Below are positions 1 to 42,956 of a stretch of 42,956 nucleotides of DNA, in pieces (positions within the stretch are counted from its first letter, which is position 1; each line of letters begins with the position of its first letter). The translations under genes were made by a program, and so were the position numbers. The notes below the pieces were generated by a model that saw only the letters and a program-made list of their open reading frames with translations, did not search any database and was not told the origin of the DNA. The stretch is from a virus. Lineage: Duplodnaviria > Heunggongvirae > Uroviricota > Caudoviricetes. Where the stretch lies: IMG/VR virus record IMGVR_UViG_2721755643_000001. The stretch is one strand, 5' to 3'.

Positions 1-148
1 TTTTACTTCTTCATGCCAAAAGGGAGCTATCTCCCTTGTTTGAATTGAAAAGTCCAGGCTGCAAAGTCTGGGCTTTTGTCGTATTAGGGCACGGTAAAGT
101 TTGGCTGTGCCCGTAAAAAATGGCTGGCTATACACAAGGAATGTGGCA

Positions 149-2394
<2,246 letters not shown>

Positions 2395-2451
2395 AATTGC
2401 ATTAATTATCAATCTGTTAAGATGAGCAGGTCATTATTAGTCAAAATAAAA
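2395..2451. other. Probable attL / integration junction (AT-rich, immediately 3' of int)
   Basis: 57-bp AT-rich spacer between the host ORF stop and the int stop, the position attP occupies in lambda. Core sequence not determinable without the empty site or attR. Confidence 0.35.
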
Positions 2452-3525
2452 TCATTTGTCGATTTCAATTTTGTCCCATTCCCGTCCACGGCTGTCCCTA
2501 TACCGCGCCGCCATTGAATCTGATTTATGTCCGAGAAGACGTTGAGCAAATTTATCGCCAATCTGGTTCCGGTATAGCCTCGCTGACAGGCTACGCAGTT
2601 CATGGAATGTTGGCGGGTCTCCATCAAATGAGAGTCCGGAGGCATTTCTCGCCTTTGTAAAATACTTCGATACTGTTTTCGGGGAAAGCGGTTCGTGATG
2701 CGTTGAGGCGATTACAGTTTCACTGCCGCTGGCCTCCCTGCATTTCTGTAGTGTATCAACCAGTGAGATGTTGAGCGCGTCAATCGTTAGCGTCAGCGGA
2801 ATGGCAATCTTGGCTCCTGTTTTACCCTGCTCAATGTGAAGATGGTTGTCGTTTATGTCTGACCACTTCATTCTGCATAAATCGCCCACTCTCTGCCCTG
2901 TAATGACGGCCAAATCCATTGCCAGCCTCAGCCAGATAGGGAGAGGTTCGGCTGCATGGTAAATCTCGATATACTCATTAGCTGTAAGCCTTGAGCGCCT
3001 TACTTCTGACTTTGCTGTGCGGGTTGCTGTTACCGGATTCGTAGCCACATGCCCCTCGGCTATTGCTTCACGAAAAACGTCAACAAGGGTTGACCTGATT
3101 AATTTTGCGGAAGCCGCTTTACCTTCTGCTACGTAGGTGTTTAGCATTGCTGCCACCTCTTTCGTTGATATGTCATTGAGCGGTTTGTCCGGCAATTTTC
3201 TTCGAATCGCCCTGATTTTGCTGGCGTAGTCGAGTAGAGTTTTCGGTCTGATACCCCTCTCGCTGAGGATTGTTTCATATCGGTCAAGCCACGCATGAAG
3301 AGTGATTGCGTCAGCGCCTTTAATCCTGTCTATCAGTGACTCACGCCTGTTCTCAGATAGCAACTCAATATTGGCCTGAATAGCCTCTGAAACTGCTATC
3401 CTTCTGTCTCTGCCTAATCCGAACTCTTTACCCGTCCTTGGGTCCCTGTAGCAGTAATATCCATTGTTTCTTATATAAAGGTTAGGGGGTAAATCCCGGC
3501 GCTCATGACTTCGCCTTCTTCCCAT
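2452..3525 (-). CDS. int: Tyrosine integrase, lambda Int family
   Basis: 357 aa; N-terminus MGRRRSHERRDLPPNLYIRNNGYYCYRDPRTGKEFGLGRD and C-terminal HELRSLSARLY...LLGH...YRD motifs match lambda Int closely. Confidence 0.95.
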   Translation of the reverse strand: MGRRRSHERRDLPPNLYIRNNGYYCYRDPRTGKEFGLGRDRRIAVSEAIQANIELLSENRRESLIDRIKGADAITLHAWLDRYETILSERGIRPKTLLDYASKIRAIRRKLPDKPLNDISTKEVAAMLNTYVAEGKAASAKLIRSTLVDVFREAIAEGHVATNPVTATRTAKSEVRRSRLTANEYIEIYHAAEPLPIWLRLAMDLAVITGQRVGDLCRMKWSDINDNHLHIEQGKTGAKIAIPLTLTIDALNISLVDTLQKCREASGSETVIASTHHEPLSPKTVSKYFTKARNASGLSFDGDPPTFHELRSLSARLYRNQIGDKFAQRLLGHKSDSMAARYRDSRGREWDKIEIDK

Positions 3526-3721
3526 TTCTGATCCTCTTCAAAAGGCTACCTGTTACTGGTCGATTTAAGTCAACCTTTACCGCTGATTCGTGGAACAGAT
3601 ACTCTCTTCCATCCTTAACCGGAGGAGGGAATATCCTGCACTCGCGTACCCAGCGGCGAACCGTTTCCGGGTTCCGTGGACGTAACTGACGGGCGTTCCA
3701 TTCTTTGAGCGTCAAATACAT
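3503..3721 (-). CDS. xis: Excisionase, lambda Xis-like
   Basis: MYLTLKEWNARQ...RRWVRECRIFPPPVKDGREYLFHESAVKVDLNRP is near-identical to my recollection of lambda Xis; overlaps int start as in lambda. Start taken at the internal Met of track ORF 3503..3736. Confidence 0.9.
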   Translation of the reverse strand: MYLTLKEWNARQLRPRNPETVRRWVRECRIFPPPVKDGREYLFHESAVKVDLNRPVTGSLLKRIRNGKKAKS

Positions 3722-3825
3722 GTCATATCTCTGCAATATGACCGCCAGTAAATATACAGAATACTGGCGGGTGTGGTTGATTTTTAATAATCAGCTATGA
3801 AGTTCTAATCTGGATATAATGAAAT

Positions 3826-4014
3826 TCACGAGGACTGAAGTTTCTCGCAATTAAAATTTATCAGTTTTACTTTCTGCTCTCTGGAAACGCCTGCTTCTTT
3901 TTCCCCTGAGAGCATTTTTTCGCATTCTGATTTCGTTAGTTTTGTCTTTGAGTATCTTGTCCAGCTGGCAGGAGATCCACCTTCCTTTTCAATAGTGGCT
4001 GTAATTTTATACAT
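3826..4014 (-). CDS. Hypothetical small phage protein
   Basis: Track ORF 3826..4038; internal start at MYKITAT has a strong GGAGGTG Shine-Dalgarno 5 nt upstream. Confidence 0.5.
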   Translation of the reverse strand: MYKITATIEKEGGSPASWTRYSKTKLTKSECEKMLSGEKEAGVSREQKVKLINFNCEKLQSS

Positions 4015-4064
4015 GAACACCTCCATTAATATTTTCAAAAACCGTGTCCAAAATGCACTTGGTT

Positions 4065-5162
4065 TTACACCGGAATATTCTCATCGTATCCTGCTTGTTG
4101 CGTTTCGTTTTGTGTTTGTGGATCCGGGAATGCATATTCAACGCCTTCCAGTTCAATCCATAGTGCATTACGACCAGCTTTGATTGTCGGCCAGTCCATA
4201 CCTTTGATTCTTTCCCATGAGCGGGAGGTGAATGTTTTTTCCAGCAAATCAGCTTTTGCGCGTTTGGCGTCGTTACTGGTGCCCCCATGGTGCTTGTTGA
4301 GCAACTCGATAATTTCATCAAGTGCGATTTCTTTTGCACGCTTTTCTTTTAGCCATGTCGGTGTACCGTCGTTGGCAAATAATTCACTGTTATCCCGTGA
4401 GGTATCGATGCCGAGGTGTTCACCTCCCAGGTTAAGAAACTCGATATGAGGAAGAAAGTTTTTAAATGTTGGGTTTGAAAATACCTGTCCATCAATACGG
4501 GTGGAGCGATCTTTTAGTATTCTGGCGGTGCGCCACACCTGACCGGTTTCTATGTTCATTTGCTTCTCCATCTGGATCAGGATGGAGGGTTCATAACCGG
4601 TTTCTGTTTCTGCTTTCATTTTTATACCGGTTTTTGCCAACTGGCGTTTGCCATCATCACCTTCGAAAAAGTCATACTCATATCCTGCACGCCCGCACAT
4701 AATAATGTGCGCCTGACTGTTAACAAATCGATCGGTAAAGCGTCGCCACTCCTGTTTGAGCCACGCCCAGTCTGAAAATTCCAGTCCTCGTTTACGGTTT
4801 CGGCGTCTGGCATACTCGTCGCATAATCCGGTCCAGAAGTGACTGATGGAGTCGATGATCATTACGGAACCGCTGCTTTCCGCTTCATTAATGGCTTCAA
4901 GCAGATCAACAAACGAGCGGGTTTTTGCCGTAAATAATTCGATATTTTCCGCATCAAAGCGGGGTTTAACCCAGTCAGAGCCTGTTTCTGTGTCCAGAAA
5001 CATTACCGGGCGGTTACCAGCTTCAATTCCCCGTTGCCGCATAAGCATTACCAGACCAATAGCCAGTTCGCTTGCTGTGTAGGTTTTGCCGTCGCCAGCA
5101 AACCCCATAATTCCTGCTTTTAGATAGGCCTGTGTGTTTATTGCTCGTTGAAAAAGCGCCAT
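4065..5162 (-). CDS. RecA-superfamily ATPase (Sak4-like recombination protein, tentative)
   Basis: Walker A GFAGDGKT and RecA-type Walker B VMIIDSISHF; 365 aa; sits in the early-left recombination-gene position. Confidence 0.7.
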   Translation of the reverse strand: MALFQRAINTQAYLKAGIMGFAGDGKTYTASELAIGLVMLMRQRGIEAGNRPVMFLDTETGSDWVKPRFDAENIELFTAKTRSFVDLLEAINEAESSGSVMIIDSISHFWTGLCDEYARRRNRKRGLEFSDWAWLKQEWRRFTDRFVNSQAHIIMCGRAGYEYDFFEGDDGKRQLAKTGIKMKAETETGYEPSILIQMEKQMNIETGQVWRTARILKDRSTRIDGQVFSNPTFKNFLPHIEFLNLGGEHLGIDTSRDNSELFANDGTPTWLKEKRAKEIALDEIIELLNKHHGGTSNDAKRAKADLLEKTFTSRSWERIKGMDWPTIKAGRNALWIELEGVEYAFPDPQTQNETQQAGYDENIPV

Positions 5163-5167
5163 AGATT

Positions 5168-5467
5168 TTAGTCCTCCAAATCAATATCAACCTGGTGGTG
5201 GGCAATGGTTTCAGCCATGTACCGGATGTGTTCTGCCATGCGCTCCTGAAACTCAACATCATCATCAAATGCGTGGCTGATTGCCTGTTTATTGGCACCG
5301 TGGCGTTGCAAATGGTCGATGCAGAGCGATTCAAACAGGTGCTGAGGCAGACCTTTTTCCAGGTCGTCCGCCAGTTCCGTTTCTTTTTCTTCACGAACGA
5401 TCTGCTGGTAGTGGCGAGCCCATGCCATTTCTTCAATACGATCAAAAATCGGGTAAGCGCTCATCAC
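5168..5467 (-). CDS. Hypothetical acidic phage protein
   Basis: 99-aa ORF tightly packed in the leftward operon; overlaps the upstream gene stop by 26 nt. Confidence 0.55.
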
Positions 5468-7382
5468 TGGTCACTCCAAAATTTTCAAGCTTGTTGGCAA
5501 TCATCATTGCGATGTCAGGGATTGCAGGCGCATAGGCTATGCACGCAGGATTCGCACATAAACCGTAAACCGCCGCAATCAACACCTGTTTTTTCCAGTT
5601 GAGTTCATCTTCGCCAGTTTCATTATTGCTATCATTATGCTGATCGCTGCCAGCGTTCTCCGGTAACAAATCATCAGCTTTTTCCGTTTTCTTCGGCTCT
5701 TCTTCCTGTGCTTCATCTGGTTTTTTTTCGTCAAAAGTTTCCTGATAAGTTGCGTCTCCCATCACCGCGCCACAGTCAGGGCAGTTATCCTCGCCAGTCT
5801 GATTGCAGGGTGTTCCCTCCTCCGGTTCGCTGTTCTGGTGCTGTTTATCTTCAGTCTGTCGCACTTCATTTTCCGTTTTTTTGACTTCATTTGAGGAGAT
5901 ATGATGACCGGGAATCCATTTCGGATCATTCGGGTCGCTAATCCCTTCAACAAATTCTCCGCGAGAGGCAGCCAGTAATTTGTCTGCATCGACAGGATTT
6001 TTGGGCGGAATGTTTTTCCGGGCTTCATGGAGTTCTGCCCGCAGTTCCTGATATTTCGCATCAACAGCATTTACCTGTGACTGAGCATCCAGCGGCTGCG
6101 TGTCCTGATGATGTTCAGTTGCATCCGGTTCCACTGTTTCAGCCGTTGCCTGTTCATCTGCCATTGCGCAAGATGGTTGCGGTTTTTCTTCATCATCCTG
6201 TTTTCCTTCTTCTGTTACACGCTGCGGCATCGGGGCAGAGGAGCGACCGCAGGCAATATCCACGATTTCCGGATCAGGGTTGGCATGATCGGTTTCAGTC
6301 AGTACCTTGTTCAGATATTCAGTGACGTGCGCGGGGATGACCTCGATCCCAATTGGTGCTTCTTTTACGGACGCAACCACGATGGCGCGGGAATAATCCA
6401 GCCCGCCAGGCATGGTGATGAATTTGTCGCGGAAAACAGAAAAGGGCGGTTTATTTTCAGCGATAATTTCCTCAATGCGTTTAGCGTGTGCCGGATGAAG
6501 GTTATAGATGTCCAGATCCATTGAACGGGCCAGTACGCCAGTGGCTACGTCGCGCGCCAGTGACGTCAGATCGTGTACGAAACCTTCGCCGCGATCGGTG
6601 AGGTTTCCGCCGCCAGCATTAGCACCGGAAGCCGTGCGAGTGATGTGTGAAACACGATTACCCTTCATCCACTCTTTTGTCAGCAGTCCTCGATCGGTGT
6701 AGTCAGCGTTCAGGTATGCTTCGAAAAAAGCAGTTATCAGTCCCAGGCTTGAATTACCAGGATTAGGGAAAACTTTGTCAGTGTCACGAACCAGTTTGTG
6801 GAGATCGCGAATTTCCAGCGGGTCGAGCAGGCTGGTTTTGTGGGAAACAGCCAGGGCAGTAACAGCCGGTAGTTCTTCAGCCCGAGCAATGTGTAATGCC
6901 TGGAGTCCGTCGCGTGAAACGTGCGTTACCGGTTTTTCGCTGCCGTGTTGAGCAAGCCAGCGAATGGGCAGTTCCTGACCGGAAACTGGCAGGAGCATGT
7001 TCTCCTCAATTTCTGTCATGTCTTCGCCGTTGACGTTGGTATTGTCAGTGCTGGCTGGTTTGTCCTGAACAGAGGGAGAAGATGCGATAAATACCATTGT
7101 GATGCCATCTTCCCCGCCTTTTTCGTAACGGTTGCAGAATTCCGTATCAAACACGCCTTCTGGCGGGAGGTCATCAACAACGGGCAAATTGACGTGAACA
7201 GGTTTTTTAAAGTCATCTTCATCGTAGCCTGCATCGTCAATCGCAACAGCACCACGGGAGATGGCAATGGATAATTTTTTCGCTTCAGCCCAGTAAAAAC
7301 CGCCTTTAATACCGAGGCGTTTTCTTACTTTGTCATTTTTTGCTTCGTAATACAGTGGGTAAACTTGTTTATCGGTGCTCAT
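5442..7382 (-). CDS. Large hypothetical early protein with acidic low-complexity C-terminal third
   Basis: 646-aa ORF; C-terminal region rich in D/E/Q/K/T/P (e.g. [33 protein letters not shown]); no motif I can assign. Confidence 0.8.
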
Positions 7383-7405
7383 TGTTTTTTAACCTCAACT
7401 CATAT

Positions 7406-7702
7406 TCAGATTGCATAAAAGAAACGAACTGATGATGCGATATGAGAGAGTTCTTTCAGTCGTTGATAACTGATACCGTATTTCTTGTCAGCCTCTTCAA
7501 TGCGAGCTGTGAGTAATGCAATTTCTTTAATGGCACATACACAACAATCAAATGTTCTCAGGACGTAACAGCCATCAATAATTACCGTGACGTTTTCTTT
7601 TTGGGAAATCTGAATGAAACTATGTAATGTATTCCCACATTTAAATTCGGCGAGAGAATCGTTAATAACATCAAGTTCAATTTCACATTCAATAATACTC
7701 AT
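7406..7702 (-). CDS. Hypothetical small phage protein
   Basis: Track ORF 7406..7750; start placed at Met17 (MSIIECEIELD) by arithmetic on the track frame; start choice uncertain. Confidence 0.5.
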   Translation of the reverse strand: MSIIECEIELDVINDSLAEFKCGNTLHSFIQISQKENVTVIIDGCYVLRTFDCCVCAIKEIALLTARIEEADKKYGISYQRLKELSHIASSVRFFYAI

Positions 7703-7776
7703 TGCTGTTTCCTTTTTTAAGGTTGAGTGAATCCCTGCCATTGCTGGCATAAATTCAGTTTCGAATATTCAGTTAA

Positions 7777-8058
7777 TTAAAGTTCGTGTGCCATCTGGTC
7801 TTTTTCGGCACAGATTTCACTACAATATTTGCGTTTCTTTTTCCTCATCATGGTTCCGTGCATGTAAATAAGTTCAGCAGTGTAAGCCTTATCAGGGCTT
7901 ACTTGTCTGTCACACAGGCCATAAGCACAGGGAATTAAATCGGGATCACCTTTCTGCTGGAGGGTTTTTTTGATTATCCATAACAATTTTTTGATTCCGG
8001 TGTGTGTTATGGTCTGCTGAGGTGCAGAGGTAAAACAATAATCAAGCATAGGGTTCAT
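7777..8058 (-). CDS. Hypothetical small Cys-containing phage protein
   Basis: 93 aa with spaced cysteines (CAYGLCD...YCSEIC), possible zinc ribbon; 16-nt gap to the next gene. Confidence 0.55.
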   Translation of the reverse strand: MNPMLDYCFTSAPQQTITHTGIKKLLWIIKKTLQQKGDPDLIPCAYGLCDRQVSPDKAYTAELIYMHGTMMRKKKRKYCSEICAEKDQMAHEL

Positions 8059-8074
8059 ATCCGTAGCTCCATTT

Positions 8075-8623
8075 TTATTTTAAAGAAAGTAATTGTTCCA
8101 CAGTCATATTTTTAATTGCGCCCCGGTTAACAAGAGTCCATCCCTGTTTTTCCAGATAAAACCGGAAAGTCTCCAGGGTACAGACCAGTGCGCCATCAGG
8201 AACGGTTTCGGTGAATTCGACATTGCCGAATTTGTCGAAGTGAACAACCAGAGTGCGACCATCACCCGGAATCATCTTGTCAGCAGGTGGGGTGTTATTC
8301 TGGCGCAGTTCGGCCTCCATGCGGTCGAACTCAGCAATGTAGGCTTCCTTGAATGCGGCGGCTTTTTTGCCAGTGAAGCCCATCACCAGGAAAACGAAGC
8401 CGTTTTTGGTGATTTGGTACATTGGGAGTTTGCGCCCGGTTGAGTCGGTGTATTCGCTCGCCTCAAAATTGAGGGCAGTAAATTTATCTGAGCATTCAAT
8501 ATTTGCGATGGCACGTAACACATTGTCGTGTCGTTTGTGGAAGAACTCTGCAACCGCAACAGACGTAGTGACAGCGCGACCGTTTTCTACGGTTACACAA
8601 GGGTGAGAAAGGGTAGTAGCCAT
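8075..8623 (-). CDS. Phage regulatory protein, Rha family
   Basis: Motifs FHKRHDNVLRAI and MYQITKNGFVFLVMGFTGKKAAAFKEAYIAEFDRME typical of Rha; start set at Met99 of track ORF 8075..8917 because the upstream part of that ORF contains a terminator hairpin. Confidence 0.75.
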   Translation of the reverse strand: MATTLSHPCVTVENGRAVTTSVAVAEFFHKRHDNVLRAIANIECSDKFTALNFEASEYTDSTGRKLPMYQITKNGFVFLVMGFTGKKAAAFKEAYIAEFDRMEAELRQNNTPPADKMIPGDGRTLVVHFDKFGNVEFTETVPDGALVCTLETFRFYLEKQGWTLVNRGAIKNMTVEQLLSLK

Positions 8624-8789
8624 GATGGCAGCCTCCGCGATGAATTTGATTAACTCACCACCGGAGGTAGCAATCTCATGGGTGGTGAGACGTACAGGGT
8701 TGCTACAACCGGTCATCACGGAACCCGGCCAGTCTTGCGACTGCCCCGCACGCCCCACCATAATTTGAATGTGGCTGTGCATTACGCAT

Positions 8790-8817
8790 AAAAAAACCGC
8801 CTGAGCGCGGTTATGCG
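8790..8817 (-). terminator. Rho-independent terminator-like hairpin upstream of the Rha gene
   Basis: Minus strand reads AACCGC-GCTCAG-GCGGTT followed by a T7 run; flanked by a CGCATA/TATGCG outer repeat. Confidence 0.55.
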
Positions 8818-8939
8818 CCGTGAATGACTTCGGGGTAGCAATCCCGGCACCCGTTTTATGAGGTGCAGGTGCACTATAATTCCACCCGTTCTGGTTTTCA
8901 ATAGCTACATTCAACATTTTCTCTTTCCTTTCATCACCG

Positions 8940-9094
8940 AAGTGAATTTTGTGATGCGGTGCCTGGTGCCTCCAGGTGACGTTAACCAGTTAACAATTAC
9001 AGTCGGCTTTCCCACCCAAACCAATAAGGACTAACATGACTTTTAACTGTGCCGCGTGCGCTTAGCCGCATTCACCGCATCACAAAATTCACTT
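8940..9094. repeat. Perfect 22-bp inverted repeat pair flanking about 111 bp
   Basis: AAGTGAATTTTGTGATGCGGTG at 8940-8961 and its exact reverse complement at 9073-9094; the interior has a CCTGG/CCAGG hairpin and GTTAAC palindromes. Confidence 0.8.
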
Positions 9095-9204
9095 TAAAAA
9101 GGGCGGACATCAGCCAGCAATGAAACTGATGCCGCCAAAATCCACTCATAAAGTTCATCATCGGTATAGTCTGGCGCGATGATGACGGGTTCTCGTTTCT
9201 GCAT
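9094..9204 (-). CDS. Hypothetical small early-left protein (36 aa)
   Basis: ATG preceded by GAGGA at 5-nt spacing; it is the C-terminal portion of track ORF 9094..9366; peptide MQKREPVIIAPDYTDDELYEWILAASVSLLADVRPF. Confidence 0.45.
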   Translation of the reverse strand: MQKREPVIIAPDYTDDELYEWILAASVSLLADVRPF

Positions 9205-9232
9205 ACTGATTCCTCGCGTGCTGTTTCGCTTA

Positions 9233-9361
9233 TCAGCCGTTAGATTTTGCCGAACTGGAAAGCGCCTGTTTAAATTCGCTGAAGCTGAGAGCTTCTTCGC
9301 CTTCGGCAAGGCCTTCGAAGTATTCTTCGTAAGCCTTTTCCATGATTGTGTCGAAATCCAT
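9233..9361 (-). CDS. Hypothetical small acidic early-left protein (42 aa)
   Basis: Not in the track (under 60 aa); ATG preceded by AGGTGAGTGA; peptide MDFDTIMEKAYEEYFEGLAEGEEALSFSEFKQALSSSAKSNG. Confidence 0.45.
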   Translation of the reverse strand: MDFDTIMEKAYEEYFEGLAEGEEALSFSEFKQALSSSAKSNG

Positions 9362-9362
9362 A

Positions 9363-9518
9363 TCACTCACCTGAGTTTCTTTCCAGCCAGCGACGCGCGC
9401 CAGCTTCGGTTTTAAACGTTTTGCTTTTGGTATAAGTCATGGCGGTGAACGTTCCATCCTGGTTGGGGAACACGCCACATACCAGAGATTCGTTGTTGCC
9501 AAGATCGATAGTATTCAT
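9363..9518 (-). CDS. Hypothetical small early-left protein (51 aa), first gene after the leftward promoter
   Basis: Not in the track; ATG preceded by GAGG; its stop sits inside the Shine-Dalgarno of the next ORF; peptide MNTIDLGNNESLVCGVFPNQDGTFTAMTYTKSKTFKTEAGARRWLERNSGE. Confidence 0.5.
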   Translation of the reverse strand: MNTIDLGNNESLVCGVFPNQDGTFTAMTYTKSKTFKTEAGARRWLERNSGE

Positions 9519-9689
9519 GTTGACCTCATTTCCCCTTAACGCCGGGTGGCGGAACTAAAACCTGCTGCACTGCAAAATTTGAACCCTGCCGTCATGTTCT
9601 TACGCCTCGGGCTGGCTACTTAACCCCTGACCACTGCCTGGTAACTCGAAGTATTGCCCTGCGTTCTGTGGGGCGGGGTGGGTTGATGG

Positions 9690-9750
9690 ATACAATCTAC
9701 AAATTAAAATTTAATTGGTCAATATATTTATTATTAAATTTGTAATTGCG
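9690..9750. promoter_or_regulatory. OL-like operator / leftward early promoter region
   Basis: AT-rich; the 15-mer ATTAAATTTGTAATT (9733-9747) recurs exactly at 10975-10989 in the repressor-cro intergenic region; inverted TACAAAT / ATTTGTA half-sites. Confidence 0.5.
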
Positions 9751-9790
9751 AACGATTGCATTAGTCCCAAAATGGGACTATCATGCAGTT

Positions 9791-10093
9791 ATGAAGATCA
9801 TCTCAGTTAAAACACTCAGGGATTTTTGGGCGGAGAATCCCGATGCAGAACAACCGCTAAGGGCATGGGTGGATGAGGCAGCAAAAGCTGACTGGAAAAG
9901 CCCGGCAGACATTAAGGCACAATACCGAACGGCTAGTATATTGAAAAGCCGGCGTGTGGTATTCAACATAAAAGGTAATCATTACCGTTTAATTGTTGCA
10001 ATTGCGTATCAGCGAGGATGGGTATTTGTTAAATTCATCGGAAGCCACAAGGAATACGATGCCATTGATGCTGATACCATCGAACTGGAGTAA
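9791..10093 (+). CDS. higB: Type II toxin, HigB/RelE-like mRNA interferase
   Basis: About 100 aa, MKIISVKTLRDFW...YRLIVAIAYQRGWVFVKFIGSHKEYD resembles HigB; toxin-first order, 2-nt gap to an HTH antitoxin. Confidence 0.75.
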   Translation: MKIISVKTLRDFWAENPDAEQPLRAWVDEAAKADWKSPADIKAQYRTASILKSRRVVFNIKGNHYRLIVAIAYQRGWVFVKFIGSHKEYDAIDADTIELE

Positions 10094-10095
10094 GC

Positions 10096-10455
10096 ATGAA
10101 CATCAAACCTATTCGTACAGAGCAAGATTATGAAGCCGCGTTGCGTGCTGTTGAGCCTATGTTCGACAATGAACCGGAAATTAACACGCCTGAGGGGGAT
10201 TTCTTTGAGGTGATGTGTTTGCTAATAGAGGAATATGAAAAAAAACATTATCCCATTGAGCCACCATCCCCAATTGAAGCTATAAGATTTCGCATGGAAC
10301 AGCAGGGGCTGACCGTGAAAGATTTGGAACCCGCAATTGGGAAAAAAAATCGGGTTTACGAGGTGTTGAATGGCACCAGAAGCCTTACGTTACCAATGAT
10401 TCGCCGTCTTCATAATCAATTTGGTATCCCCTTGGAAAGCTTGGTGGGATTATAA
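10096..10455 (+). CDS. higA: Type II antitoxin, HigA-like (XRE-type HTH)
   Basis: 119 aa immediately downstream of the toxin; C-terminal HTH-like segment GLTVKDLEPAIGKKNRVYEVLNG. Confidence 0.75.
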   Translation: MNIKPIRTEQDYEAALRAVEPMFDNEPEINTPEGDFFEVMCLLIEEYEKKHYPIEPPSPIEAIRFRMEQQGLTVKDLEPAIGKKNRVYEVLNGTRSLTLPMIRRLHNQFGIPLESLVGL

Positions 10456-10501
10456 AATCTGCTAGTCATTTGCCTGATACTCGTTCCAGAAAAGGAACGC
10501 A

Positions 10502-10894
10502 TCAGGCAGTTTTGTTTTTCTGCCGCAGTAACTCTTCAAGTTTTCGTTTATAGAAATCGCGTTTTTGCTCCATATCTCGAATGATCTGCTCTGCGTCGCT
10601 TTGAGGTAACTCATCTAAAAGCGATATGATTTTTCGTTGCTGTTCTGTAAGTTGCGGTTGGTTGTCATTAGTGGATACAGCCATCTTATCGCCGAGAGCT
10701 TCTTCTTCCATAAAGAACCAATGGACGGGATGTTGTGAGAGCTCTGCTAATTTTTCCAGTTTATCCATTCTTGGCATCACGCCTTTCAACCAACCTTGCA
10801 CGGATTGGGGTTTTACACCAAGACGTCTTCCCAGCTCTGACTGGTTTATATTCAATTCCTGCAACACCTGCTGAAGGCGTTTTACAAAGATCAT
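10502..10894 (-). CDS. Prophage repressor (CI-like, HTH_XRE)
   Basis: HTH QSELGRRLGVKPQSVQGWLKG; divergent from the Cro-like gene; ATG start with AGGGGTGG Shine-Dalgarno chosen over upstream GTG codons in the track ORF. Confidence 0.8.
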   Translation of the reverse strand: MIFVKRLQQVLQELNINQSELGRRLGVKPQSVQGWLKGVMPRMDKLEKLAELSQHPVHWFFMEEEALGDKMAVSTNDNQPQLTEQQRKIISLLDELPQSDAEQIIRDMEQKRDFYKRKLEELLRQKNKTA

Positions 10895-10939
10895 CACCAC
10901 CCCTCGAAAACTAATCTCGCAATTCTACAGAAAAAATTG

Positions 10940-11020
10940 ATAAGTGGCATTACAAATAGAAGTTGAAATTTAAAATTAAATTTGTAATTATCGATACCAT
11001 CGTAAAGTTTGGAGGGAAAC
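10940..11020. promoter_or_regulatory. OR-like operator region with divergent promoters
   Basis: Intergenic between divergent repressor and Cro-like genes; ATTACAAAT (10949-10957) and ATTTGTAAT (10980-10988) are inverted half-sites; 15-mer shared with 9733-9747. Confidence 0.55.
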
Positions 11021-11293
11021 ATGCAAAAAAGTACTCAAATAAAAATCCTGTCGATAATGAGCCAATCAGAATTAGGGCGTCGTCTTGGTAAAACTCCACA
11101 AACCATAAGTGGGTGGTTTAAAAAACGAGTTCCTGCGGAGGAGGTTATTCCTGCATGTGAGGCGCTTGACTGGGGAGTGACTCCGCATGAATTGCGCCCT
11201 GATAAATACCCTAACCCGACCGACGGTTTACCTGTTGGATGTAAGGTTAACAGATCAAATGAACCGGAGTTGATTCATGAAAATCAGGCATGA
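11021..11293 (+). CDS. Cro-like HTH regulator (YdaS-like position)
   Basis: HTH QSELGRRLGKTPQTISGW; GGAGGG Shine-Dalgarno before the ATG at 11021; first rightward gene. Confidence 0.75.
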   Translation: MQKSTQIKILSIMSQSELGRRLGKTPQTISGWFKKRVPAEEVIPACEALDWGVTPHELRPDKYPNPTDGLPVGCKVNRSNEPELIHENQA

Positions 11294-11702
11294 ACACATC
11301 CGCATGGCGATGAATACCTGGGCGCATCCGGACGGTGAGAAAGTACCGGCTGCAGAGATTACCAAAGCGTATTTTGAACTGGGAATGACGTTTCCGGAGC
11401 TGTACGACGATTCACATCCGGAAGCCCTGGCTCGCAATACTCAGAAAATTTTCCGCTGGGTGGAGAAAGACACCCCTGATGCAGTTGAAAAAATTCAGGC
11501 GTTGTTACCAGCGATCGAAAAGGCAATGCCACCTTTGCTGGTGGCCAGAATGCGCAGCCACAGTTCAGCTTATTTTCGGGAGCTGGTGGAGACGCGGGAA
11601 CGACTGGTGAGAGATGCTGATGATTTTGTCGCAGTGGCGATCGCCGGTTTCAACCAGATGAATCGTGGTGGCCCGGCGGGAAATGCCGTGGCTGTACATT
11701 GA
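11277..11702 (+). CDS. cII-like / YdaT-family regulatory protein (tentative)
   Basis: 141-aa ORF overlapping the Cro-like stop; position equals cII in lambda or ydaT in Rac; family is inference. Confidence 0.55.
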   Translation: MKIRHEHIRMAMNTWAHPDGEKVPAAEITKAYFELGMTFPELYDDSHPEALARNTQKIFRWVEKDTPDAVEKIQALLPAIEKAMPPLLVARMRSHSSAYFRELVETRERLVRDADDFVAVAIAGFNQMNRGGPAGNAVAVH

Positions 11703-11718
11703 GGAAGCATTAATGAAA

Positions 11719-12144
11719 TCATCGACGCTTGAGAAAAACCAGAAGGTTTTCAGCCCCTTTAATAAAAATCTCGGGGGAGTGAAATTCGTAAAGACCATCA
11801 ACAGAATAACTACCGCAATTTTCGCATGCCTTCTCATATGCCATGAAGGCATGGCTGAGTCTTCGCGCTTTCCTGGCGCTAAGCATTCTTTCGAGTTCAG
11901 CGATATCACGCGGGCTAATTTGCACTATGTTGAGAAGCCCTTTTCTGGCAAGGTTAATTTTTTGCATCAATTCGGCCGCGATAGGATCTGCGATTGCGTT
12001 GAATTCCTTGCGTCTGTCCCTGTTTACTGCCAGCCAATGACCGAAACAGATACCCAACCCAAAGGTAATCACGGTCCATATGAACGAAATGAGAGCTGGA
12101 TTCGTATTGAACAAGGTAACAAATTCACTCCAGATAGTATCCAT
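11719..12144 (-). CDS. Hypothetical membrane-anchored protein on the opposite strand
   Basis: 141 aa with one hydrophobic helix (LISFIWTVITFGLGICFGHWLAV) then a charged soluble domain; antisense to a long compositionally odd plus-frame ORF; weak Shine-Dalgarno. Confidence 0.55.
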   Translation of the reverse strand: MDTIWSEFVTLFNTNPALISFIWTVITFGLGICFGHWLAVNRDRRKEFNAIADPIAAELMQKINLARKGLLNIVQISPRDIAELERMLSARKARRLSHAFMAYEKACENCGSYSVDGLYEFHSPEIFIKGAENLLVFLKRR

Positions 12145-12446
12145 GGTTCTCGCCGATTACTCCTGGTTCTGCTGGCTGGCGCTGTGATTGTATTTCCGTC
12201 AGGGGTTTACTTTGGTCTAAAGGCAGTATGCAGACGTGATTATGCCCGAAGACGTTATACAGGGAAAGCACCGGTTCTTGGTGTTCTTTCAGTCCTGGTA
12301 ATCCCGAAGAAAGTGAAATGTCGCAGATGGCAGATCTGGGAGCAGCGTCAATGGTTCCGTGATATGAACCTTAGTCACGGTATTGATATTGCGTACCAGG
12401 ATACCCGGAACTGGAAAAAACTGGTAGCGGAGCGCTGGTATTAATT

Positions 12447-13487
12447 ATGGCTACTTCATGGCTCAGATTATGGCATGACATGCCAAATGATCCCAAGTGG
12501 CGAACAATTTCCAGGGTGTCAGGGCAGCCAATCGCAACGGTGATGGCGGTTTATGTTCACCTTCTGGTGAGTGCGTCACGAAATGTCACGACATGTCACG
12601 ACGTGTCACGACGTGGTCACATTGATGTCACGACAGAAGATTTGGCAAGTGCGCTCGACGTGACAGAAGAGTCAATTGATTCAATTTTGCGGGCAATGCA
12701 GGGGCGGGTACTTGATGGAGATTTAATCACCGGATGGGAAAAACGCCAGGTAGCGAAAGAGGATAACGGTAATGTTTCGCAAACCGCGAAATCCCCGGCA
12801 GAGCGGAAGAGAGCGCAGCGTGAGAGGGAAAAATCACGAAAAAAGGATGAGGGATGTCACGATGAGTCACGCATATGTCACGACATGTCACGACGAGTCA
12901 CGACAGATAAAGATACAGATAAAGAATTAAACCCCACACATAACGCGCGCGTGCGCGAGAGTGCTCCGACCAGCGAGTCGAACGGTACGCCGTTGCAGGT
13001 GGCGGAACCTGAATTTCCGGACGGCCTGAGTGAACCCATCGGGAAATTTCCGATGACCGATGGCTGGCATCCGTCGCCGGATTTTCGACGGCGGGCTGCA
13101 TTGTGGGGAGTGGCTCTGCCGGAGCCGGAATTTACACCTGCTGAACTTGCCGCATTCCGGGATTACTGGATGGCGGAGGGCAAAGTGTTCACGCAGGTTC
13201 AGTGGGAGCAGAAATTCGCCCGTCACGTAAATCACGTCAGGGCACAGGTCAAACCAGTCAGCAAGGGGGGCAGCCATGCAGCAGCACCAGGTGGCACCGC
13301 ATCACGGGCAGTTCAGGAAATTCGGGCAGCACGTGAGCAGTGGGAACGTGAAAACGGATTTATCAGCGACGGAAACGGCCTGGAAGCTGTGGGAACTCAT
13401 GGGGGAGGTTTATTCGAACCGCTGGACCCGGAAGAACGGAGCCGCACCTTCGAAGCTCTGGATTGCACAGATTGGCGCGATGACTGA
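12447..13487 (+). CDS. Replication initiator (O-like) with in-gene iteron origin
   Basis: 346 aa; contains two clusters of TGTCACGAC iterons translated as CHD/SRR repeats; sits before a P-like gene. Confidence 0.8.
12574..12634. repeat. Iteron cluster 1 of the replication origin
   Basis: TGTCACGAC at 12584, 12594, 12604 and 12626 with degenerate copies at 12574 and 12614; roughly 10-bp phasing. Confidence 0.8.
12855..12904. repeat. Iteron cluster 2 of the replication origin
   Basis: TGTCACGAT/AGTCACGCA/TGTCACGAC/TGTCACGAC/AGTCACGAC at about 10-bp spacing, followed by AT-rich AGATAAAGATACAGATAAAGAATTAAA. Confidence 0.8.
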
Positions 13488-13941
13488 GCAGCAAATCCGG
13501 CAGGTCTGCCGCCAGTGCATGGAGCGTTGTCGGGCGGGTGAAACATGGCCTCCGGACCTGGCTGAGTTTGTGGCGCTGATTTCGGAAAGCGGAGCCAATC
13601 CATTCGGTCTGACGGTGGATGCCGTGATGGAAGAGTACCGTCGCTGGCGCAATGAGTCCTGGCGATACGACGGGAGCGATAAATACCCGTGGCCCCAGCC
13701 CGTGCTGTATCACATCTGCCTCGAGATGCGTTCAAAAGGGATTGAGCGGCAGATGACCGAAGGGGAGTTAAAACGACTTGCAGAACGGCAACTGACGAAA
13801 TGGGCAAAGCATGTTGGTAATGGCTTCAGTGTTCCGCCCATCCGGCGACAACTGGCAGGACCAAAACGTCCTGCGGGACCAACGCCAATTGAGTTGCTGA
13901 AACAGGAGTATGAACGCCGGAAAGCGGCTGGTTTTGTTTGA
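13276..13941 (+). CDS. Replication protein P-like (helicase loader)
   Basis: C-terminal two thirds align by eye with lambda P ([10 protein letters not shown]..., [11 protein letters not shown]..., [13 protein letters not shown]); ATG at 13276 has an AAGGGGGG Shine-Dalgarno but overlaps the O-like gene by about 210 nt; later starts (13399, 13480) possible. Confidence 0.65.
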
Positions 13942-13975
13942 GTTGAGAAGTGATTTTTACCGGGAGAAAAATTTT

Positions 13976-14488
13976 ATGGAGACCGTTTTTGACGCACTGA
14001 AAGCAATGGGAAAAGCCTCTTCACAGGAAGTTGCAGCACGCCTGGGCATGACCCGGGATGAAGCAATCAACGAGCTGTGGAAACTGAAGCGTCGGGGTGA
14101 GGCAGACAACAAAGGCCCGATGTGGTGGCTGACATCCGGCGATGAGGAAAAACAGGCCGGGTATCGTGAAACCCCCGTTGTGGATTTAATCCCACAGAGA
14201 GGGACTGAGAGTGAAAAAACAGCCAGACAGGAAGCGTCCGGAACAGAAAACACGGGTCAGCATGCAGATGTGACAGAAGTTGTTCAGCCAATCCCTGCGT
14301 TTACTGAAAAACAGCAGGATTATGTGATTCTGCCATCACTGCATGCGGCAAACCGTGAGCTGCGCCGGGCAAAAGGTCAGGTCCAGAAGTGGGAGCGTAT
14401 CTGCGCCGCGCTACGGGAGCTGAATAAACACCGGGACGTTGTCCGGCAGATTGTCGACTCTTCCCGCCGTGTTGCATCGGAAAAGTGA
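13976..14488 (+). CDS. Hypothetical protein
   Basis: Start at internal ATG of track ORF 13910..14488 with a GGGAGA Shine-Dalgarno; 170 aa. Confidence 0.55.
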   Translation: METVFDALKAMGKASSQEVAARLGMTRDEAINELWKLKRRGEADNKGPMWWLTSGDEEKQAGYRETPVVDLIPQRGTESEKTARQEASGTENTGQHADVTEVVQPIPAFTEKQQDYVILPSLHAANRELRRAKGQVQKWERICAALRELNKHRDVVRQIVDSSRRVASEK

Positions 14489-14503
14489 TTGCCGGAGGCG
14501 CTT

Positions 14504-14929
14504 ATGGCAAAAGTATTTACACAGGAAGAGCGGGAAAAATTAAAGGGGCGGGTTGTTGAACTTGTACGTCTTAGCGGTCGCGAGACGTTACGGCAACTGG
14601 AAGCGAAAACAGGTGCGACAAGATATCTGTTGAGCGTTCTCGCCAGAGAGCTGGTTGCCAGTGGTGATGTATACAACTCTGACTACGGGTTATTTCCCTC
14701 TGAACAGGCTCGTAAGGACTGGCAAAACGCCCGCAAAAAACTATCAAGGGCAAAACTGAAGAAAAAAACATCTGTGGTTGATCCGGACCTTATCTGGTCG
14801 TTACCAGACGGCGAAATACGTCGCTACGACAGTCGCCTAAACATAATCTGTCGCGAGTGCCGGAAGAGCGAAGTTATGCAGCGCATATTGTCGTTTTATC
14901 AGGGTAATTTTCAGGAGGTGATGGCGTGA
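14504..14929 (+). CDS. Hypothetical protein
   Basis: ATG preceded by GGAGG; 141 aa; basic C-terminal half. Confidence 0.55.
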   Translation: MAKVFTQEEREKLKGRVVELVRLSGRETLRQLEAKTGATRYLLSVLARELVASGDVYNSDYGLFPSEQARKDWQNARKKLSRAKLKKKTSVVDPDLIWSLPDGEIRRYDSRLNIICRECRKSEVMQRILSFYQGNFQEVMA

Positions 14930-15231
14930 GGGTGAGAGTCTATATCGCCGGTCCAATGACCGGGTATAAAAATTTCAACCGTGAGGCGTTTCACAATGCG
15001 GAAGAGGAACTGAAACGGGAAGGGCATACCGTCTTAAACCCGGCAGTACTTCCGGACGGGCTGACACAGCCGCAGTACATGGATATCTGCATGGCGATGA
15101 TTCGTTGTGTGGATGCGATTTACATGCTGAAAGGCTGGCAGCGGTCAGCAGGCGCTAAGGCAGAACTGGCGCTGGCGGAGAAACTGGGGCATGCGGTGAT
15201 TTTTCAGGAGACAGCCAGTGTGCAAGACTAA
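14926..15231 (+). CDS. Nucleoside 2-deoxyribosyltransferase-like protein (DUF4406-like, tentative)
   Basis: GTG start after AGGAGG; N-terminal VYIAGPMTG motif characteristic of that fold; 101 aa. Confidence 0.55.
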   Translation: MRVRVYIAGPMTGYKNFNREAFHNAEEELKREGHTVLNPAVLPDGLTQPQYMDICMAMIRCVDAIYMLKGWQRSAGAKAELALAEKLGHAVIFQETASVQD

Positions 15232-15673
15232 TTACCAGGCATTACGTGAACGTTATTCACCAATTCAGGTGCCGGAATGTCCTGTTTGTGGCGATGAAAT
15301 GTCGATACAGCGCATATTTTCCAGAACGCATATTGTGTATGCCTGCACAGGTGAGGGGGATGATGGATATTTTAAAACTGGTCGAACTTTTGCGGATGAG
15401 CATTACCTGAAATCGCGCGTAACCGTCGTTGATGTTAGCGATCCTGACGTACTGGCTTTACTGAAAGAGCTGGAAGTTAAAGACAAACGCATTGCAGAAT
15501 TGACAGATGCGCTTACACAAATGATTAATGCGCACAAAACCACAATTCGTTTTGGTCATGAACGCATAACTGAATGTGGTGGTGATTGCGACTCGCCGGA
15601 AAAGATGATTTCAGAAAATCCGGATATCAGAATGGCAGAGGCTGTTTTGAGAGCAGGGATAAAAACTGAATAA
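15218..15673 (+). CDS. Hypothetical Cys-rich protein
   Basis: 151-aa ORF with CPVCGDE...CTGEGDD and CGGDCD motifs; GTG start in the track; start uncertain. Confidence 0.5.
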   Translation: MCKTNYQALRERYSPIQVPECPVCGDEMSIQRIFSRTHIVYACTGEGDDGYFKTGRTFADEHYLKSRVTVVDVSDPDVLALLKELEVKDKRIAELTDALTQMINAHKTTIRFGHERITECGGDCDSPEKMISENPDIRMAEAVLRAGIKTE

Positions 15674-15768
15674 TTAAATTTAGCACAGCAAATAAAATTT
15701 AATCCTTAACCGGAGGGATTTCTGCACCCTCAGAACATCAGGAGGCCGCCTGAAAGGGCGGTAGTGAA

Positions 15769-15951
15769 ATGCGAAAGTTCAAAATAATTATTGAAACGGG
15801 AATAGCTGGTGGAGATTTTGAGGATGTATTCGAAGTGGACGATGACGCAACACCTGATGAAATTCATGATGAAGCAAAAGAAATTTTCTTTAACTACTGC
15901 AATTATTCATATCACGAAATAAAAGACGAAGAGGAAGAACAAAATGGCTGA
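15769..15951 (+). CDS. Hypothetical small acidic protein
   Basis: 60-aa ORF with a very acidic C-terminus (KDEEEEQNG). Confidence 0.45.
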   Translation: MRKFKIIIETGIAGGDFEDVFEVDDDATPDEIHDEAKEIFFNYCNYSYHEIKDEEEEQNG

Positions 15952-16120
15952 TTTTGGTTCAACTAAATACAACGTCAGTTTTAAAGAATGGCATGAACTG
16001 TTAATGGCCTATGCAGAGTTACGCGGTGGAAGTGCTGCTGATGCCGATGCATGGCGTGATGCTTATGAAGCAGGAAAAACACCGGTCGAAGCATATTGTG
16101 ATGAGTGGGGCGATGAATGA
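15944..16120 (+). CDS. Hypothetical small protein (58 aa)
   Basis: Not in the track; ATG preceded by GAGGAAG; overlaps both neighbours by ATGA/stop coupling. Confidence 0.45.
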   Translation: MADFGSTKYNVSFKEWHELLMAYAELRGGSAADADAWRDAYEAGKTPVEAYCDEWGDE

Positions 16121-16632
16121 GCGAGATTAATTATCAGGAAGGGCATGAAACGGTAGGGCAGGCAAAACCAGTTGCATGGCGATATCGCTATGTGAAAAAA
16201 AGCGTTACGGACTTTCAGGAGAAGATGTGGGTTGGTGACTGGAAATATGTACCGACAAAAGAGGATTGCAACGACAGGCCGAGCTATGAGATTCAGGCCT
16301 TATTCACTGCCCCGCCAGTCCCGGTGACATCAGAAGGACTGGTTAAAGCCGTGCGCTTTTATGAACAGGTAAAGCGTGAAAATCCGCCAGCTGAAACAGG
16401 AGCATGGAAAGATGCTGTTGATTGGGTACTCAAAGAGGCCTGCTGTGCTGCCATTCTGGGTAAAGCTGACAATCCACTAGCATCCAGTAATCAGGTTAGC
16501 GAATTAACAATGTGGGTTAAACGACTGGTCAGTCAACTGAAAAAAGCTCAGCCGGACTGCAAATTACCGGAGAAGGCGATGGATTACCTGAAACGAAATG
16601 GACTGATAAGCGTGGAGGATGTTTTACGATGA
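16117..16632 (+). CDS. Hypothetical protein
   Basis: 171-aa ORF; ATG overlaps the preceding stop. Confidence 0.6.
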   Translation: MSEINYQEGHETVGQAKPVAWRYRYVKKSVTDFQEKMWVGDWKYVPTKEDCNDRPSYEIQALFTAPPVPVTSEGLVKAVRFYEQVKRENPPAETGAWKDAVDWVLKEACCAAILGKADNPLASSNQVSELTMWVKRLVSQLKKAQPDCKLPEKAMDYLKRNGLISVEDVLR

Positions 16633-16917
16633 CCTGGTCTGAAGCATTCACAACGGTAGGAATCGCACTGGCGGTGGTGGTGTATTCGATTTGCCGCTGG
16701 GGATAAAAACGGTTTGCGGGAAAAGGAGAGTTAAGTAGAATTGCAGCGGGTGCTTGAGGCTATCTGTCTCAGGCATGAACACCAAAAGGCAGATAGAGAA
16801 AAGCCCCAGTTAACATTACGCGTCCGGCAAGACGCTTAACATTAATCTGAGGCTCAATCTATGAACGGCAAATCTAGGTTAGCCTCTTACGTGCCGAAAG
16901 GCAAGGAGAAGCAGGCT

Positions 16918-17073
16918 ATGAAGCAGCAAAAGGCGATGTTAGTCGCCCTGATCGTCATCTGTATTACCGTCATTGTGACGGCACTGGTAACGAGGAAAGA
17001 CCTCTGCGAGGTACGAATCCGAACCGGCCAGACGGAGGTCGCTGTCTTCACAGCTTACGAACCTGAGGAGTAA
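16918..17073 (+). CDS. Hok/Gef-family type I toxin
   Basis: 51 aa; MKQQKAMLVALIVICITVIVTALVTRKDLCEVRIRTGQTEVAVFTAYE parallels Hok (TM helix, conserved RK.LCE.R and EVA.F.AYE); AAGGAGA Shine-Dalgarno. Confidence 0.75.
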   Translation: MKQQKAMLVALIVICITVIVTALVTRKDLCEVRIRTGQTEVAVFTAYEPEE

Positions 17074-17080
17074 GAGACCA

Positions 17081-17102
17081 GGCGAGGGAGAAATCCCTCG
17101 CC
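17081..17102 (+). other. Perfect 9-bp stem with GAAA tetraloop in the hok 3' UTR
   Basis: GGCGAGGGA-GAAA-TCCCTCGCC, 8 nt after the hok stop; resembles the fold-back elements of hok mRNAs. Confidence 0.6.
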
Positions 17103-17141
17103 ACCTCTGATGAGTCAGGCATCCTCAACGCACCCGCACTT

Positions 17142-17168
17142 AACCCGCTTCGGCGGGTTTTGTTTTTT
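17142..17168 (+). terminator. Rho-independent terminator
   Basis: AACCCGC-TTCG-GCGGGTT followed by TTTGTTTTTT. Confidence 0.75.
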
Positions 17169-17247
17169 CATGGCATTCTGGTTTACAATTCGCACGCCAG
17201 CCTGAACAACTGGCACCTGCTGCACTGCGCCATCGAGAGATTGAGAA

Positions 17248-17847
17248 ATGGCGCATATACAACTGGTCAAACAAACCTCTTCCGGATTACTTCTCCCGGC
17301 GACGCCGGAGAGTTGCGATTTTCTGCATCAAATCAAAACAGGTGAGTGGATACACGCAGACTTTAAGCGTGTGCGTAACTACGCATTCCACAAGCGTTTT
17401 TTCAGACTCCTGCAACTGGGATTCGATTACTGGACTCCGATCGGTGGGGCGATCACGCCCCGAGAACGAGAACTGGTATCAGGCTTCGTTGAGTACCTGT
17501 GCGAATCAGTAGGTCGGGAACATACGCCAGCTCTGAGCGAAGCCGCAGAGCAATATCTGAATACAGTTGCAACACGCAGAACCCGGGATACGGCATTGCT
17601 AAAGTCGTTTGAGGCTTTCCGCGAGTGGGTAACCATTCAGGCCGGATTTTACACCGAGCATATTTATCCAGACGGTAGCCGCGGGCGTCGGGCGAAGTCC
17701 ATTGCTTTTGCGAATATGGACGAAACCGAGTTTCAGCAGGTTTATAAATCTGTACTGAATGTGCTGTGGAACTGGATCCTATTCCGTAAATTCTCTTCTC
17801 CGGAGGAAGTCGAAAATGTGGCTGCGCAGCTGCTGGAGTTTGCGTGA
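17248..17847 (+). CDS. Nin-region protein, YbcN-like (DUF1367, tentative)
   Basis: 199-aa ORF placed before a YbcO-like gene and Q, as in DLP12; family from memory. Confidence 0.55.
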   Translation: MAHIQLVKQTSSGLLLPATPESCDFLHQIKTGEWIHADFKRVRNYAFHKRFFRLLQLGFDYWTPIGGAITPRERELVSGFVEYLCESVGREHTPALSEAAEQYLNTVATRRTRDTALLKSFEAFREWVTIQAGFYTEHIYPDGSRGRRAKSIAFANMDETEFQQVYKSVLNVLWNWILFRKFSSPEEVENVAAQLLEFA

Positions 17848-18137
17848 TGGCGGATTTACGTAAAGCGGCGCGAGGCCAGATGTGTACAGTCAGAATCCCT
17901 GGCTACTGCAATCACAATCCTGAAACGTCTGTACTGGCGCATTATCGGCTGGCGGGAACGTGCGGAACAGCGATAAAACCACACGATATGCAGGCGGCTA
18001 TTGCCTGTAGCTCGTGCCACGATTTAATCGACGGGCGGGTAAAAACCAGCGATTACACCAAAGAAGAATTACGCCTGATGCATGCAGAAGGTGTTTTTCG
18101 CACACAAGAAATCTGGAGAAAGGAAGGTTATTTATGA
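17844..18137 (+). CDS. YbcO-like putative zinc-binding nuclease (DUF1364, tentative)
   Basis: 97 aa with Cys/His cluster (CTVRIPGYCNH...CSSCHDLIDG); ATGA overlap with the upstream gene. Confidence 0.55.
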   Translation: MMADLRKAARGQMCTVRIPGYCNHNPETSVLAHYRLAGTCGTAIKPHDMQAAIACSSCHDLIDGRVKTSDYTKEELRLMHAEGVFRTQEIWRKEGYL

Positions 18138-18676
18138 TTTACCCAACAAATACAGGCAAAAGCGGGGAACACCTTCGTCTCACCACGCTGGAAAGTGTCT
18201 GGATTCAGGGAAAACTGCGCATGTGGGGGCGCTGGTCGTATATTGGTGGCGGTAAGACGGGAAATATATTCAATCAGTTGCTGGCATCCCAAAAAATGAC
18301 AAAAACAGCCGTCAATGAAGCCCTGCGCAGGATGAAAAAAGCGGGAATAGAGAAACCTGAGCTGGAAGCGTTTTTGCGAGAGATGATCAATGGCAAGCAA
18401 AAGACCTGGCTGGCGCATTGTACTGATGCAGAGGCGTTATGTATTGATAGAGTCATAAGTGAGGTGCTGGCAGAGCATCCTGGATTGATTAGTGTCCTCC
18501 GGCAACGGTATAAAGGGCGGGGGATGAGTAAGCTGAAAATGGCACAACAGTTAAATAAGTATCGCCCTGGCTGGAGCTTGAAAACTTGCAGAAATCGCAT
18601 TGACGCATGGTTGGGTGTTGCTGAACACATTCTGTATATACCAATGAAATTAGCGTTATGCGGAGAAAGCCAATAA
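18134..18676 (+). CDS. Late-gene antiterminator Q-like protein
   Basis: 180 aa; LRMWGRW motif resembles the ERWGAWA motif of Q proteins; immediately upstream of a terminator, tRNAs and lysis genes. Confidence 0.65.
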   Translation: MIYPTNTGKSGEHLRLTTLESVWIQGKLRMWGRWSYIGGGKTGNIFNQLLASQKMTKTAVNEALRRMKKAGIEKPELEAFLREMINGKQKTWLAHCTDAEALCIDRVISEVLAEHPGLISVLRQRYKGRGMSKLKMAQQLNKYRPGWSLKTCRNRIDAWLGVAEHILYIPMKLALCGESQ

Positions 18677-18771
18677 AAAAGTTATTGCATTTTTGCCAAT
18701 AAACTGCTTCAATTCAGGTACGCTTCGCAAAGCTGTATCGCGAGGCGAACCAAGCGCATGAACTTTACCAG

Positions 18772-18795
18772 AACCCGCCATTGAGCGGGTTTTTT
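18772..18795 (+). terminator. tR'-like terminator downstream of the late promoter
   Basis: AACCCGC-CATTGA-GCGGGTT followed by TTTTTT, about 100 bp after the Q stop. Confidence 0.6.
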
Positions 18796-18883
18796 ATACC
18801 TGAAAAACGGCACAGGACGTTAAACGTGCTGGTGGTCAGATGAGTTTGCAGATGTGATGACATATGGTTATTATTCTGCCTCC

Positions 18884-18960
18884 GGCCCTTTAGCTCAGTT
18901 GGTCAGAGCGAGCGACTCATAATCGCCAGGTCGCTGGTTCAAGTCCAGCAAGGGCCACCA
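18884..18960 (+). tRNA. tRNA with CAT anticodon (Ile2-like, ileX/ileZ type)
   Basis: Cloverleaf with 7-bp acceptor GGCCCTT/AAGGGCC, anticodon loop CTCATAA, T-arm GCTGG-TTCAAGT-CCAGC, encoded CCA; close to my recollection of E. coli ileX. Confidence 0.8.
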
Positions 18961-18961
18961 A

Positions 18962-19038
18962 CCACCACTAGCTCATCCGGATAGAGCATCAACCTTCTAA
19001 GTTGACGGTGCGAGGTTCGAGTCCTCGGTGGTGGGCCA
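18962..19038 (+). tRNA. tRNA-Arg (anticodon TCT)
   Basis: Acceptor CCACCAC/GTGGTGG, D-arm GCTC...GAGC, anticodon stem TCAAC/GTTGA with loop CTTCTAA, T-arm CGAGG-TTCGAGT-CCTCG, encoded CCA. Confidence 0.85.
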
Positions 19039-19040
19039 GC

Positions 19041-19116
<76 letters not shown>

Positions 19117-19119
19117 TAT

Positions 19120-19191
<72 letters not shown>

Positions 19192-19399
19192 AAGTTAAAG
19201 TCTTTCAGTCTGCGATGATGGGAAAGCCCGGAGTGACTGAAAGACGTTTGCGTTTTGAATGCTCGTCTTTTTTGCAAAATTGCTGTGCAGAAATACCAAC
19301 CTTCGGGCAGGCGATCATTCATAAGCACTCTGCTTTTATTCCGATTAACTGTGGGTGGTTTGTTGGATAGAGTGCTTTCCTTACTGTAGATTCCGTTGC

Positions 19400-19422
19400 G
19401 CCCGCTTTTGCGGGCTTTTTTT
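19400..19422 (+). terminator. Rho-independent terminator just upstream of the holin gene
   Basis: GCCCGC-TTTT-GCGGGC followed by a T7 run. Confidence 0.75.
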
Positions 19423-19482
19423 CAAATCCTTTTCGTCTCTCAGTGTAAAGCTACGCCATCCGTTATTTGCGGAGGTGAGGTT

Positions 19483-19698
19483 ATGAAATCTATGGACAAA
19501 ATGTCAACGGGCATTGCCTACGGCACCTCCGCCGGCAGTGCCGGCTACTGGCTTTTACAGTGGCTTGATCAGGTCAGTCCGTCACAGTGGGCTGCGATTG
19601 GTGTGCTGGGAAGTCTGCTTCTGGGGCTTCTGACTTATCTGACGAATCTGTATTTCAAAATAAGAGAAGACAAGCGTAAGGCTGCGAGAGGTGAATAA
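19483..19698 (+). CDS. S: Class II holin (phage 21 S-type pinholin) with dual-start motif
   Basis: 71 aa, [71 protein letters not shown] matches S21; GGAGGTGAGG Shine-Dalgarno. Confidence 0.9.
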
Positions 19699-20195
19699 TG
19701 TCGCCATCATTACGCAAGGCTGTTGCAGTTGCTATTGGTGGCGGGGCTGTTGCTATAGCATCTGTGTTAATCACTGGCCCAGGTGGTAACGATGGTCTGG
19801 AAGGTGTCAGCTACATACCATACAAAGATATCATTGGTGTATGGACTGTATGTCACGGACACACCGGAAAAGACATCATGCCTGGTAAAACGTATACCGA
19901 AGCAGAATGCAAAGCTCTCCTGAATAAAGACCTTGCCACTGTCGCCAGACAAATTAACCCGTACATCAAAGTCGATATACCGGAAACAACGCGCGGCGCT
20001 CTTTACTCGTTCGTTTACAACGTGGGCGCTGGCAATTTCAGAACATCGACGCTTCTTCGCAAAATAAACCAGGGCGATATCAAAGGCGCATGTGACCAGC
20101 TACGTCGCTGGACATATGCTGGCGGTAAGCAATGGAAAGGGCTGATGACCCGTCGTGAGATTGAGCGTGAAGTCTGTTTGTGGGGGCAGCAATGA
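19698..20195 (+). CDS. R: SAR endolysin (lysozyme with N-terminal signal-anchor-release domain)
   Basis: Gly/Ala-rich weakly hydrophobic N-terminus ([23 protein letters not shown]) followed by a lysozyme-like domain; directly follows a pinholin. Confidence 0.85.
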
Positions 20196-20659
20196 GCAGA
20201 GTCACCGCGATTATCTCCGCTCTGGTTATCTGCATCATCGTCTGCCTGTCATGGGCTGTTAATCATTACCGTGATAACGCCATTACCTACAAAGAGCAGC
20301 GCGACAAAAACGCAAGAGAACTGAAGCTGGCGAACGCAACCATTACTGACATGCAGCAGCGCCAGCGTGATGCTGATGCACTCGATGCTAAATACACGAA
20401 GGAGTTAGCTGATGCGAAAGCTGAAAATGATGCTCTTCGGCGCAAGCTTGATAATGGTGGTCGGGTGCTCGTCAAAGGAAAATGCCCTGTGCCATCCTCA
20501 GCCGAAACCTCCAGCGCCTCCGGCATGGGCAATGATGCCACCGTCGAACTCTCTCCAGTTGCTGGACGAAACGTTCTCGGTATCCGGGACGGAATCATCA
20601 GCGACCAGACAGCATTGAGAATGCTTCAGGAGTACATCAGGACTCAGTGCCTGAAATAA
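20192..20659 (+). CDS. Rz: Inner-membrane spanin Rz
   Basis: N-terminal TM helix then charged coiled-coil-like region; ATGA overlap with the endolysin stop; contains Rz1 in another frame. Confidence 0.85.
20412..20618 (+). CDS. Rz1: Outer-membrane lipoprotein spanin Rz1, embedded in Rz
   Basis: [21 protein letters not shown] lipobox signal, proline-rich mature part ([13 protein letters not shown]); wholly inside Rz in the +1 frame. Confidence 0.85.
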
Positions 20660-20864
20660 ATTTTTTTGCAAATCACAAAGTCCATTTAATGAGCCTCGCA
20701 CTTGCGGGGCTTTTATATGTCCGCAGTAAACCGCGCATCGCAGCGCATATAAACCCCGAGTCTTTCAGAAAGCTGAGCCTGAGAACTGCCGTATATGGTG
20801 GCGACCATCTCGGGGACGGCTTTTCTGTGCGAACAGGCTCATCTTTCTAAAAGGTAAAGACGCC

Positions 20865-21461
20865 ATGAACAAATCATTAACCGTTCTTCCTTCTGGCAAA
20901 TACCCGACCATGAGCAGTCTTGAGATGGTGGATTACATTAATGCTGATTGGGAATCAAAAGCAGAGGCGGAGGGGCTTGTGTTCCCCTGTAAGAAATATC
21001 GCAAACTCGAACACCGCAGTTTCATGAAGAAAGTACCCAGGGTCCTCGGGGATGCAGCTGCAAAATTTTTTGCAACTGATACCTATATCAACGGAACAGG
21101 TGGTGTTGTGGAGAGGGATATTTGCAATTTTCCCAAGCGTGAAGCTTGCCTCATGGCAATGAGCTACAGCTATGAGCTTCAGGCGCAGGTGTATGACCAC
21201 ATGACGGAGCTTGAGGGCGGGAAGGACATTAACCTCCTCGATTTCTCTGGCCTGACCGATATGGCAATCAGCGAAATGCAAAACCGTGTCGCGGCTGCTG
21301 AGAAGTTCTCATTTGAAATGCACGGTCAAGCAGGTAGCGCTCTCATGACTCGTCGGAAGAAAGAGAAGAAGGCCATTAAAAAGGCTGAGCAGCTTGTGAA
21401 GGATCTGATTCAGTTCAAGCTATGTGACATGGGGGATTTCCCTGATGGTAAACCAGCATGA
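20865..21461 (+). CDS. Hypothetical phage protein, possibly Rha/antirepressor-related (tentative)
   Basis: 198 aa; the segment ACLMAMSYSYELQAQVYDHMTELE loosely parallels the Rha C-terminal motif seen in the 8075..8623 protein. Confidence 0.5.
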   Translation: MNKSLTVLPSGKYPTMSSLEMVDYINADWESKAEAEGLVFPCKKYRKLEHRSFMKKVPRVLGDAAAKFFATDTYINGTGGVVERDICNFPKREACLMAMSYSYELQAQVYDHMTELEGGKDINLLDFSGLTDMAISEMQNRVAAAEKFSFEMHGQAGSALMTRRKKEKKAIKKAEQLVKDLIQFKLCDMGDFPDGKPA

Positions 21462-21670
21462 CTCCGATTGATTTCATACATAAAAATGTAACAACCGAGT
21501 TAATAAAGCTTGGGTACGACCAGAACGCGGCTATGACTGGCGCTGACATGGCGGTGGAGCATTACCGCCGTTGTTCACAAGCCAGCAGAAAAGGCCGAGT
21601 TTTCGATGACTGCCTGTACATTGCAAAACAGTGGGCAGGTAGGCAGAAAAGGGAAAAAATGACAACCTGA
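21458..21670 (+). CDS. Hypothetical small protein
   Basis: 70-aa ORF overlapping the upstream stop. Confidence 0.5.
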   Translation: MTPIDFIHKNVTTELIKLGYDQNAAMTGADMAVEHYRRCSQASRKGRVFDDCLYIAKQWAGRQKREKMTT

Positions 21671-21793
21671 GAGCTACTTTCACAACGGCTCTTCATTACA
21701 AAGCCCATCTACTGGTGGGCTTGATAATGGCTTATACCCTACACGGGATAACTTAACTGATATCCCTTTTAACGGATAAACGGAGCACAAATA

Positions 21794-22348
21794 ATGGCAA
21801 AGCTCACCGACAAACAAGAGCTGTTTGCCCGTGAGTACCTGAAAGATCTGAACGGCACACAGGCAGCTATCAGGGCGGGCTACAGCGAGAAGACCGCCAA
21901 TGAGCAGGCATCTCGATTATTAGCAAATGTTAATGTTCAAAAATTCGTTGCTGAACTTAAATCCGCCCGCGTTGAGCAGATGGGTATAGATGCCGCCTAT
22001 GTTCTTCGTAGATTGGTTGAAATCGACCAGATGGATGTGCTCGACATTCTCCTGCAAAACGGTGAGCTAAAGCCCATTAAAGACTGGCCTAAGGTATGGC
22101 GCACAACGCTATCAGGAATGGATGTCGTGGAGATGGTATCCGCAGATAGCGCCGCACTTCTGAAGAAAATTAAATGGCCTGATAAGGTTAAAAACCTTGA
22201 GTTGCTTGGGCGCCATGTTTCTGTTCAGGCGTTTAAAGACAACGTCAAAAATGAAGTGACTGGCGCTGACGGAGGACCAGTCAGAACAGAAATTACCAAA
22301 TTAACGCCTGAGCAGGCCGCAGAGGTGTATAGAAAAATGATGGGCTAA
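21794..22348 (+). CDS. Terminase small subunit
   Basis: N-terminus [35 protein letters not shown] typical of small terminase subunits; precedes the large subunit. Confidence 0.8.
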
Positions 22349-22350
22349 GT

Positions 22351-23970
22351 ATGCCGTTACCATTCCCCTTCGATTTTAAACATCCTGATTACCAGATGGT
22401 TTTTGAATGGCGGATGGAACGCCTACAGCGCATTCGCCAGAATCCTGAAATATTGCCTGCACTAAAACAGTTTTACCGTACCAACCCGGCTCAGTTCATT
22501 ATCGACTGGGGCATGACAACGGACCCGCGTAATATTGATTATGGCCTGCCGGTGACCATTCCGTTTTTACTCTTCCCTAAGCAGGAGGAGTGGATCCACT
22601 GGATTATGGAACGCTGGAGCAATCGGGAGAATGGTATTACCGAAAAATCCCGTGAAATGGGGCTCAGTTGGACCGCGATCGGACTGGCCTGCTCGCTTTG
22701 TCTCTTCAACAAAGAAATGGTTATCGGTTTCGGCTCCCGTAAAGAGGAATACGTCGACAGCACCGGTGACCCGAAAGCATTGTTCTGGAAGGCGCGCAAG
22801 TTCGTGGAAACGCTACCTGTAGAGTTTCGCGGTTCGTGGAGCGAGAAGAAGCACGCGCCATATATGCGTGTTGAGTTTCCTGAAACTGGCGCGGTTATCA
22901 AAGGTGAGGCTGGCGATAATATCGGTCGTGGTGACCGTACGACCCTTTATTTTGTGGATGAGGCTGCTTTTCTCCAGCGACCATTACTTATTGATGCCGC
23001 GCTTTCCCAGACAACCCGATGTCGTATCGATCTCTCATCGGTTAACGGCATGAACAACCCCTTCGCACAGAAGCGGCACAGTGGAAAAATCCCGGTGTTT
23101 ACGTTTCACTGGCGTAGCGATCCGCGTAAAGACGATGAGTGGTATCACAAGGAGTGCGAGAAAATTGATAACCCAGTCATCGTTGCCCAGGAACTGGATC
23201 TTAATTACCAGGCATCAGCAGAAGGCATCCTGATCCCCTCAGAATGGGTACAGGCTGCGGTTGATGCACATATCAGACTGGGCATTCAGCCCGGCGGCCA
23301 ACGGCTTGGTGCAATGGATGTCGCCGACGAAGGGCGGGATAAAAACGCCTGTTCGCTCCGTTATGGCATCCTGCTGAATGACGTACAGGAGTGGTCAGGT
23401 AAGGGGAGTGACATCTATGACTCTGTGGTTAAGGTTTTTGGTCTGTGCGATGACTTTGGTGCCGATGAGTTTCGCTTTGATGAGGACGGATTGGGTGCTG
23501 GCGTTCGTGGTGATGCGCGCGCTATCAACGAACTGCGTGAAGCGGAGGGCATCTGTCAAATCACCGCCACTCCATTCCGGGGCAGCGGGAGCGTGTTTCA
23601 TCCTGAAAATGAAGCTGTTCCCGGTGATAATGGTAAACCGGCTCGTCTGAATAAGGACTTTTTTGTCAATGCCAAAGCCCAGGGGTGGTGGCATCTTCGC
23701 AAATTATTCCGCAATACATTTCGTGCACTACAGGGTATGGAGTATGACCCGGATGAGATTATTTCCATCAGCAGCACAATGGAAAATAAAGACCGGTTGT
23801 TGATGGAGCTGTCACAACCTACCTGGTCAAAAAATGCCACCGGAAAAATTCTTGTGGATAAGCAACCTGACGGAACGAAATCTCCAAACCTGGCTGATTC
23901 TGTGATGATTGCTTATGCCCCGATGGAAATGCCCATCGTAATTTCTGATGACTTTATGGAGTGGATCTGA
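22351..23970 (+). CDS. Terminase large subunit
   Basis: 539 aa; Walker B-like [10 protein letters not shown]; size and position between small terminase and portal. Confidence 0.8.
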
Positions 23971-25511
23971 TGTGGCCGTTTAAACGAAAAGAACCGTCAG
24001 CGCCGGCGGTACCGGACAAACAACCTGAACCACAGCCACCGGAAATTAACGATGAGGTGATCGCTTCCGTCCGGCAGAAACCACGGAGGGAGTTTGTTCG
24101 CTATGAGCCACCACCGGGCGTTATCCCGGCACCGGTTCGCGACGCTGTGCTGGCAATGGATGCAACACCGTATGACACCCTGAACAGTCATTATCCTGAT
24201 TTTGTTTATGGTGGTTTCCCGGGCTATCCGTATCTGGCACTTCAGGCGCAGTTACCGGAGTACCGGCGTATGGTCAGTGTGCTTGCCGAGGAGATGACCC
24301 GTAAGTGGATAAAGGTTAAGGCGGTCGGAGAAGGGGACGACAGCCACGCGTCACGCATAGCGCAGCTTACTGACGCACTGGAGCACTATAACGTACAGGA
24401 CGTTTTCAGACTGGCGATTGAGTACGACGGCTTTTTCGGGCGAGGGCAGATTTATATTGATGTGCGTTCGCCATCGGGTATATCTGCCTGGACTGACCCG
24501 GCGGAGCTGGGATCCGGACTGTTTATTTCCGACAAAAAAATCCCGAAAGGTTCCCTGCTGGGGCTTCGTGTTATTGAACCCGTCTGGACGTATCCGGGTA
24601 TATATAACGCGGATAATCCGCTGAGTGATGATTTTTACCGTCCGTCCGAATGGTACGTAATGGGAAAAACGGTTCACGCCAGCCGCATGATTGATCTGAT
24701 CTCCCGTCCGGTTCCGGACATGCTGAAGCCGGCCTACAACTTTGGCGGCCTGTCACTGGTTCAGATTGCTGAGCCTTATGTTGATAACTGGCTGCGAACA
24801 CGCGACAGCGTGGGCGATATGCTGCATTCGTTTTCGCTGAGCGGGATTAAGACGGATATGACACAGGTATTAAGTGGTAAAAGGGACCCGAATTACGCAA
24901 AACGCGCGGAGTTGTTTAACCGTACCCGTGATAACCGCGGGCTGCTGATGCTGGACAAGACGAACGAAGAGTTTTTCCAGTTCAACACTCCCCTGAGCGG
25001 CCTCGACACCCTTCAGGCGCAGGCACAGGAACACATGTTCTTTGTCAGTGCCATACCGTCCGTAAAATTCGCCGGGCTGAGCCCAACGGGACTGAATGCG
25101 TCGAGTGAGGGTGAAATCCGGGTGTTTTACGACACCATTGCTGCACTTGCCACCCGTCTTCTGAAGAAACCGCTGAAAAAGGTGCTGGATATTATCCAGT
25201 TGTCTGAGTTCGGCGATATCGATCCTGATATCACGTTTGAATTTGAACCTCTGCATGAACTGACGCGCGAGCAACTGGCGAATATCCGTAAAACTGAGGC
25301 GGAAACGGATCAGATTTATGAGAGCACCGGAGCAGTGACCAATAACGAAGTACGCGAACGGCTGGCGACTGCGCAGGACAGCCCGTACAGCGGTATTGAC
25401 CTGAGCGGGGACATCGAAATTGACGACACTGAAATTGACAACACCGAAGAAAATCCGCCGCAAGGCCCGAATGCAGACCCTGAGGCGGATTTCACCCAAC
25501 GCGGGGATTGA
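23970..25511 (+). CDS. Portal protein (tentative)
   Basis: About 513 aa directly after the large terminase; acidic C-terminus; start taken at the ATG overlapping the terminase stop. Confidence 0.65.
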
Positions 25512-26241
25512 GGCCTGGTACCGCAGACAACTGGATAATGCCGTCAGTGGGATGCACAACAGTGTACTTTACTGGCTGCGGGCTGAGTACCGTAAAACAG
25601 ACCTCGCGCAGGATGCGTCCCCCGTTAACCTGATGCGTGGTGCCATGCAGCAACTTGCCCGGCGCTGGCAGAAAAATTTTGACGAAATGGCCCTGCGGCT
25701 GGCGAGGCGGTTTGCCGGTGATGTCCTGAAAAACAGCGATGCGTCACTGTACACTGCGCTCCGTGATGCCGGGTTTACGGTTCCTTTCCGTATGACAACG
25801 GAGATGAATACCGCACTTCAGGCCAGCATCACGGAGAATGTGAACCTCATTCGCTCCATCCCGCAGCAACATCTCACCCAGGTGGAAACACTGGTCATGC
25901 AGTCTGTTGGCCGGGGACGTGACCTGAAAACGCTGACCGATGAACTGGAAAAACGTTACGGCATCACACGACGGCGCGCGGCGCTGATTGCCCGCGACCA
26001 GAACAATAAGGCAACGTCGGTAATGCAGGCCGCCAGACAGCGTTCGGTGGGTATCACTGAAGGTGTCTGGAGGCATTCCCGCGCGGGTAAAACATGGCGT
26101 CCGTCGCATGTGAAGGCGAACGGTAAACGGTTTGACCTGCGAAAGGGGATGTTTCTGGATGGTAAGTGGGTACTGCCGGGCGAAGAAATCAACTGCCGGT
26201 GTGGCTGGGAGGCCGTTATTCCCGGACTGGAGAAAAAATGA
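25471..26241 (+). CDS. Head morphogenesis protein (Mu F / SPP1 gp7 family)
   Basis: C-terminal NCRC motif ([12 protein letters not shown]) characteristic of this family; start ambiguous (25420 or 25471), overlapping the portal 3' end. Confidence 0.7.
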
Positions 26242-27587
26242 TTATTACCGAAATGCTGGCGTTTGACCGGGCATCGGTAAGGCAGTTCGATAAAGTCGGT
26301 CGCCTCCAGATTGAGCGCAGTAATCTCAGCAAGGCGAACGTCTGCGGTTATTTCGGGTATGAAATACCGGGGGCGGAAGCGCTGGGACTCGACCCCAAAA
26401 AACTTTATCAGCTTTACCGTGACCCCGATGAACTGCGCAAGGCAGTTTCAACCTTCAACAATATTCCCGTCCTGTGCCGACACAAACCCGATTATCCGGG
26501 CGCGCCCGCGCGCGAGTACCGGGTGGGGACGACTCATGCCAACAGCGAGTTTGACGGTACCTATCTGGTTAATGGCATGTCCATCTGGGACAACTCCGCC
26601 ATCGCGGGGATAGAAACGGATGAACAACGGGAAATCTCATCGTCATATGCCTATGTGGCAGATATGACGCCGGGAACCACCCCCGACGGTGAGCCGTATG
26701 ACGGCGTTATGCGGAATATCGTGGGAAATCATGTGGCCCTGGTCGGCGATGGCCGGGTAGGGTCGGACTGTCTTGTTATGGACTCTCTCCCTCAGGAGCT
26801 AAAACGCATGAAACTGAGTAAAAAAGAAGTGGCGGTGCTTACCGCGCTGGGAACCTATCTTGCGCCGCGTCTGGCGCAGGATGCGGCTCCCGGGGATTTG
26901 TTACGCCTGATGGCGCAGTATAAGCGTCCGGCAGCTATCGCCAGCGCGGTAAAAACTGCTTACAGCGAACGGCTGGCACAGGATATGGATATTGAACCGG
27001 CGGAGCTGGCGCAACTGATGGAATCAGCAGAAGCCGTACCGGAGCTGGTCGGGGATGATGATACCGGGTTAACTGACGAGTCGAAGGCATTTGATACCGA
27101 CAGCCCGATGGAAAGTGTACTGGCGTTGCTGTCCGGCAAAGTTCCTGATGATGTGCTGGAAAAAATTAAATCCGCACTGTCTCCGACAACCGACGAAGCC
27201 CCCGAAACAAAAGAGGCTGATGTGAAACCCGACGATGTGAAAGTCGATAAACCTGCGATGGATGCAGCAATCAGGCTGGCAACTGACCAGGCAACGAAAC
27301 GGGCTGCTGAAAATTTCCGCGCCGTCCGTGTGGCTGAAGCTGAAGTGCGACCGCTGATTGGCGATGTGGTGGCGATGGACTGCGCCGAAGATGTTTACCG
27401 TACCGCGCTGGAACAGACGGGGATCGATATCCAGGGTATTCACCCCGGTGCGTACCGCAGCATGGTGAAGTTTGCCGTTGAGCAGAAGCAGACGGCCAAA
27501 TCCTCTCCCCGTGTGGCGATGGATCAGGCCAGCGCATCGACGTTTGCGGCAGATTTCCCCGGTGCAAAACTGAAACGAGGTTACTGA
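26238..27587 (+). CDS. Putative scaffold / prohead-processing protein
   Basis: 449 aa between the MuF-like and capsid genes; acidic, Ala-rich helical C-terminal half; ATGA overlap. Confidence 0.55.
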
Positions 27588-27588
27588 T

Positions 27589-28071
27589 ATGAATACTTTT
27601 CAGACACACATGAACCAGTACCCGGCACCGGGTATTCCGGGGGCGTTTGCCAGTGCTAACCCTCATGCCTCGTATGTGGCGGGAGATGGCGGGCTGATTA
27701 CCGGCCCTGACGGGCTGGTAATTGCCCGGTTTGCCTGGGTAACCAAAGGTGTTGCCGCTAATAAGGGGGCCGGCGCACCGGCGGGTTTTGTTCCTCGTGA
27801 CGGGCAGGCTTCCATTGTGGAATGGCTGGCCGGGGACTCGAACACCATTTATCCGGGGCGTGAATGCACCCTGATGGTGTCGGGGGATTTCTGGGCGCTG
27901 ACCACCACTACTGCGACGATCGGGCAGAAAGTATTTGCCTCACTGGCCACCGGGGAGATAGCCACGGGGGCGGCTGGCACCTCGATGGCGGGGTTTGTCG
28001 AAACCTGGTTTTCCGTTGCCAGCGCTGCGGCGGCAAAAGAAGTCATTAAGATCAGTACCTGGAGCAAATAA
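27589..28071 (+). CDS. Putative head decoration / structural protein
   Basis: 160 aa, Gly/Ala/Thr-rich, immediately before the major capsid gene. Confidence 0.45.
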
Positions 28072-29099
28072 TGAATAAATTTAAACAGCATTATGCGACG
28101 GCAAGTCGCGACTACGGGATTATTCTTCCCGGAGCACAGGCTTATTTGCCGAAGGAGTACGCCGCCGATTACGGACTGGCGATGGACGCGCAGCCTGCGC
28201 TGGTCACAGCGGCTAACAGTGGTATCCCTGCGTATTTCACCAATTACGTTGAGCCAGAACTGATCCGCGTGCTGGTGACGCCGATGAAAGCCGCTCAGAT
28301 TCTGGGCGAAACCAAAAAAGGTGACTGGACGACACTGTCGGCACAATTCCCGATTGCAGAATCTGACGGGGAGGTGAGTTCCTACGGGGATTACAGCAAC
28401 AACGGGGTGGTAAGCGCAAACGTCAACTGGGTACCGCGCCAGAGCTATCACTTCCAGACCTTCACCGTATGGGGCGAACGTGAGCTGGAGATGTACGGCG
28501 CAGCCCGTATTGGCTGGGCGGCAGAGCTGAACGTGGCGTCAGCACTGACGCTGAATAAGTTCCAGAATAAGTCCTATTTCTACGGTATTGCCGGACTGAC
28601 GAACTACGGTTTGCTGAATGATCCGTCGTTATCTGCACCAATCACCCCGGATACCGTTGATGGTAAACTGAAGTGGGACGACAAGGACGGACAGGGCGTG
28701 TATGACGATATCGTGAAACTCTTTAAGCAACTGGTGAAACAGACTAACGGTCATATTGAGCGTACCGACAAAATGAAACTGTGCATGTCGCCGCTGGCAG
28801 AGGTGAACCTCACCAAAACAAACCAGTACAGGGTTAACGTGTCCGATCTGCTGGCGAAAAATTTCCCGGCGATGACCATTGAAACGGCGGTGGAATACAC
28901 CTCTGACGCTGGCGAGCTGGTACAGCTTATCGCGGAGCGTCTGGGTGAACAGGATACAGGCTATTGCGCTTTCACTGAAAAAATGCGCGCCCATGCGGTA
29001 GTGGCAGATACGTCTTCCTGGAAACAGAAAAAATCCGCTGGTACCTGGGGGGCGATTATTCGCCAGCCGCTGGCGTATGCACAAATGCTGGGGGTGTGA
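28071..29099 (+). CDS. Major capsid protein (tentative)
   Basis: 342 aa, position after scaffold and decoration genes; no conserved motif verified. Confidence 0.65.
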
Positions 29100-29102
29100 G
29101 TT

Positions 29103-29450
29103 ATGGCTGAAATGGTAACAGTGGGCTGCAAACTGCCGAACGGTCTGGTGCTGGAAGTGGGTCAGAAACGGGTTCAGGTGGCAGGCTGGCGGAATAACGC
29201 GGTTAAAATTGTGGGGGGCTATGGTCTGACGCAGGTCGATAAGGTGTTTTTTGACGCCTGGCTGGCGGAGCACGGACAGCAACCTTATGTGAAAAATGGC
29301 GTTATTTTTGCGCAGGATAAGGCGAACAGTGCAGTCTCGCAGGCTACGGAGCAGAAAGCCGTTAAATCCGGCCTTGAACCGCTGCCGCAGAAAAATCCGG
29401 CTCCGGGCGTTAACCGCAATGATGAAGTGATGGGTAAACCTCAGGAGTAA
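29103..29450 (+). CDS. Hypothetical head-associated protein
   Basis: 115-aa ORF in the structural operon. Confidence 0.5.
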
Positions 29451-29455
29451 ACGCT

Positions 29456-29914
29456 ATGGGTACGGTGACGTTTGACTGTCGGATGTTTGTCAGTCTGTAC
29501 CCGGAGTTTTCCACGGTGACACCGGAGCTACTGACGGCGGTGTTTAACCAGGCGACCGCGTTGTACCTGGATAACACGGACGACAGTCCGGTTACCGACC
29601 TGAAGGAGCGGGAACAGCTTCTGTTCCTGCTGGTTGCGCATCTGTGCGCATTGCGGGGGCTGGGAAACGGGAGAGACGGGCAGGCTGGTCTGGTGGGGCG
29701 TATCACCAGTGCGTCGGAAGGTTCTGTATCGGTATCGGTGGATAATAGCGGCAGTAATGATGCGTCGTGGTGGTATCTCCAGACCCCCTGGGGTGCTGAC
29801 TACTGGCAGGCGACAGCGCCATACCGCTCAATGCAGTATCATTCCGGGGGGTCACCTTCGCGATATCCGGGGCATTATTACCGGGGATACGGGAGGGGCG
29901 TCGATGGTAAATAA
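29456..29914 (+). CDS. Putative head-tail connector / adaptor
   Basis: 152 aa; position after the capsid gene; family guess only. Confidence 0.45.
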
Positions 29915-30236
29915 AGTCACAGGTGGCAAACAGTTCCGGCAGAAGCTGAAACAGGTTGCCGCGAACCTTTCATTGGGTAAAAAACTCAAAGTGGGTTTTC
30001 TTGAGGGAGCAACTTACCCTGACGGTACGTCAGTGGCTTATATTGCCGCAGTTCAGGAGTTTGGTGGAAGAGCGGTCATACCCGCCCGTGAGCAGACGCT
30101 CCACTTTCGCTATAACGAAAAAACGGGAGAAACCGGGCACCGCTTTGTCAAAGCCGGTAAAGGGAATTTTGTTCAGGATGTGGTTATTCCTGAGCACACG
30201 GTCACCATTCCCCCCGTCCGTTCTTCCGTAAGATGA
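29904..30236 (+). CDS. Putative head-tail joining protein (HK97 gp10-like N-terminal part, tentative)
   Basis: Internal ATG of track ORF 29634..30236; [22 protein letters not shown] resembles the start of HK97 gp10-family proteins. Confidence 0.45.
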
Positions 30237-30487
30237 TCGAACATAAAAGTCCCGAATGGGGCGAAAAAATGGCGACCTTATTACGGGCGAATGATTTTGA
30301 TACTGCGACCGCTCTGGTGTGTATGGGAGAACATATCAAAGGGCAGTTGCAGATGTCTGTTCGCGACTGGGAAAGTCCGCCCAACGCTGCATCCACTGCC
30401 CGGCAAAAGGGTTTTAACAACCCGCTTATTGAAACCGGACATATGATGGACAGCGTTGATTATTCTGTAGACGGGGGCAAAAAATGA
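30233..30487 (+). CDS. Hypothetical small structural protein
   Basis: 84-aa ORF, ATGA overlap with the previous gene. Confidence 0.45.
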   Translation: MIEHKSPEWGEKMATLLRANDFDTATALVCMGEHIKGQLQMSVRDWESPPNAASTARQKGFNNPLIETGHMMDSVDYSVDGGKK

Positions 30488-30849
30488 ACTTTCACGGTAT
30501 TGTTTCCGGCGCAGTACGTCGGGTAAATCCCTTTACAGACGCGCTGGTTTATCGTTCCCGCGGGAGTACACAGCAGGCAGATTATTCCCGCGTACCTGAG
30601 TATGAAGATCCGGTTTCCGTCAGGGTGCAAAAGCAGGCTGTCACCCAGGCTGATTTACGTCATCTTGATAATCTTAACCAGCAGGGAGTTTTCGCCACAT
30701 TGTATACCGATGGTAACTGGTGCGGGCTTAACCGTGCCCGGCAACAGGGAGGCGATAAATTTGTTATTGGCGATGAAACGTGGCTGGTGATTGAGGTACC
30801 GGAAATCTGGCCTGACTGGACGAGGGTTATTGTATGCCTTCAGGTGTGA
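30484..30849 (+). CDS. Hypothetical tail-associated protein
   Basis: 121-aa ORF overlapping its neighbours. Confidence 0.5.
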   Translation: MNFHGIVSGAVRRVNPFTDALVYRSRGSTQQADYSRVPEYEDPVSVRVQKQAVTQADLRHLDNLNQQGVFATLYTDGNWCGLNRARQQGGDKFVIGDETWLVIEVPEIWPDWTRVIVCLQV

Positions 30850-31379
30850 CCCTCTCCGTTACGGAAAGCGCTCTTTATCAGGCCCTCGGTGATTATCTCC
30901 GGGGGCTTTTTTCTGATGCCGGGATTGAACGAACGCAGCAGAACCAGGTCCCGATGCCTCAGGGGAATTTCATCACCATGACGGGCATTGATGTTACCGG
31001 ATTATCCACTGCGGTAGTGGCATATTCTGCGCCAGCGCAGGCTGGTGAGGGCTCTCAGCATATCACCCGTACCACAAAATGGCGTTGCCAGCTTGATTTC
31101 TACGGCCCTCACGCGGCAGATAACGCGCAGGTGCTGGCAACGCTTTTCCGGTCTGAATTTTCCGTACGGCTTTTCCGGCAGGGCGGTGGGCTGATTTCCC
31201 CGCTGTATTGCTCAGAGCCCTTTAACACCACATTCCCCAACGGTCAGCAACAGTATGAACCGCGCTGGACGCTTGATATTCAGATGCAGATTAACCCTGT
31301 GGTCACAACTTCCCTGATGTTTTTTGACAACGTGATCACCCGGACAACGGAGGCTGATAATGCCAATTCCACTCAGTAA
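30834..31379 (+). CDS. Hypothetical tail-associated protein
   Basis: 181-aa ORF immediately before the sheath-like gene. Confidence 0.5.
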
Positions 31380-32844
31380 AGATGTACAGATAAATCCCGG
31401 TGTGCTGGCTGTGGCGGGTAATGCCGTCGATCTTAACGGCCTGCTGTTGACCAGTAATCCGTTACTTCCGGTCGGCACTGTGGTTCCGTTTTCCTCTCCG
31501 GATGATGTGGCCGCGTATTTTGGTGCATTATCCGATGAGTACGCACGCGCTCAGCTTTATTTCCAGGGCTTCAAAAATGCCACCAGGACGCCGGGGCAAT
31601 TGTTGTTTTCCCGTTTCAGTCCTGCCCCATCGGCGGCCTGGTTACGTAGCGGTTCGTTTAAGGGCGCGACTGTTGAACAGCTACAAAAACTTTCCGGCAC
31701 GCTGATGCTGAGTATTAACGGGAAAAGCGTCAGCATTGAAGTGAATTTTAACGGTGTCGCCAGCTTCGCCGCTGCTGCAACGGCACTACAGACAGCGCTG
31801 ACCGCAGCAGTGGCTACAGTGGTATTCGATACCACACAGAATGCTTTTGTCATTACTGTCGCCGGGGCGAAACCCGGGAGTACCACGATAACGTTCGGCA
31901 GTGGATCGGCAGCAGAACTCCTGAAGATGACCAGTAACACCGGTGCGGTGATATCCCGGGGCGCGCCTGTATCTGATGTCCCTGACACAATGGCAGCCAT
32001 TAAGGCCGCTTCCCAGCAATGGGCGGGTTTTTCCACGGTATCTGAGGTCACTGACGAGCAACACCTGGCGTTTTCTGCATGGGCAAACGGGCAGGGCAAG
32101 CGTTACTTTTATGTGGCATGGACAACCAGCGGCAACGCCAGAGTAAAAGGCAGTACTGAACACATCGCTTACCAGATAATTGCTGTCAATAACTACAGCT
32201 CTGTTGTACCTGTTTTCGCGACTGATGGTAACCGGGCTGCAGCGGTACTGGGGTATGCAGCGTGCCTTGATTTTGTCCGACCAGAGGGGCGTGTATCATT
32301 CAAGTTCCGCGAGTATGAGGGGCTGGCCGCTGATGTTACCAGTGGCAGCGATTATGATGCGCTGATCGCCGCAGGTTACAATTTCTACGGAAAATATGCG
32401 GAAAACAGTGTGGTGGAAGATTACTGGGCGGATGGCACTATTACCGGTGATTTTAAATGGCTGGACAGTTTCTGCGGGCAAATCTGGCTGAATGCCAGTT
32501 TGCAGGGGGCGGTGATCGCGTTATTCAAGTCAAACCAGACGATCCCCTACAACAATGAAGGGCGGGCGCTGGTTGCAGCGTCAATGAGTGACGTTATCCA
32601 GCAGTACAAACGCTGGGGAGGGATCCGTGAAGGGGTGACACTGACGGAGGCGCAGAAGAAACAGATTAACAATGTTGTGGGGGCAGATGTTTCTTCAACG
32701 TTGTTTGCCACCGGCTATTACCTGTATATCGGCGATATGCTTCCCTCTTTGCGGGCAACCCGTAGCAGTCCGTCCTGTACGCTCTGGTACTGTGACGGCG
32801 GTAGTATCCAGAAACTTGTTATTGCATCCACGGAGGTCCAGTAA
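31360..32844 (+). CDS. Tail sheath protein (tentative)
   Basis: 494 aa, followed by a 148-aa tube-like gene, a frameshifted chaperone pair and the tape measure: the canonical contractile-tail order. Confidence 0.65.
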
Positions 32845-33291
32845 ATGTCGGGTAACAACAACACCATCACTGCGGCGGATGCCATTATCACGCTGACAGT
32901 GAATAATCTGTATCCCTCCGGCGTACGACTTCAGGGATTTGCAACAGATAACGTTTATGGCACCGATCCACTGGTACTGGCGGAAACTGCCCGCGGTATT
33001 GACGGTAAACTGTCCGCGGGATTTGTGTACAGCAACATTATCCAGACGTTTCATATCATGCCGGATTCCCCCAGCCGGGATATTTTTGATACCTGGTCAA
33101 CCACATCCCGGGCCAGTCGGGCTGTATTCCGTTGTAACGCTGTCGTCCTGCTTCCGGCGATTGGCCGTAAATATACCTGCGTGAATGGCGTACTCAAACA
33201 ATGGAAAGCGCTGCCTGATGCAGCTCGTACGTTGCAGCCAGGGCAGGCGGTTATTGAGTGGGAAACCATTACTCCGGAGGTTTTTAACTGA
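32845..33291 (+). CDS. Tail tube protein (tentative)
   Basis: 148 aa directly after the sheath gene. Confidence 0.6.
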   Translation: MSGNNNTITAADAIITLTVNNLYPSGVRLQGFATDNVYGTDPLVLAETARGIDGKLSAGFVYSNIIQTFHIMPDSPSRDIFDTWSTTSRASRAVFRCNAVVLLPAIGRKYTCVNGVLKQWKALPDAARTLQPGQAVIEWETITPEVFN

Positions 33292-33695
33292 TGGCCCGTA
33301 AAGAGAAATTTATCACTATTGAAGGTCAGGGACGGGATAAGGGCAAGGTATTTCATCTTACCGAAATGTCTGCCTCACAGGCGGAATGGTGGGCGATGCG
33401 TGCCATTATGGCAATGGGGCGTGGTGGCGTGGAGTTACCGGATGATGTTCGTAGTCTGGGGATGGCTGCGCTTGCCCTTGAAGGGCTGAAAGCATTATCG
33501 AAAATTCCGCCTGATGAGGCGCGTCCGTTGATGGATGAAATGATGGACTGTGTGCAGTTTGTTCCCGATCCGAAAAAACGCAGCATCCGGAGACCGCTTG
33601 TTGAAGAGGATATTGAAGAAATCATTACCCGTCTTAATCTGCGTGCGGAGGTCTTTAAGCTGCATGTGGATTTTTTCGCTACCGTCGTCAGCTAG
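33291..33695 (+). CDS. Tail assembly chaperone (short form)
   Basis: 134 aa upstream of the tape measure; contains slippery heptamer TTTTTTC near its 3' end. Confidence 0.7.
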   Translation: MARKEKFITIEGQGRDKGKVFHLTEMSASQAEWWAMRAIMAMGRGGVELPDDVRSLGMAALALEGLKALSKIPPDEARPLMDEMMDCVQFVPDPKKRSIRRPLVEEDIEEIITRLNLRAEVFKLHVDFFATVVS

Positions 33696-33919
33696 ATATC
33701 CCCCCGCGTTATCTCGACCCCGACAGACCGTTCGGGGTGGTGGATTACGTTAATGTTCCCCGTACCATTGCGACCGTTATCTCCTCCGGTAAGGCTTCAA
33801 AAGCTGAACTGGATTCTGTCCTTGGTGTGCAGGACTTATGGGATCTGCTGGAAATAATTCATGTGGATGCCCATAACGAACAGGTGATACAGGAGAACAG
33901 AAATGGCGCAGGTACTTGA
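33291..33919 (+). CDS. Tail assembly chaperone, -1 frameshift-extended form (frame 0 to 33677, then -1 frame to 33919)
   Basis: Heptamer T-TTT-TTC at 33671-33677; the -1 frame is open from there to 33919 (includes track ORF 33737..33919) and ends overlapping the tape measure start. Confidence 0.6.
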
Positions 33920-35924
33920 TGAGCTTGTTCTGTCCCTCGGGATTGATGACAGGGACTTTACTGCCGGGGAACAGGCAGTACATGCTGCCCTTAACCGGCT
34001 CACGACGGTGATGGAAGGTGTCGCTGACACATTCAGTCAGGGACAGAAGAAAACCAGTGAATCACTGGAAAAAACCGGAAAAGATGCTGATAAAACGGCC
34101 CGTCGAATGGAAGATGCCGGGAAACGGGCGTCCCGTTTTTTTTCAGGGATCCGTAGCGAGATTCTGGCTCTTGCGGGTGTCAGTCTGACGCTGGGGGGGC
34201 TGAAGAACCTGGTAACAGGTTTTGCCCGTGATCTGAACCGTCTGTCCGTGGAATCTGATGCTTTTGGCATGAAGGCCAGAAATCTGGACGGATGGTTACG
34301 GGCTGCGCGGGCAAATAATGTTGATGAAGGGGAAATGTCTGGGGCATTTTCCCGGCTTGCAAATGCAAAAGCGGCCTTCAGAGCCGGAAGGTCCTTTGAT
34401 CCTGTGTTACAGGATTTGTTTCAGGTTGCAGCCAGGGCGGGCATTAGTGTTGATTTAAATACTGACAGCACTGAAGCCATCATGCGCAAGCTGGCGGTTA
34501 TTTTTCCGCGACTGACAAAGTCCGAACAAACTGCCTACGGCAACGCGCTGGGCTTCAGTTATGCCGGACAGCAGTTTCTTGGCTCCGGTCATGCGCTGAA
34601 AGATGTGGACGAATTTACTTCCCGTTCGCAGGTTACGCCGGGGCGTACAGCGCTGGCCCGTAAGCTACGAAAAGAGCTTGTTGAGCTCGATCAGACCTGG
34701 TCCGGCATCGGGATGACGATTAGCACCACGTTGATGCCGTACGCGCTGAAGCTCAGCCACTGGCTGGAGACACTCGGTGACTGGATGCAGCAACATCCGG
34801 AGGAAGTGAACAGGTTTATCACCACATTTCTGAATGACGTTGAGTCAGTGGCCTCCCTGGCGAATAAGGCTGCCGGAGAACTGGGGGGCTGGCAGAATGT
34901 CATTATTACGCTGATCGGGCTGAAAGTGGCGTCATGGGTGCGGGGGCTGACAAAAGCCCTCAGTGGCCCCGGAGGCCTTCTTTTTGCGATAACGGCGCTT
35001 TACCCGGTTGTTGACGGATTACTGACATCCATTGTTGGCAGGGAAAATAAGGACTGGCTGGATTCACATGGTTTTTTCTGGGCTTCAGACGGGACTTTCT
35101 TTTTCAATAAGAAAGAGATGGAGACGTATCAGACAAAACTGGATGCCGGAGAAAAGCCTGGCAACATCACCCGGGCACAATCACCCACAGTATGGCAGCA
35201 GGGCATGCTGGATACTCAGGCTTCTCAGGCAACCGGGAGGGAAGCAGCCTTCGGTGAATCCTGGCTACAGGGTATGCGTGCGACGCAGGAAAAACTCGGT
35301 AATGCCATGCAAAACCGCCAGCGACCGACGAAGACCGGGGAAGCCCTGTTAGGCTGGCTGCAACCGAAACTGTCTCAACTGGAGGAAAAATATAACCTGC
35401 CGCCCGGACTGCTGCGCAGCGTTGCGATCACCGAATCCCGTGGTAATCAGTTTGCCGTCTCACCTGCTGGTGCGATGGGACTGTTTCAGTTCATGCCGAA
35501 GACGGCCAGTGAATTTGGTCTGAGGGGGAACGATGCCTTTGATCCCGAAAAAGCCGCTGATGCCGCCGCGAGAAAACTTGGTGGCCTGATACGTTTTTTT
35601 CATGGCGATCTGGCTAAGGCTCTGGCGGCATATAACTGGGGAGAGGGAAATGTTCAGCGTAAGGGACTGGCTGCTGCTCCGGAGGAGACCCGCAACTATA
35701 TTCCGCGGGTGCTGGCGAACCTGCCTTATCCGGGTGCGGCAATGGCCATACGGTCGCGCCATCCTGCGCCTGTATCGCAGTCCACCGTAACGGAAACCAC
35801 GCATATCGGGACACTGAATGTCACCACAACGTCGGACAATGTGAAGGGTATTACCGATGACGCACGTCGGCGTATCACGAATTCGGCGCTTGTGTCGGTT
35901 TATTCCAGCGGGGTAACAGGATGA
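33903..35924 (+). CDS. Tail tape measure protein with C-terminal lytic transglycosylase (SLT) domain
   Basis: 673 aa, helical Ala-rich body; C-terminal ITESRGNQFAVSPAGAMGLFQFMP...AYNWGEGN matches the SLT catalytic motif. Confidence 0.8.
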   Translation: MAQVLDELVLSLGIDDRDFTAGEQAVHAALNRLTTVMEGVADTFSQGQKKTSESLEKTGKDADKTARRMEDAGKRASRFFSGIRSEILALAGVSLTLGGLKNLVTGFARDLNRLSVESDAFGMKARNLDGWLRAARANNVDEGEMSGAFSRLANAKAAFRAGRSFDPVLQDLFQVAARAGISVDLNTDSTEAIMRKLAVIFPRLTKSEQTAYGNALGFSYAGQQFLGSGHALKDVDEFTSRSQVTPGRTALARKLRKELVELDQTWSGIGMTISTTLMPYALKLSHWLETLGDWMQQHPEEVNRFITTFLNDVESVASLANKAAGELGGWQNVIITLIGLKVASWVRGLTKALSGPGGLLFAITALYPVVDGLLTSIVGRENKDWLDSHGFFWASDGTFFFNKKEMETYQTKLDAGEKPGNITRAQSPTVWQQGMLDTQASQATGREAAFGESWLQGMRATQEKLGNAMQNRQRPTKTGEALLGWLQPKLSQLEEKYNLPPGLLRSVAITESRGNQFAVSPAGAMGLFQFMPKTASEFGLRGNDAFDPEKAADAAARKLGGLIRFFHGDLAKALAAYNWGEGNVQRKGLAAAPEETRNYIPRVLANLPYPGAAMAIRSRHPAPVSQSTVTETTHIGTLNVTTTSDNVKGITDDARRRITNSALVSVYSSGVTG

Positions 35925-36631
35925 GTTTTTCTTTCGATAATATTTCCCTGAATAACTTTTCGCTCAGTGAAAGTAACGTACTGAGTGCAGTTCGTGGCGG
36001 CGGTGTCCTGGGACTCATTAACAGTGTACTGGCACCGTCATTCGGTATTTATTACGCACGGAATGATCCGGCAGGTGCCCATCAGAAGGGTGGCAAACCT
36101 TTCTCCCCGGATTCTTTTGTTGTCGTTGAGGTGGGCGCGGAGGCTTCTGTTTCCACCGTCCCCGTGGAGCAGGGGGCTTATACCACCTTTAATAAAATCC
36201 AGAGATCGCCGGAACTGCATGTGACTTTCACTGTAGAGGGGTGGACGGCCTTTTCCGGATCCGTCCCGAACCTGACAAATTTTTCCACCACCTCGCGGAC
36301 GAATGTGCTGGAAACGCTTGAAAGGATGCGTACCACGGCAGGACTCTACGATATTGAGACGCCGGACAAGACATGGACATCCTGCGACCTTGTGAAATAT
36401 GACTACCGAATGCGAAGTAATAATGGTCCGACCTTACTGACGGTTACTGCGGTATTTCAGACCGTAATGAATACAGGAGAGGTGTCAGTGGGAAGTACGG
36501 ATAAGTCGTCTCCCACGGACAACGATAAAGCAAAAGGGGCCGCATCGGTTAAAACGCAGTCAGTTACGGCGTCGGTGACACAACCGTCAGACGCTGACAG
36601 ACGAAGCGCCACGAACAGGGGGATCACCTGA
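35921..36631 (+). CDS. Putative baseplate / tail protein
   Basis: 236-aa ORF after the tape measure. Confidence 0.5.
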
Positions 36632-36933
36632 TGCTGGAAATTGTTTTATCTCCCGTTAAAGCCCAGCAGTTTACGGTGACACTGGGCGCTCAGGTCTGCA
36701 CCATTCGCCTGAATCAGCGTACTACGGGGATGTATATCGATATCATTGTTAATGGTGAACCGTGCCTGTATGGCGTGCTGTGTCTGAATAATAACCGGAT
36801 TGTCCGGTACGGATACCTGCCGTTTCAGGGGGACCTGTTTTTTACCGACACGGAGGGGAATAGTGACCCTGACTGGCGGGGGCTCGGATCCCGGTACCGG
36901 CTCTACTGGCTGTTACCTGAGGAACTGATATGA
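36631..36933 (+). CDS. Hypothetical tail protein
   Basis: 100-aa ORF, overlapping starts. Confidence 0.5.
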
Positions 36934-37799
36934 GCTACAGACAACGTAAAATAACGGTGGAGTTCACTCTTTCAGACGGACGAACGTTTGGTAATGGCCA
37001 GGGCAATATGCTGACCATTACCGACGCAAGCTGTTTTGCCAGTATTGGCGTATATGGAGGGGTGGCTGGTACACAAATCACGCTGTATATCTGGGGAATG
37101 TCACCGGCGCATATGACGAATTTAAGCTGGCGCGGTGTGTGGCGACAGGAGCAGAGTACCGCAAATAAAATGCGGCTGTGGGCCGACGGGCGGCTTATTT
37201 TTGAAGGTGATATTACTGATGCATACGCCGACTACAACCAGGCGCCGGATATTCCGCTCATTCTGACAGGACAGATTCATTTTAATCTGCGTAATCAGCC
37301 GGCGGCAGATTTCAGCGCAAAGGGCGATGTTGCGGTTGCAGATATTATCCGTGCGCTGGCGTCAACTGTCGGGCTTGGATTTGAAAACCAGGGGGTCAGC
37401 CGCAGTCTGTCTGACCCGCATTTTTCCGGTAATGTTGTACAACAAATGCTGGATGTCGCTTCAGCCGCCGATATTAACATTGATCTGGGGAATGTGGAGA
37501 AAGTCACCATCTGGCCGAAAGGGCAGAACCGGAATATTCCGCCGGTACTGATTTCGCCGGATCACGGACTGACTGGCTATCCGGTTTACACCATGACCGG
37601 ACTCAGCGCCACCACGATATTCTGCCCCGATCTCTTTACTGGCAGGCCAGCGCATCTGGAATCGTCACTGCCTGATATGACGGGCGATTATACGATCACA
37701 GGGGTGATACACACCATTACTTCGCGAACCGTGGGCGGTCCGTGGAGTTCCAACTGTACCATGATGAGGGCTGAAGAAAATGGCACAACCACTCAGTAA
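36930..37799 (+). CDS. Putative baseplate hub protein
   Basis: 289-aa ORF between tape measure and spike genes. Confidence 0.5.
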
Positions 37800-38457
37800 C
37801 CCGACAGACGTGAACAGCGAAATCAATGCACAGGACTTTATGCTGCGGCAGTTTCTCGGACGTCATGCGTTTATCACTCTGGGACGGGTGGTAGCCGTGG
37901 AAGAGGGATTTATTGAGGCCCGACCGATGGTAATGGGCGTTGCAGCAGACGGTTCCCCGGTTGAACATGAGGTGATTTATAACATTCCCGTATGGCGACT
38001 ACAGGGGGGCGGTAATGCGGTGATTATGCCGCCACATGTGGGGGATATCGGTTTTCTTGCCATCTGCGATCGGGATATCAGTGCGGTAAAAGCCACGCGT
38101 CAGGCTGCGATGCCGGGATCAAAGCGTACCCATAATTATGCTGATGCCATCTGGCTGGGTGGCGTGCTCAACGGTGATCCCGTCCAGTTTGTGGTATTTG
38201 ATGACAACCAGATACGGATTGTATCTCCCTGGAAAGTGGAGATATCCGCGCCTGAGGGTGTGATTAATGCGCCGAAAAGCTTCACCGTTAACTCACCACA
38301 AATTGCGCTGAACGGCGATACCGCCGTCAGTAAGGGGCTTGACGTTACCGGGCAGTCCAGGCTTTCCGGCGGTTCGAACATCGGGGGTATTGATTTTGGA
38401 AACCACGTTCACGGCGGCGTTGAGTCCGGCGGCTCAACCACGCAGGGACCCCGGTAA
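37780..38457 (+). CDS. Baseplate spike, gpV-like (tentative)
   Basis: 225 aa with Gly-rich C-terminus GGSNIGGIDFGNHVHGGVESGG. Confidence 0.6.
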   Translation: MAQPLSNPTDVNSEINAQDFMLRQFLGRHAFITLGRVVAVEEGFIEARPMVMGVAADGSPVEHEVIYNIPVWRLQGGGNAVIMPPHVGDIGFLAICDRDISAVKATRQAAMPGSKRTHNYADAIWLGGVLNGDPVQFVVFDDNQIRIVSPWKVEISAPEGVINAPKSFTVNSPQIALNGDTAVSKGLDVTGQSRLSGGSNIGGIDFGNHVHGGVESGGSTTQGPR

Positions 38458-38469
38458 ACAGGAGAAAAC

Positions 38470-38826
38470 ATGCAGTCACGATCACTTCTTCTTGACACCG
38501 GGACATGGGATATCCTGCTTGATGATACCGGAAATCTTGCCATTACTGATAATCCCCATGCGGTAGCTCAGGATGTGGCGTGTGCGTGCAGTACTTTTCT
38601 GGGGGAGTGCTGGTACGACTCAACGGCTGGCATACCTTACTGGCCACGCATCCTCGGACACTGGCCCGGCACACAACTGGTGAATGCCACTCTGCAACAG
38701 GAAGCACTTAAACTGCCGACCGTGAGCGCCGCTGTCTGCCAGGTCACAGCTGATCAAACCCGGACAGTAACAGGTGTGCTGCGTATTACAGATACCAATA
38801 ATGACATTTTTACGGTACTGCTATGA
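38470..38826 (+). CDS. Baseplate wedge protein, gpW/gp25-like (tentative)
   Basis: 118 aa immediately before the gpJ-like gene. Confidence 0.55.
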   Translation: MQSRSLLLDTGTWDILLDDTGNLAITDNPHAVAQDVACACSTFLGECWYDSTAGIPYWPRILGHWPGTQLVNATLQQEALKLPTVSAAVCQVTADQTRTVTGVLRITDTNNDIFTVLL

Positions 38827-40064
38827 GTGAAAATAAATCTTTTTCTACCGCAGTGCCCGCTGTACAGATTTCGGATAGCGGGCTGAATGTGCCGGATGAA
38901 GCGGATATTCTGAGCGGCAGGCTTGCTGATTTTTCGGCGGCGCTGGGCGGGGCCATGAGTACCAGTCTGAGCAGTCCGCAGGGACAACTTGCATCCAGCG
39001 AAAGCGCCATTATTGCGGATAAAAACGATCAGTTGCTGTATATCGTTAACCAGATCAACCCTGACTTTTCCAGTGGTCGCTTTCAGGATGCAATAGGCAG
39101 GATTTATTTCCTGGAGCGCCGCGGGGCCACAGGTACGACAGTAACAGCGACCTGTACCGGGCTGGTTGGCACGCTGATCCCGGCGGGCAGTATGGCGCAG
39201 GATGAGGCCGGTTATAAGTATGTCAGTCAGTCAGACGTCACTATCGGCGCATCAGGGCAGGTTGATGCGGTATTTCTGAATTTGTCCACCGGCCCCGTCG
39301 GCTGTCCTGTGGGGACGCTGAATAAAATTTATAAGGCAATACCTGGCTGGTCAGGTGTCACTAACGCCCGTGCCGGTGTGCCGGGCAGCGATGAGGAAAC
39401 CCGTGCGGACTTTGAAAACCGCCGACGTAATTCAGTTGCCCGTAATGCCCGGAATATTCTGGAAGCCATCCGGGGTGAAATACTCTCCACGGTGGAAAAC
39501 GTGGTGGATGTTTACGTCACCCATAATCCGAAAAAAACAGAACAAAAAGCCGGAGTCAGTCAGTATCCATTAACACCCGGTTCGCTTTATGTTGGCGTGT
39601 ACGGCGGCAGCCCGGCAGATATCGCGGCGGCCATCTGGCGTAAGGCTCCGCCGGGTATTGATATGAATGGCAACACAACGTTCACTGTTGCAGATAAGGA
39701 GTACGATCCGCCGTATCCTGAATACGTGATCAGCTGGCAGACACTCAAACCCGTCAGTCTGCATGTCAGTGTGACGCTGAAAAAAAGTGACTACCTGCCT
39801 TCAGATATTACCCGACAGGTACAGCAATCCGTGCTGGACGCATTTAATGGTACAGATGGTGGTCTGCGGGCAAGGGTTGCCTCTGTTGTCTCTGCCGGGC
39901 GCTACTATGCCGGCATTTACAAAACCGATCCGGAACATATTGATATTCTGGGCCTTACTGTGAGCCGTGACGGTTCGTCATGGACAACGGCTGTCACTTT
40001 CGGGATAGATGAGATTCCGGTTCTGGATGTGTCGGATATCAGTGTGAAACTCCAGGAGGCATAA
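38823..40064 (+). CDS. Baseplate protein J-like
   Basis: 413 aa; position and size fit gpJ-family baseplate wedge proteins. Confidence 0.65.
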   Translation: MSENKSFSTAVPAVQISDSGLNVPDEADILSGRLADFSAALGGAMSTSLSSPQGQLASSESAIIADKNDQLLYIVNQINPDFSSGRFQDAIGRIYFLERRGATGTTVTATCTGLVGTLIPAGSMAQDEAGYKYVSQSDVTIGASGQVDAVFLNLSTGPVGCPVGTLNKIYKAIPGWSGVTNARAGVPGSDEETRADFENRRRNSVARNARNILEAIRGEILSTVENVVDVYVTHNPKKTEQKAGVSQYPLTPGSLYVGVYGGSPADIAAAIWRKAPPGIDMNGNTTFTVADKEYDPPYPEYVISWQTLKPVSLHVSVTLKKSDYLPSDITRQVQQSVLDAFNGTDGGLRARVASVVSAGRYYAGIYKTDPEHIDILGLTVSRDGSSWTTAVTFGIDEIPVLDVSDISVKLQEA

Positions 40065-40065
40065 C

Positions 40066-40671
40066 GTGCAGAATGTGGCTGCCACTGTGCTTGCGCAGTA
40101 TGCTGCCAGCCCCCGACTCAATGCCCTCATTAACAGCTTTAACGCAGCGCTTTCCCCCGACAGTTTTATCAGTGATTTTTATGGTCTTATCTGGAACATC
40201 GATACCGCAGAAAAGTATGGTCTTGATGTCTGGGGAAAGATTGTGGGTGTCAGTCGCCGGCTGACGGTAAAGGACGATTTTAATTACCTGGGCTTCAGCG
40301 AGTCCAGGATGGACACCCCGGTAATGGATGATCCCTGTCCGTTTAATCAGGCACCGTTTTACAACGGAAAATCGGTTACCCGGACTGTTGACCTGACTGA
40401 TGCTGTATACCGGCGGCTGATACTGATGAAAGCCATGTCGAACATTACTGACTGTTCCGTTCCGGATATTAACCGGATGCTGAGATTTATGTTCGGAAAA
40501 AAACGGCGGGCTTATGTTCTGAATAATGGTGGGCTGAGGATGAGTTACATCTTTGAGTCCGCGCTCTCGTTGGCAGAACTGGCGATTATCCAGTCGTCGG
40601 GTGCACTGCCGTCCCCGCCGGGTGTTTATGTTTCAGTAGTTTTAAAGGAGTCCCGTAATGAAGGCCAGTGA
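40066..40671 (+). CDS. Tail protein I-like / YmfQ-like baseplate protein (tentative)
   Basis: 201 aa between the J-like and fiber genes. Confidence 0.55.
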
Positions 40672-42058
40672 TAAACCCCGCCAGCTGGCGGTCCCCTTTG
40701 CGAGTACCGGAGATAAAAACCGTATCCCGGACAAGGCGACACAGCAGACCAGAGAGAGCGGTAATGCTGCGTATGATTCAGGTTTTCCTCCGGTGACCAT
40801 GACAGCGGTCTCAGCGGGGGGGGTACCGCCACACGGCAAGGATTTTAACGGTCTGATGTACGATATTACCGCAGCAATACGGTTCGCCCAGGCTGGCGGT
40901 TTGTACACGTATAATGCCGGTTTTGCGGGGGCCATTGGTGGATATGCAAAAGGAGCCATTCTCGCCGGAGTCGCAACAACAGCGGTCTGGCTGAATACCA
41001 CAGACGATAACCTGACCGATCCTGAAGGCTCCGACAGTGCGGGCTGGGTAAATCTTCTTGAGGATCCGAAAAGGATATTCCTGCGGCAGAAGAACAATCT
41101 GTCAGACCTTCAGAATAAAGGGACGGCACGGGATAATCTTCAGGTTTACAGTAAAGAGCAGTCAGATCAACGCTATGTTCATCGGGAAGGCGATACCTTG
41201 TCCGGTGGACTTACTTTTGAAAACGACTCAACCCTTGCCTGGATTCGAAATACTGACTGGGCAAAGATTGGTTTTAAAAATAATGCCGACAGCGATACTG
41301 ATTCATACATGTGGTTTGAAACAGGTGACAACGGTAATGAATATTTCAAATGGAGACACCGCCTCGCTGGCGGCCGGGTTAAAGACCTGATGAATCTCAA
41401 ATGGGATACACTAAATATTCTGGTTAATGCCGTCATTAATGGTTGTCTTGGAATTGGTACGACGAATGCGTTAGGTGGAAGTTCAATCGTTTTAGGAGAT
41501 AACGATACCGGGTTTAAACAAAATGGCGATGGTCTGCTTGATGTTTATGCGAATGGACAGCATGTATTTCGTTTTCAGAATGGCGTGGCTATTGCTTTTA
41601 AGAATATTCAGGCCGGAACTGCCAGAAAATTCACGTTATCCAGCGCCAACAACTCCACGAAAAATGCAGCGTTTTATTTGTGGGGTAATCCATCCAGGCC
41701 TGTTGTTGCAGAGCTTGGCGATGATTCAGGCTGGCATTTTTTCAGCCAGAGGAATACAGATAACAGCATCACGTTCGCCGTAAACGGACAGGTAATTCCG
41801 TTAAATTACGGAAACTTCGATGCCCGCTATAAATATCGAACAGAGGGGGTACAGGATGTGCGATATGGCCATGAAATGTATTACGGCCCCGGCAGTAACA
41901 CCGTTTCGTGGACATTTCGCGCACCTTCGGGACACGGGCTGTCAGGGGTAAAGATATCGGATACCGGCCGTAACTCAGCGGATAACGTTGACGGTGTGTA
42001 TTACCGACCACTGCAAAAACTGATTAATGGCACCTGGTATAACGTAGCGAGTATTTAA
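40658..42058 (+). CDS. Tail fiber protein
   Basis: 466 aa; conserved-looking N-terminus then Gly/Asn/Thr-rich C-terminal region; followed by a fiber-assembly gene. Confidence 0.75.
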
Positions 42059-42060
42059 CA

Positions 42061-42606
42061 ATGTTGCATTTAAAAAATATTACTGCGGGTAATCCGAAAA
42101 CAGCAGAACAATATCAGATGACAAAACAGTATGATGTCACCTGGCTTTTTTCGGAAGACGGCAAAAACTGGTATGAAGAACAGAAGAACTTTGCCAGTGA
42201 CACCATAAAAATGGTTTACACCGGAGACGGGCGCGTGGTGTGGGTCGGTAAGGATGTGACAGGCATTGAACCCCGTAACGCCAGTGTTATTGAAGTTCCT
42301 GATATTACCGCCAACCGCCGCATTACCGCGCCGGGTTACTGGTTTTACCGCAATGATGAATTTGTCTTTGACTACAGACTCAAAGCGGAAGATGAGCGTG
42401 ATGCCCTTCTGGCTCAGGTCAGTGCCCGGACAGGGGAATGGGAAGAAGACCTGCTGCTGGGGCTAATCAGTGACGAAGACCGGGAAAAACTGAAAGCGTA
42501 CCGCATTTACGCGAAATCGCTGCAGGCGATGGATTTCAGTGTCATCACTGATAAAACCTCATACAACGCCATTGAATGGCCCGTCTCTCCGGAAGGTTCT
42601 TCCTGA
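42061..42606 (+). CDS. Tail fiber assembly protein (Tfa-like)
   Basis: 181 aa directly after the fiber gene; C-terminal EDLLLGLISDEDREKLKAYRIYAKSLQAMD resembles Tfa chaperones. Confidence 0.7.
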   Translation: MLHLKNITAGNPKTAEQYQMTKQYDVTWLFSEDGKNWYEEQKNFASDTIKMVYTGDGRVVWVGKDVTGIEPRNASVIEVPDITANRRITAPGYWFYRNDEFVFDYRLKAEDERDALLAQVSARTGEWEEDLLLGLISDEDREKLKAYRIYAKSLQAMDFSVITDKTSYNAIEWPVSPEGSS

Positions 42607-42893
42607 TTTAATTTATCGCGAGAAAAACTATGTCTGTAGTGATATCAGGTGCGCTGACTGATGGCGCAGACTCAGGTCGATCGCAATGACGAGATTTATC
42701 AACGTCAGCGTGAAATGAAAGAGGAGCTGAGCGGTCTGGATGATTTGGCTTCAATTCGGGCGTTTGACGTTGAGTAATGAATAAGCCGCAACTGGCGGAA
42801 TCACAGAAGACCGCTTTGCTTACCGAAGCGGAGTCTGTCATCCGGCCGCCGGGGCGTGCTGTCAGGCTGAACAGGGAAACGGATGAATCCGGG

Positions 42894-42920
42894 GAGGCCC
42901 GGGGGCGGGCCTCTGTTTTT
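42894..42920 (+). terminator. Rho-independent terminator-like hairpin near the window end
   Basis: GAGGCCC-GGGGGC-GGGCCTC followed by TGTTTTT. Confidence 0.6.
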
Positions 42921-42956
42921 CCGGAGTCAGTCCGGTCTGTGGTTTATGCGATGTGA

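Follow-up and report, generated by a model that had tools for sequence, protein, structure and literature searches.

A RecE-family protein with a conserved tail in place of its nuclease, encoded beside gam and a long AAA_24 ATPase in a lambdoid prophage operon

The RecE/RecT pair is the workhorse of recombineering, and what the first ~600 residues of RecE contribute has been unsolved for decades: full-length RecE boosts linear-linear recombination, and the function of its N-terminal domain is not known (PMC11611040). In the Rac prophage, RecE is a protein of 866 aa (NF007259, PF06630 + PF12684), and the slot directly 5' of its gene is held by RacC, which blocks the retron toxin RcaT, the retron itself being triggered by the RecE nuclease (bioRxiv 10.1101/2020.06.22.160242). 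In lambda, gam follows kil and is in turn followed by bet-exo. Yet another arrangement is built around Sak4, a proven annealase that belongs to the AAA_24 family (PMC5928155, PMC2896510); about 80% of sak4 genes adjoin ssb, and the Sak4 of HK620 is a core-only protein of 25.6 kDa (PMC5928155). The operon described here lies in a stretch of 42,956 nucleotides of tailed-virus DNA (Caudoviricetes; IMG/VR record IMGVR_UViG_2721755643_000001), referred to throughout as the window. In outline it is an ordinary lambdoid recombination module that holds two variants, of which the nuclease-less class of RecE is the one singled out in this report.

The operon and its genes

The listing of open reading frames gives five minus-strand ORFs across 4065-8058 (365, 99, 646, 114 and 93 aa), just as an earlier note on this DNA had described them, and their intergenic spacings of 5, -26, 23 and 26 nt indicate that the five form a single operon (Table 1). 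The block is 100% identical to a RefSeq-annotated locus of E. coli RMDEC364, and we place it in the distal part of the early-left operon of a lambdoid, Rac-like prophage (E. coli/Shigella), beside yfaA/yfaT; taken as a whole, with the cassette origin and gene roles set out below, this is an explanation that we hold with moderate confidence. That the operon stands in place of lambda's exo-bet-gam had been recognized correctly, but the accompanying claim that the phage is without gam has to be withdrawn, for the 99-aa ORF is, on homology, lambda-type Gam. It scores 186.8 bits against PF06064 (cutoff 25), with residues 2-98 on positions 1-97 of the 98 in the profile, matches phrog_259 with an E-value of 5.5e-54, and is encoded by a gene with 87.5% nucleotide identity to lambda gam. 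Like lambda Gam, it is acidic (pI 4.74, D+E 23%), ~98 aa long and full-length for PF06064, and it heads the recombination genes; unlike in lambda, it is followed by an AAA_24 ATPase and begins before the preceding RecE-family gene has ended. The strength of the homology suggests that after induction this Gam would block RecBCD, by DNA mimicry, and so allow linear phage DNA to survive.

The two small proteins lie 5' of the RecE-family gene. The 93-aa protein, with cysteines at 44, 49, 79 and 83, belongs to the YdaE family (87 bits against NF041288 YdaE_coli, cutoff 35; 58% identity to K-12 YdaE over 52 aa). As for its neighbor, 114 aa is indeed the longest ORF, but the start is most likely an internal ATG giving 98 aa (7406-7702), since RefSeq annotates 98 aa on an identical genome and an AAGGAA ribosome-binding site lies just 5' of that ATG. 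The protein matches phrog_2434 (E 9e-39) and had no Pfam, NCBIfam, PADLOC or significant PDB match. Homologues are located 5' of tail-class RecE-N genes (see below) in at least 24 loci, some of them very divergent, and the gene order Rha-YdaE-small ORF-RecE-N is found also in loci L002, L099 and L100. What it shares with RacC is position alone, directly 5' of a RecE-family gene; the sequences are unrelated, and an identification as RacC was rejected (BLASTP E 2.5, no similarity).

The composition of the proteins was likewise as the earlier note had it, with acidity in the 99-aa protein and in the C-terminal region of the 646-aa protein (26% D+E at residues 390-595), and cysteines (6 and 5) in the small ones. 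Its description of the cluster as unassignable fails for three of the five members: profile and structure searches gave families for the 99-aa (Gam), 93-aa (YdaE) and 646-aa (RecE) proteins, as they did for the 365-aa ATPase (AAA_24), gave only phrog_2434 for the 114-aa ORF, and matched the folded domains of the RecE-family protein to no solved structure, making these an orphan fold. Real unknowns do persist in the block, whose members are not all known recombination proteins: the RecE N-terminal region (PMC11611040), phrog_2434 and the C-terminal domain of the ATPase are unexplained.

Table 1. Coordinates of the operon's genes, their domains and the gene at its right flank
Feature	Position in window	Strand	Basis or remark
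DUF1187/RcbA-like protein	3826..4038	-	PF06688 E 2e-36; right flank of swapped cassette
AAA_24 RecA-fold ATPase, 365 aa	4065..5162	-	PF13479; phrog_1366; Foldseek
ATPase extra helical C-terminal region, residues 233-345	4128-4466	-	helices 233-339 confidently modelled
ATPase RecA-like core, residues 1-230	4473-5162	-	
Lambda-type Gam, 98-99 aa (by homology)	5168..5467	-	PF06064 E 8e-56; phrog_259
RecE-family protein without nuclease domain (RecE-N, tail class), 646 aa	5442..7382	-	PF06630; phrog_607; NF007259
RecE-N residues 592-646, two-helix hydrophobic tail in nuclease domain's place	5445..5609	-	last 26 nt overlap gam start
Degenerate zinc ribbon in RecE-N	5772..5807	-	nucleotide alignment with Rac and L002; Cys positions; low pLDDT
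RecE-N residues 120-395, helical domain with the family's conserved core 225-400	6198..7025	-	outside every Pfam model
RecE-N residues 1-100, small alpha/beta domain	7083..7382	-	
Cys-rich small protein, phrog_2434	7406..7750	-	114 aa longest ORF; 98 aa from probable start 7702
YdaE-family zinc-binding protein, 93 aa	7777..8058	-	NF041288; phrog_6751; YdaE domain = C-terminal 52 aa, two Cys pairs

Architecture and distribution of the nuclease-less RecE

The 646-aa protein, RecE-N, corresponds to RecE (exonuclease VIII) up to about residue 590, lacks the nuclease domain, and ends instead in a conserved two-helix tail. It matches PF06630 (E 6e-38, 131 bits), profile positions 1-622 of 883 in phrog_607, and positions 1-596 of 877 in NF007259, the last with 1070 bits, which is below the RecE equivalog cutoff of 1269; the Pfam search found no match to the PF12684 nuclease domain. 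Residues 101-591 align with Rac RecE, the core at 225-400 is free of amino-acid differences (dN = 0), and in both operons the gene comes after ydaE and a small gene. The alignment stops at about residue 591, just before the nuclease domain, and the 55 residues that remain are unrelated, so that a helical tail occupies the place of the PD-(D/E)XK nuclease (Rac ~600-866). The two proteins also differ in their zinc ribbons, as a 9-nt deletion in the window has removed one CxxC cysteine and left C526, C534 and C537, and in what lies 3', where the window has gam and the AAA_24 ATPase instead of recT. A frameshift behind the divergent segment at 491-530 was ruled out, as the nucleotide alignment there consists of substitutions and the in-frame 9-nt deletion.

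The acidic stretch at 390-595 is mostly of low confidence in the AlphaFold model and is presumably disordered for the most part. It had been suggested that this region might make the protein a DNA mimic, but the acidic low-complexity stretches are the least constrained parts of RecE-N (dN/dS about 1), and it is the N-terminal domains and the hydrophobic tail that are conserved. Measured against Shigella phage 75/02 Stx, the tail and the folded segments have dN/dS values of 0.08-0.16 (dS 0.7-1.1; for the tail, 0.16 at dS 1.09), which amounts to purifying selection; a dN/dS between the tail and the start of the Rac nuclease would have no meaning, as these are not homologous.

The tail corresponds to the C-terminus of phrog_26058 and carries the motif LTYxQQLTIAALQGLCANPAYxGxxDD[IL]PxMAxxLA, in which A, A, G, C, N and P are invariant among 20 representatives of ~25% overall identity; its helices are predicted at 596-610 and 615-634 (AlphaFold model). 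Pfam contains no match to it, a tblastn search against phages returned nothing, with low-complexity masking the probable cause, and among 5.8 billion proteins a profile search recovered nothing beyond short fragments of these same genes, with no sign of an independent tail or of other architectures. A resemblance of its end to the C-terminus of SSB (DERLPDF in the window and DDEYMPNF in L002, versus DDDIPF in E. coli SSB) was rejected as a general feature because phage 75/02 ends in ENFGGDKS and other representatives vary. That QQLTIA might be a beta-clamp-binding motif (QLxLxL-like) we keep as speculation, since the segment is predicted to be helical. Conceivably, the tail would take the nuclease domain's place and serve in oligomerisation or in the docking of a partner.

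Of the family's 72 full-length representatives at 50% identity, 21 belong to the tail class, which is the most diverse of its classes and is present in the Stx phages 75/02 and POCJ13, both functional phages. In E. coli and Shigella it is nearly always followed by gam and a recombinase. Shigella Stx phage 75/02 gp06 and E. coli WP_073972150 have the architecture and tail seen here and a gene end that overlaps the start of gam, but theirs are followed by Bet and lambda Exo, for both of which the window has the ATPase. Tail-class genes without any gam occur in Citrobacter, Lelliottia and other prophages, and at ~35 divergent loci the stretch after a tail-class RecE-N contains just small ORFs and xis/int, and nothing there matches Gam, Bet, lambda Exo, RecT or AAA_24. 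A class fused to DnaQ is likewise without an annealase and adjoins xis-int. The ~35 loci and the DnaQ class together argue that the function of RecE-N need not be recombination.

The AAA_24 ATPase and the mosaic origin of the operon

The 365-aa protein had been taken for a RecA/Sak4-like ATPase, and so it proves: it is an AAA_24 ATPase of RecA fold (52.5 bits against PF13479, cutoff 27), with a partial match to the Sak4-like phrog_124 (E 1e-8, residues 9-167) and Foldseek matches of its AF2 model (pLDDT 84.8) to KaiC, RecA, Rad51 and RadA (E 5e-8 to 1e-6, about 230 columns). Its best PHROG is phrog_1366 (E 1e-79), a family without function annotation, and a profile search of the PDB with the ATPase family came back empty. 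Walker A at G20-T27 (GxxGxGKT) and D104 of the hhhhD motif are invariant in 34 homologues of 60-88% identity. The homologues, 355-376 aa long, span Enterobacteria, Pseudomonas and Burkholderiales, and at the loci inspected their genes were without exception in early-left regions of prophages, 5' of int; an SSB gene lies directly 3' in the Achromobacter-type loci L095 and L096 and is absent in L006, L097 and L098.

The ATPase resembles HK620 Sak4 and its family in being an AAA_24 protein, in having Walker A/B in a RecA-like core, in being encoded at the recombination position of a temperate phage and, in some relatives, in having an ssb gene directly downstream. It differs in its extra helical C-terminal region, in being paired with Gam and not Abc2, and in belonging to a separate PHROG. 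From the fold, the intact ATPase motifs, the position and the adjacent SSB gene in relatives, we infer that it would be the recombinase of this phage, standing in for Bet and Exo, and that it probably anneals single strands in an ATP-dependent, Sak4-like manner with the use of host SSB. The window itself contains neither a phage SSB nor a 5'-3' exonuclease, which counts against this proposal as regards the source of recombinogenic single strands.

The operon would derive from three sources through cassette exchange. A Rac-type backbone would have contributed Rha, the YdaE zinc protein, the small Cys-rich protein and the RecE N-terminal region. The second source would be a unit of tail-class RecE-N and gam, which other E. 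coli prophages have ahead of bet-exo and Shigella Stx phages have in a more diverged version; over these two genes (5166-7412) the window is 88% identical to L002. The third would be an AAA_24 gene of the Cronobacter phiES15 type that displaced bet-exo-ralR from the interval bounded by the stop codon of gam and by rcbA. At 4171-5162 the window shares 77% identity with the phiES15 AAA gene, and at 3776-4037 it shares 92% with Rac and L002; the ATPase gene sits exactly where L002 has bet-exo-ralR, and the breakpoints are gene boundaries. The DUF1187/RcbA-like gene on the right flank has 92% nucleotide identity to Rac and L002, and its K-12 homologue is annotated rcbA. The early-left operon of phiES15 (kil-gam-AAA-102 aa-Dam-xis-int) has the same pairing of gam with AAA_24, and the ATPases are 85% identical as proteins, but it is without a RecE-N gene 5' of gam, nucleotide similarity between the gam genes is undetectable, and 3' of its ATPase are a small gene and a methylase that the window does not have. 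An IS66-family insertion and pseudogenes are found in the prophage, so that the phage to which the operon belongs may have ceased to be viable.

Alternative explanations and meaning

RefSeq/PGAP labels the 646-aa gene a pseudogene ("incomplete; missing C-terminus"), and one could suppose that it is a decaying recE remnant, cut when a gam-containing cassette inserted, with a tail that is read-through junk. The score under the equivalog cutoff, the missing zinc-ribbon cysteine, the fast evolution of residues 491-530 and the insertion element and pseudogenes of the prophage would all suit such decay, yet we consider it highly improbable and largely refuted: the tail has a dN/dS of 0.15-0.16 at dS about 1.1 and keeps its six invariant residues, its architecture recurs in 21 distinct clusters, is annotated as intact in other genomes and in Stx phages, and occurs where there is no gam. 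Judged at the sequence level, then, selection and distribution show a functional stand-alone protein and not a broken recE, and its folded N-terminal domains would carry whatever function full-length RecE adds to its nuclease. A different doubt concerns the ATPase, which might be no recombinase at all but a hexameric motor (a helicase, a helicase loader or the like) or some other ATP-driven factor that adjoins gam by chance. KaiC hexamers are its best Foldseek matches and the RadA helicase is among the others, relatives in phage records are sometimes labelled replicative helicase, and neither the 130-residue C-terminal region, which is not in Sak4, nor phrog_1366, with no assigned function, speaks for recombination. 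We nonetheless think a motor unlikely, because the ATPase replaces bet-exo exactly, the prophage replication genes (for a DnaT-like and a P-like protein) are located elsewhere, relatives have an SSB gene 3' as Sak4 does (PMC5928155), and AAA_24 includes the Sak4 annealase (PMC5928155, PMC2896510), whereas the helicase labels are unverified annotations.

What RecE-N does can be read in more than one way. Together with its small Cys-rich upstream partners it might be a host-takeover or counter-defence factor, the N-terminal domains binding a host or defence target and the variable C-terminus acting as an exchangeable effector or anchor. Such a role would suit the many prophages in which the tail and DnaQ classes stand directly before xis-int without annealase or Gam, the exchangeability of the C-terminal modules, the retron toxin blocker in the slot 5' of RecE in Rac, and the character of the family, which is narrow, fast-diversifying (147 representatives) and of orphan fold. 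It is harder to reconcile with the near-constant gam and recombinase after the tail class in E. coli and Shigella, and with the sole published N-terminal phenotype, enhanced linear-linear recombination (PMC11611040); PADLOC matched 0 of the 5 block proteins, weak evidence in that its library lists defence systems and not anti-defence proteins. On balance, we regard counter-defence as doubtful. A related suggestion, which we offer tentatively and which may well be wrong, is that the folded N-terminal part of RecE (~400 residues) is an autonomous phage protein of orphan fold, independent of nuclease and annealase, onto which C-terminal modules have been swapped (the 5'-3' PD-(D/E)XK nuclease, a DnaQ-like 3'-5' exonuclease, the two-helix tail and others); the tail class would then be a separation-of-function form that acts, together with the syntenic small Cys-rich proteins, on a host target such as a DNA-end-processing or defence complex.

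The maintenance under selection of the RecE N-terminal region as a separate, nuclease-less protein with its own tail provides a clean genetic handle on the role of that region in RecE. It also corrects a systematic mis-annotation, in which tail-class genes appear as "exodeoxyribonuclease VIII" or as pseudogenes. Finally, Gam with a long AAA_24 ATPase would be an alternative to lambda Red that is conserved from Enterobacteria to Burkholderiales, and it might be suited to use as a one-gene recombinase.

The operon and its small proteins

A prophage of E. coli RMDEC364 is identical to the window (100%), with gyrA-yfaA-yfaT adjoining it, and because a DUF1175 (yfaT-like) ORF stops just short of the integrase gene, the 3' end of yfaT, or a point within that end, appears to be the insertion site. 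Our ORF listing of the window returned, with exactly the coordinates and lengths assigned in an earlier note, five minus-strand ORFs spaced by 5, -26, 23 and 26 nt, in an operon that runs Rha, the five ORFs, DUF1187/RcbA-like, xis, int. The compositional description in that note was also accurate: the 99-aa protein has an acidic pI of 4.74, the 646-aa protein has an acidic C-terminal stretch (26% Asp+Glu at residues 390-595) and the two small proteins contain 6 and 5 cysteines. The observation itself is thus real, and its interpretation as a cluster of unassignable proteins around a RecA/Sak4-like ATPase was partly right. What did not survive is the framing of the operon as lacking gam: the 99-aa protein is a lambda-type Gam, matched over its full length by PF06064 (E 8e-56) and also by phrog_259, its gene is 87.5% identical in nucleotide sequence to lambda gam, and it would be expected to inhibit RecBCD.

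The 93-aa protein belongs to the YdaE family of zinc proteins (87 bits to NF041288, cutoff 35; 58% identical to K-12 YdaE). Its neighbor, a member of phrog_2434, is probably a 98-aa product started at an internal ATG of the 114-aa ORF, which is where RefSeq places the start and just 5' of which we read an AAGGAA ribosome-binding site. This protein shows no relationship to RacC, although it occupies the slot of racC in the K-12 prophage Rac. There the RacC gene lies immediately 5' of recE, and RacC blocks the retron toxin RcaT, whose retron is triggered by the RecE nuclease (bioRxiv 10.1101/2020.06.22.160242). As RacC acts in this way, the slot can host counter-defence functions, and any such role for the phrog_2434 gene would be by analogy only.

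Elsewhere in the window, a HigB-family toxin gene (longest ORF 115 aa, ~100 aa in RefSeq) and a gene for an HTH antitoxin (119 aa) separate the early-left operon from the repressor gene; they run on the strand opposite to the operon and look like a moron-type toxin-antitoxin pair. The annotation of the identical RefSeq record places four tRNA genes 5' of the lysis genes. The DUF1627 gene is broken into two pseudogene pieces, and an IS66-family element (tnpA, tnpB, ISCro1-type transposase), with a truncated ORF alongside, sits within the tail/neck structural genes. The prophage is probably defective.

Coordinates of the features discussed, in the window unless a compared prophage locus is named
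Feature	Location	Position	Strand
DUF1175 (yfaT-like) ORF	window	1807-2452	
DUF1187 region shared with L002	window	3776-4037	
AAA_24 ATPase, 365 aa	window	4065-5162	-
gam and 646-aa gene, region shared with L002	window	5166-7412	
Gam, 99 aa	window	5168-5467	-
RecE-N, 646 aa	window	5442-7382	-
Zinc ribbon of RecE-N	window	5772-5807	-
phrog_2434 protein, 114-aa ORF	window	7406-7750	-
YdaE-family protein, 93 aa	window	7777-8058	-
HigB-family toxin and HTH antitoxin	window	9746-10455	+
DUF1627 gene, broken	window	~13976-14488	
tRNA genes (Ile, Arg, Thr, Val)	window	~18884-19190	
IS66-family element	window	~30729-33344	
SSB gene (PF00436)	L095	7122-7583	
SSB gene (PF00436)	L096	7122-7577	
Small CxxC ORF	L008	5082-5282	
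Small CxxC ORF	L078	5051-5326	
Small CxxC ORF	L060	5681-5986	

An ATPase gene in place of bet and exo

The 365-aa protein is an AAA_24 ATPase (52.5 bits to PF13479, cutoff 27). Among PHROGs it matches best phrog_1366, which carries no annotation (E 1e-79), and it matches the Sak4-like phrog_124 in part (E 1e-8); its alignment shows no variation in Walker A (G20-T27) or at the Walker B aspartate (D104). An AlphaFold model built with 34 homologues (mean pLDDT 84.8) has a RecA-like core at residues ~1-230 followed by extra helices at 233-339. Foldseek against the PDB aligned ~230 columns with KaiC, RecA, Rad51 and its paralogues, and RadA (E 5e-8 to 1e-6), with the C-terminal region outside all of these matches; a sequence-level search of PDB chains gave no match. 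Since Sak4 proper is core-only, we place the ATPase outside it, in a family that is related to Sak4 and carries an additional C-terminal domain. More than 2000 homologues, 60-75% identical and constant in length at ~365 aa, are found in hosts from Enterobacteria through Pseudomonas, Achromobacter, Roseateles and Aquabacterium, and in all contexts read the gene lies in the prophage early-left region, 5' of the integrase.

Mosaic breakpoints were taken from pairwise blastn. The segment carrying gam and the 646-aa gene is 88% identical, and that carrying DUF1187 92% identical, to L002, an E. coli prophage locus with gam-bet-exo-ralR; between these shared flanks the window has the ATPase gene and L002 has bet, exo and part of ralR. 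The ATPase gene of Cronobacter phage phiES15, which has gam directly 5' of it just as in the window, is 77% identical in nucleotide and 85% in protein sequence. Because L002-like flanks enclose a phiES15-type gene, the ATPase gene is a cassette that stands in for Bet plus Exo and whose breakpoints coincide with gene boundaries. Such a replacement makes the ATPase most likely the phage's recombinase, the cassette comparison being the strongest local argument for that role, and it may have annealase activity. The window contains no phage SSB and no 5'-3' exonuclease. In two Achromobacter-type prophages (L095 and L096) an SSB gene directly follows a long AAA_24 gene with no intergenic gap, an echo of the Sak4-SSB pairing.

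A nuclease-less RecE class under selection

Matches of the 646-aa protein to RecE families are confined to the N-terminal part of RecE (PF06630; phrog_607, positions 1-622 of 883; the RecE equivalog NF007259, positions 1-596 of 877, at 1070 bits and below the cutoff of 1269). It is collinear with Rac RecE to residue ~591, the start of the RecE nuclease domain, and ends in 55 residues unrelated to Rac RecE. RefSeq accordingly labels the gene a pseudogene "missing C-terminus", yet a broken recE is a reading that we reject: the same tail terminates a 657-aa protein 5' of gam-bet-exo in other E. coli and the 682-aa gp06 of Shigella Stx phage 75/02, and Nei-Gojobori estimates against the 75/02 gene give dN/dS of 0.08-0.16 for the folded segments and the tail. 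The acidic stretches on which the earlier note had focused are indeed acidic, yet they are the least constrained parts of the protein, given their dN/dS against 75/02 and values of 1.4-1.5 for both when the closer L002 gene is the reference. Within the zinc ribbon, this lineage has lost 9 nt in frame and with them one Cys (CNACGQTG to CNQTG), the 40 codons beside it are highly divergent (dN/dS 0.6-0.8), and most tail-class members lack the ribbon altogether.

Selection on segments of the 646-aa gene, compared with the 75/02 gene
Residues	Segment	dN/dS	dS
1-100		0.11	1.16
225-400	core	0.11	0.73
401-440	acidic linker	1.04	0.40
441-490		0.08	0.77
553-591	acidic linker	0.41	2.27 (saturated)
592-646	tail	0.16	1.09

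An AlphaFold model built with 59 family members (mean pLDDT 75.7) has two confidently predicted domains, one alpha/beta (residues 1-100) and one helical (120-395), as well as a helix pair that is conserved (437-473) and a tail of two helices (596-634, pLDDT 65-80); the acidic linkers (398-434 and 493-591) are of low confidence and presumably disordered. No structural relatives of these domains were found, and the predicted fold would be an orphan.

The family is narrow: an exhaustive search of 1.84 billion proteins with residues 200-490 recovered only 147 representatives (50%-identity clusters). When the 72 that carry the core and reach at least 450 aa were sorted by C-terminus, 21 ended in the conserved tail, 16 in the PD-(D/E)XK RecE nuclease, 13 in a DnaQ-like 3'-5' exonuclease (PF16473), 8 in another shared C-terminus ("RLRRL" type), 1 in a direct RecT fusion and 13 in other sequences. 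In the fusion, a 703-aa protein (P0241), the N-terminal region of RecE continues directly into a RecT domain (PF03837) without an intervening nuclease; the gene is putative and possibly a deletion artefact. The tail has no Pfam model and is the best-conserved element across 20 tail-class representatives (~25% identical overall), with the consensus LTYxQQLTIAALQGLCANPAYxGxxDD[IL]PxMAxxLA and six invariant residues.

Gene contexts and the question of the RecE N-terminus

With the tail motif as the sole criterion, 87 loci were drawn (7 from GTDB species genomes and 80 from IMG/VR), of which 86 have a tail-containing ORF. It is followed 3' by intact gam-bet-exo in 36 loci, plus a few partial, by gam-AAA_24 in 6, and by just one or two small ORFs and then xis/int in about 35. 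These last are divergent loci (Citrobacter, Lelliottia, Buttiauxella, Cedecea, metagenomes) in which queries limited to Gam, Bet, lambda Exo, RecT and AAA_24 found no match; PHROG scans of the ORFs of two of them gave the same pattern. On the 5' side, phrog_2434 homologues occur in at least 24 loci, and the place of YdaE is filled by small proteins with Cys pairs. The DnaQ-fused class likewise has xis-int directly 3', with Rha, YdaE and a 91-aa protein 5'. This census identifies small Cys-rich protein(s) plus RecE-N as the conserved unit, with which recombinases are associated facultatively. At the YdaE position of three divergent prophages (L008, L078 and L060), a small CxxC ORF overlaps the 5' end of RecE-N and has no link to YdaE by phmmer/jackhmmer.

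The arrangement is rare among 5426 complete E. coli genomes, 23 of which have the tail/gam junction and 9 the ATPase gene. As the gene occurs at 21 sites in those 9, with as many as 4 in one genome, such strains have multiple related prophages with this module, some broken by IS1, IS3 or IS600. Shigella is the source of many database entries for the ATPase and RecE-N proteins.

In outline, then, the block is an ordinary lambdoid module for recombination and host-nuclease control, assembled by cassette exchange and comprising Gam and a non-orthologous recombinase candidate. Two of its components are uncharacterised variants. One is a long ATPase, related to Sak4, that stands in for both Bet and Exo; the other is a widespread RecE class, under selection, that lacks the nuclease and combines a conserved tail with domains of orphan fold. 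The nuclease domain of RecE is genetically sufficient, linear-linear recombination is enhanced by full-length RecE, and the function of the N-terminal domain was described as unknown in a 2023 review (PMC11611040), the newest work on this region that whole-word literature searches returned. Any function of RecE-N and its tail is one that we infer. The nuclease-less class, whose genes now carry the label "exonuclease VIII" or pseudogene, gives a natural way into the long-standing question of the role of the RecE N-terminus.

Follow-up and report, generated by a model that had tools for sequence, protein, structure and literature searches.

What is a perfect 22-nt inverted repeat doing in the early region of a tailed phage? 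The question arises in a 42,956-nt stretch of Caudoviricetes DNA (IMG/VR record IMGVR_UViG_2721755643_000001; the whole stretch is called the window here), where an initial annotation had marked two perfect 22-bp repeats around a 111-bp segment with small palindromes of its own and had judged the pair unlikely by chance. Three readings were offered for it (a processed structured RNA, a pair of regulator binding sites, or a miniature inverted-repeat element), and folding of the minus-strand transcript and covariation across related prophages were among the checks suggested. A repeat search of the window recovered the repeat with exact agreement of the coordinates: the 22-nt arms at 8940-8961 and 9073-9094 are 100% complementary, lie 111 nt apart, and form the longest perfect inverted repeat with a loop of at most 200 nt in the 42,956 nt. 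The longest inverted repeat in 100 dinucleotide-preserving shuffles of the window measured 10-14 nt as compared to 22 nt in the real sequence, so chance is indeed a poor explanation. On the minus strand, the 163-nt stretch that we folded reaches -63.1 kcal/mol, well beyond its shuffles (z of -5.5), as does the plus strand (-58.6 kcal/mol, z of -6.4). Since both strands fold far below the shuffles, folding energy is unable to identify the strand.

The window is E. coli prophage DNA; its segment from 8700 to 9300 matches three chromosomes at 100%. In RefSeq, an identical locus has the minus-strand order DUF1391 (ydfA-like), ydfB, truncated ydfC, a 'Rha family' ORF, ydaE, recE etc.; it is the early-left operon of a Rac/Qin-type lambdoid prophage. 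Along the minus strand, a DicF-like sRNA with its terminator (9150-9096) is followed by the element (9094-8940) and by a promoter with an IsrK/C4/Rha immunity module, so that the element takes up the space from the DicF-like terminator to the promoter that precedes this P1-immI-like module. The repeat had been placed between small early genes and the Rha gene, which agrees with this order. It had also been described as followed by a terminator-like hairpin on the minus strand; such a hairpin exists (8812-8795) but lies 128 nt off and belongs to the IsrK-like RNA, and the nearest terminator is actually the DicF-like one upstream. The features of the locus are as follows, in the order of minus-strand transcription.

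9233-9518: homologues of ydfA, ydfB and truncated ydfC (small early genes)
9096-9150, minus strand: DicF-like sRNA with intrinsic terminator and U-tract, adjoining the element upstream (Rfam DicF at 9101-9150, 43.3 bits with a gathering score of 48, E 8e-8)
9133-9106, minus strand: terminator hairpin of the DicF-like sRNA, with the U-tract CGCCCTTTTT next and the RNA end at ~9096
9073-9094, minus strand: 5' arm of P1, the extended closing helix (AAGUGAAUUUUGUGAUGCGGUG; 22/22 pairing)
9070-9072, minus strand: junction J1/2, AAU, near-invariant (GGUGAAU is kept in 44-47 of the 47 copies of alignment A2, described below)
9054-9069, minus strand: P2 hairpin, GCGGC-UAAGC-GC[A]CGC, with five pairs, a one-nucleotide bulge and the conserved loop U-N-N-G-C
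9043-9049, minus strand: pseudoknot 5' strand, CAGUUAA, pairing with 8987-8993
9003-9042, minus strand: variable region, here of the Rac type, wholly different among subgroups (alignments A1, A4 and A5, and the Rac/Qin comparison)
8996-9002, minus strand: P5 5' strand, CUGUAAU, Rac type (its partner in K-12 Rac is GUUGCAG; two mismatches in the window)
8987-8993, minus strand: pseudoknot 3' strand, UUAACUG, inside the P5 loop (paired with 9043-9049 in the centroid fold)
8980-8986, minus strand: P5 3' strand, GUUAACG, Qin type (its partner in Qin-type copies is CGUUAAU)
8962-8979, minus strand: junction J5/6, UCA, and P6 hairpin, CCUGG-AGGCA-CCAGG, where conservation within the family is highest (search-pattern match at 8958-8979)
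8940-8961, minus strand: 3' arm of P1, the extended closing helix (CACCGCAUCACAAAAUUCACUU; 22/22 pairing, covarying)
8901 to 8873, minus strand: sigma-70-like promoter, TTGAAA-17-TATAGT, ahead of the IsrK/C4 module
8827-8879, minus strand: C4 a1/b1 target sites (Rfam)
8790-8866, minus strand: IsrK-like RNA (Rfam)
8812-8795, minus strand: terminator-like hairpin of the IsrK-like RNA
8678-8765, minus strand: C4 antisense RNA (Rfam)

A consensus scan found no promoter upstream of the element, the sole promoter-like site being the one at 8901 to 8873, and no intrinsic terminator of the element's own was found within 128 nt downstream (the scan lists only the DicF-like and IsrK-like terminators). 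Two other identities were tried and rejected: the repeat as an intrinsic terminator, since its 3' arm is followed by CGGUGAUGAAAGG and not directly by a U-run, and a 15-codon small ORF in the variable region (MLVLIGLGGKADCNC), since start codons are not at conserved positions in Qin, P7 and D6 and none has a Shine-Dalgarno.

Among Rfam families, the window copy (8948-9089, minus strand) matches RF02076 (STnc100) with 34.1 bits (E 2.1e-5) over model positions 21-154 of 206, short of the gathering score of 47 bits. The scores of related copies are continuous: 207.7 for the VT2-Sakai copy just downstream of stx2B, 138, 83 and 59 for three copies in Fels-1, 79.9 for a Klebsiella phage, and 31.9-45.1 for the subgroup with a GCGGC-type P2. 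According to the Infernal alignment and the A2 pair counts, the window copy shares the STnc100 core architecture (P1, AAU, P2, P5, UCACC, P6 GGAGGCACC and CACC); the family's own terminator (the STnc100 3' hairpin, model positions ~155-206) is absent from it. Relatives described in the literature are Hfq-associated prophage sRNAs, namely PasD1/D2 of EPEC and EcOnc27/sRNA103 of O157; family RNAs were detected as Hfq-bound species of 80-240 nt, and a discrete Hfq-associated RNA is known only for PasD and EcOnc27. The core of the window copy (~110 nt) is a divergent, terminator-less relative of STnc100/PasD/EcOnc27, and the element is a sub-threshold addition to a known prophage RNA family, real but largely ordinary.

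Using a 175-nt query, we found copies in 4641 of 5426 complete E. coli genomes (median 2, maximum 9 per genome). K-12 has two, one in Rac, immediately upstream of kilR, and one in Qin, between dicF and dicB. In phages P7 and D6 the outer arms are missing: the inner ~125 nt of the element, with the innermost 8-9 bp of the arms, sits in the ban operon, flanked by tRNA genes and tciA. A scan of genome contigs with a 17-base pattern returned mostly chance matches in GC-rich genomes, and the rest of the element was found only in the enterobacterial matches. In most other members an intrinsic terminator lies 24-39 nt after the domain (160-170 nt in Klebsiella phages), and the next gene is a holin or large gene that starts about 270-290 nt downstream (in VT2-Sakai, a hypothetical gene after stx2B). 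Some members have a sigma-70 promoter at P1. For example, in Klebsiella phage ST846-OXA48phi9.1 P1 lies 7 nt beyond the end of the sigma-70 promoter TTGACG-18-TAAATT, a strong terminator is found at 3808-3825, and the holin gene starts at 4011, downstream of Q. This layout agrees with that of a late leader RNA, which starts at the late promoter and stops at the corresponding terminator. Set against this late-leader layout, the window copy is a terminator-less variant inside an early operon, with no promoter detected.

The window copy is itself a recombinant. Over its first 111 nt it is of the Rac type and differs from K-12 Rac just once, and the 44 nt that remain are of the Qin type, so that the P5 strand CUGUAAU faces the Qin strand GUUAACG, which leaves the two P5 mismatches; the element is thus a recombination site between prophages. 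The closing helix is perfect, and the core of this copy may be weakened by the mismatches.

With the conserved 3' motif as a search pattern, a scan of IMG/VR gave more than 120 loci, from which 94 distinct copies were extracted, and 47 diverse representatives make up alignment A2. Because the pattern fixed the 3' motif (P6), its invariance in A2 is not evidence; the GGUGAAU side was left free by the pattern, and P6 is also kept in copies retrieved via the P2 motif. RNAalifold predicted P1, P2, P5 and P6 unaided from A2, with compensatory changes in 13 of 21 pairs. P2 pairs 16-31, 18-29 and 19-27 alternate between C-G, G-C and U-A (99% of cells paired), and the middle pair of P6 switches from U-A to G-C. 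Reading the sequences, we found that the segment just after P2 is complementary to the P5 loop, forming a pseudoknot whose strands differ by subfamily (CCAGUC/GACUGG, CUGGUG/CACCGG, AUCAGC/GCUGGU, CUAGGC/GUCUAG and ACUGGAUA/UAUCCAGU; CAGUUAA/UUAACUG in the window). All six pseudoknot pairs change on both sides in A2, and the complementarity has a median of 6 bp within a sequence as compared to 4 bp between sequences. With the pseudoknot included, 88.1% of the cells in A2 pair, versus 69.5% in shuffled alignments (0/500) and 38-46% in slid controls, and the covariation score is 0.474 versus 0.154 (0/500). The 47-copy comparison supports P1, P2, P5 and P6 together with the pseudoknot, which is missing from the Rfam consensus structure; the small palindromes first noticed inside the repeat correspond to P2, P5, P6 and the pseudoknot.

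The arms belong to P1, which has ~8 bp in the main family and 20-30 bp in 22 of the 29 distinct arm combinations of the subgroup with a GCGGC-type P2 (lengths from an anchored helix search). The helix is kept with different arm sequences in Citrobacter (21 bp), Lelliottia (22 bp) and Buttiauxella (20 bp), and compensatory changes are seen even within Escherichia, where GUGA/UCAC becomes GCGA/UCGC (L057) and a U-A pair becomes G-C (L051). The 3' arm of Rac-type copies contains a bulged A, which put the window and three distant genera out of register in that arm of the MAFFT alignment A4. In A5, an alignment free of the bulge, both partners have changed in nine of the 22 helix pairs, with 95.1% of cells paired, and over the whole structure 15 pairs changed on both sides as compared to 6.9 in shuffled alignments (0/500). 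In the anchored helix search, departures from Watson-Crick pairing in the helix amount to 73 G·U cells versus 6 A·C cells when read on the minus strand (these and the covariation counts are cells, not independent events). The large excess of G·U over A·C on the minus strand, which is reversed on the plus strand, points to selection on the minus-strand RNA. With arms and interior helices covarying and wobble pairs favouring the minus strand, the first of the three initial readings, a processed structured RNA, is the one supported.

How such an RNA would be processed is suggested by the helix itself. We think it probable that the arms are the extended P1 of a minus-strand RNA domain that follows the DicF-like sRNA, with the long helix serving as an RNase III substrate in read-through transcripts. 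A perfect 22-bp RNA helix is a canonical substrate of E. coli RNase III, and the helix here has the form looked for in such a processing signal, about two turns (at least 20 bp) of double-stranded RNA on the transcribed strand. The domain would be transcribed when RNA polymerase passes the DicF-like terminator in the early-left (dicBF-type) operon, and P1 would clamp the core of ~110 nt, which comprises P2, the variable hairpin region, P5 with its loop pseudoknot, and P6 (CCNGG-AGGCA-CCNGG). A mid-helix cut by RNase III would then give the read-through DicF-like RNA a defined 3' end (compare the 72-nt DicF of K-12 Qin), would excise or destabilise the core, and would detach the message downstream from the RNA that precedes it. 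The Shine-Dalgarno of that message would, in dicB-type copies, be paired in the same extended helix.

The K-12 Qin prophage offers the closest precedent. [quoted passage not shown] 1990, as summarised in PMC5069750 and PMC9438474). At the Qin locus (L006) the end of the 53-nt RNA is at ~5781 and the 5' arm occupies 5788-5809; if the two species, whose lengths are those given by these secondary sources, share their 5' end, the 19 extra nt would place the end of the 72-nt DicF at ~5800, i.e., nt 13 of the Qin 5' arm. Since the reported 72-nt DicF would end inside this arm, RNase III processing of read-through RNA is the most likely mechanism, and the Qin counterpart of our element appears to be the place where, according to the 1990 work, RNase III cuts the dicB operon RNA, as far as the two summaries describe it. 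By homology with Qin, a cut is predicted near 9082 in the window. The RNase III dependence is thus that of the K-12 homologue in the summarised literature, and from it we infer the position of the cut and its consequences here.

Table S1 of Gordon et al. 2017 contains position 1649470 (dicF-dicB), marked as a known site, with 26 reads in an rnc mutant and none in either wild-type replicate. This position falls in P2 of the Qin copy, ~17 nt beyond the cut placed above. The signal is weak, 26 reads being matched by many comparable low-coverage entries. The kilR-sieB entry of Gordon et al. (1418510) lies ~50 nt upstream of the Rac DicF-like RNA, outside the element. A 2023 study of dicBF described RNase III only at the 5' side of DicF (190-nt species), and long read-through transcripts were undetected in it. 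This study, the weak Gordon et al. signal, the sub-gathering Rfam score and the P5 mismatches are among the points against the RNase III reading.

A role in translation control is a separate matter. In the minimum-energy fold of Qin the dicB Shine-Dalgarno is paired in the extended helix: Qin-type helices run on to 28-30 bp, with the terminator U-tract and 3' stem pairing with the dicB Shine-Dalgarno. In the window's minimum-energy fold the U-tract pairs weakly with a purine-rich stretch downstream, and the 22-bp helix stops short of any ribosome-binding site. As the downstream module also has a promoter-like site of its own, a translation-control role is not evident here.

An alternative with some claim, though unlikely, is that the element is a stand-alone gene for a trans-acting, Hfq-dependent sRNA like STnc100/PasD/EcOnc27, in which the arms are just part of the fold. 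Homology to a family of Hfq-bound RNAs (80-240 nt) is what recommends it; however, the window copy has neither the terminator found in most other members nor the promoter found in some, the nearest promoter-like site is downstream, and the next terminator belongs to the IsrK-like RNA, 128 nt off. Because a discrete RNA could arise by processing, this alternative merges with the RNase III explanation, and the element may yield a trans-acting RNA like its relatives, only through processing.

A second alternative looks to the core. For the family as a whole, we hold it decidedly unlikely that the STnc100/PasD/EcOnc27-type core is an aptamer or catalytic fold (one that binds a phage protein, a metabolite or a host machine, or that processes itself) and gates the division inhibitors kilR, dicB and tciA as well as, in copies placed between the late promoter and its terminator, late/lysis genes. 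That the pseudoknotted core of the element is a sensor or catalyst (a riboswitch-like aptamer, a protein-binding decoy or a self-processing RNA) gating downstream genes, with P1 as its switching or closing helix, is in our view very unlikely. The complex fold with its pseudoknot and near-invariant junction and loop nucleotides would suit such a function, as would the differences in what lies downstream (late-leader copies are followed by a terminator, those in early operons by a ribosome-binding site) and the position right after the late promoter in Klebsiella phages. Yet we found neither a ligand nor a site of cleavage nor a conserved alternative pairing, and a perfect P1 of 22-30 bp is too stable for switching. 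A riboswitch-style alternative pairing would be conceivable in the Stx subfamily, where P2 and the terminator have identical 3' strands, an identity that is not shared by other subfamilies. No Rfam family other than STnc100 matches the element, which is uninformative either way.

We see only a slight chance that the conserved sequence is mainly a DNA-level homology patch (a module boundary or linker) for lambdoid recombination, with an incidental RNA fold. It is true that the window copy joins 111 nt of Rac to 44 nt of Qin, that the element sits at junctions with unrelated modules (dicB, kilR, Rha/C4, tciA in P7 and D6, and the gene downstream of stx2B), and that the homology of phage PhiR12_3 stops at the element's edge. 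But a homology patch predicts sequence conservation, whereas compensatory changes are abundant, including those in the pseudoknot and the long helix, and the G·U excess is specific to one strand. Recombination probably follows from the conservation rather than causing it.

It is extremely improbable that the element is a miniature inverted-repeat transposable element, another of the initial readings. Its 22-bp terminal inverted repeats, its size of 155 bp and its up to 9 copies per genome would fit, but there is no target-site duplication (no direct repeat is common to the flanks CCCTTTTTA and CGGTGATGA), the examined copies are all in phage or prophage DNA and co-oriented with operon transcription, the median of 2 copies per genome is what a few lambdoid prophages would give, and P7 and D6 lack all of the arms but their inner 8-9 bp. 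A search for an empty site gave none: PhiR12_3, with a DicF terminator and no element, loses homology at TTTTTAAAGT, and the DNA beyond that point is unrelated, so that this phage does not represent one. There is next to no chance that the arms or the inner GTTAAC palindromes are operators of a DNA-binding regulator, the remaining initial reading, since for all the palindromic symmetry and the location in a prophage regulatory region, arm sequences differ among genera while their pairing is kept, imperfect pairs are almost all G·U on one strand, and arm spacing varies with the variable region.

Current annotation is blank for this element, and this holds for both copies of E. coli K-12 as well (the dicF-dicB one and the one that precedes kilR), and the Rfam threshold misses the whole GCGGC-type subgroup. 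The analysis joins two literatures, the old one on RNase III processing at the 3' side of DicF and the recent one on the STnc100/PasD/EcOnc27 sRNA family; this link, the pseudoknot, the subgroup with a 20-30-bp closing helix and the recombinant copy are the new points, all descriptive, and the family structure with its pseudoknot is a testable model. If the processing model is true, the helix would set the amount of long-form DicF-like RNA made from read-through and, in dicB-type copies, also the level of the toxic downstream product. If the core were an aptamer or catalyst, this would be a widespread class of regulatory RNA, present in ~85% of the complete E. coli genomes searched, including K-12. 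Rather than a new kind of system, the element in the window is a routine component of a lambdoid prophage with a mosaic genome.

Among known systems, the put RNAs of HK022 resemble the family as structured phage leader RNAs (the family lies directly after a promoter in Klebsiella phages). They differ in that family members are followed by terminators and give RNAs of 80-240 nt, consistent with termination there, and in that the window copy follows a terminator, not a promoter. A put-like antiterminator was also rejected as an identity for the element, no element motif being found in the HK022 genome.

The RNase III sites of the lambda pL operon (N leader and sib) and the early signals of T7 are long hairpins in polycistronic transcripts, at which cuts by RNase III define the ends of RNAs and change how stable the messages of neighbouring genes are or how they are translated. 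The likeness would be one of mechanism only, by analogy: those are simple hairpins with internal loops, as compared to a helix closing a 110-nt pseudoknotted domain, and no sequence relationship was found or is claimed.

STnc100 (PasD1/PasD2 of EPEC, EcOnc27/sRNA103 of O157) shares with the element the helix order P1, P2, P5, P6, the conserved motifs GGUGAAU and UCACC-NGGAGGCACCN-GGCACC, and its carriage by prophages. The window copy differs in its GCGGC-type P2, in a P1 of 22 bp versus about 8 bp, in lacking its own terminator and, by consensus scan, a promoter, and in its location, which is in the early-left operon after DicF and not in a late/moron region.

The Qin RNase III site downstream of dicF is in the same place, immediately after the U-tract of the DicF terminator. 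Its 5' arm differs from that of the window at 1 of 22 positions and its 3' arm at three, 128 of 158 aligned positions are identical, and the helices and the pseudoknot are shared. The differences are that the variable region and P5 5' strand of the window are of the Rac type, that its helix is a perfect 22 bp (Qin has 21 bp with G·U pairs, extended to 28-30 bp), and that it is followed by a promoter and the IsrK/C4/Rha module in place of dicB, with no ribosome-binding site inside the helix.

In the dicB-type copies of the element, the predicted closing helix grows to 28-30 bp, and in the K-12 Qin copy (L006, 5776-5960) the 3' half of the DicF terminator, together with its U-tract, is predicted to pair with the dicB Shine-Dalgarno sequence. 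This extended pairing, as modeled, suggests that dicB translation would be masked in the unprocessed read-through RNA. Directly past the 3' arm (8932-8937, minus strand), the GUGAUG motif occurs in the window for a third time, and this copy can pair with the CAUCAC of that arm in a small hairpin. Cutting of the long helix would leave this hairpin at the 5' terminus of the downstream RNA.

The window copy is recombinant. The junction lies within the element at about 8984-9000 (minus strand), with Rac-type sequence upstream and Qin-type sequence downstream of it, and it accounts for two mismatches in helix P5.

STnc100-type elements are present three times in some phages. Fels-1 (L132) carries three copies in tandem in the interval from the Q gene to the holin gene, and two IMG/VR contigs (L017 and L072) contain three copies inside 1-4 kb.

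3072-3285 (L132): STnc100-type copy
3486-3608 (L132): STnc100-type copy
4609-4827 (L132): STnc100-type copy

In the Stx-phage-type copies (L010, L018, L023 and others), P2 has exactly the same 3' strand, GGAGGGGC, as the terminator located after the domain, and the two hairpins could therefore swap partners; this identity is absent from the other subfamilies. We note that in L018 the 5' strand of P1 is repeated just past P1.

Similar DicF-like hairpins are found in the window and in K-12 Rac (upstream of kilR).

9101-9150 (window, minus): DicF variant sRNA 5' of the element, 43.3 bits (gathering score, 48)
2663-2718 (L003, K-12 Rac, minus): DicF-like hairpin 5' of kilR, 39.1 bits

The 5' (seed) portion of the window variant is unlike that of K-12 DicF, and no feature is annotated at the Rac hairpin in the genome record examined. 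The P7 and D6 copies of the element have a tRNA-Sec-like gene about 110 nt upstream, labeled in the D6 record as tRNA-Ser (anticodon UGA).

3229-3313 (L007, P7): tRNA-Sec-like gene, 46.6 bits
3234-3318 (L008, D6): tRNA-Sec-like gene, 43.1 bits

Elsewhere in the window, the repressor gene and the ydfA-like gene are separated by an inserted HigB/HigA toxin-antitoxin pair, and RalA and sok antitoxin RNAs and four tRNA genes are also found.

9746-10455; 3830-4008; 16748-16923; 18884-19190 (plus): HigB/HigA pair, RalA RNA, sok RNA and tRNA genes (listed jointly)
8075-8917 (minus): annotated 'Rha family' ORF, 280 aa

The 'Rha family' ORF overlaps an IsrK-like RNA (8790-8866), C4 target sites and a C4 antisense RNA (8678-8765), and its span also includes a sigma-70-like promoter (8901 to 8873). 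The Pfam Phage_pRha match is limited to residues 117-201, and the Pfam Ash match (PF10554; residues 14-104) coincides with the RNA genes; the ORF is probably noncoding in its N-terminal third. The layout of 8075-8917 (promoter, C4 with its target sites, antirepressor) is similar to that of the P1 immI region.

Follow-up and report, generated by a model that had tools for sequence, protein, structure and literature searches.

A probable Qin-type dicBF operon start in a lambdoid Escherichia coli prophage, with a rare deletion joining ydfC to a DicF variant

The dicBF operon of the Qin prophage in E. coli K-12 has the order ydfA-ydfB-ydfC-dicF-dicB-ydfD and is read from the promoter dicBp, which the repressor DicA controls. 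In this operon ydfA, ydfB and ydfC are the promoter-proximal small genes, DicA acts on dicBp as CI acts on PL, and the transcript is processed by RNase III (PMC5069750; bioRxiv 10.1101/2023.04.14.536235). The 5' end of K-12 DicF is made by RNase E, while its 3' end is given by a terminator or by RNase III (PMC5069750; bioRxiv 10.1101/2023.04.14.536235); the 5' arm of the RNA pairs with xylR mRNA, and the 3' part with ftsZ and pykA (PMC5069750).

The DNA analysed here, called the window throughout, is a stretch of 42,956 nucleotides from a viral contig (IMGVR_UViG_2721755643_000001). We consider it very probable (roughly 0.9) that the region studied forms the beginning, on the promoter side, of a Qin-type dicBF early-left operon carried by a lambdoid E. 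coli prophage. A preliminary description had pointed to three short ORFs of 51, 42 and 36 aa in an interval that can also be read as one 90-aa ORF; all three are indeed present on the minus strand (Table 1). The 90-aa ORF has its frame in common with the 36-aa ORF, whereas its overlap with the 42-aa ORF is in the +1 frame. The genes and the sRNA of the locus are already known and annotated, and the locus is an ordinary one, made up of known genes together with a rare degenerate variant.

Table 1. Features of the locus, in window coordinates
Feature	Position	Strand	Basis or remark
cro-like gene	11009-11293	plus	
HTH repressor gene	10502-10900	minus	
Operator-like AT-rich repeats, TACAAATTAAAATTTAA / TTAAATTTGTA	9695-9747		repeat search (families D1, D2, I3, I9, I11, I17)
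Leftward early promoter candidate, TTGACC-17 nt-TAGATT	9694-9722	minus	promoter scan
Untranslated leader, about 175 nt	9519-9693	minus	no nut-like boxA or boxB
ydfA (DUF1391 family, 51-aa ORF)	9363-9518	minus	ATG start; Pfam, PHROG, RefSeq, conservation
ydfB (acidic product, 42-aa ORF)	9233-9361	minus	ATG start, 1 nt past the ydfA stop; RefSeq, PHROG
ydfB-ydfC spacer, 28 nt	9205-9232	minus	one C missing near 9217-9218 (alignments)
36-aa ORF (third mini-ORF)	9094-9204	minus	ATG start
ydfC remnant, codons 1-21/22 (72 aa in the normal gene)	9139-9204	minus	PGAP pseudogene
90-aa ORF	9094-9366	minus	GTG start
Deletion junction	9139-9141		ydfC ...GAGTGGA(T) followed by (T)TTTGGCGG from the DicF stem
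DicF-variant stem-loop and intrinsic terminator	9096-9150	minus	stem 9136 to 9101, T-run 9100-9096
Long hairpin directly 3' of DicF	8940-9094	minus	22-nt perfect inverted repeat, arms 8940-8961 and 9073-9094

Small genes, start signals and promoter

In the RefSeq/PGAP annotation of DNA with 100% identity to the window, there are a DUF1391 family protein, a "protein YdfB" and a pseudogene of ydfC. The product of ydfA (WP_001091978.1 on the identical DNA) matches Pfam PF07151 over positions 2-48 of the 48-position profile (101.7 bits, cut-off 27.3; E 1.6e-29) as well as PHROG 751, and shows 94% identity to the K-12-type YdfA. The second product, annotated as WP_000344964.1, matches PHROG 2061 (E 1.3e-27); it is the commonest YdfB sequence in the set compared below (17 of the 57 sequences) and is the same as that of K-12, the two differences in the DNA being synonymous (AGC/AGT and GAA/GAG). 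The third peptide matches the YdfC profile, PHROG 1744, at positions 1-22 of 68 only, and PGAP labels the identical DNA "protein YdfC, missing C-terminus" over the ydfC remnant of Table 1 alone. A full-length YdfC has about 72 aa and a C-terminal ...QDLKW...LSIARM region; in the window residues 1-22 are all that is left, and this ydfC is a truncated remnant and no YdfC member in good standing. A search of NCBIfam gave no model for any of the three peptides.

In E. coli, a 901-bp query around the locus finds matches in 4,660 of 5,426 complete genomes, typically twice per genome. The DUF1391 family itself is narrow: it comprises 321 clusters at 90% identity, YdaF being the name given to some, and its members are prophage proteins of Escherichia, Shigella and Salmonella, including YdaF of the Rac prophage. 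At several loci, the ydfA-like gene is the only one in common with the window, and other small genes come next.

The AlphaFold2 model of YdfA, built from an alignment of 53 sequences, predicts a beta3-alpha mini-domain (pLDDT 77.8, pTM 0.41). A Foldseek search of the PDB with this model returned nothing below E 0.75 and no significant structural neighbor, and a sequence search of the PDB gave just a chance-level match to a phage head decoration protein (E 0.12). Some phage records label YdfA homologues "head-DNA stabilization protein D"; this label is dubious, and probably goes back to that chance-level match. Our best guess is that YdfA and YdfB are small early accessory proteins that modulate the host. 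Translation of the two may also shield the long early transcript from premature Rho termination.

The start signals were assessed by reading the sequence and by calculating the energies of duplexes with the anti-Shine-Dalgarno sequence, and both agree with the earlier statement that each short ORF has a good Shine-Dalgarno (SD) motif. ydfA (-8.3 kcal/mol) is preceded by UAAGGGGA and by GAGG, the latter 5 nt before the ATG and the former a stronger motif farther upstream; ydfB has AGGUGAG 3-5 nt before its ATG (-3.9 kcal/mol), and the third ORF GAGGA at a distance of 6 nt (-5.9 kcal/mol). The GTG of the 90-aa ORF had been said to lack a usable spacer, and its sole SD-like motif does end 1 nt before the start codon, where it is unusable. 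Stop/start coupling had been proposed for the whole set of short ORFs; it is borne out at the border of ydfA and ydfB, which reads GAG-TGA-T-ATG with a 1-nt gap between stop and start, and fails for the second and third ORFs, which lie 28 nt apart.

Upstream of ydfA, a promoter-like site is found together with operator-like repeats shared with the immunity region, which places ydfA as the first gene of the operon; the layout is the same in K-12, where the dicBp region carries, at the corresponding position, an identical -35 hexamer (TTGACC). By analogy, we take the promoter candidate to be the positional equivalent of dicBp and of lambda PL. The AT-rich repeats recur in the intergenic region between the repressor and cro genes (10949-10995); they look like the OL/OR operators of the prophage and would presumably be bound by the product of the HTH repressor gene.

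The DicF variant and the deletion junction

Positions 9101-9150 match the Rfam family of DicF, RF00039, with 43.3 bits (E 3.1e-7), which is below the gathering score of 48; the scores elsewhere are 76.7 bits for K-12, 61.1 for the homologous locus L003 and 34.1 for an intact allele of the same type as ours in locus L005. The hairpin and its T-run are also detected by a terminator scan, and the 62-nt DicF variant occurs with at least 99% identity in 660 E. coli records. As expected of DicF by synteny and 3' structure, the element lies downstream of ydfC and consists of a Rho-independent terminator hairpin, after which the long hairpin follows. In intact contexts (L005, L043 and L045) the variant is preceded by its own 5' arm, ATGTTGATTACCTT; in the window, ydfC codons stand in the place of this single-stranded arm (junction 9141/9139).

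RNAalifold, applied to 8 DicF alleles, found 2 base pairs with a compensatory change, with the longer allele poorly aligned; in one allele, a C-G pair of the hairpin is replaced by U-A. This result supports the basal stem; the covariation evidence is not strong. Against ftsZ (-60 to +30), RNAduplex gave -28.9 kcal/mol for the window allele, with a shuffled mean of -31.1, and -38.5 kcal/mol for K-12 DicF; the measure is crude, as it ignores intramolecular structure, and even K-12 DicF reaches just z = -1.2. The long hairpin that follows is homologous by alignment to the dicF-dicB intergenic hairpin of K-12; its region contains a partial match to the Rfam family STnc100, and the RNA fold of 8925-9215 has a z-score of -4.4.

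The preliminary description listed the third short ORF on a par with the other two, and here our analysis leads to a different view. Every homologue loses its similarity to the window at 9140/9139 and resumes 493-1357 bp farther on, and the matches in phage records all end at 9140 as well. To the left of this point, the sequence ...TATGAGTGGAT is identical to K-12 ydfC, which goes on with GCGCCAG; to the right, TTTGGCGGCATCAGTTTCATTGCTGGCTGATGTCCGCCCTTTTTAAAGTGAATTTTGTGATG comprises the DicF stem-loop, the U-tract and the downstream flank, and T9140 itself is ambiguous between the two sides. The missing DNA amounts to 493-506 bp when compared to K-12-type spacing and to about 1357 bp when compared to L005, and comprised ydfC codons 23-72, a long stretch of untranslated region and DicF's 5' arm. 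The chimeric 36-aa ORF begins with 22 YdfC residues and continues with ILAASVSLLADVRPF, encoded by the DicF-like hairpin; its TAA stop codon lies at 9094-9096 and takes its T from the last T of the terminator T-run. From these alignments, we conclude that the third mini-ORF is the start of ydfC, its first 21-22 codons, fused by a deletion to the DicF hairpin, and is no independent gene.

A 40-nt probe across the junction was found in 7 of 5,426 E. coli genomes, at 10 places and in some genomes twice. An assembly artefact was considered and rejected, as 7 independent assemblies contain the junction. The rare deletion allele is a minor new variant, and it is the one element of the locus that is mildly new.

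Drawing on the K-12 literature, we suggest the following course of events. Inactivation of the repressor would allow the leftward promoter to fire, and the leader would be transcribed first; one and the same transcript would then carry ydfA, ydfB, translationally coupled to ydfA through TGA-T-ATG, and the shortened ydfC (ydfC'). In this lineage, a deletion of 0.5-1.4 kb removed the ydfC codons 23-72, the untranslated region and the DicF 5' arm, and the ydfC start would therefore now drive the 36-aa chimeric ORF through the DicF-variant stem-loop, to end in the U-tract. Part of the transcription would stop at the DicF-type terminator, and the rest would pass on through the long hairpin, of the RNase III type, into the isrK/C4/Rha antirepressor module and the recombination genes. 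The transcript would probably be processed by RNase E and by RNase III, as in K-12.

The fusion is most likely a neutral or degenerative remnant, and its simplest explanation is decay in a region that is not essential. One might instead suppose that it is functional, either because translation of the 36 codons through the hairpin controls termination, and with it either the read-through that reaches the Rha antirepressor module or the amount of DicF-like sRNA produced, or because the chimeric peptide, with its hydrophobic tail ILAASVSLLADV, has an activity of its own. The SD motif and ATG of ydfC are kept, and the stop codon falls within the U-tract, so that the hairpin's 3' half would be covered by a ribosome terminating there; the allele is also found at several places, doubled in some genomes. 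RNase E prefers to cleave at RN|WUU, and the junction, GA|UUUU, resembles such a site, which we regard as putative. Against this stands the rarity of the allele, with 7 genomes as opposed to the 660 records that hold the same DicF variant. The deletion moreover removed 50 YdfC residues that are under some constraint (pN/pS 0.49 for the full-length gene) and, with the DicF 5' arm, the part that in K-12 is made by RNase E and pairs with xylR (PMC5069750), and PGAP treats what remains as a pseudogene. The copies of the fusion are nearly identical, hence they hold no evolutionary signal in either direction. Taken together, we find a functional fusion unlikely, for the control of termination and for the active peptide jointly.

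It would be a dual-use element in which the DicF-variant terminator doubles as the last 14 codons of the 36-aa ORF and is melted by ribosomes on ydfC', an idea that we put forward with little confidence. If it were true, translation of ydfC' would be coupled to read-through into isrK/C4/Rha, or to the yield of a 5'-shortened DicF-like sRNA, and nature would have built a leader-peptide attenuator out of an sRNA gene. The ydfC-DicF deletion, in its 7 of 5,426 genomes, is a possible natural test case for the dependence of DicF biogenesis on upstream processing by RNase E.

Reading frames, conservation and antitermination

The locus was compared with 56 homologous copies, drawn from E. coli genomes, species-representative genomes and viral contigs of IMG/VR, giving 57 sequences together with the window. 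ydfA (51 aa) and ydfB (42 aa) are intact in all 57, and ydfC has its full 72 aa in 48 of the 56 copies. The variable columns at codon positions 1, 2 and 3 number 3, 4 and 16 in ydfA, 7, 8 and 12 in ydfB, and 3, 2 and 5 in the first 21 codons of ydfC (11, 11 and 14 over its full length). When ydfB is read in the +1 frame, which is that of the 90-aa ORF, they number 8, 12 and 7, with a concentration at the second codon position. The short ORFs are accordingly favored over the 90-aa ORF, with pN/pS values of 0.12 for ydfA, 0.24 for ydfB and 0.18 for the 21 ydfC codons versus 1.73 for the +1 frame; each ORF is represented by 9-22 haplotypes (30 for full-length ydfC), which are closely related and were compared in non-independent pairs, so that the values are indications and not formal tests. 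The substitution pattern indicates that ydfA and ydfB are under purifying selection in their own frames. Judged by the 51- and 42-aa ORFs, which stay intact in 56 copies with third-position-biased substitution, the mini-ORF pattern exceeds what chance would produce.

These figures also bear on the idea that the mini-ORFs are not translated at all and that the region is simply the 5' part of a DicF precursor RNA. In K-12, the ydfABC segment of the RNA arises as a by-product of processing and depends for its stability on RNase E and RNase III (bioRxiv 10.1101/2023.04.14.536235), which would fit such a role. It is nonetheless very unlikely here: substitution is biased towards third positions, with pN/pS values of 0.12-0.24, there are zero frame disruptions in 56 copies although the spacer between the ORFs tolerates an indel, the SD motifs are properly spaced from the starts, and the upstream leader has no RNA-structure signal.

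The second question raised in the preliminary description was whether an N-like antiterminator is encoded here, and the results speak against it. The proteins are YdfA of the DUF1391 family, YdfB and YdfC, and the peptides of the short ORFs have no Pfam, PHROG or NCBIfam match to the N family. The translations of the ORFs are without an N-terminal Arg cluster, and there is no annotated N-like gene anywhere in the near-identical prophage of strain RMDEC332. The leftward leader, which had been singled out as the place to look for a nut-like site, is without boxA: YGCTCTTTA with up to one mismatch has no match between window positions 5848 and 10115. The leader is also unstructured; when 189 nt were folded, the result was no better than shuffles (z = +1.06), with no boxB-like structure. 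The resemblance to N is one of position only, in that these are the first genes after the leftward early promoter, and the N-like antiterminator, a speculative proposal, drops off the list of candidates.

One could still ask whether one of the small proteins YdfA, YdfB and YdfC acts as a functional analogue of N, though not homologous to it, and promotes read-through in the early-left operon. Genes of the YdfA family (ydfA of Qin, ydaF of Rac) come first after the early-left promoter, the prophage is without an annotated N, and the operon has an internal intrinsic terminator, the DicF hairpin, all of which would suit such a protein. None of the three proteins, however, has an arginine-rich motif, YdfA is modeled as a folded domain unlike the disordered N, and no nut-like boxA or boxB sites were found. 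The K-12 operon yields transcripts that end at DicF as well as RNase-processed species, and no antitermination factor is invoked to explain them (PMC5069750; bioRxiv 10.1101/2023.04.14.536235). We regard an analogue of N as highly improbable; the better view of YdfA and YdfB is that of accessory proteins given above.

The origin of the 90-aa ORF lies in the spacer between ydfB and ydfC. This spacer is 29 nt long in 52 copies and 30 nt long in 2, and only in the window, an identical relative (L001) and one other locus (3 of the 57 sequences) does it have 28 nt. With the 28-nt spacer alone, the frame ahead of the ydfC ATG is open for 54 codons; with 29 or 30 nt, a stop interrupts it 12 or 9 codons before the ATG. 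The 90-aa ORF is thus a by-product of a 1-nt deletion in the spacer. Its N-terminal half had been described as basic and of low complexity, which it is; it is the +1-frame reading of the Glu-rich ydfB, in which the GAA/GAG codons are read as AAG/AAx. The sole family match of the ORF is to the ydfC fragment, at residues 55-76.

The 90-aa GTG ORF was considered as a gene and rejected as an artefact of the longest-ORF rule, on its unusable SD, its pN/pS and its dependence on the 28-nt spacer. The preliminary description had proposed comparing frame conservation in homologous prophages, and both the frames and the spacer tell against this ORF. That it is the true gene, possibly encoding an N-like arginine/lysine-rich RNA-binding antiterminator that acts on the leftward transcript, is extremely unlikely: it is the longest ORF of the interval, has a basic half and lies soon after the leftward early promoter, in the place of lambda N, but in 54 of 57 sequences its frame is closed, its changes fall mainly on second codon positions, its SD is too close to the GTG, it belongs to no family apart from the ydfC fragment, and the leader before it has neither boxA nor structure. 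In terms of frames and indels, this reading is effectively refuted. For annotation, the point is that a longest-ORF call of 90 aa masks two real, conserved small genes, and that a single-base deletion in a spacer can give rise to a misleading long ORF.

Comparison with known systems

Lambda N and nutL share with the window their position only, N and the genes described here being the first translated genes of a repressor-controlled leftward early operon. The present locus resembles them neither in sequence nor in family, lacks an arginine-rich motif, and has neither boxA nor a boxB-like structured leader. Lambda N has 107 aa, and the small proteins described here are less than half its size.

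When compared with the DicF family (RF00039), the window has a homologous stem base (GGCGG/CCGCC), the U-tract, the flanking sequence and the synteny in common, while it differs in having coding sequence in place of the 5' arm, another loop and a longer stem (CAUCAG/CUGAUG). The loop allele is UUUCAUUGCUGG in the window and UUUUACUCCGUGAC in K-12; unlike that of K-12, the window loop is without the ACUCCG motif directed against the ftsZ RBS.

The closest relative is the Qin dicBF operon of K-12. The same first three genes are found in the same order, the two regions are collinear, and the DNA is about 95% identical from the leader through ydfA and ydfB to codon 21 of ydfC; the TGA-T-ATG signal at ydfA/ydfB, the terminator tail of DicF, CCGCCCTTTTTAAAGTGAATTTTGTGATG, and the long hairpin after DicF are likewise shared. 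Unlike K-12, the window has a ydfC that is cut at codon 21/22, has lost the untranslated region of roughly 340 nt as well as the DicF 5' arm, and carries the isrK/C4/Rha antirepressor module in place of dicB and ydfD. It also has another immunity region, with a HigBA pair between promoter and repressor. The DUF1391 paralogue ydaF of Rac, and the other DUF1391 genes of Escherichia, Shigella and Salmonella, belong to the same Pfam family as ydfA of the window; unlike the ydaF group, the copy in the window belongs to the Qin (ydfA) type, with ydfB and ydfC next in order.

DicF alleles and the dicF-dicB hairpin

Among the loci in which ydfABC is linked to DicF, at least five distinct alleles of the DicF loop can be told apart. 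The K-12-type loop accounts for 44 of the 61 copies, the remainder being made up of the type found in the window, a long U-rich type and further types. In one allele the basal stem shows a compensatory change, GGCGG/CCGCC having become GGUGG/CCACC. Because several of these alleles score below the gathering cut-off of the Rfam DicF family, annotation that relies on Rfam gives too low a count of DicF-type sRNAs.

A second Rfam family, STnc100 (RF02076), matches the region of the long dicF-dicB hairpin in K-12 and in its counterparts, at 30-42 bits and thus under the gathering score; besides the matches with coordinates in the table, it is found in two further homologous loci, L009 and L023. Given where these matches fall, what is catalogued as 'Gammaproteobacterial sRNA STnc100' appears to be the intergenic, RNase III-processed segment between dicF and dicB in dicBF-type operons.

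Features of the window, and of homologous loci used for comparison with it
Feature	Location	Strand	Remark
RecE-family exonuclease gene	5442-7382	-	PGAP, near-identical prophage: partial pseudogene, missing C-terminus
'Rha family' ORF	8075-8917	-	280 aa as annotated; region noted within, 8623-8917
C4 antisense RNA	8678-8765		Rfam, 79 bits; in N-terminal part of Rha ORF
isrK	8790-8866		Rfam, 64.8 bits; in N-terminal part of Rha ORF
c4-a1b1 target	8827-8879		Rfam, weak match; in N-terminal part of Rha ORF
STnc100 match	8948-9089	-	Rfam, sub-gathering
STnc100 match	L002 3933-4142		Rfam, sub-gathering
STnc100 match	L005 2537-2760		Rfam, sub-gathering
DicF allele site	L003 1710-1761		
Perfect palindrome	9763-9779		AGTCCCA-AAA-TGGGACT; 12 nt 5' of higB ATG
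HigB/HigA toxin-antitoxin pair	9791-10455	+	between leftward early promoter and repressor gene
Four tRNA genes	18884-19191	+	anticodons CAT, TCT, TGT, TAC; just upstream of lysis cassette

Probable start of the Rha-family antirepressor

The first ~100 codons of the Rha ORF carry the Pfam domain Phage_ASH (PF10554, residues 14-104), which overlaps strong Rfam matches. In five homologues, the variable columns at the three codon positions number 15/15/15 over codons 18-80, in contrast to 47/29/92 over the Rha domain; the N-terminal frame is nevertheless uninterrupted in all five. Within the ORF, an ATG at 8623 (MATTLSHP...) has a GGAGG 8 nt 5' of it. We suggest that the antirepressor probably starts here, preceded by an RNA module resembling that of P1 immI or the isrK of Gifsy, and that the Pfam Ash family may therefore describe, in part, translated RNA genes.

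Rearrangements and annotation of neighboring genes

Up to position 30216, the window differs from the prophage of strain RMDEC332 (NZ_CM177021.1, L104) by a total of ~19 mismatches; from about there to the end of the window the register is lost, which indicates an indel. Since the tail genes of RMDEC332 past this point hold an IS66-family element (ISCro1), the two strains may differ by its presence or absence. The early-left region has several rearrangements in addition to the ydfC-DicF deletion. The RecE-family gene is adjoined by genes for a Gam-family host-nuclease inhibitor and an AAA ATPase, not by recT.

Homologues of YdfA (DUF1391) are named 'head-DNA stabilization protein D' in several phage deposits (ON470580.1, ON470583.1, PV340562.1 and others). 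This is probably a propagated mis-annotation; the sole support we found for the label is a chance-level match to PDB 1td0, a lambda-type head decoration protein (E 0.12, 22 residues). The tRNA with anticodon CAT is assigned as tRNA-Ile by PGAP in the near-identical RMDEC332 prophage, versus Met by ARAGORN. The RMDEC332 annotation also places a hokD toxin gene near this cluster.

The HigBA pair

The region of the higB promoter and the operator-like repeats that belong to the leftward promoter overlap in a back-to-back arrangement. The palindrome in front of higB may be a HigA operator. The HigBA pair occupies a moron position, the place where lambda has rexAB.

Follow-up and report, generated by a model that had tools for sequence, protein, structure and literature searches.

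Why should the same 15-mer stand at two sites that bracket a phage repressor gene and a toxin-antitoxin pair? This is the question raised by a 42,956-bp stretch of DNA (hereafter the window), which is a lambdoid prophage of E. coli of the Rac/Qin/CP-933P type. An original prediction took the two copies to be consistent with OL and OR of one repressor, and suggested that the left copy may double as the promoter of a toxin-antitoxin insert; we have followed up these ideas computationally.

The repeated 15-mer and its half-sites

When the whole window was searched, ATTAAATTTGTAATT was found in exactly two copies, at 9733-9747 and 10975-10989 and both on the + strand, as predicted, with no third exact copy elsewhere in the window. 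An inverted TACAAAT half-site, said to lie about 30 bp away from each copy, is indeed present at both (9698-9704 on the left, 10951-10957 on the right); the start-to-start distance between TACAAA and TTTGTA, however, is 30 bp only on the right, and 41 bp on the left. Approximately 1.7 exact 15-mer repeats are expected by chance in a 43-kb window of uniform composition, and several isolated repeats of this chance type are present; the repeat itself is thus not rare, and it is the location of the copies that is non-random. Both intergenic regions concerned are 70-73% A+T, and in first-order Markov simulations using this AT-rich local composition, a shared word of at least 15 nt arose in 2 of 5000 runs (P ~4e-4). 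The 8-mer ATTTGTAR matches the 42,956 bp four times, and all four matches fall into the two intergenic regions, where they form two inverted pairs. Long palindromes are found on both sides, one of 40 bp at 10949-10988 on the right and one at 9702-9747 or 9698-9747 on the left. The right copy of the most frequent E. coli allele starts with T instead of A, which reduces the shared exact word to 14 nt; the constrained core is AATTTGTAAT rather than the entire 15-mer.

Gene content of the immunity region

From left to right, the region contains a PL-like promoter, higB-higA on the + strand, the repressor gene, PRM- and PR-like promoters, a YdaS-type Cro and a YdaT-type CII (Table 1); a DnaT/O-like protein is also encoded, as in lambdoid immunity regions.

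Table 1. Features of the immunity region, with positions in the window; promoters and operators are predicted.
Feature	Position	Strand	Basis and remarks
PL-like early-left promoter	9694..9722	-	TTGACC (9722-9717), 17-nt spacer, TAGATT (9699-9694); consensus scan
OL promoter-proximal arm CTACAAATTAAAATTTAAT	9697..9715		Overlaps PL -10; holds inverted half-site
OL promoter-distal arm, including 15-mer copy 1 (9733-9747)	9727..9747		Core half-site TTGTAA, 9740-9745
higBA promoter-like element (sigma-70-like)	9756..9784	+	TTGCAT (9756-61)-17-TATCAT (9779-84)
Perfect palindrome TAGTCCCAaaaTGGGACTA	9762-9780		In higBA promoter spacer; sequence; unique in window
higB, RelE-fold toxin, 100 aa	9791..10093	+	Pfam HigB_toxin E=5e-33; PDB 5IFG/5YCL HigB E=3e-7
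higA, HTH_3 antitoxin, 119 aa	10096..10455	+	Pfam HTH_3; PDB HigA 5IFG/5YCL E=2e-9
Strong hairpin between convergent higA and repressor genes	10470..10509		Overlaps 3' end of repressor ORF
Prophage repressor, 130 aa	10502..10894	-	N-terminal HTH_3, helical C-terminal part; DicA/PaaR/Gifsy-like
PRM-like promoter (repressor)	10922..10950	-	ATGCCA (10950-45), 17-nt spacer, TAGAAT (10927-22)
Third operator-like 19-mer CTACAGAAAAAATTGATAA	10925-10943		Covers PRM -10 and spacer
OR left arm TTACAAATAGAAGTTGAAA	10950..10968		In 40-bp palindrome; inverted half-site abuts PRM -35, right half is PR -35
PR-like early-right promoter	10963..10991	+	TTGAAA-17-AATTAT; TG one base upstream of -10
OR right arm, including 15-mer copy 2 (10975-10989)	10969..10989		TTGTAA (10982-87) overlaps PR -10 and TG
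cro analogue, YdaS-family HTH, 90 aa	11021..11293	+	Pfam YdaS_toxin and HTH_3
YdaT-operator-like repeat TTGATTCATGAAAATCAG	11270-11287		cro/ydaT junction; motif search
cII analogue, YdaT-family, 141 aa	11277..11702	+	Pfam YdaT_toxin; PHROG 'CII-like activator' E=7e-45

The repressor contains no S24 self-cleavage domain, Pfam giving HTH_3 and HTH_26 only. With 130 aa and no C-terminal peptidase S24 domain, a self-cleaving repressor of the LexA or lambda CI type is ruled out, and an antirepressor is presumably required for induction, as it is in Gifsy and Qin. The repressors of Gifsy-1/2, which are non-cleavable phage relatives, are 32% identical to it, and the same value was obtained for the repressor of a heteroimmune O157 locus (L002). 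The NCBIfam model for DicA (NF007257) aligns with residues 3-129 of 130 at 49.7 bits (E=3e-13), a score below the curated cutoff of 101, and we therefore regard the protein as a homologue with a similar architecture rather than as a member of the DicA subfamily. No isolated phage with this immunity type was present in the phage collection, either by DNA or by protein, and the best repressor match there is 40.6% identical. A Shine-Dalgarno sequence, GAGGGG, is located 5 nt before the ATG of the repressor gene.

In alignments, the HTH of Cro and that of the repressor are nearly identical (SQSELGRRLGKTPQTISGW against NQSELGRRLGVKPQSVQGW). The CII-type gene lies downstream of cro, and the candidate binding site near the junction, TTGATTCATGAAAATCAG, has one mismatch to the published YdaT operator TTGATTN6AATCAA (PMC9986795).

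Predicted promoters and operator arms

The repressor and cro genes are divergent, and the ~126 bp between them hold repeated operator-like sites over the predicted PR and PRM, with promoter-like hexamers and the 40-bp palindrome overlapping the arms. The left arm of OR is invariant in 13 E. coli alleles, and its dyad design (YTRCAA-N7-TTGMAA) is also found in three related loci (L007, L009 and the Sodalis locus L011). For the right arm, the half-site is conserved across alleles, while positions 10975 and 10978 of the N7 spacer vary. Positions 10925-10942 are conserved in the E. coli alleles and across immunity relatives, and the Sodalis version is a full dyad, CTACAG-N7-TTGTAA; tentatively, we regard the 19-mer around these positions as a third operator.

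A second operator-like cluster lies beyond the repressor gene at the early-left promoter, with TTGACC-17-TAGATT placed between inverted ATTTGTAG and ATTTGTAA arms (9697-9747), an arrangement that is kept in relatives, including one without higBA. The PL hexamers are conserved in all E. coli alleles and in the Salmonella and Sodalis relatives. Their position matches that of dicBp in Qin (PMC10448788) and of PL933P in CP-933P (PMC8630535), and the promoter would drive ydfA (DUF1391, 9366-9518) and the genes to the left of it. The proximal arm, which has its inverted half-site ATTTGTAG on the - strand at 9697-9704, is near-invariant in 16 E. coli alleles and kept in both L007 and the Sodalis locus. 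The distal arm, located at roughly -46 to -60 relative to PL and -44 to -58 relative to the putative higBA start, forms a conserved island between the hypervariable stretches 9723-9726 and 9748-9755, and has an equivalent in the higBA-less Sodalis locus. The PL -35 is preceded by A/T tracts, which could also act as an UP element. Transcription starts are predicted near 9687 (-), 9791 (+), 10915 (-) and 10998 (+).

Conservation among relatives

As a repressor scan of one representative genome per species returned no match, all relatives were drawn from complete genomes of E. coli, from IMG/VR and from look-ups of exact proteins. The repressor is found in 147 of 5426 E. coli complete genomes and higBA in 148, the extra genome carrying a diverged copy behind a Q gene. 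There are no cases of the repressor without higBA among these genomes, and they also occur together in Salmonella, where the alignment gives 76% identity for the repressor (74% by BLASTP), with 79% for HigB and 90% for HigA. Exceptions are confined to more distant relatives: the Sodalis locus lacks higBA, and an S. diarizonae locus has a PLD-family gene. The term insert in the original prediction, with its implication of a recent event, is not supported: higBA has co-diverged with the repressor, and accompanies it in 147 of 147 E. coli genomes and in Salmonella.

Across 13-16 distinct E. coli alleles, the intergenic sequences are ~91-92% identical, compared to 98.5% for the repressor gene. Variable columns make up 15% of the operator positions and 55% of other intergenic positions (Fisher p=5e-8); the operator limits were set after viewing the alignments, and the comparison covers a small number of closely related alleles. 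In relatives with 71-88% identical repressors the recognition helix is unchanged, and these loci keep YTRCAA/TTGYAR half-sites in register, although the spacers between them differ. The Salmonella homologue combines the unchanged helix with TTGCAA arms; the Sodalis locus has no higBA, yet PL and both OL arms are kept. The heteroimmune O157 locus has a different recognition helix and a RelB/RelE-ParE pair in the toxin-antitoxin slot; it carries four copies of a different arm, ACAGTTTTTTATTGTA, in an unchanged OL/OR layout. In the two S. diarizonae loci (L009 and L010), three OR sites but no OL were seen within 3 kb of the repressor, and these loci are therefore uninformative on OL.

The two arms are spaced differently in OL and OR, and the OL spacing shifts by 1-2 bp between relatives. 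A degenerate 19-bp dyad (YTRCAR-N7-YTGYAR) matches the window 27 times, at the three OR sites and at 24 other positions, while it misses the two OL sites on account of their weak inner halves; since this dyad model is unspecific, the operator extents given here are tentative only. The 'dicA/dicC' genes of Rac-SA53 phage and the locus L003 were rejected as relatives, as they represent another immunity type with unrelated operators.

The HigBA cassette

A HigBA-like pair had been predicted between the left motif and the repressor gene, and both the Pfam HigB_toxin assignment and the matches of HigA and HigB to 5IFG, a solved structure of E. coli HigBA, bear this out; the gene order, with the RelE-fold HigB gene upstream of that of an HTH antitoxin, is the one of type II HigBA systems. 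The suggestion that the left copy doubles as the promoter of this pair is not supported. The hexamers at the equivalent positions, AATATA and AATTGC, are not promoter-like, and a separate TTGCAT-17-TATCAT element lies downstream, its -35-like hexamer starting 9 bp past the end of 15-mer copy 1. The same hexamers rule out a PR-like rightward promoter at the left copy. The palindrome in the spacer of the higBA element is a likely candidate operator for HigA or the HigBA complex, and the combination of a GTCCCA-N-TGGGAC palindrome and a promoter-like element is also present upstream of diverged higBA genes in L007 and L004. In L004, from another phage, a higBA copy of 79% identity follows a Q gene; the cassette's own promoter and palindrome are kept there and the 15-mer is absent; conversely, the higBA-less Sodalis locus retains the left arm.

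The ATG of higB is found 7 nt past the -10-like hexamer and is not preceded by a Shine-Dalgarno sequence, which suggests that the higB mRNA is leaderless. At the other end of the cassette, the hairpin at 10470-10509 has a folding energy of -21.5 kcal/mol (with z=-4.2 for the + strand and z=-4.8 for the - strand) and is followed by a U-rich tract on the + strand, so that it probably terminates higBA transcripts. It came from folding, while a terminator scan of 9400-11100 gave no match. A homologous hairpin is located 3' of the repressor gene in the higBA-less Sodalis locus.

A proposed immunity switch

Taking these observations together, we consider it probable, and are fairly confident, that both 15-mer copies are operator arms of a lambdoid prophage immunity switch of the Rac/Qin/CP-933P type. 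The anatomy lends good support to the reading as OL and OR of one repressor, since both copies sit in inverted pairs overlapping sigma-70-like early promoters, and so does comparison: the arms form conserved islands, relatives with the same helix keep TTGYAR arms, the higBA-less Sodalis locus retains both OL arms, the heteroimmune O157 locus swaps the arm sequence, and the CP-933P locus, for which experiments exist, operates in this manner (PMC8630535). As a whole, the locus is most likely an ordinary lambda-style switch with a self-contained HigBA cassette inside.

The protein-DNA contacts, promoter activities and regulatory outcomes that we infer are the following. The 130-aa HTH repressor would recognise TTGYAR half-sites, as probably would the YdaS-type Cro, given their nearly identical HTH sequences; the half-sites would be used as inverted pairs at two loci separated by 1.24 kb. 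Within OR (10925-10989), the PR -10 would be covered by the right arm and the PR -35 by the left arm, which abuts the PRM -35, with a third, weaker site on the PRM -10. At OL (9697-9747), the left arm would cover the PL -10, and the right arm would lie upstream of the PL -35. Bound repressor would then shut PR and PL and probably tune PRM, as in lambda and CP-933P, and OL and OR might cooperate or form a loop. The slot between OL and the repressor gene would serve as a cargo slot, occupied here by an autonomous higBA, which would be transcribed toward the repressor gene from its own promoter with a HigA-type palindrome in the spacer.

Alternative explanations

Compatible with such a switch is a coupling model in which the left 15-mer, as an operator of the repressor, also sets higBA transcription, by activating or dampening PhigBA, so that toxin-antitoxin expression would depend on the immunity state. 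The 9-bp distance to TTGCAT places the centre of the 15-mer at ~-51 from the putative start, where activators and some repressors act, the linker 9748-9755 is near-constant in length across alleles but hypervariable in sequence, and the linkage of higBA with the repressor is constant in E. coli and Salmonella; moreover, the toxin-antitoxin pair of CP-933P is under repressor control (PMC8630535). We nonetheless think that such coupling is unlikely, as -51 is a non-occluding position, higBA has a complete promoter and palindrome of its own that persist without the 15-mer at another locus, and the arm occurs without higBA in Sodalis, which means that its primary role does not require higBA. Distinctly doubtful in our view is that the distal OL arm is a shared control element of back-to-back PL and PhigBA promoters, whose occupancy by repressor or Cro would set higBA transcription. 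If this were true, the toxin-antitoxin balance would report the immunity state, and HigB freed when the repressor is lost or displaced could, for example, abort superinfection or exact a penalty when the immunity region is lost or replaced; a higB mRNA that is possibly leaderless would be a further layer of control.

Two other readings dispense with a repressor operator at the left copy. That no specific operator exists, and that the repeat reflects AT-rich promoter architecture (UP-element-like tracts, an extended -10), nucleoid proteins such as H-NS or IHF, or chance, might be argued from the A+T content of both regions, from the expected and observed chance repeats, and from the placement of the left copy at the UP-element position of PL while the right copy includes the PR -10. 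These positions (PR -10 vs PL -46 to -60) are different ones, however, and a shared promoter function therefore cannot explain the identity. With the low P value of the local simulation, the inverted pairing of all four ATTTGTAR cores at the two expected loci, the conservation of the half-sites while equally AT-rich spacers and flanks vary, and the joint change of the arm sequence at both loci in the heteroimmune relative, we regard this reading as very improbable. Hardly credible is that the left copy is an operator for HigA or the HigBA complex, or the higBA promoter, its identity to the right copy being coincidental. The left copy does lie about 45-60 bp upstream of higB, and HigA is likewise an HTH_3 protein; the surrounding hexamers (AATATA/AATTGC), however, are not promoter-like, the second copy falls between the repressor gene and cro, a place without a target for HigA, the higBA genes of L004 and L007 conserve GTCCCA-N-TGGGAC and not the 15-mer, the arm is found in a locus without higBA, and the HTH of HigA is unlike those of the repressor and Cro.

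Significance

The operator-arm reading provides a concrete operator map for an immunity type that is absent from the phage collection searched (best repressor match 41% identical), and for which no publication was found in the literature searched. The type is common in EHEC-associated E. coli, for example O26, O103, O111 and O121. The cassette would represent a second architecture for toxin-antitoxin cargo in a lambdoid immunity region, autonomous, convergent and stably co-inherited with the repressor, in contrast to CP-933P, where the toxin-antitoxin pair is co-transcribed with the repressor. Neither point changes the current understanding of lambdoid switches; the locus would be a convenient system for asking whether such cassettes stabilise immunity regions, and whether prophage repressors cross-regulate them.

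Comparison with known systems

In CP-933P of E. coli O157:H7, PaaR2 is the CI analogue, YdaS is Cro and YdaT is CII, and the toxin-antitoxin pair is PaaA2-ParE2 (Jurenas et al. 2021, PMC8630535; Prolic-Kalinsek et al. 2023, PMC9986795); binding of OR by its repressor and Cro, and their repression of PR, PRM and PL, were demonstrated by EMSA, DNase I footprinting and reporter fusions (PMC8630535). The present locus shares the order of PL, toxin-antitoxin cargo, short non-cleavable HTH repressor, divergent PRM/PR, YdaS-type Cro and YdaT-type CII. It also shares repeated inverted operators (here predicted) in the repressor-cro region and at PL, a YdaT-operator-like TTGATT-N6-AATCAg at the cro/ydaT junction, and a toxin-antitoxin pair in the position of lambda rexAB. 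The published half-site, however, is GTTTAGTAA, as opposed to the TTGYAR core here, and paaR2 is leaderless, whereas the repressor gene here has a Shine-Dalgarno sequence and is not obviously so. The cargo differs as well: the antitoxin of CP-933P is deficient in DNA binding and shares the PRM transcript with the repressor, while here HigB-HigA is encoded on the strand opposite to the repressor gene and converges with it, with its own promoter and palindrome and an HTH in the antitoxin. A three-component PaaR-PaaA-ParE locus is thus ruled out, with higBA on the other strand behind its own promoter-like element and a HigA that contains HTH_3.

In Qin, operators have been reported at the dicA-dicC region and at dicBp (PMC3441716, PMC10448788). 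DicA (135 aa) is a similarly short repressor with an HTH N-terminus and no RecA-cleavage site, its NCBIfam model aligns over the full length of the repressor here, and dicBp likewise is a leftward promoter driving ydfA. The tested operator of DicA, Oc (TTGTTAGTCATAACTAACAA), has TTGT at its outer ends, whereas the half-sites here are reversed (ACA-N9-TGT), and the interval from dicA to dicBp in Qin contains no toxin-antitoxin cassette.

As in lambda, the repressor gene lies between two operator clusters, which overlap the predicted PL and PR/PRM, OR looks tripartite with one site abutting the PRM -35 like OR2, and there is a cargo slot between the repressor gene and OL, which in lambda holds rexAB. 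In contrast to lambda, there is no S24 autocleavage domain, only two OL arms are clear, and the cargo appears to be transcribed convergently from its own promoter and not from PRM. The operator of phage 434 is ACAA-N6-TTGT, and the ACA...TGT dyad logic seen here resembles it, although the dyad is 1 bp longer and most sites have one consensus half only.

Finally, the cassette resembles HigB-HigA of E. coli K-12 (5IFG and related) in that the toxin gene comes first, in the HigB_toxin fold, in the HTH_3 antitoxin, and in the palindrome in the promoter spacer, as would be expected for antitoxin autoregulation. The relation is a distant one (E about 1e-7 to 1e-9), and the pair described here is prophage-borne, inside an immunity region, and has a higB without a Shine-Dalgarno sequence, suggesting a leaderless mRNA.

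Two copies of one 15-mer flank the repressor and higBA

A motif search of the whole window finds ATTAAATTTGTAATT exactly twice, on the + strand at 9733-9747 (copy 1, left) and at 10975-10989 (copy 2, right), as the original prediction stated, and finds no further exact copies elsewhere in the window. The inverted TACAAAT half-site predicted about 30 bp away is present at both copies (9698-9704 and 10951-10957); measured from the start of TACAAA to the start of TTTGTA, the distance is indeed 30 bp on the right, but 41 bp on the left. Imperfect long palindromes span 10949-10988 (83%) and 9702-9747 (72%). An exact 15-mer repeat is in itself unremarkable in 43 kb, since chance alone predicts ~1.7 and the window contains several isolated cases; it is the placement that counts. 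A shared word of at least 15 nt between both regions arose in 2 of 5000 simulations (first-order Markov, local AT-rich composition), and all four matches to the 8-mer ATTTGTAR in the window lie at these two loci, forming two inverted pairs. Elsewhere, the 22-nt ATCGACAGGATTTTTGGGCGGA (5988-6009) contains one 15-mer that is the reverse complement of part of cro (11041-11055) and an overlapping one that matches higB (9820-9834), an odd coincidence that is probably due to chance.

The window is a Rac/Qin-type lambdoid prophage of E. coli. Of 5426 complete E. coli genomes, 4417 contain portions of 9400-11300, and 147 have the specific immunity module, many of these 147 being O26, O103, O111 or O121. 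The gene order, copy 1, higB, higA, repressor, places the HigBA-like pair between the left motif and the repressor gene, as expected. The repressor has no S24 domain; the NCBIfam DicA model aligns with its full length below cutoff (49.7 vs 101 bits), and its identity to the Gifsy-1/2 repressors is ~32%.

Features of the window, with promoter-like elements located by consensus scans
Feature	Coordinates	Strand or direction	Detail
RalA (antitoxin sRNA of RalR, Rac prophage system)	3830-4008	+	Rfam
C4 antisense RNA	8678-8765	-	Rfam, gathering-level
isrK	8790-8866	-	Rfam, gathering-level
ydfA (DUF1391)	9366-9518	-	leftmost of the gene order; followed by intergenic region with copy 1
PL analogue	9722-9694	leftward	TTGACC-17-TAGATT
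higB	9791-10093	+	Pfam HigB_toxin, E=5e-33
higA	10096-10455	+	HTH_3
Hairpin	10470-10509		between higA and repressor gene in the order
Repressor, 130 aa	10502-10894	-	HTH_3; followed by intergenic region with copy 2
PRM analogue	10950-10922	leftward	ATGCCA-17-TAGAAT
PR analogue	10963-10991	rightward	TTGAAA-17-AATTAT, TG upstream
cro	11021-11293	+	YdaS-type
cII analogue	11277-11702	+	YdaT-type
O-like gene	12447-13487		DnaT domain; right of cII analogue
sok antisense RNA	16748-16923	+	Rfam; hok/sok-type module
Four-tRNA gene cluster	18884-19190	+	Rfam

The two copies as probable operators of one repressor

Copy 2 covers the spacer and -10 of the PR analogue, and its inverted partner adjoins the PRM -35 and reaches into the PR -35. 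On the left, it is the inverted partner that covers the PL -10, while copy 1 is found on the upstream side of the PL -35, between about -46 and -60. Because the copies occupy different promoter positions, their identity is not explicable by shared promoter function; recognition by a shared protein can account for it.

Repressors 71-88% identical to that of the window were found in E. coli, Salmonella, S. diarizonae and Sodalis, with an essentially identical HTH, QSELGRRLGVKPQSVQGW (repressor alignment A1). Their OR regions (alignment A3) have a common design, [YTRCAA-N7-TTGMAA][TTTAWR-N7-YTGYAA], preceded over PRM by CTACAR-N6/7-TTGATA/TTGTAA, which suggests a tripartite OR. The half-sites are kept and the N7 spacers differ, the pattern expected of dyad operators. 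Since the HTH of the Cro proteins (SQSELGRRLGKTPQTISGW, alignment A2) is almost identical to that of the repressor, competition between the two proteins for shared sites would be expected. In the heteroimmune O157:H7 relative L002, whose repressor is 32% identical and has a different recognition helix, four copies of another arm (the proposed operator unit), ACAGTTTTTTATTGTA, have the same OL/OR layout, and the arm sequence changes along with the repressor at OL and OR alike.

For a comparison among alleles, 26 related E. coli loci were set against the window; they came from complete genomes, IMG/VR and exact-protein look-ups. Allele identity is mostly ~98.5% for the repressor gene and ~97% for higBA, but only ~91-92% for both intergenic regions; across these alleles the regulatory regions 9640-9795 and 10895-11030 are clearly more diverged than the enclosed 9791-10900. 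Substitutions cluster off the arms, in short hypervariable patches adjoining the operators (9723-9726 and 9748-9755 around copy 1; for the right-hand region, 10943-47 and from 10990 on). Variable columns make up 15% of the proposed operators vs 55% of other intergenic columns (Fisher p=5e-8), a test that is partly circular, as the operator limits were drawn once the alignments had been viewed. Common alleles carry a different base at the start of the right copy and at one spacer position, and the constrained core is, by this comparison, AATTTGTAAT. Arm placement on the promoters, together with conservation, makes it probable that the sites are OL and OR of one repressor, as originally proposed; all binding we infer from sequence.

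higBA probably has its own promoter

The left copy had also been suggested to double as the toxin-antitoxin promoter. This is not supported, since the equivalents of the PR hexamers around copy 1, AATATA and AATTGC, are not promoter-like, and higBA has a promoter-like element of its own: TTGCAT (9756-61)-17-TATCAT (9779-84) begins 9 bp right of copy 1, and its spacer holds the perfect palindrome TAGTCCCAaaaTGGGACTA (9762-9780), which occurs once in the window. A 79%-identical higBA (L004, 2440-3166) in another lambdoid prophage, of E. coli JNEC-KY176 (NZ_AP045172.1), keeps TTTACA-17-TAGTAT with AGTCCCAAAACGGGACT, and the 15-mer is absent there; in the Salmonella cassette the element reads TTGATG-17-TACACT, with AATCCCAATATGGGACT. 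Since promoter and palindrome are kept at both, higBA appears to bring its own promoter and, in the palindrome, a probable HigA operator. The L004 copy directly follows the antiterminator Q gene, and the same cassette is thus seen in two different cargo slots.

Conversely, the Sodalis relative L011, which has no higBA, keeps PL-like hexamers, the PL-proximal arm and a distal arm, TTTAAA-N7-TTGCAG, ~190 bp from the repressor gene; the left copy is therefore part of the phage switch, not of the toxin-antitoxin cassette. Bound repressor could possibly modulate PhigBA, the higBA promoter, because copy 1 is centred near -51, though we consider regulatory coupling of prophage repressor and higBA via a shared OL-distal arm unlikely.

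Nor is higBA a recent insert: it accompanies this repressor in 147/147 E. coli genomes having it, and Salmonella pairs the two at comparable divergence (repressor 76% by alignment, 74% by BLASTP; HigB 79%, HigA 90%). The cargo between OL and the repressor gene is a RelB/RelE-ParE pair in L002 and a PLD-family gene in S. diarizonae, and Sodalis has none. The higB ATG (9791) lies 7 nt past the -10-like TATCAT without a Shine-Dalgarno, a spacing kept in E. coli and Salmonella alleles (9779-9793), and higB may have a leaderless mRNA.

Comparison with known systems

Among studied systems, the closest is the immunity region of the O157:H7 cryptic prophage CP-933P. EMSA, DNase I footprinting and reporter fusions to gfp showed that its CI analogue PaaR2 and its Cro, YdaS, bind repeated operators there and repress PR, PRM, and PL beyond the PaaA2-ParE2 pair; YdaT plays the role of CII (PMC8630535). 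YdaT targets TTGATTN6AATCAA at the ydaS/ydaT junction (PMC9986795). With one mismatch to this operator, TTGATTCATGAAAATCAG lies exactly at the cro/ydaT junction (11270-11287), which implies a putative PRE-like point of control. Another site with one mismatch is found at 3777-3794, just upstream of RalA. The window differs from CP-933P in operator sequence, in its toxin-antitoxin (HigBA, whose antitoxin has its own HTH), in its convergent cassette with autonomous promoter and operator, and in a repressor gene with a Shine-Dalgarno. In Qin DicA/DicC, another relative, the tested operator Oc is TTGTTAGTCATAACTAACAA (PMC3441716), and its dyad arrangement differs from that of the window. The region is an ordinary lambdoid switch with an as yet uncharacterised immunity specificity; its toxin-antitoxin cargo is arranged, in detail, unlike that of the sole studied example.

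DicA and Gifsy repressors are inactivated by antirepressor, not by cleavage (PMC10448788), and by homology the window repressor likely is as well. Both the C4 and isrK matches fall within the N-terminal 'Ash' portion of a 280-aa Ash+Rha ORF (8075-8917) that matches PHROG anti-repressor families, which suggests a candidate antirepressor control module of P1 immI / Gifsy-1 isrK type downstream of PL.

Two further repeats were observed. The perfect 22-nt inverted repeat AAGTGAATTTTGTGATGCGGTG (8940-8961 and 9073-9094, arms 111 nt apart) belongs to the leftward operon, in which it is flanked by a 90-aa ORF and the Rha/Ash gene; RNA from the - strand has a fold energy of -65 kcal/mol (z=-4.3). Within the O-like replication gene, the 21-nt exact direct repeat ATGTCACGACATGTCACGACG (12583-12603 and 12875-12895) looks like origin iterons.

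Follow-up and report, generated by a model that had tools for sequence, protein, structure and literature searches.

The window analysed here is a stretch of 42,956 nucleotides. As read from its sequence, the locus at positions 9791–10455 is an intact two-gene, toxin-first type II HigB/HigA module in an E. coli lambdoid prophage. The module and the surrounding genes and sites are arranged as follows.

9363–9518, minus strand: ydfA-like gene (DUF1391; PF07151, E = 1.6e-29; ydfA in the identical RefSeq locus), the first gene of the leftward early operon
9694–9747: OL/PL region, with the boxes TACAAAT (9698–9704) and ATTTGTA (9738–9744)
9722–9694, minus strand: candidate leftward promoter from a promoter scan, −35 TTGACC (9722–9717) and −10 TAGATT (9699–9694)
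9756–9761, plus strand: predicted higBA −35 box, TTGCAT; of 40 distinct relatives, most have TTG in the same register
9762–9780: perfect palindrome TAGTCCCA-AAA-TGGGACTA, which takes up the 17-nt spacer of the promoter and is predicted to be the operator for HigA
9779–9784, plus strand: predicted higBA −10 box, TATCAT, 6 nt ahead of the ATG, with a conserved TA...T
9791–10093, plus strand: higB, encoding a 100-aa toxin of the PF09907 HigB family (ATG 9791, stop 10091–10093)
10096–10455, plus strand: higA, encoding a 119-aa antitoxin (ATG 10096, stop 10453–10455) with a putative toxin-binding N-terminal half and a C-terminal HTH_3 domain
10471–10519, plus strand: hairpin followed by UUUUGUUUUU, the likely intrinsic terminator of higBA, overlapping the repressor stop codon (10502–10504)
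10502–10894, minus strand: DicA-like repressor gene, convergent with higBA; its product has a helix-turn-helix (HTH_3, 6e-9) and is without a peptidase domain
10950–10987: OR, located between the repressor and cro-like genes and made up of TTACAAAT ... ATTTGTAA as an inverted pair
11021–11293, plus strand: YdaS-like gene, cro analogue
11277–11702, plus strand: YdaT-like gene, cII analogue (the YdaS-/YdaT-like pair matches PF15943 and PF06254)

An open reading frame check of the window recovers both genes at exactly these coordinates. The two genes are tightly packed, the higA ATG being located 2 nt past the higB stop codon and the higA Shine–Dalgarno sequence GGAG (10087–10090) lying inside the 3′ end of higB. 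A longer form of higB starting from the upstream TTG at 9746 (115 aa) is ruled out, as homologues and profiles begin at M1 of the 100-aa form. The higB–higA order is kept in nearly all of 80 genome loci.

The initial annotation had proposed a HigB/HigA-like toxin–antitoxin family for this pair, which the profile searches bear out: a PF09907 toxin comes first and is followed by a helix-turn-helix antitoxin, both homologous to the solved HigBA of E. coli K-12. HigB covers the whole of the RelE/HigB-fold profile PF09907 (HigB_toxin; score 113.6 bits, where the cut-off is 27; E = 5e-33) and also matches PHROG 5734 (1e-45). Its sequence matches the crystallised E. coli/Shigella HigB proteins (5IFG_A, 5YCL_B; E = 3e-7), and the best structural matches of its AF2 model (pLDDT 72) are 5IFG_A, 6KML and 5YCL (TM 0.62–0.66), with 5IFG_A at the top (0.66). 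In addition, nine columns are invariant in 70 family members including K-12 HigB (V57, F58, N59, G62, N63, R66, H86, Y89, and D90), and all nine residues are kept in the window protein. The model and the family alignment thus point to a RelE/BECR-type fold equipped with the invariant residues of the family. The toxin family is already recognised in public annotation, with RefSeq annotating the toxin as such, while the NCBIfam profile search gave no match for either HigB or HigA.

HigA matches the antitoxin chains 5IFG_B and 5YCL_A (E = 2e-9) over residues 6–112. Its residues 63–115 match the Pfam domain HTH_3, and the protein ends four residues beyond the helix-turn-helix. This domain order is shared with K-12 HigA, which likewise has an N-terminal toxin-binding half and a C-terminal helix-turn-helix; the K-12 promoter contains a palindromic operator, as is predicted for the window pair. 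The K-12 locus (HigB/HigA, also YgjN/YgjM; PDB 5IFG, 6KML; PMC2814082) also has a PF09907 toxin and a toxin-first operon. It differs in being chromosomal, whereas the window pair resides in a prophage, and in having an untranslated leader of ~30 nt and the palindrome TTGCCA..TGGCAA, whereas the window pair, with its predicted leaderless mRNA, has AGTCCCA-N3-TGGGACT. The K-12 pair, the experimentally studied one, is only 28% (HigB) and 34% (HigA) identical to the window pair. Taking the family assignment and the gene arrangement together, we estimate a probability of about 85% that higBA is complete and works as a type II toxin–antitoxin operon of the PF09907 HigB/Xre-HTH HigA type, with the mode of action proposed below; this figure does not extend to the biological role.

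Comparison with relatives predicts a separate sigma-70-type promoter for higBA, the spacer of which contains a conserved palindrome. This palindrome occurs once in the window, and relatives from Enterobacterales and Betaproteobacteria with unrelated flanking sequences keep it at −27 to −29 relative to the start codon. The TA...T positions of the −10 box are conserved in 33, 37 and 38 of the 40 relatives, respectively, whereas the −35 box agrees with the consensus at only three of six positions, and the transcription start is itself a prediction. An alternative upstream promoter at 9683–9710 is ruled out, being unconserved in other contexts, unlike the promoter containing the palindrome. As the higB ATG lies 6 nt past the −10 box, the higB mRNA is probably leaderless. 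The same arrangement, with 6–8 nt between the −10 box and the start codon and without a Shine–Dalgarno sequence, is present in 30 of the 40 relatives; the remaining ten have longer gaps, which contain an AAGGA-type Shine–Dalgarno sequence in seven cases. A literature search found no report of a leaderless higB.

At the distal end, the 91-nt stretch containing the terminator hairpin (10440–10530) has a minimum free energy of −32.4 kcal/mol (z = −4.0 against shuffled sequences). The hairpin is visible only by folding, and a simple terminator scan detected no terminator. Only in the prophage context does higA have this hairpin 3′ of it; elsewhere it is missing.

The position of the pair is defined by the operator boxes of the prophage. 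The heptamer TACAAAT has only four copies in the 42,956-bp window, which form two inverted pairs, at 9698/9738 and 10951/10980. These pairs mark OL and OR and bracket higBA plus the repressor gene. The repeats D1/D2 and I2/I8 of OL are common to the OR region, and the OL boxes are conserved in variants of the prophage. The repressor scores 2.7e-13 against the NCBIfam DicA subfamily, which is below the cut-off of that profile. The YdaS- and YdaT-like genes are divergent from the repressor gene, and their products are analogous to Cro and CII in function (PMC8630535). Flanked by OL/PL on one side and by the 3′ end of the repressor gene on the other, within the two pairs of operator boxes, higBA occupies a position equivalent to that of rexAB in lambda. 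Two points proposed earlier from the sequence are upheld here: the pair has the leftward operator and the repressor gene as its neighbours on either side, and it is transcribed opposite to the repressor (plus and minus strand, respectively). The pair is not co-transcribed with the repressor in the PRM-dependent way of rexAB, because the two lie on different strands and a separate promoter and terminator are predicted for higBA; with this promoter and operator it is no rexAB-like passenger of the repressor transcript. Moreover, the phages Tritos and vB_EcoS-689R5, which have the left arm in common with the window prophage, carry nothing between ydfA/OL and their (different) repressors, which identifies higBA as cargo at this position.

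Other cargo is documented at the equivalent site. In the immunity region of CP-933P, paaR2-paaA2-parE2 lies, like rexAB in lambda, between the repressor gene and OL/PL, and paaA2-parE2 stabilises a mini-F plasmid (Jurenas et al. 2021, PMC8630535). CP-933P also has a YdaS/YdaT-type switch, as in the window prophage. Both paaR2-paaA2-parE2 and rexAB are co-transcribed with the repressor from PRM, so that their expression is embedded in the switch, whereas the window pair is antiparallel and predicted to be autoregulated. In addition, the toxin families of CP-933P (ParE) and lambda (RexAB) are unrelated to the window HigB.

A closer counterpart is HigBAC of E. coli NT1F31, which is located downstream of cI, where classical lambda has RexAB, and aborts infection by lambda-vir (Mets et al., bioRxiv 10.1101/2024.02.24.581848). 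HigBAC defends against lambda-vir and Bas25, and its third gene encodes a SecB-like protein that senses the lambda tail protein gpV (bioRxiv 10.1101/2024.02.24.581848). The two loci share a PF09907 HigB and a HigA-type antitoxin at a variable site next to the prophage repressor, in the place of lambda rexAB. They differ in that the HigA of HigBAC carries a chaperone-addiction extension of ~96 aa and is followed by the SecB-like gene, whereas neither a third gene nor such an extension was found at the window locus. Furthermore, HigBAC is on the same strand as cI and downstream of it, whereas the window pair runs antiparallel to the repressor gene from a predicted promoter of its own. The three-gene layout of the HigBAC type is also present in the Stx phages BP-4795 and H-19B; over the shared parts, the BP-4795 proteins are 41% (HigB) and 43% (HigA) identical to those of the window. 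BP-4795 ORF21 has 218 aa, and ORF20 of the same phage matches PD-T4-9_C. The initial annotation had described modules in the rexAB slot as often acting as abortive-infection or prophage-stabilisation cargo, a general statement for which HigBAC (10.1101/2024.02.24.581848) and paaA2-parE2 (PMC8630535) provide published support.

Among defence-library profiles, the best-scoring ones for the window HigB and HigA are components A and B of PD-lambda-2, a validated anti-phage system (Vassallo et al. 2022, PMC9519451). HigB matches the PADLOC profile PD-Lambda-2_A over its full length (E = 1.5e-40), whereas HigA matches positions 1–119 only of the 402-position PD-Lambda-2_B profile (E = 1.3e-42). PD-lambda-2B, itself a toxic protein, ends in an ImmA/IrrE peptidase domain (PF06114) at its C terminus, whereas profile searches gave no ImmA/IrrE peptidase match for HigA. 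PD-lambda-2 also requires a third gene, C (PF14350), for defence. This gene is absent next to the pair, where only 46 bp separate the higA stop codon from the convergent repressor gene.

The partial match to PD-Lambda-2_B, and the three-gene relatives at the same position in Stx phages, could be read as signs that the pair is a non-functional, decaying remnant of PD-lambda-2 or HigBAC that has lost its peptidase or chaperone parts. We consider this highly improbable. The best 120 HigA homologues, from many genera, have 113–134 aa, nearly all of them 118–126, and HigB homologues have 100 aa, so that the window proteins are of the usual length. The dN/dS ratios (0.03–0.19 for higB, about 0.02 for higA) show both genes to be under purifying selection; within the prophage lineage, higB has 7 synonymous versus 2 non-synonymous changes and higA 11 versus 1. 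Promoter and operator are conserved as well, and the short gap between higA and the repressor gene holds the terminator instead of gene debris. Judged by the length distribution and the selection data, the remnant reading is effectively refuted, and a decayed or shortened PD-lambda-2 or HigBAC is ruled out.

The mode of action of the functional operon can be proposed by analogy with K-12 HigBA and NT1F31 HigBAC. HigB would cut mRNA in the ribosomal A site and thereby halt translation. The N-terminal half of HigA would bind HigB, and the HigA dimer would repress the promoter at the palindrome. The leaderless toxin mRNA, combined with the good Shine–Dalgarno sequence of the antitoxin gene, may keep HigA in excess despite the toxin-first order; together with the operator in the promoter spacer, it would be a simple answer to how a toxin-first operon maintains this excess. 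When HigA is not replenished or is degraded, as by Lon-type turnover, HigB would be freed. In K-12, HigB cleaves translated mRNA only, HigA autoregulates the operon, and activation requires Lon (Christensen-Dalsgaard et al. 2010, PMC2814082).

A different activity of HigB, other than ribosome-dependent mRNA cleavage, seems rather unlikely. The toxin could inhibit RNase III like Salmonella SehA, a PF09907 member 40% identical to K-12 HigB, which according to a preprint lacks endonuclease activity and binds and inhibits RNase III (10.1101/2024.07.09.602740); this result comes from one preprint. Alternatively, the roles could be swapped as in PD-lambda-2, with a toxic HigA-like and a neutralising HigB-like protein, since the toxic component of that system is B and not the HigB-like A, and the window proteins score highest on its A and B profiles. 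However, the toxic PD-lambda-2B has the C-terminal ImmA/IrrE peptidase that is entirely missing from the 119-aa window HigA. Moreover, R66, H86, Y89 and D90, which are family-invariant and common to K-12 HigB, are kept, and the HigB proteins of K-12 and NT1F31 both shut down translation. Ribosome-dependent cleavage thus stays the favoured activity for HigB.

The pair is tied to its repressor across genomes. Of 5,426 complete E. coli genomes, 147 have the repressor; higBA is alongside it in all 147, and none of the 5,426 has an empty site with the same repressor. The best explanation of this distribution is that the pair is fixed cargo within one immunity cassette of Rac/Qin-like lambdoid prophages, and it would thus be permanently linked to one immunity type. 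Many of the listed E. coli genomes with the pair belong to serogroups O26, O103, O111, O121 and O45, and in O26 the same cassette is present in a different prophage. Relatives at ~80% nucleotide identity are located on plasmids of 90–97 kb with phage-plasmid-like neighbour genes. In 50,697 phage records, a nucleotide search matched only the shared left arm, the module being absent, and the phage protein search returned only relatives at 41% identity or less.

The repressor-adjacent site of lambdoid prophages is a recognised home of exclusion and defence genes, to which the pair adds a minimal two-gene HigBA. Reasoning from the systems validated at this site, our best guess for its role, put at somewhat less than even odds, is that it is expressed in the lysogen and excludes superinfecting phages or aborts their infection, as rexAB and HigBAC do at the equivalent site. 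No chaperone sensor would be involved in triggering the defence; the trigger could be, for instance, a shut-off of host gene expression. If the pair does defend, it would show how a HigB system at this position can work without the chaperone sensor of HigBAC. A defence role does not transfer automatically, since HigBAC (with its SecB-like sensor) and PD-lambda-2 (with C) need a third component that is absent here. A search by the RefSeq accessions of the pair found no paper.

Stabilisation of the prophage is the main alternative role. The pair could be an addiction module without any function against phages, in which post-segregational killing strikes cells that have lost the prophage or, more specifically, have lost or exchanged the immunity cassette; we regard this as possible, though clearly less probable than not. 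In the identical RefSeq genome, numerous IS elements have inserted into the prophage, so that retention instead of defence may be what is selected for, and the pair persists under purifying selection in this heavily degraded prophage. In line with such a role, the pair is inseparable from this DicA-like repressor, its relatives at ~80% identity are carried by phage-plasmid-like plasmids, where stabilisation is the classic role, and the analogous paaA2-parE2 acts in plasmid stabilisation (PMC8630535). On the other hand, a chromosomal prophage is rarely lost by excision, and defence is the function of the nearest relatives that have been validated at this genomic position. The pair could also serve both roles. 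If the pair does stabilise, this would help to explain the persistence of degraded prophages of this immunity type.

The pair may also be wired into the prophage switch, an unlikely arrangement in our assessment. Here the repressor bound at the right half-site of OL, or convergent transcription from the repressor promoter, or both, would modulate higBA, and toxin release would report the lysogenic state. The higBA −35 box is preceded, 10 bp upstream, by the right box of OL, TTAAATTTGTAAT (9734–9746). This OL box is at −57 from the ATG, exactly where 12 of 14 chromosomal Enterobacterales relatives have a second HigA palindrome, and at the other end the higBA terminator overlaps the repressor stop codon. 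This evidence is purely positional, and the arrangement could just mark the left end of the acquired DNA; moreover, the predicted promoter and proximal HigA operator need no further element to be complete. The same layout would fit an equally doubtful scenario in which the cassette has absorbed the pair: the OL site would have replaced the second HigA operator, the higBA terminator would have merged with the end of the repressor gene, and, with the toxin mRNA leaderless, the toxin:antitoxin balance would have become tied to the lysogenic switch. Without a chaperone-type sensor, an absorbed pair could then act against cells in which the immunity region is lost or replaced, or abort heteroimmune lambdoid infection.

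The higBA pair is composed of two genes on the plus strand, which lie exactly at the coordinates proposed in the initial annotation. Two bases lie between the genes, and the higA ATG is preceded, at a distance of 5 nt, by a GGAG motif. The pair and its surroundings are arranged as follows:

Left of higBA, reading leftward: genes from the integrase through ydfC/ydfB/ydfA
9791-10093, plus strand: higB, 100 aa, PF09907 (HigB_toxin)
10096-10455, plus strand: higA, 119 aa, HTH_3 domain at residues 63-115
10502-10894, leftward, right of higA: DicA-like repressor gene
Right of the repressor, reading rightward: YdaS-like and YdaT-like genes, then replication genes

HigB matches the Pfam profile PF09907 across its entire length (E=5e-33). 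The crystallised HigB-HigA complex of E. coli K-12/Shigella (5IFG, 5YCL) is matched at the sequence level by both HigB (E=3e-7; 28% pairwise identity) and HigA (E=2e-9; 34%). In addition, the AlphaFold model of HigB, of moderate confidence (pLDDT 72), has 5IFG_A, 6KML, and 5YCL_B as its top PDB matches (TM 0.62-0.66). These matches confirm the initial observation and support its interpretation as a HigB/HigA pair of the RelE/HigB type. The pair is an ordinary representative of the PF09907 HigBA family, and its toxin is already labelled in RefSeq.

In PADLOC, both proteins fall on profiles of the three-gene defence system PD-lambda-2, HigA spanning just positions 1-119 of the 402-position B profile. 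In PD-lambda-2 (Vassallo et al. 2022), component A resembles HigB, B joins a HigA helix-turn-helix to an ImmA/IrrE peptidase and is the toxic component, and C, encoded by a third gene, is required for defence. Truncation of such a system is ruled out by homologue lengths, recurring gene order, invariant residues, and dN/dS. The best 120 HigA homologues, from Escherichia, Salmonella, Citrobacter, Kluyvera, Serratia, Erwinia, Providencia, and others, measure 113-134 aa (nearly all 118-126), and the HigB homologues are 100 aa and PF09907 throughout. Nearly all of 80 genome loci, which range from Enterobacterales to Alpha- and Betaproteobacteria, have higB in front of higA. HigB keeps all nine residues invariant among 70 family members, K-12 HigB included (V57, F58, N59, G62, N63, R66, H86, Y89, and D90). 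Both genes show dN/dS of 0.02-0.19, which is low also between prophage variants about 96% identical (7 synonymous versus 2 non-synonymous changes in higB, 11 versus 1 in higA). Because the defining parts of PD-lambda-2 and of HigBAC are absent, the pair belongs to neither system.

The region is 100% identical to six E. coli genomes, one of them an O121 strain; there the element is a Rac/Qin-type lambdoid prophage riddled with IS elements. In such prophages, YdaS and YdaT are the analogues of Cro and CII (PMC8630535). The heptamer TACAAAT occurs four times in the 42,956-bp window, versus about five expected at random scatter, and the four copies form two inverted pairs (9698/9738 and 10951/10980), around both of which the similarity extends beyond the boxes. 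The two pairs are the operators OL and OR, and the OL boxes overlap a promoter-like sequence that points leftward, TTGACC-17-TAGATT (9722-9694). Since the heptamer pairs and this site mark OL/PL, higBA is located between OL/PL and the 3' end of the repressor gene, on the opposite strand, at the place of rexAB in lambda, as initially proposed. It is equivalent to rexAB by position, not by transcription. The left arm ydfABC-dicF-dicB is shared with phages Tritos and vB_EcoS-689R5, which carry nothing between ydfA and their own, different repressor genes, about 200 bp apart; higBA is thus cargo at this position.

Among 5,426 complete E. coli genomes, 147 contain the repressor-plus-OR segment, the same number carry at least 80% of the segment 9600-10960, and higBA at ≥95% identity is again found in 147; no repressor copy without higBA was found in this set. 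In the O26 strain RM10386, the cassette belongs to another lambdoid prophage and is flanked by other sequences, and leftward homology to other prophages and phages ends near 9680-9700, at the edge of OL. Together, the strict linkage, the RM10386 cassette, and this homology edge indicate that higBA moves as part of the immunity cassette. The same arrangement occurs in more than 20 IMG/VR contigs; the pair is absent from all 50,697 phage records searched.

An alignment of the 130-nt regions preceding higB in unrelated genomic contexts shows a palindrome, AGTCCCA-N3-TGGGACT, that is conserved across Enterobacterales and Betaproteobacteria; in 20 loci, its core begins 27-29 nt ahead of the start codon. 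The prophage copy is perfect (TAGTCCCA-AAA-TGGGACTA, 9762-9780), unique in the window, and fills the 17-nt spacer between TTGCAT (9756-9761) and TATCAT (9779-9784). A comparison of 40 distinct relatives shows strong conservation of TTG in the -35 register and of TA...T in the -10 register. The start codon lies 6-8 nt past the -10 box in 30 of them, with the intervening sequence non-conserved and free of a Shine-Dalgarno, and 7 of the 10 with longer gaps (10-24 nt) have an AAGGA-type Shine-Dalgarno. Based on the conserved boxes, the palindrome, and the short gap, we read this region as a predicted autoregulated promoter giving a leaderless higB mRNA from an inferred transcription start. K-12 higBA, in contrast, is transcribed with a leader of about 30 nt and carries a different palindrome. 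Downstream of higA, sequences diverge straight after the stop codon in all contexts; in the prophage, the gene is followed by a strong hairpin and U-run (10471-10519), which overlap the stop codon of the repressor gene and lie within a 91-nt stretch (10440-10530) that folds at -32.4 kcal/mol (z = -4.0).

In 12 of 14 chromosomal relatives from Enterobacterales, the first palindrome is preceded, about 30 bp upstream, by a second one, which the prophage versions lack. Its position, -57 from the ATG, is exactly that of the right OL box (TTAAATTTGTAAT, 9734-9746), 10 bp upstream of the higBA -35 box. This coincidence may do no more than mark the left end of the acquired DNA, or the prophage repressor may influence higBA. 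This work adds a predicted leaderless promoter with its operator in the spacer, strict linkage to one immunity type, and an OL beside the higBA promoter.

By homology, HigB would be a ribosome-dependent mRNA endonuclease. K-12 HigB cleaves translated mRNA only, and K-12 HigA neutralises it and represses the promoter, activation requiring Lon (PMC2814082); a 2025 review (PMC11980606) classes PF09907 as ribosome-dependent. With the toxin read from a leaderless message and the antitoxin preceded by a Shine-Dalgarno sequence, HigA would remain in excess. Inhibition of RNase III instead of mRNA cleavage, claimed in a preprint for Salmonella SehA, also PF09907, is an alternative of low probability for the biochemical target of our HigB.

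For the biological role, HigBAC, a toxin-antitoxin-chaperone system of lambdoid prophages, is a direct precedent: it aborts lambda-vir and Bas25 infection once the tail protein gpV diverts its SecB-like chaperone (bioRxiv 10.1101/2024.02.24.581848). Since this chaperone and the HigA extension are missing from our pair, the HigBAC trigger cannot apply, and any defence would have to be set off in another way, for example by shut-off of host expression. Equally conventional is stabilisation of the prophage or immunity cassette, which is supported by the fixed linkage to the repressor, close relatives on 90-97 kb plasmids resembling phage-plasmids, and the paaA2-parE2 precedent (PMC8630535).

In the Stx phage BP-4795 (L131 3501-4842), cI is immediately followed, on its own strand, by three genes in the same layout, which encode a PF09907 HigB, a HigA of 218 aa extended at its C terminus, and a protein that matches the SecB-like PD-T4-9_C profile. 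Its HigB and HigA are 41% and 43% identical to ours, and HigB-family matches occur in H-19B, ST2-8624, and many Stx1a phages. Judged by its sequence, this locus is a HigBAC-type toxin-antitoxin-chaperone system at the true rexAB position of Shiga-toxin phages. GenBank records give the three genes no function, using generic names (hypothetical protein, transcriptional regulator) or leaving the region unannotated; in the RefSeq copies, the label of the first gene is HigB-family toxin.

IMG/VR contigs L108 (5233-6360) and L119-L127 (e.g. L121 5232-6201), whose neighbouring genes correspond to those on E. coli plasmids of 90-97 kb (probably phage-plasmids), encode a HigA 94% identical to ours and have lost higB, with an unrelated PF05015 HigB-like/helix-turn-helix pair in its place. 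In nine of them, HigA is reduced to its 66-aa N-terminal, toxin-binding half (phrog_10398). Such a HigA may be a leftover of recombination or may act as a free-standing decoy that neutralises toxin. The RM10386 prophage with the cassette also has a ParD/ParE-family toxin-antitoxin pair in its nin-like region (L136 21562-22124).

The prophage has a second toxin-antitoxin-type locus, as in Rac: RalA sRNA (RF02694, 204 bits, plus strand 3830-4008, within 3826-4038), which is antisense to a small minus-strand ORF resembling ralR. A third (16748-17073) contains a sok antisense RNA (RF01794, 112 bits, 16748-16923) adjoining a hok-like ORF (MKQQKAMLVALIV..., ending at 17073). In the leftward operon, a 280-aa ORF (8075-8917, minus strand) has Ash (PF10554) and Rha (PF09669) domains, and its 5' part overlaps matches to C4 antisense RNA (8678-8765) and isrK sRNA (8790-8866), which suggests a P1/P7-type antisense-controlled antirepressor unit. 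The late-regulatory region carries four clustered tRNA genes (18884-19190).

Follow-up and report, generated by a model that had tools for sequence, protein, structure and literature searches.

Few long antisense overlapping genes are known in bacteria and phages, and their status is often disputed, since genes and shadow ORFs are difficult to distinguish. In the corresponding part of the phage lambda genome, a 77-nt leftward antisense RNA, oop, is made from promoter pO between cII and O. The immunity region of such phages also carries membrane exclusion or abortive-infection genes that are expressed in the lysogen, among them rexA-rexB of lambda and sieB. Embedded antisense overlapping genes are represented by olg1/olg2 of Pseudomonas aeruginosa (PMC8850804), and ano and further overlapping genes have been described in E. 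coli O157:H7 (PMC5960689, PMC9927249). Overlapping genes of bacteria are the subject of a review (PMC7457138).

The window analysed here is a stretch of 42,956 nt of viral DNA (Caudoviricetes; IMG/VR record IMGVR_UViG_2721755643_000001). In the early region of this E. coli prophage, between its ydaT gene, the cII equivalent, and its replication gene, lies an insert that is probably (roughly three chances in four) a mobile two-gene module whose genes, termed A (minus strand) and B (plus strand), occupy the same DNA on opposite strands. The features of the locus are listed in Table 1.

Table 1 Features of the A/B insert and its surroundings in the window
Feature	Position	Strand	Basis or remark
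ydaT (cII equivalent), flanking gene	11277..11702	+	
Leftward terminator-like hairpin in the 3' part of ydaT	11528..11545	-	Consensus match only
Translation start of B: Shine-Dalgarno GAGGA (11701-11705) overlapping the ydaT stop TGA, 7-nt spacer, ATG 11713	11701..11715	+	
Whole insert (cassette)	11703..12446	.	Between ydaT stop codon and replication-gene start codon; replaces the 71-bp spacer of insert-less relatives
Gene B, 243 aa	11713..12444	+	PGAP WP_001300539.1; first 144 codons are the exact-register antisense of A
Gene A, 141-aa bitopic membrane protein (predicted), wholly nested in B	11719..12144	-	Codon-position pattern, dN/dS, family, AF2 model
Hydrophobic signal-peptide-like segment of B, residues 32-48, ITTAIFACLLICHEGMA, then ES	11806..11856	+	
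Juxtamembrane family signature of A, NRDRRKEFN, residues 41-49	11998..12024	-	Family alignments
TM helix of A, residues 17-40 (predicted)	12025..12096	-	
Conserved C-terminal domain of B, 100 residues	12145..12444	+	Third-position excess, dN/dS, conserved motif
AGGAG, 15 nt upstream of A's ATG	12160..12164	-	Same bases encode Leu-Leu of B, start of B's TM helix
B stop codon and replication-gene start, TAATTATG	12442..12449	+	
Replication initiator gene (DnaT-like domain, O-like) with internal iterons, flanking gene	12447..13487	+	
Leftward promoter-like site (TTGGGA, 18 nt, TG-CATAAT) inside the replication-gene start	12467..12496	-	Only candidate promoter for A in the window; consensus match

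The insert between ydaT and the replication gene

The gap between ydaT and the replication gene measures 744 bp, which is unusually long; at the same position, the insert-less relatives L002 and L003 have 71 bp. An earlier interpretation of the window made from its letters (hereafter the sequence-only reading) had drawn attention to this gap and proposed a comparison with related prophages, from which the insert is indeed missing. It was found in only 6 of 5426 complete E. coli genomes, and its A/B pair is present as a prophage cassette across several enterobacterial genera.

Both reading frames listed by the sequence-only reading are present. The 141-aa minus-strand ORF is a conserved gene, A, and its assignment as a single-pass membrane protein agrees with the one N-terminal hydrophobic helix predicted at residues 17-40. 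The plus-strand frame (11665-12444) comprises 259 codons when counted from a GTG and encodes 243 aa, the product of gene B, when counted from the ATG at 11713. A lies wholly inside B, and codon position 2 of one gene is opposite position 2 of the other. The remaining 300 bp (12145-12446), described earlier as apparently non-coding and as A's 'own upstream space', encode the conserved C-terminal 100 residues of B.

Searches of A and B against Pfam, NCBIfam, PHROGs and PADLOC returned nothing significant (PADLOC, 0 matches), the best match being phrog_13469 (function unassigned, E=0.016). Rfam gave no match in 10400-13600, and a search for YdaT operator boxes near A and B yielded a single good match, at the cro/ydaT junction (11270-11287). 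No papers were found in a literature search on accession WP_001300539.

Protein-level selection on gene A and the C-terminal domain of B

Gene A is a genuine gene under protein-level purifying selection. Differences between homologues in the overlap fall mostly at A's third codon positions (51/12/20, 78/33/36 and 22/3/10), and dN/dS of A is 0.08-0.22 (NG86). The family is broad and uncharacterised, with at least 44 proteins and at least 70 loci, and its alignment shows an invariant start codon and a conserved C-terminus. Homologues were found in Yersinia, Morganella, Xenorhabdus, Serratia, beta-proteobacteria, Balneola, Desulfobacterota-type MAGs and Virgibacillus, many of them without an antisense ORF. 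A is the older, sequence-constrained member of the pair. Its AF2 model has a pLDDT of 88, and the hydrophobic residues 17-40 (KD 2.0) are placed within a long helix of this prediction. The product would be anchored in the inner membrane by a single TM helix that follows a short N-terminal tail, and would further comprise the basic juxtamembrane motif RDRRKEFN and a cytoplasmic helical bundle.

In other lineages, a conserved AAAGGAG is found 12-13 nt upstream of the ATG of A (9 nt in L017, L064 and L065), and the Shine-Dalgarno-like motif is 12-15 nt from the ATG in most lineages, which is a long spacing. Across 13 lineages, no sigma-70 promoter upstream of A was found to be conserved in position. 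The promoter-like site of the window is not conserved in the other cassette lineages and is absent from the closest cassette-bearing relative, L009.

These data bear on the PGAP annotation, under which only B is a gene and the 141-aa minus-strand ORF is its shadow. PGAP annotates the plus-strand ORF alone in all six insert-bearing E. coli genomes, and B is the longer frame and tightly packed in its operon. However, substitutions and dN/dS in the overlap agree with the minus frame and not with the plus frame, stand-alone homologues of A occur in distant phyla with an antisense frame full of stops, and the confident AF2 fold of A comes with the invariant start codon and conserved C-terminus. The annotation of B as the sole gene is thereby refuted, and its probability is negligible.

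The C-terminal domain of B is likewise under protein-level purifying selection. Its differences are found mainly at plus-strand third positions (e.g. 29/19/44 in comparison with L007), and its dN/dS is 0.21-0.30. Predicted features are a TM helix (12157-12219), a second hydrophobic stretch (12268-12306) and a basic, aromatic tail; a conserved motif, RRWQIWEQRQWFRDM, is encoded at 12322-12366. In L104, where A is deleted, the domain is retained as a 112-aa gene preceded by a Shine-Dalgarno sequence of its own, which shows that it does not need the N-terminal half in order to function.

The frame antisense to A

The locus provides a natural experiment: the conserved gene A is found both together with the partner domain and on its own, and its antisense frame is stop-free only in the former case. 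In 14 lineages with the C-terminal domain of B, no stop codon interrupts the frame antisense to A over 140-149 codons. These lineages form 11 clusters at 60% identity of A, some pairs being only 25-30% identical. By contrast, the same frame has 1-15 stops in 47 of 47 distinct A genes without the B domain (Fisher p=4e-12 against the 11 deep lineages). When the synonymous codons of A were resampled, the probability of an open frame was 0.008-0.045 per lineage, and the product over the 11 clusters was about 2e-19, a joint value that overstates independence because the lineages are related.

The codons concerned are completely avoided. Among 288 Leu and Ser codons of A in the B lineages, TTA and CTA account for 0 of 179 Leu codons and TCA for 0 of 109 Ser codons, whereas their frequencies in homologues of A without B are 22% (TTA/CTA) and 16% (TCA). 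Codon optimisation was rejected as the cause, since TTG/CTT/CTC, AGA/AGG and ATA are all common in the same genes. Base composition was rejected as well, since 2-7 stops are present in non-B homologues whose GC content is similar (0.40-0.50). The open frame also survives module swapping: the A genes of the window and L004 are 81% identical while their B C-terminal domains share only 33%, and for L007 and L011 the corresponding values are 41% and 68%.

A shadow ORF is expected to acquire stops at the rate set by codon usage across the homologues, and this expectation failed in the B lineages. The frame of B across A is actively kept open by selection and not by chance. That the same DNA encodes an antisense gene pair is well supported by these comparisons. 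The sequence-only reading had set the plus frame aside as antisense noise, a view that does not hold given its stop-free course across all of A in every lineage with the C-terminal domain. It had also named an expressed, conserved plus-frame gene as evidence against its view; the plus frame is indeed maintained, but so is the minus frame.

A modified form of the sequence-only reading would accept A as the only gene in the overlap and place on the plus strand a separate gene of about 100-135 aa with an internal start, for example at the ATG or GTG antisense to A's conserved His36, leaving the upstream frame as a shadow ORF. Long shadow ORFs arise most readily in the exact-register antisense frame, where no codons other than TTA, CTA and TCA give rise to stops. 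Each His codon of A is an in-frame ATG or GTG in B, and L016 has such a short form. On this reading, however, about 105 upstream codons would be free to gain stops, with approximately 3-4 expected per lineage, and none is found in 14 of 14 early-operon lineages. The internal ATG of the window is not preceded by a Shine-Dalgarno sequence, whereas a Shine-Dalgarno sequence with an ATG or GTG is located at the 3' end of A, at most 15 nt from its stop codon, in all 14 lineages examined. In the window, this is the ATG at 11713, two codons ahead of the antisense of A's stop codon. A separate gene with an internal start is therefore very improbable.

The overlapped half of B shows no apparent amino-acid constraint beyond the open frame and a signal-like hydrophobic segment. 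Its apparent dN/dS of 0.74-1.23 is descriptive only, as standard dN/dS is confounded in overlapping frames, and the B codons opposite conserved columns of A are diverse. The AF2 model of B, built on an MSA of only 5 sequences, reaches a pLDDT of only 37.6 as a whole and of 24-41 across the N-terminal half, which is too poor for fold searches. The signal-like segment is found in all B proteins. In L052/P0062 and L067, the antisense ORF begins directly at this segment, which is then the very N-terminus. A weak signal of constraint on the segment comes from the synonymous choices made in A, which give it a hydrophobicity at or above the resampled mean in 13 of 13 lineages (combined p about 6e-4, the lineages being non-independent).

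The lack of apparent amino-acid constraint on this half, together with its very low AF2 confidence, is what would be expected if translation served its own sake. The plus frame would then be open across A only to keep ribosomes on the early transcript, preventing Rho-dependent polarity over 430 nt of antisense RNA that would otherwise go untranslated and bringing the ribosomes as far as the C-terminal domain and the replication gene coupled to it, and the N-terminal 144 residues would be functionless as protein. The genomic context is also in line with this. Every full-length B ORF is located in the rightward early operon, directly after cro or cII/ydaT, and extends from just after the upstream gene to the start of the next. 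In L016, where the pair is found downstream of cI and outside the early operon, there are 7 stops across A and only a short B is left. L104, finally, has a C-terminal domain that works without the N-terminal half. Against this, 134-140 antisense codons are open in L052 and L067 although these loci lie outside the early operon, with an ORF that begins exactly at the signal peptide, and the segment is both universal and favoured by A's synonymous choices. Translation without a protein function of this half is considered unlikely. It would still need the overlapped frame to be translated and is thus a variant of the two-gene module, not its opposite.

Proposed expression, roles and comparison with known systems

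In the two-gene module as proposed, B would belong to the rightward early (PR) operon. Ribosomes would start at the ATG at 11713, with its Shine-Dalgarno sequence directly after ydaT, and traverse the full antisense of A (144 codons), where the constraint would consist of the absence of stops and the signal-like hydrophobic segment. They would then enter the conserved C-terminal domain with its TM helix and Trp/Arg-rich cytoplasmic tail, and end 2 nt before the ATG of the replication gene. This spacing is consistent with translational coupling, and the stop codon of B abuts the start of the next gene in most lineages. B is thus proposed to be translated at full length. Its hydrophobic segment may export the long N-terminal part, by which the TM helix would keep an N-out/C-in orientation.

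Since the two transcripts converge and are complementary over their shared length, the genes would be expressed in alternation, A in the lysogen with PR repressed and B in the lytic cycle. A may be a protective membrane protein of the exclusion or abortive-infection type that is expressed in the lysogen. Homologues of A without B are located directly downstream of cI, and in L020, L022, L016 and L067 the A homologue is immediately downstream of cI on the same strand, which is exactly the position of rexAB. This position makes a lysogen-protective role plausible and lends indirect support to the superinfection-exclusion or abortive-infection type of gene suggested by the sequence-only reading.

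More tentatively, and with fairly low probability, the two functions may be linked and mutually exclusive. A would serve as lysogen defence or exclusion. B would be produced only upon firing of PR, from an mRNA that is a perfect antisense to that of A, and would shut A off, oppose it or make the membrane ready in some other way for the prophage's own lytic cycle. B would then be truly dual-coded, with a signal peptide and a periplasmic segment derived from the antisense of A, followed by the TM helix and the Trp/Arg-rich tail. If so, the locus would be a conserved, multi-genus case of a whole protein domain born by antisense overprinting of an older gene. Experimental confirmation of the pair would provide a tractable model for the overprinting of a new coding region on an older gene. 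It would also add A as a new family of uncharacterised membrane proteins that many prophages carry at the rexAB position, and B as a small membrane protein made early and coupled to the gene for replication.

Among the closest known systems is gene L13 of phiP27 (NP_543065.1, hypothetical protein), a true homologue of A with 42% identity. It occupies the same place, in this case after a cro-like gene, and the opposite strand carries an uninterrupted full-length B ORF. In contrast to the window, L13 is annotated with a spurious 82-residue N-terminal extension and B is unannotated; the C-terminal domain of B has no more than 43% identity, and Ant/Rha genes follow downstream instead of a replication gene. 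The annotation problem is systematic. PGAP calls only B (E. coli O121), the phiP27 record only the falsely extended A, and no record calls both.

A resembles the Rex and Sie proteins in being small and, by prediction, membrane-anchored, and in its location in the immunity or early region with an orientation that fits expression under PR repression. It differs from them in that neither its sequence nor its fold resembles Rex, Sie or any of the PADLOC models. Unlike rexAB, A of the window is located outside the cI operon and is nested antisense in the PR operon.

Similarly to oop, a leftward transcript of the window would originate where the replication gene begins and extend into the 3' part of the cII-like gene; the promoter-like and terminator-like elements are consensus matches only and are not conserved in the other cassette lineages. 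The insert-less L002 has the same promoter-like sequence, plus a hairpin in its 71-bp spacer. Unlike oop, the unit of the window would be about 950 nt long and protein-coding, and its promoter-like site is absent from L009.

As far as the cited sources describe olg1/olg2 and ano, the A/B pair shares with them the arrangement on opposite strands with one gene fully embedded in the other, and the kind of evidence, namely ORF maintenance and selection. In contrast to those cases as they are presented there, it is the embedded gene, A, that is old, widespread and under strong constraint, whereas the young part that arose by overprinting is the N-terminal half of B, the gene in which A is embedded. 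The evidence also comes from a natural control (11 deep lineages that are stop-free against 0 of 47 relatives) and not from expression data, and the A/B pair is a mobile prophage cassette distributed over several enterobacterial genera.

The insert and its setting

The window represents an E. coli prophage, lambdoid and of the Rac/CP-933P type. Between ydaT and the replication initiator it carries two overlapping ORFs, A on the minus strand, encoding a predicted membrane protein, and B on the plus strand, in which A is nested. A near-identical interval is found in only 6 of 5426 complete E. coli genomes. In related prophages with the same replication gene, such as the homologous loci L002 and L003, ydaT and this gene are separated by 71 bp as compared with 744 bp in the window, and the interval is therefore an insert. 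Both ORFs and the extra-long gap are thus present as proposed in the sequence-only reading, which had also called for a comparison with relatives lacking the insert.

Features of the insert and its surroundings in the window
Feature	Position	Strand	Remarks
higB-higA	9746-10455	+	
cI-like repressor	10502-10900	-	
cro-like gene	11009-11293	+	
ydaT, cII equivalent	11277-11702	+	Pfam YdaT_toxin; phrog_163 'CII-like'
Terminator-like hairpin	11545-11528	leftward	leftward unit
Interval from ydaT to replication initiator	11703-12446		744 bp
ORF B	11665-12444	+	259 codons from GTG; 243 aa from ATG 11713
B translation start	GAGGA 11701-11705; ATG 11713	+	Shine-Dalgarno, spacing 7 nt
ORF A	11719-12144	-	141 aa
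Candidate A promoter	12496-12467	leftward	TTGGGA-18-TGcCATAAT; start/first codons of replication gene; only consensus match in window
Replication initiator	12447-13487	+	DnaT-like domain; lambda-P-like gene next

The genes adjoining the cI-like repressor encode a HigB-family toxin and an HTH (HigA-like) antitoxin, as annotated by RefSeq for the identical region of E. coli O121 (L001, NZ_CP119441.1). They occupy the place of rexAB in lambda and of paaR2-paaA2-parE2 in CP-933P. Identity between L001 and the window holds over the queried 851 bp (11650-12500). In L001 (7277-8849), the DUF4406 gene is broken by an IS600 element and the DUF1627 gene is in pieces; the corresponding ORF of the window (14926-15231) is intact. 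At the cro/ydaT junction, where OM/PRE of CP-933P is also located (PMC9986795), the box TTGATTCATGAAAATCAG (11270-11287) has one mismatch to the published YdaT operator TTGATTN6AATCAA. No such box was seen close to A or B. The replication gene contains two clusters (12573-12622 and 12844-12914), each with about 3-4 copies of the 10-bp repeat ATGTCACGAC, and a duplicated ACAGATAAAGA (12903-12925). These repeats are probably origin iterons like those of the lambda O gene.

Coding strands and the open antisense frame

A and B overlap in exact antisense register, with codon position 2 opposite position 2 and A position 3 opposite B position 1. RefSeq/PGAP has an entry for the plus ORF (WP_001300539.1, hypothetical protein) and none for the minus ORF; database homologues exist for both proteins. 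Homologue DNA was compared with the window and differences were tallied per codon position. Across 11719-12144 they cluster at A position 3, with counts at A positions 3/2/1 of 51/12/20 against L004, 78/33/36 against L007 and 22/3/10 against L009. Across 12145-12444 they peak at the third position of the plus strand (29/19/44 against L007, 3/4/12 against L009, 34/31/64 against L013). The dN/dS values (NG86) are 0.08-0.22 for A, 0.21-0.30 for the C-terminal domain of B and, as apparent values, 0.74-1.23 for its N-terminal half. On these counts and ratios, A is almost certainly a gene under purifying selection, and there is little doubt that 12145-12444, taken as 300 bp of non-coding DNA in the sequence-only reading, codes on the plus strand. 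Inside the overlap, where standard dN/dS is confounded, the amino-acid sequence of the B frame appears unconstrained.

A belongs to a real, widespread family. A profile search yields 44 proteins, and DNA-level scans yield 34 loci from reference genomes plus 39 from viral contigs, with hosts including Yersinia, Morganella, Xenorhabdus, Serratia, beta-proteobacteria, Balneola, Desulfobacterota-type MAGs and Virgibacillus. The alignment shows a TM helix directly followed by an almost invariant (G/N)RDRRKEFN, and a helical C-terminal part ending in LLxFxKR(R/K). The AlphaFold2 model (32 sequences; pLDDT 88, pTM 0.65) has a long helix at residues 16-67, more helices and a small hairpin. No Pfam domain is found in any family member, PADLOC, Pfam, NCBIfam and PHROGs assign no function to A, and neither A nor B is part of a described family. 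The scarcely credible reading of B as the only gene is refuted by the substitution pattern, the stand-alone A homologues and the confident A fold.

In this register, a stop in B can arise only from the A codons TTA, CTA and TCA, which were counted at every A locus. Zero stops over 140-149 codons are found in every lineage in which the antisense ORF runs past the start of A into a B-type C-terminal domain of about 100 (long class) or 70 codons (short class). These lineages (window, L009, L004, L007, L092, L011, L008/phiP27, L015, L063, L013, L017, L064, L018 and L101) fall into 11 clusters when A is grouped at 60% identity and into 7 at 50%; in many pairs, identity is only 25-45%. Each of the 47 distinct A genes that have no such domain contains 1-15 stops (stop-free 11/11 vs 0/47; Fisher's exact test, p=4e-12). 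When the synonymous codons of A are resampled at codon frequencies taken from 30 long window ORFs, the probability of no stop is 0.008-0.045 per lineage; the product over the 11 clusters is ~2e-19, which overestimates significance as far as lineages share ancestry.

In twelve B-lineage A genes, TTA and CTA account for 0 of 179 Leu codons (TTG, CTT and CTC for 142) and TCA for 0 of 109 Ser codons; in eighteen non-B A genes the counts are 57/256 and 25/156. This avoidance is specific, which excludes both codon optimisation, since rare codons are freely used in the B-lineage genes (AGA/AGG 65/137 Arg, ATA 16), and base composition, since enterobacterial A genes of comparable GC content without the B domain have 2-7 stops. 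Across A, the B frame is actively preserved, and it has a translation start at the 3' end of A. Of the sequence-only interpretation, A as a real gene stands, and the plus frame as antisense noise has to be given up.

The B protein and its variants

Within 15 nt of the A stop codon, 14 of 14 lineages examined have a start codon, ATG or GTG, with a Shine-Dalgarno sequence before it (GGAGG, AGAGG or GGGGAG in lineages other than the window). The B stop abuts or overlaps the start of the next gene in most lineages (TAATTATG in the window, TGAttATG or ATGA in others). Between the start of A and the TM helix of B there is no start codon, so the conserved domain can be reached only by translation begun inside or upstream of the overlap. 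It is very improbable that A is accompanied just by a small plus-strand gene with an internal start: the stop-codon statistics contradict this, and an internal ATG/GTG antisense to the conserved His36 of A would leave the stop-free state of 105 codons upstream unexplained. Judged from these sequence comparisons, B is probably translated through the antisense of A (probability about 0.75-0.8).

Only 22 B proteins, nearly all of 195-289 aa, turned up when 1.84 billion representative proteins were searched exhaustively with a profile. In the long C-terminal class, a second hydrophobic stretch comes after the TM helix, then the motif RRWQIWEQRQWFRDM and HG..AYRD..WKK; in the short class, the TM helix is followed by ISPxILEKRRRWMRYHxLKAKRWHRKHP..YPMPRKTFWQWxWF. 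The AF2 model of B is poor (only 5 sequences), with a pLDDT of 37.6 for the whole chain, 24-41 for the N-terminal half and 56-59 for the C-terminus. Window and L004 are 81% identical in A and 33% in the C-terminal domain of B; for L007 and L011 the values are 41% and 68%. A and the C-terminal domain recombine independently, and frame continuity is preserved every time.

A hydrophobic segment is common to all B proteins; it lies 30-60 residues from the N-terminus, with basic residues before it and AXA-like motifs after it (e.g. GMA|E, QVKA|E, QVRA|Q). With the A protein fixed, the synonymous codons in use give this segment a hydrophobicity equal to or above the mean of stop-free resampled sequences in 13 of 13 lineages (p = 0.014-0.48 singly; Fisher combination ~6e-4, the lineages not being independent). 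Synonymous codons at columns conserved in A vary freely, and the B residues therefore vary too.

Every full-length B ORF sits in the rightward early operon, with cro or ydaT/cII immediately before it. L067 and L016 have A immediately downstream of cI, still with an antisense B-like ORF, so the A/B association is not confined to this operon. The ORF of L067 (2360-2824, 154 aa) has a signal peptide first, a TM helix at its end and no tail; L016 (2276-2590) has only a short B (at most 104 aa) with a Trp/Arg-rich tail, overlapping the first 32 or so codons of A, and 7 stops in the remaining antisense frame. In L052/P0062, where the cassette adjoins baseplate genes, a single stop lies near the 3' end of A and B starts immediately behind it, its first residues being those of a classic signal peptide (MKNIK...). 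L020 and L022 have A directly downstream of cI and no B, and in Xenorhabdus (L102) A follows an Arc-like gene in an immI-like region. L104 (1129-1500), flanked by a cro-like gene and a CP76 (cII) gene, is derived by deletion: all of A is gone but the first 10 or so codons (about 12 antisense codons, MHILWCQFITHG and stop), and B consists of the C-terminal domain only (112 aa) with its own new Shine-Dalgarno sequence and GTG start. This domain thus has a function for which neither A nor the N-terminal half is needed.

That the frame is kept open for translation as such (anti-polarity or coupling), with an N-terminal half that has no function as protein, fits the missing amino-acid constraint and the operon context of B. 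It leaves the signal-peptide-first forms outside the operon unexplained and is rather unlikely; on this reading, too, the overlapped frame would have to be translated.

Annotation of the cassette is inconsistent. PGAP calls only B in E. coli genomes (L001, 4064-4795), the record of the inducible Stx2e phage phiP27, which carries the cassette, only A, and other gene callers one, the other or both (L005, L007, L101). The phiP27 gene L13 (223 aa) is A plus 82 spurious residues at the N-terminus, and B is unannotated (L105, 2258-2929). In this lineage (L008 3851-4672, phiP27 L13) the open A frame extends a further 130 codons or so upstream from the conserved ATG, antisense through the C-terminal domain of B, hence the mis-annotated long L13. 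This opening was not seen in other lineages and is probably due to chance.

Possible expression and comparison with known overlapping genes

Full-length B would most likely be expressed from the PR transcript. As a strongly basic loop follows the TM helix (residues 149-169), the C-terminus is predicted to be cytoplasmic and the N-terminus outside. The 148-residue N-terminal extension could be placed outside only with an export signal, which would explain why a signal-like segment is the sole feature retained in an otherwise free-running N-terminal half. The A and B transcripts would be convergent and fully complementary over 426 nt, and alternate expression may result: A suppressed while PR is active and allowed when PR is repressed. 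Judged solely by the position of its homologues downstream of cI, A may be an accessory membrane protein that is expressed in lysogens and acts in exclusion or abortive infection, an assignment that is tentative at best.

The candidate A promoter recalls lambda pO/oop and is not conserved among other cassette lineages. A hairpin, CCGGAAGCGATCCGG, lies in the 71-bp spacer of insert-less relatives (L002 3060-3180). Taken together, the two resemble a lambda oop/pO unit that may have been replaced or extended by the cassette.

A literature search found no paper on the A/B locus. Embedded antisense overlapping gene pairs have been described in a few bacterial cases (PMC8850804, PMC9927249, PMC5960689, PMC7457138). 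As far as these accounts go, the present pair differs in that the embedded gene, A, is the ancient and constrained one, in that overprinting has affected the N-terminal half of the embedding gene, in that the evidence is a clean natural control, and in that the pair forms a mobile cassette of prophages, with conservation in Escherichia, Klebsiella, Enterobacter, Kosakonia, Pectobacterium, Yersinia, Morganella and Xenorhabdus.

Follow-up and report, generated by a model that had tools for sequence, protein, structure and literature searches.

In bacteriophage lambda, the origin of replication lies within the gene of the initiator, O, where repeated initiator-binding sites, an AT-rich tract, and a dyad come in this order. 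The lambda sites are four in number, ~19 bp long, and have internal dyad symmetry. The N-terminal DNA-binding part of O and its sites are known to behave as an exchangeable module, and the C-terminal part goes with the helicase loader. Two separated arrays of one short repeat served by one initiator are also known from satellite phage P4 (ori and crr) and from iteron plasmids of the P1, R6K, and pPS10 types, and winged-helix Rep proteins bind phased direct repeats that adjoin an AT-rich region. DnaT is a host replication-restart protein for which we know of no origin-binding role. In Bacillus phage SPP1, gp38 binds the origin oriL, whose direct repeats and AT-rich DNA unwinding element (DUE) lie within gene 38 (PMC6316719).

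Here we analyzed a stretch of viral DNA of 42,956 bp (the window), which is a Rac-like/lambdoid Escherichia coli prophage. An initial annotation of this DNA had placed a replication origin inside the initiator gene and had likened it to the ori-in-O arrangement of lambda with a different repeat unit. Selection on the DNA, conservation, motif switching, modularity, and gene context all favor this placement, the support being comparative. We find it very probable that two arrays of short direct repeats, together with the AT-rich tract beside them, constitute a vegetative (theta) replication origin inside the prophage's own initiator gene.

The initiator gene and its protein

The gene that carries the repeats occupies the O position of the lambdoid early-right operon, directly 5' of a lambda-P-family gene. 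The order in the window is a repressor gene (− strand), Cro/YdaS-like and YdaT-like genes, an unassigned stretch of 0.7 kb, the initiator gene, the P-family loader gene, DUF1627, and DUF977; the initiator has Cro/CII-like genes before it and a P-family loader and NinB/NinG genes after it. The early-right operon place and the P-family neighbor (PF06992) are both shared with lambda. Sequence with 100% identity to the initiator gene is found in O121, for example in E. coli O121 strain 201805972, and in other chromosomes. The coding features are as follows:

12447–13487, + strand: initiator gene, 346 aa, with an N-terminal winged-helix-like domain, a disordered linker, and a C-terminal DnaT-like ssDNA-binding domain
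12447–12761, + strand: coding region of the N-terminal domain, aa 1 to ~105, the presumed iteron binder
13047–13247, + strand: DnaT-like ssDNA-binding domain, aa 201–267 (Pfam PF17948, E=3.2e-18)
13480–13941, + strand: lambda-P-family helicase loader gene, overlapping the end of the initiator gene (PF06992, E=4.5e-16)

The loader gene matches PHROG 109 ('P-like helicase loader', 3.2e-54) and is called 'replication protein P' in RefSeq. RefSeq names the 346-aa protein 'DnaT-like ssDNA-binding domain-containing protein', its PHROG matches are 'replication initiation protein' families, and NCBI names its relatives 'phage replisome organizer'. The match of the C-terminal domain to PF17948 scores 65.6 bits against a cut-off of 25, and its PDB profile matches are to DnaT. 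Structural comparison with Foldseek against 4OU6 and 6AEQ gave TM values of 0.86–0.93, with the domain 53–60% identical to residues 84–153 of E. coli DnaT, and the AlphaFold model superposes on DnaT 84–153 (PDB 4OU6) with a TM of 0.93 and 59–60% identity. The 346-aa protein is not a full-length DnaT, as NCBIfam PRK02854 reaches 96 bits against a cut-off of 201.

The AF2 model of the N-terminal domain predicts helices at residues 2–11, 16–25, 29–45, 63–70, and 74–84 plus a beta wing, with a pLDDT of 91–96 over most of aa 11–100. Sequence signals for a winged helix-turn-helix (wHTH) are weak (HTH_Crp_2 at E=0.0066; CAP/MarR/ArsR folds at non-significant E-values), and no Pfam family reached threshold for this domain in the 67 members scanned, for which 25 families were listed. 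From the model, we consider this a winged-helix-like, putative DNA-binding domain and the presumed binder of the iterons.

Homology to lambda O was sought and rejected. PF04492 (Phage_rep_O) is not matched by the N-terminal domain even at E≤10 and is absent among the 25 families found in the 67 members. The resemblance to lambda that had been proposed therefore stands for the arrangement and the differing repeat unit and fails for the initiator, which lacks PF04492, has a DnaT-like C-terminus where lambda O does not, and is an analogue and not a homologue of O. Judged from sequence comparison, the initiator family is unrelated to lambda O and yet has a lambda-like ori-in-initiator arrangement.

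SPP1 G38P shares with this protein an origin architecture placed in the initiator gene and the 'phage replisome organizer' name of the relatives. Homology to G38P was likewise rejected, with hhalign of the family profile giving a probability of 0.04 (E=0.91), and G38P itself matches Pfam Phg_2220_C alone. PF09681 (Phage_rep_org_N) has no match in the window's protein and is matched, weakly, by 2 of the 67 members. In the closely related phage Tritos its score is 12.8 bits (E=0.12), the cut-off being 23.3, and PHROG 'replisome organizer' matches of Tritos are weak (4e-6). These profiles would still accommodate a very distant relationship to the SPP1 replisome organizers. No sequence relationship of the N-terminal domain to the proteins of P4 or of iteron plasmids was found in the 67 members scanned.

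Repeat arrays and adjoining elements

The putative origin comprises the following elements:

12575–12634, + strand: iteron cluster 1, six direct GTCAC(G) sites (12575 GTCACGAA; 12585, 12595, and 12605 GTCACGAC; 12616 GTCACATT; 12627 GTCACGAC)
12657–12664, − strand: single inverted site, reading GTCACGTC on the − strand
12856–12904, + strand: iteron cluster 2, five direct sites (12856 GTCACGAT; 12866 GTCACGCA; 12877, 12887, and 12897 GTCACGAC)
12903–12935, no strand assigned: AT-rich, purine-rich tract of two ACAGATAAAGA repeats then ATTAAA, a presumed DNA unwinding element
12940–12957, no strand assigned: GC-rich imperfect dyad ACGCGCGCGTGCGCG just 3' of the AT-rich tract, a possible accessory element

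The direct GTCAC(G) cores number 11, seven of them exact GTCACGAC, and 221 bp lie between the end of cluster 1 and the start of cluster 2 (229 bp when counted from start to start), which agrees with the nine to eleven copies in two clusters ~220 bp apart that had been described. Start-to-start spacings of GTCAC are 10, 10, 10, 11, and 11 bp in cluster 1 (mean 10.4 bp) and 10, 11, 10, and 10 bp in cluster 2 (mean 10.25 bp). Sites spaced by 10–11 bp would fall on one face of the helix, and the phasing of ~10 bp claimed earlier is thus borne out by the measured distances. The start-to-start distance between the clusters equals 22.0 turns at 10.4 bp per turn, a value that is merely suggestive since other periods fit nearly as well.

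All seven exact GTCACGAC copies lie on one strand within 12585–12904, and there are none elsewhere in the 42,956 bp on either strand. Shuffled sequences gave an expectation of 1.09 copies, and none of 100 shuffles reached seven. The pentamer GTCAC occurs 11 times in 331 bp, against a prediction of 0.25 from its frequency elsewhere in the window (Poisson P ~4e-15). When one mismatch was allowed, the motif count over the whole window showed no enrichment (28 found, 28 expected), and the signal therefore lies in clustering and exact matches, not in the total count. We also looked for a second, distant array of the SPP1 oriR kind. The sole other local excess, four GTCAC/GTGAC at ~39.8 kb, is within chance for the number of windows scanned. 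Adjacent units create a GACATGTC palindrome, which we rejected as the true binding site because the spacers vary freely in relatives and GTCAC(G) is fixed.

Cluster 2 passes straight into ACAGATAAAGATACAGATAAAGAATTAAA, which is 79% AT (12903–12931), in line with the AT-rich stretch reported after the second cluster. The 40-mer at 12905–12944 is the least stable duplex of the gene and ranks in the 99th percentile of the window. In a 100-bp composition profile, the GC dip at this tract is shallow. The GC-rich dyad that follows recalls the layout of ori-lambda, in which a dyad comes after the AT-rich tract. The copy in the window is weak, with arms of 5; in the family, 78% of 23 loci have an inverted repeat (arms ≥6) within 90 nt past the AT-rich tract, as against 24% of control segments. 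No DnaA boxes were detected between 11 and 14.5 kb, no structured RNA matched Rfam at E≤1 in 11000–14500, and a promoter and terminator scan returned nothing persuasive within the putative origin.

The repeats are translated as CHD/SRR-type peptides, as our check of the translation agreed. Cluster 1 encodes aa 43–63, a low-confidence hairpin between helices 29–45 and 63–70, and cluster 2 encodes aa 137–153 of the predicted disordered linker (aa 137–163 with the AT-rich tract). These placements suggest that the repeats occupy structurally permissive parts of the protein.

Compared with lambda, the sites of the window are direct repeats of 8–9 bp, 10–11 bp apart, in 6+5 copies. They form two arrays 229 bp apart, of which the first lies in the region encoding the DNA-binding domain and not in the linker. 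SPP1 differs from the window in having a second origin, oriR, ~13 kb away, whereas both arrays of the window lie within one gene, and in the partners of its initiator, gp39 and gp40 in place of a P-like loader. In P4, several kb separate ori from crr, and the protein alpha is a primase-helicase. The iterons of plasmids are 17–22 bp long, recur every ~22 bp, and in most cases are located outside the rep gene. The arrangement introduces no new principle; it follows the logic of lambda and SPP1 and would not surprise a specialist.

Selection, recurrence, and modularity

Because the period is 10 bp, successive repeat copies are read in all three frames and contribute different residues (NVT, CHD, SR, RGH). 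We measured selection on the DNA in 22 relatives, taken from the genomes of 22 bacterial species; these relatives, with a mean pairwise nucleotide identity of 68%, align gap-free over their first 315 nt. Third-codon-position entropy was 0.17 bits in the four shared cores as compared with 1.38 elsewhere (Mann-Whitney p=1.8e-5), and third positions outside the cores, spacers included, were nearly saturated. No variation was seen at four-fold degenerate positions within the cores, namely those of the Val codons GTC (nt 141 and 162), the Thr codon ACG (nt 144), and the Gly codon GGT (nt 150). In cluster 2, the GTCAC cores and the (A)GATAAAGATA tract that follows align in every relative, and the 60 nt upstream share nothing. 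The reading in three frames and the invariant synonymous positions indicate that the repeats are selected as DNA, not as peptide.

A search with the N-terminal 162 aa returned 891 homologues, and a GTDB scan of one genome per species yielded 39 loci. At ~24 of the 39, the gene has GTCAC at nt 129, 139, 149, and 160 and GTGAC, the inverted form, at nt 193; 3–5 further GTCAC at ~nt 387–430 are followed by a tract of 50–82% AT. The hosts with this plan include Escherichia, Shigella, Serratia, Rahnella, Pseudomonas, Bordetella, Chromobacterium, Aquitalea, Acidovorax, Castellaniella, and Gilvimarinus. The AT-rich tract takes the form (G)ATAAAGATA after cluster 2 in relatives, including those of Bordetella, Chromobacterium, and Acidovorax. 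Cluster 2 has 3–6 copies at 10–11 bp spacing in every GTCAC-type relative, and GTGAC is found at the equivalent of gene nt 193 in most relatives. The usual array is thus one of 4 sites, 1 inverted site, and 3–5 sites. In the window and in E. albertii it is expanded to 6 + 5 with the reading frame kept, and cluster 1 accordingly has four copies in Tritos and Shigella as compared with six in these two.

The repeat unit itself has switched within the family. Four loci (L008, L029, L033, and L037, from Sphingomonas, Pantoea, Enterobacter, and Marinobacter) carry GTAACG in both clusters, and five others (L034–36, L040, and L042) carry CGAACGC in both, so that the loop peptide becomes SNATERGRTQN. 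Both sub-families have their repeats at the same two places, phased by 10 bp, and retain the AT-rich tract. In a single case, the GTAAC-type L033, the nt 193 site reads GTTAC through a synonymous change of a Val codon. No clear repeat array was seen in L032, L038, and L039.

All three motifs have an ACG(C) core in common, which fits the nearly identical wHTH helices found across sub-families with different repeats. The sole difference between the groups is a basic segment after 'RQ', which follows deep clades and not repeat type; outside the repeat-encoded segments, we found no specificity residues that track the repeat type.

BLAST alignments place a module boundary at gene nt 459–479, that is, in the AT-rich tract at the joint of the N- and C-terminal modules. 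Gene nt 1–479, with the N-terminal domain and both clusters, is ~85% identical to phages Tritos, Evi, and others. The C-terminal half of Tritos and Evi is unrelated to that of the window and is DnaD-loader-like by PHROG. Conversely, gene nt 459–1041 is 89–93% identical to Rac-SA53 ydaU and to PPompW prophages, which have other N-terminal domains and contain no GTCACGAC. Rac-SA53 ydaU, 92% identical in DNA over this segment, encodes a DUF1376 N-terminal domain. PPompW has a third, HTH_36-like N-terminal domain and its own ACACCCAAA repeats in the linker. We found no tight repeat array in the DUF1376 domain of Rac-type YdaU, and so not all three types of N-terminal domain show obvious iterons. 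In P. aeruginosa prophages, the N-terminal domain with its arrays forms a stand-alone ORF of 160 aa that is preceded by Cro and CII and followed by a Toprim-DnaB primase-helicase, and in Bordetella the module comes after CII and NinB. These comparisons suggest that the N-terminal domain and its sites behave as an autonomous origin-recognition cassette that pairs with various helicase-recruiting partners.

Alternative functions and a model for the candidate origin

Conservation of this kind points to functional protein-binding DNA and by itself does not show that the function is initiation. The arrays could instead bind the initiator or another phage protein for regulation (autoregulation, roadblock, titration, handcuffing, or incompatibility), with the true origin elsewhere. 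Conservation and motif switching prove a DNA-level function alone, and cluster 1, at 229 bp from the AT-rich tract, could be purely regulatory. Iteron plasmids such as P1 (incA) and R6K use extra iteron arrays for copy control, and with up to five module copies per E. coli genome, cross-talk is plausible. However, the 43-kb window contains no further GTCACGAC cluster, cluster 2 is always bordered by an AT-rich tract, also where the host is GC-rich, as is characteristic of an unwinding element, and the position matches lambda ori-in-O and SPP1 oriL. A regulatory role of cluster 1 would moreover be compatible with an origin and would not replace it. We consider a purely regulatory function of the arrays unlikely.

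Far less probable are two further explanations. The repeats could be the by-product of a needed peptide repeat (CHD/SRR/VT-type) or of slipped-strand expansion without function, as the cluster-encoded peptides are invariant in protein alignments and the copy number of cluster 1 varies (4 vs 6) in a manner typical of slippage. This idea is largely refuted by core positions that are synonymous or four-fold degenerate and yet invariant next to nearly saturated surroundings. With a period of 10 bp, moreover, the copies fall into different frames and encode different residues, since 10 is not divisible by 3; the spacers between cores vary freely; and sub-families swap the whole peptide (SNATERGRTQN) while the phased DNA repeat stays. 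It is similarly hard to credit that the arrays are a centromere-like partition, packaging, or recombination site for another protein. Two clusters of about five helically spaced direct repeats do resemble R1 parC, which has two sets of five phased direct repeats, and the module is found on a few plasmids (8 of 3113 places). Yet the neighbors are cro-, ydaT-, P-like, DUF1627, and DUF977 genes, with no partition genes near the repeats, the arrays co-segregate with the initiator N-terminal domain alone across mosaic partners, and the adjoining AT-rich tract has no role in such sites.

For the origin inside the initiator gene, we infer binding, looping, melting, loader recruitment, and origin activity as follows. 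Derepression would lead to rightward early transcription, by which the initiator and the P-like loader are made. The N-terminal winged-helix-like domain would then bind the GTCAC(G) sites, and the bound initiator would line one face of the helix and polymerize along each array. The two arrays, 229 bp or ~22 turns apart, may be drawn into one wrapped or looped complex, whose strain would melt the adjoining AT-rich, purine-rich (GATAAA)n tract. The C-terminal DnaT-like domain could bind the exposed single strand and/or dock P-DnaB, so that the host helicase is loaded.

An extension of this model, which we regard as doubtful though less so than the alternatives above, is that the origin is truly bipartite, with the first array serving as a cis enhancer or loop anchor for the second array and the unwinding element, and that the initiator also fires the origins of co-resident prophages in trans. 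The latter is conceivable because one GTCACG specificity may be present in up to five prophages of an E. coli genome, so that the initiator of one induced prophage might act on the others.

Of 5426 complete E. coli genomes, 2182 (~40%) carry the module, with up to five copies per genome, and it also occurs in prophages of many other Proteobacteria. By comparison, only 25 phage records contain the N-terminal domain, none of them a classical model phage. Literature searches on the repeat sequence, on Rac oriJ, and on replisome organizers with iterons returned no description of this origin, and a paper on the replication region of Stx phages (PMC8044961) makes no mention of iteron, DnaT, DUF1376, ydaU, or 'replisome organi'.

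The arrays and the AT-rich tract provide a concrete candidate origin for a large class of lambdoid prophages that are now annotated as 'DnaT-like' or 'hypothetical'. Synonymous recoding of the cores could separate the function of the DNA from that of the protein, and the GTCACG, GTAACG, and CGAACGC variants form a natural series for the evolution of initiator-origin specificity. If the origin is bipartite, gain or loss of repeat units in frame, from four to six copies, would tune the strength of firing. The findings also raise the question of replication cross-talk among co-resident STEC prophages. Should firing in trans occur, even defective co-resident prophages would fire, and their cargo genes would be amplified in pathogenic strains, such as O157:H7 and O121.

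Variation within and beyond the repeat arrays

The two clusters of GTCAC(G) sites in the initiator gene, the presumed iterons, take a denser form in L015 (Erwinia phyllosphaerae), a locus with 12 copies of CGTCACG in which GTCACG units partially overlap at a spacing of 5 bp (GTCACGTCACGTCACG; gene nucleotides 159-181 and 411-451). The single inverted site between the clusters also varied. At L033 (Enterobacter hormaechei), a GTAACG-type relative, this site reads GTTAC, not GTGAC (gene nucleotide ~213), and is the inverse of the locus's own GTAAC repeat; the change goes through a synonymous valine codon and leaves the peptide LDVT unchanged. This switch is a hint, from a single case, that the inverted copy is a genuine site; L029, another GTAACG-type relative, departs from the pattern.

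A GC-rich inverted repeat follows the AT-rich tract behind the second cluster, at 12940-12957 in the window and within 90 nt in relatives L006-L030. At 78% of 23 loci, the 90 nt past the tract contain an inverted repeat with arms of at least 6, such as CCCCCGC..GCGGGGG or CGCGCA..TGCGCG; among random control segments of 90 nt the share was 24%. The dyad in the window itself has arms of 5 and is weak.

Neighboring genes and database entries

Two overlapping ORFs on opposite strands occupy a stretch of lower GC (0.40-0.47) upstream of the initiator gene:

11713-12444, plus strand: 'hypothetical protein' of 243 aa in the RefSeq annotation, flanked by the ydaT-like gene and the initiator gene
11719-12144, minus strand: 141-aa ORF with a hydrophobic N-terminal segment, antisense to the 243-aa product

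Neither product had a match in Pfam or PADLOC, and a longer plus-strand reading (11665-12444, 259 aa) had none in PHROG. The real gene here may be the minus-strand 141-aa ORF, a moron inserted into the early-right operon. A toxin gene of the HigB family lies within the immunity region, immediately left of the prophage repressor, together with a helix-turn-helix gene that may encode its antitoxin (window ~9791-10455, mapped from L001 3345-4009).

The majority of E. coli entries for the initiator protein in the homologue list (P0001-P0037) are marked 'partial'. Draft assemblies may often break in or near this gene, perhaps because it is common to several prophages per genome.

Partners of the N-domain and the DnaT-like module

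At L005 2307-2503, from a PPompW prophage in records of Stx2a phages, the DnaT-like C-terminal module of the initiator is fused to an HTH_36-like domain, a third type of N-domain joined to it. The L005 linker carries about six ACACCCAAA-type repeats, which are probably this protein's own iterons.

In L048 and L049 (Pseudomonas aeruginosa), the winged-helix-like N-domain and both repeat arrays form a stand-alone 160-aa ORF (5001-5483) ending just past the AT-rich tract. Its downstream neighbors are an ORF of 135 aa and a Toprim-DnaB primase-helicase of 609 aa, an arrangement that places origin recognition and helicase recruitment on separate polypeptides. In L041 (Serratia MAG) and L043 (Pantoea), the N-domain lacks the repeat arrays, and immediately after it comes a segment with the sequence YVYYVATTDGDVVRVGISRNPWARCKDL / YYVYFVVLRSNYDCYVGISSNPWARVNDL (gene nucleotides ~330-520). 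This segment looks like a GIY-YIG-type nuclease motif; if it is one, the N-domain would here have a fusion partner of another kind.
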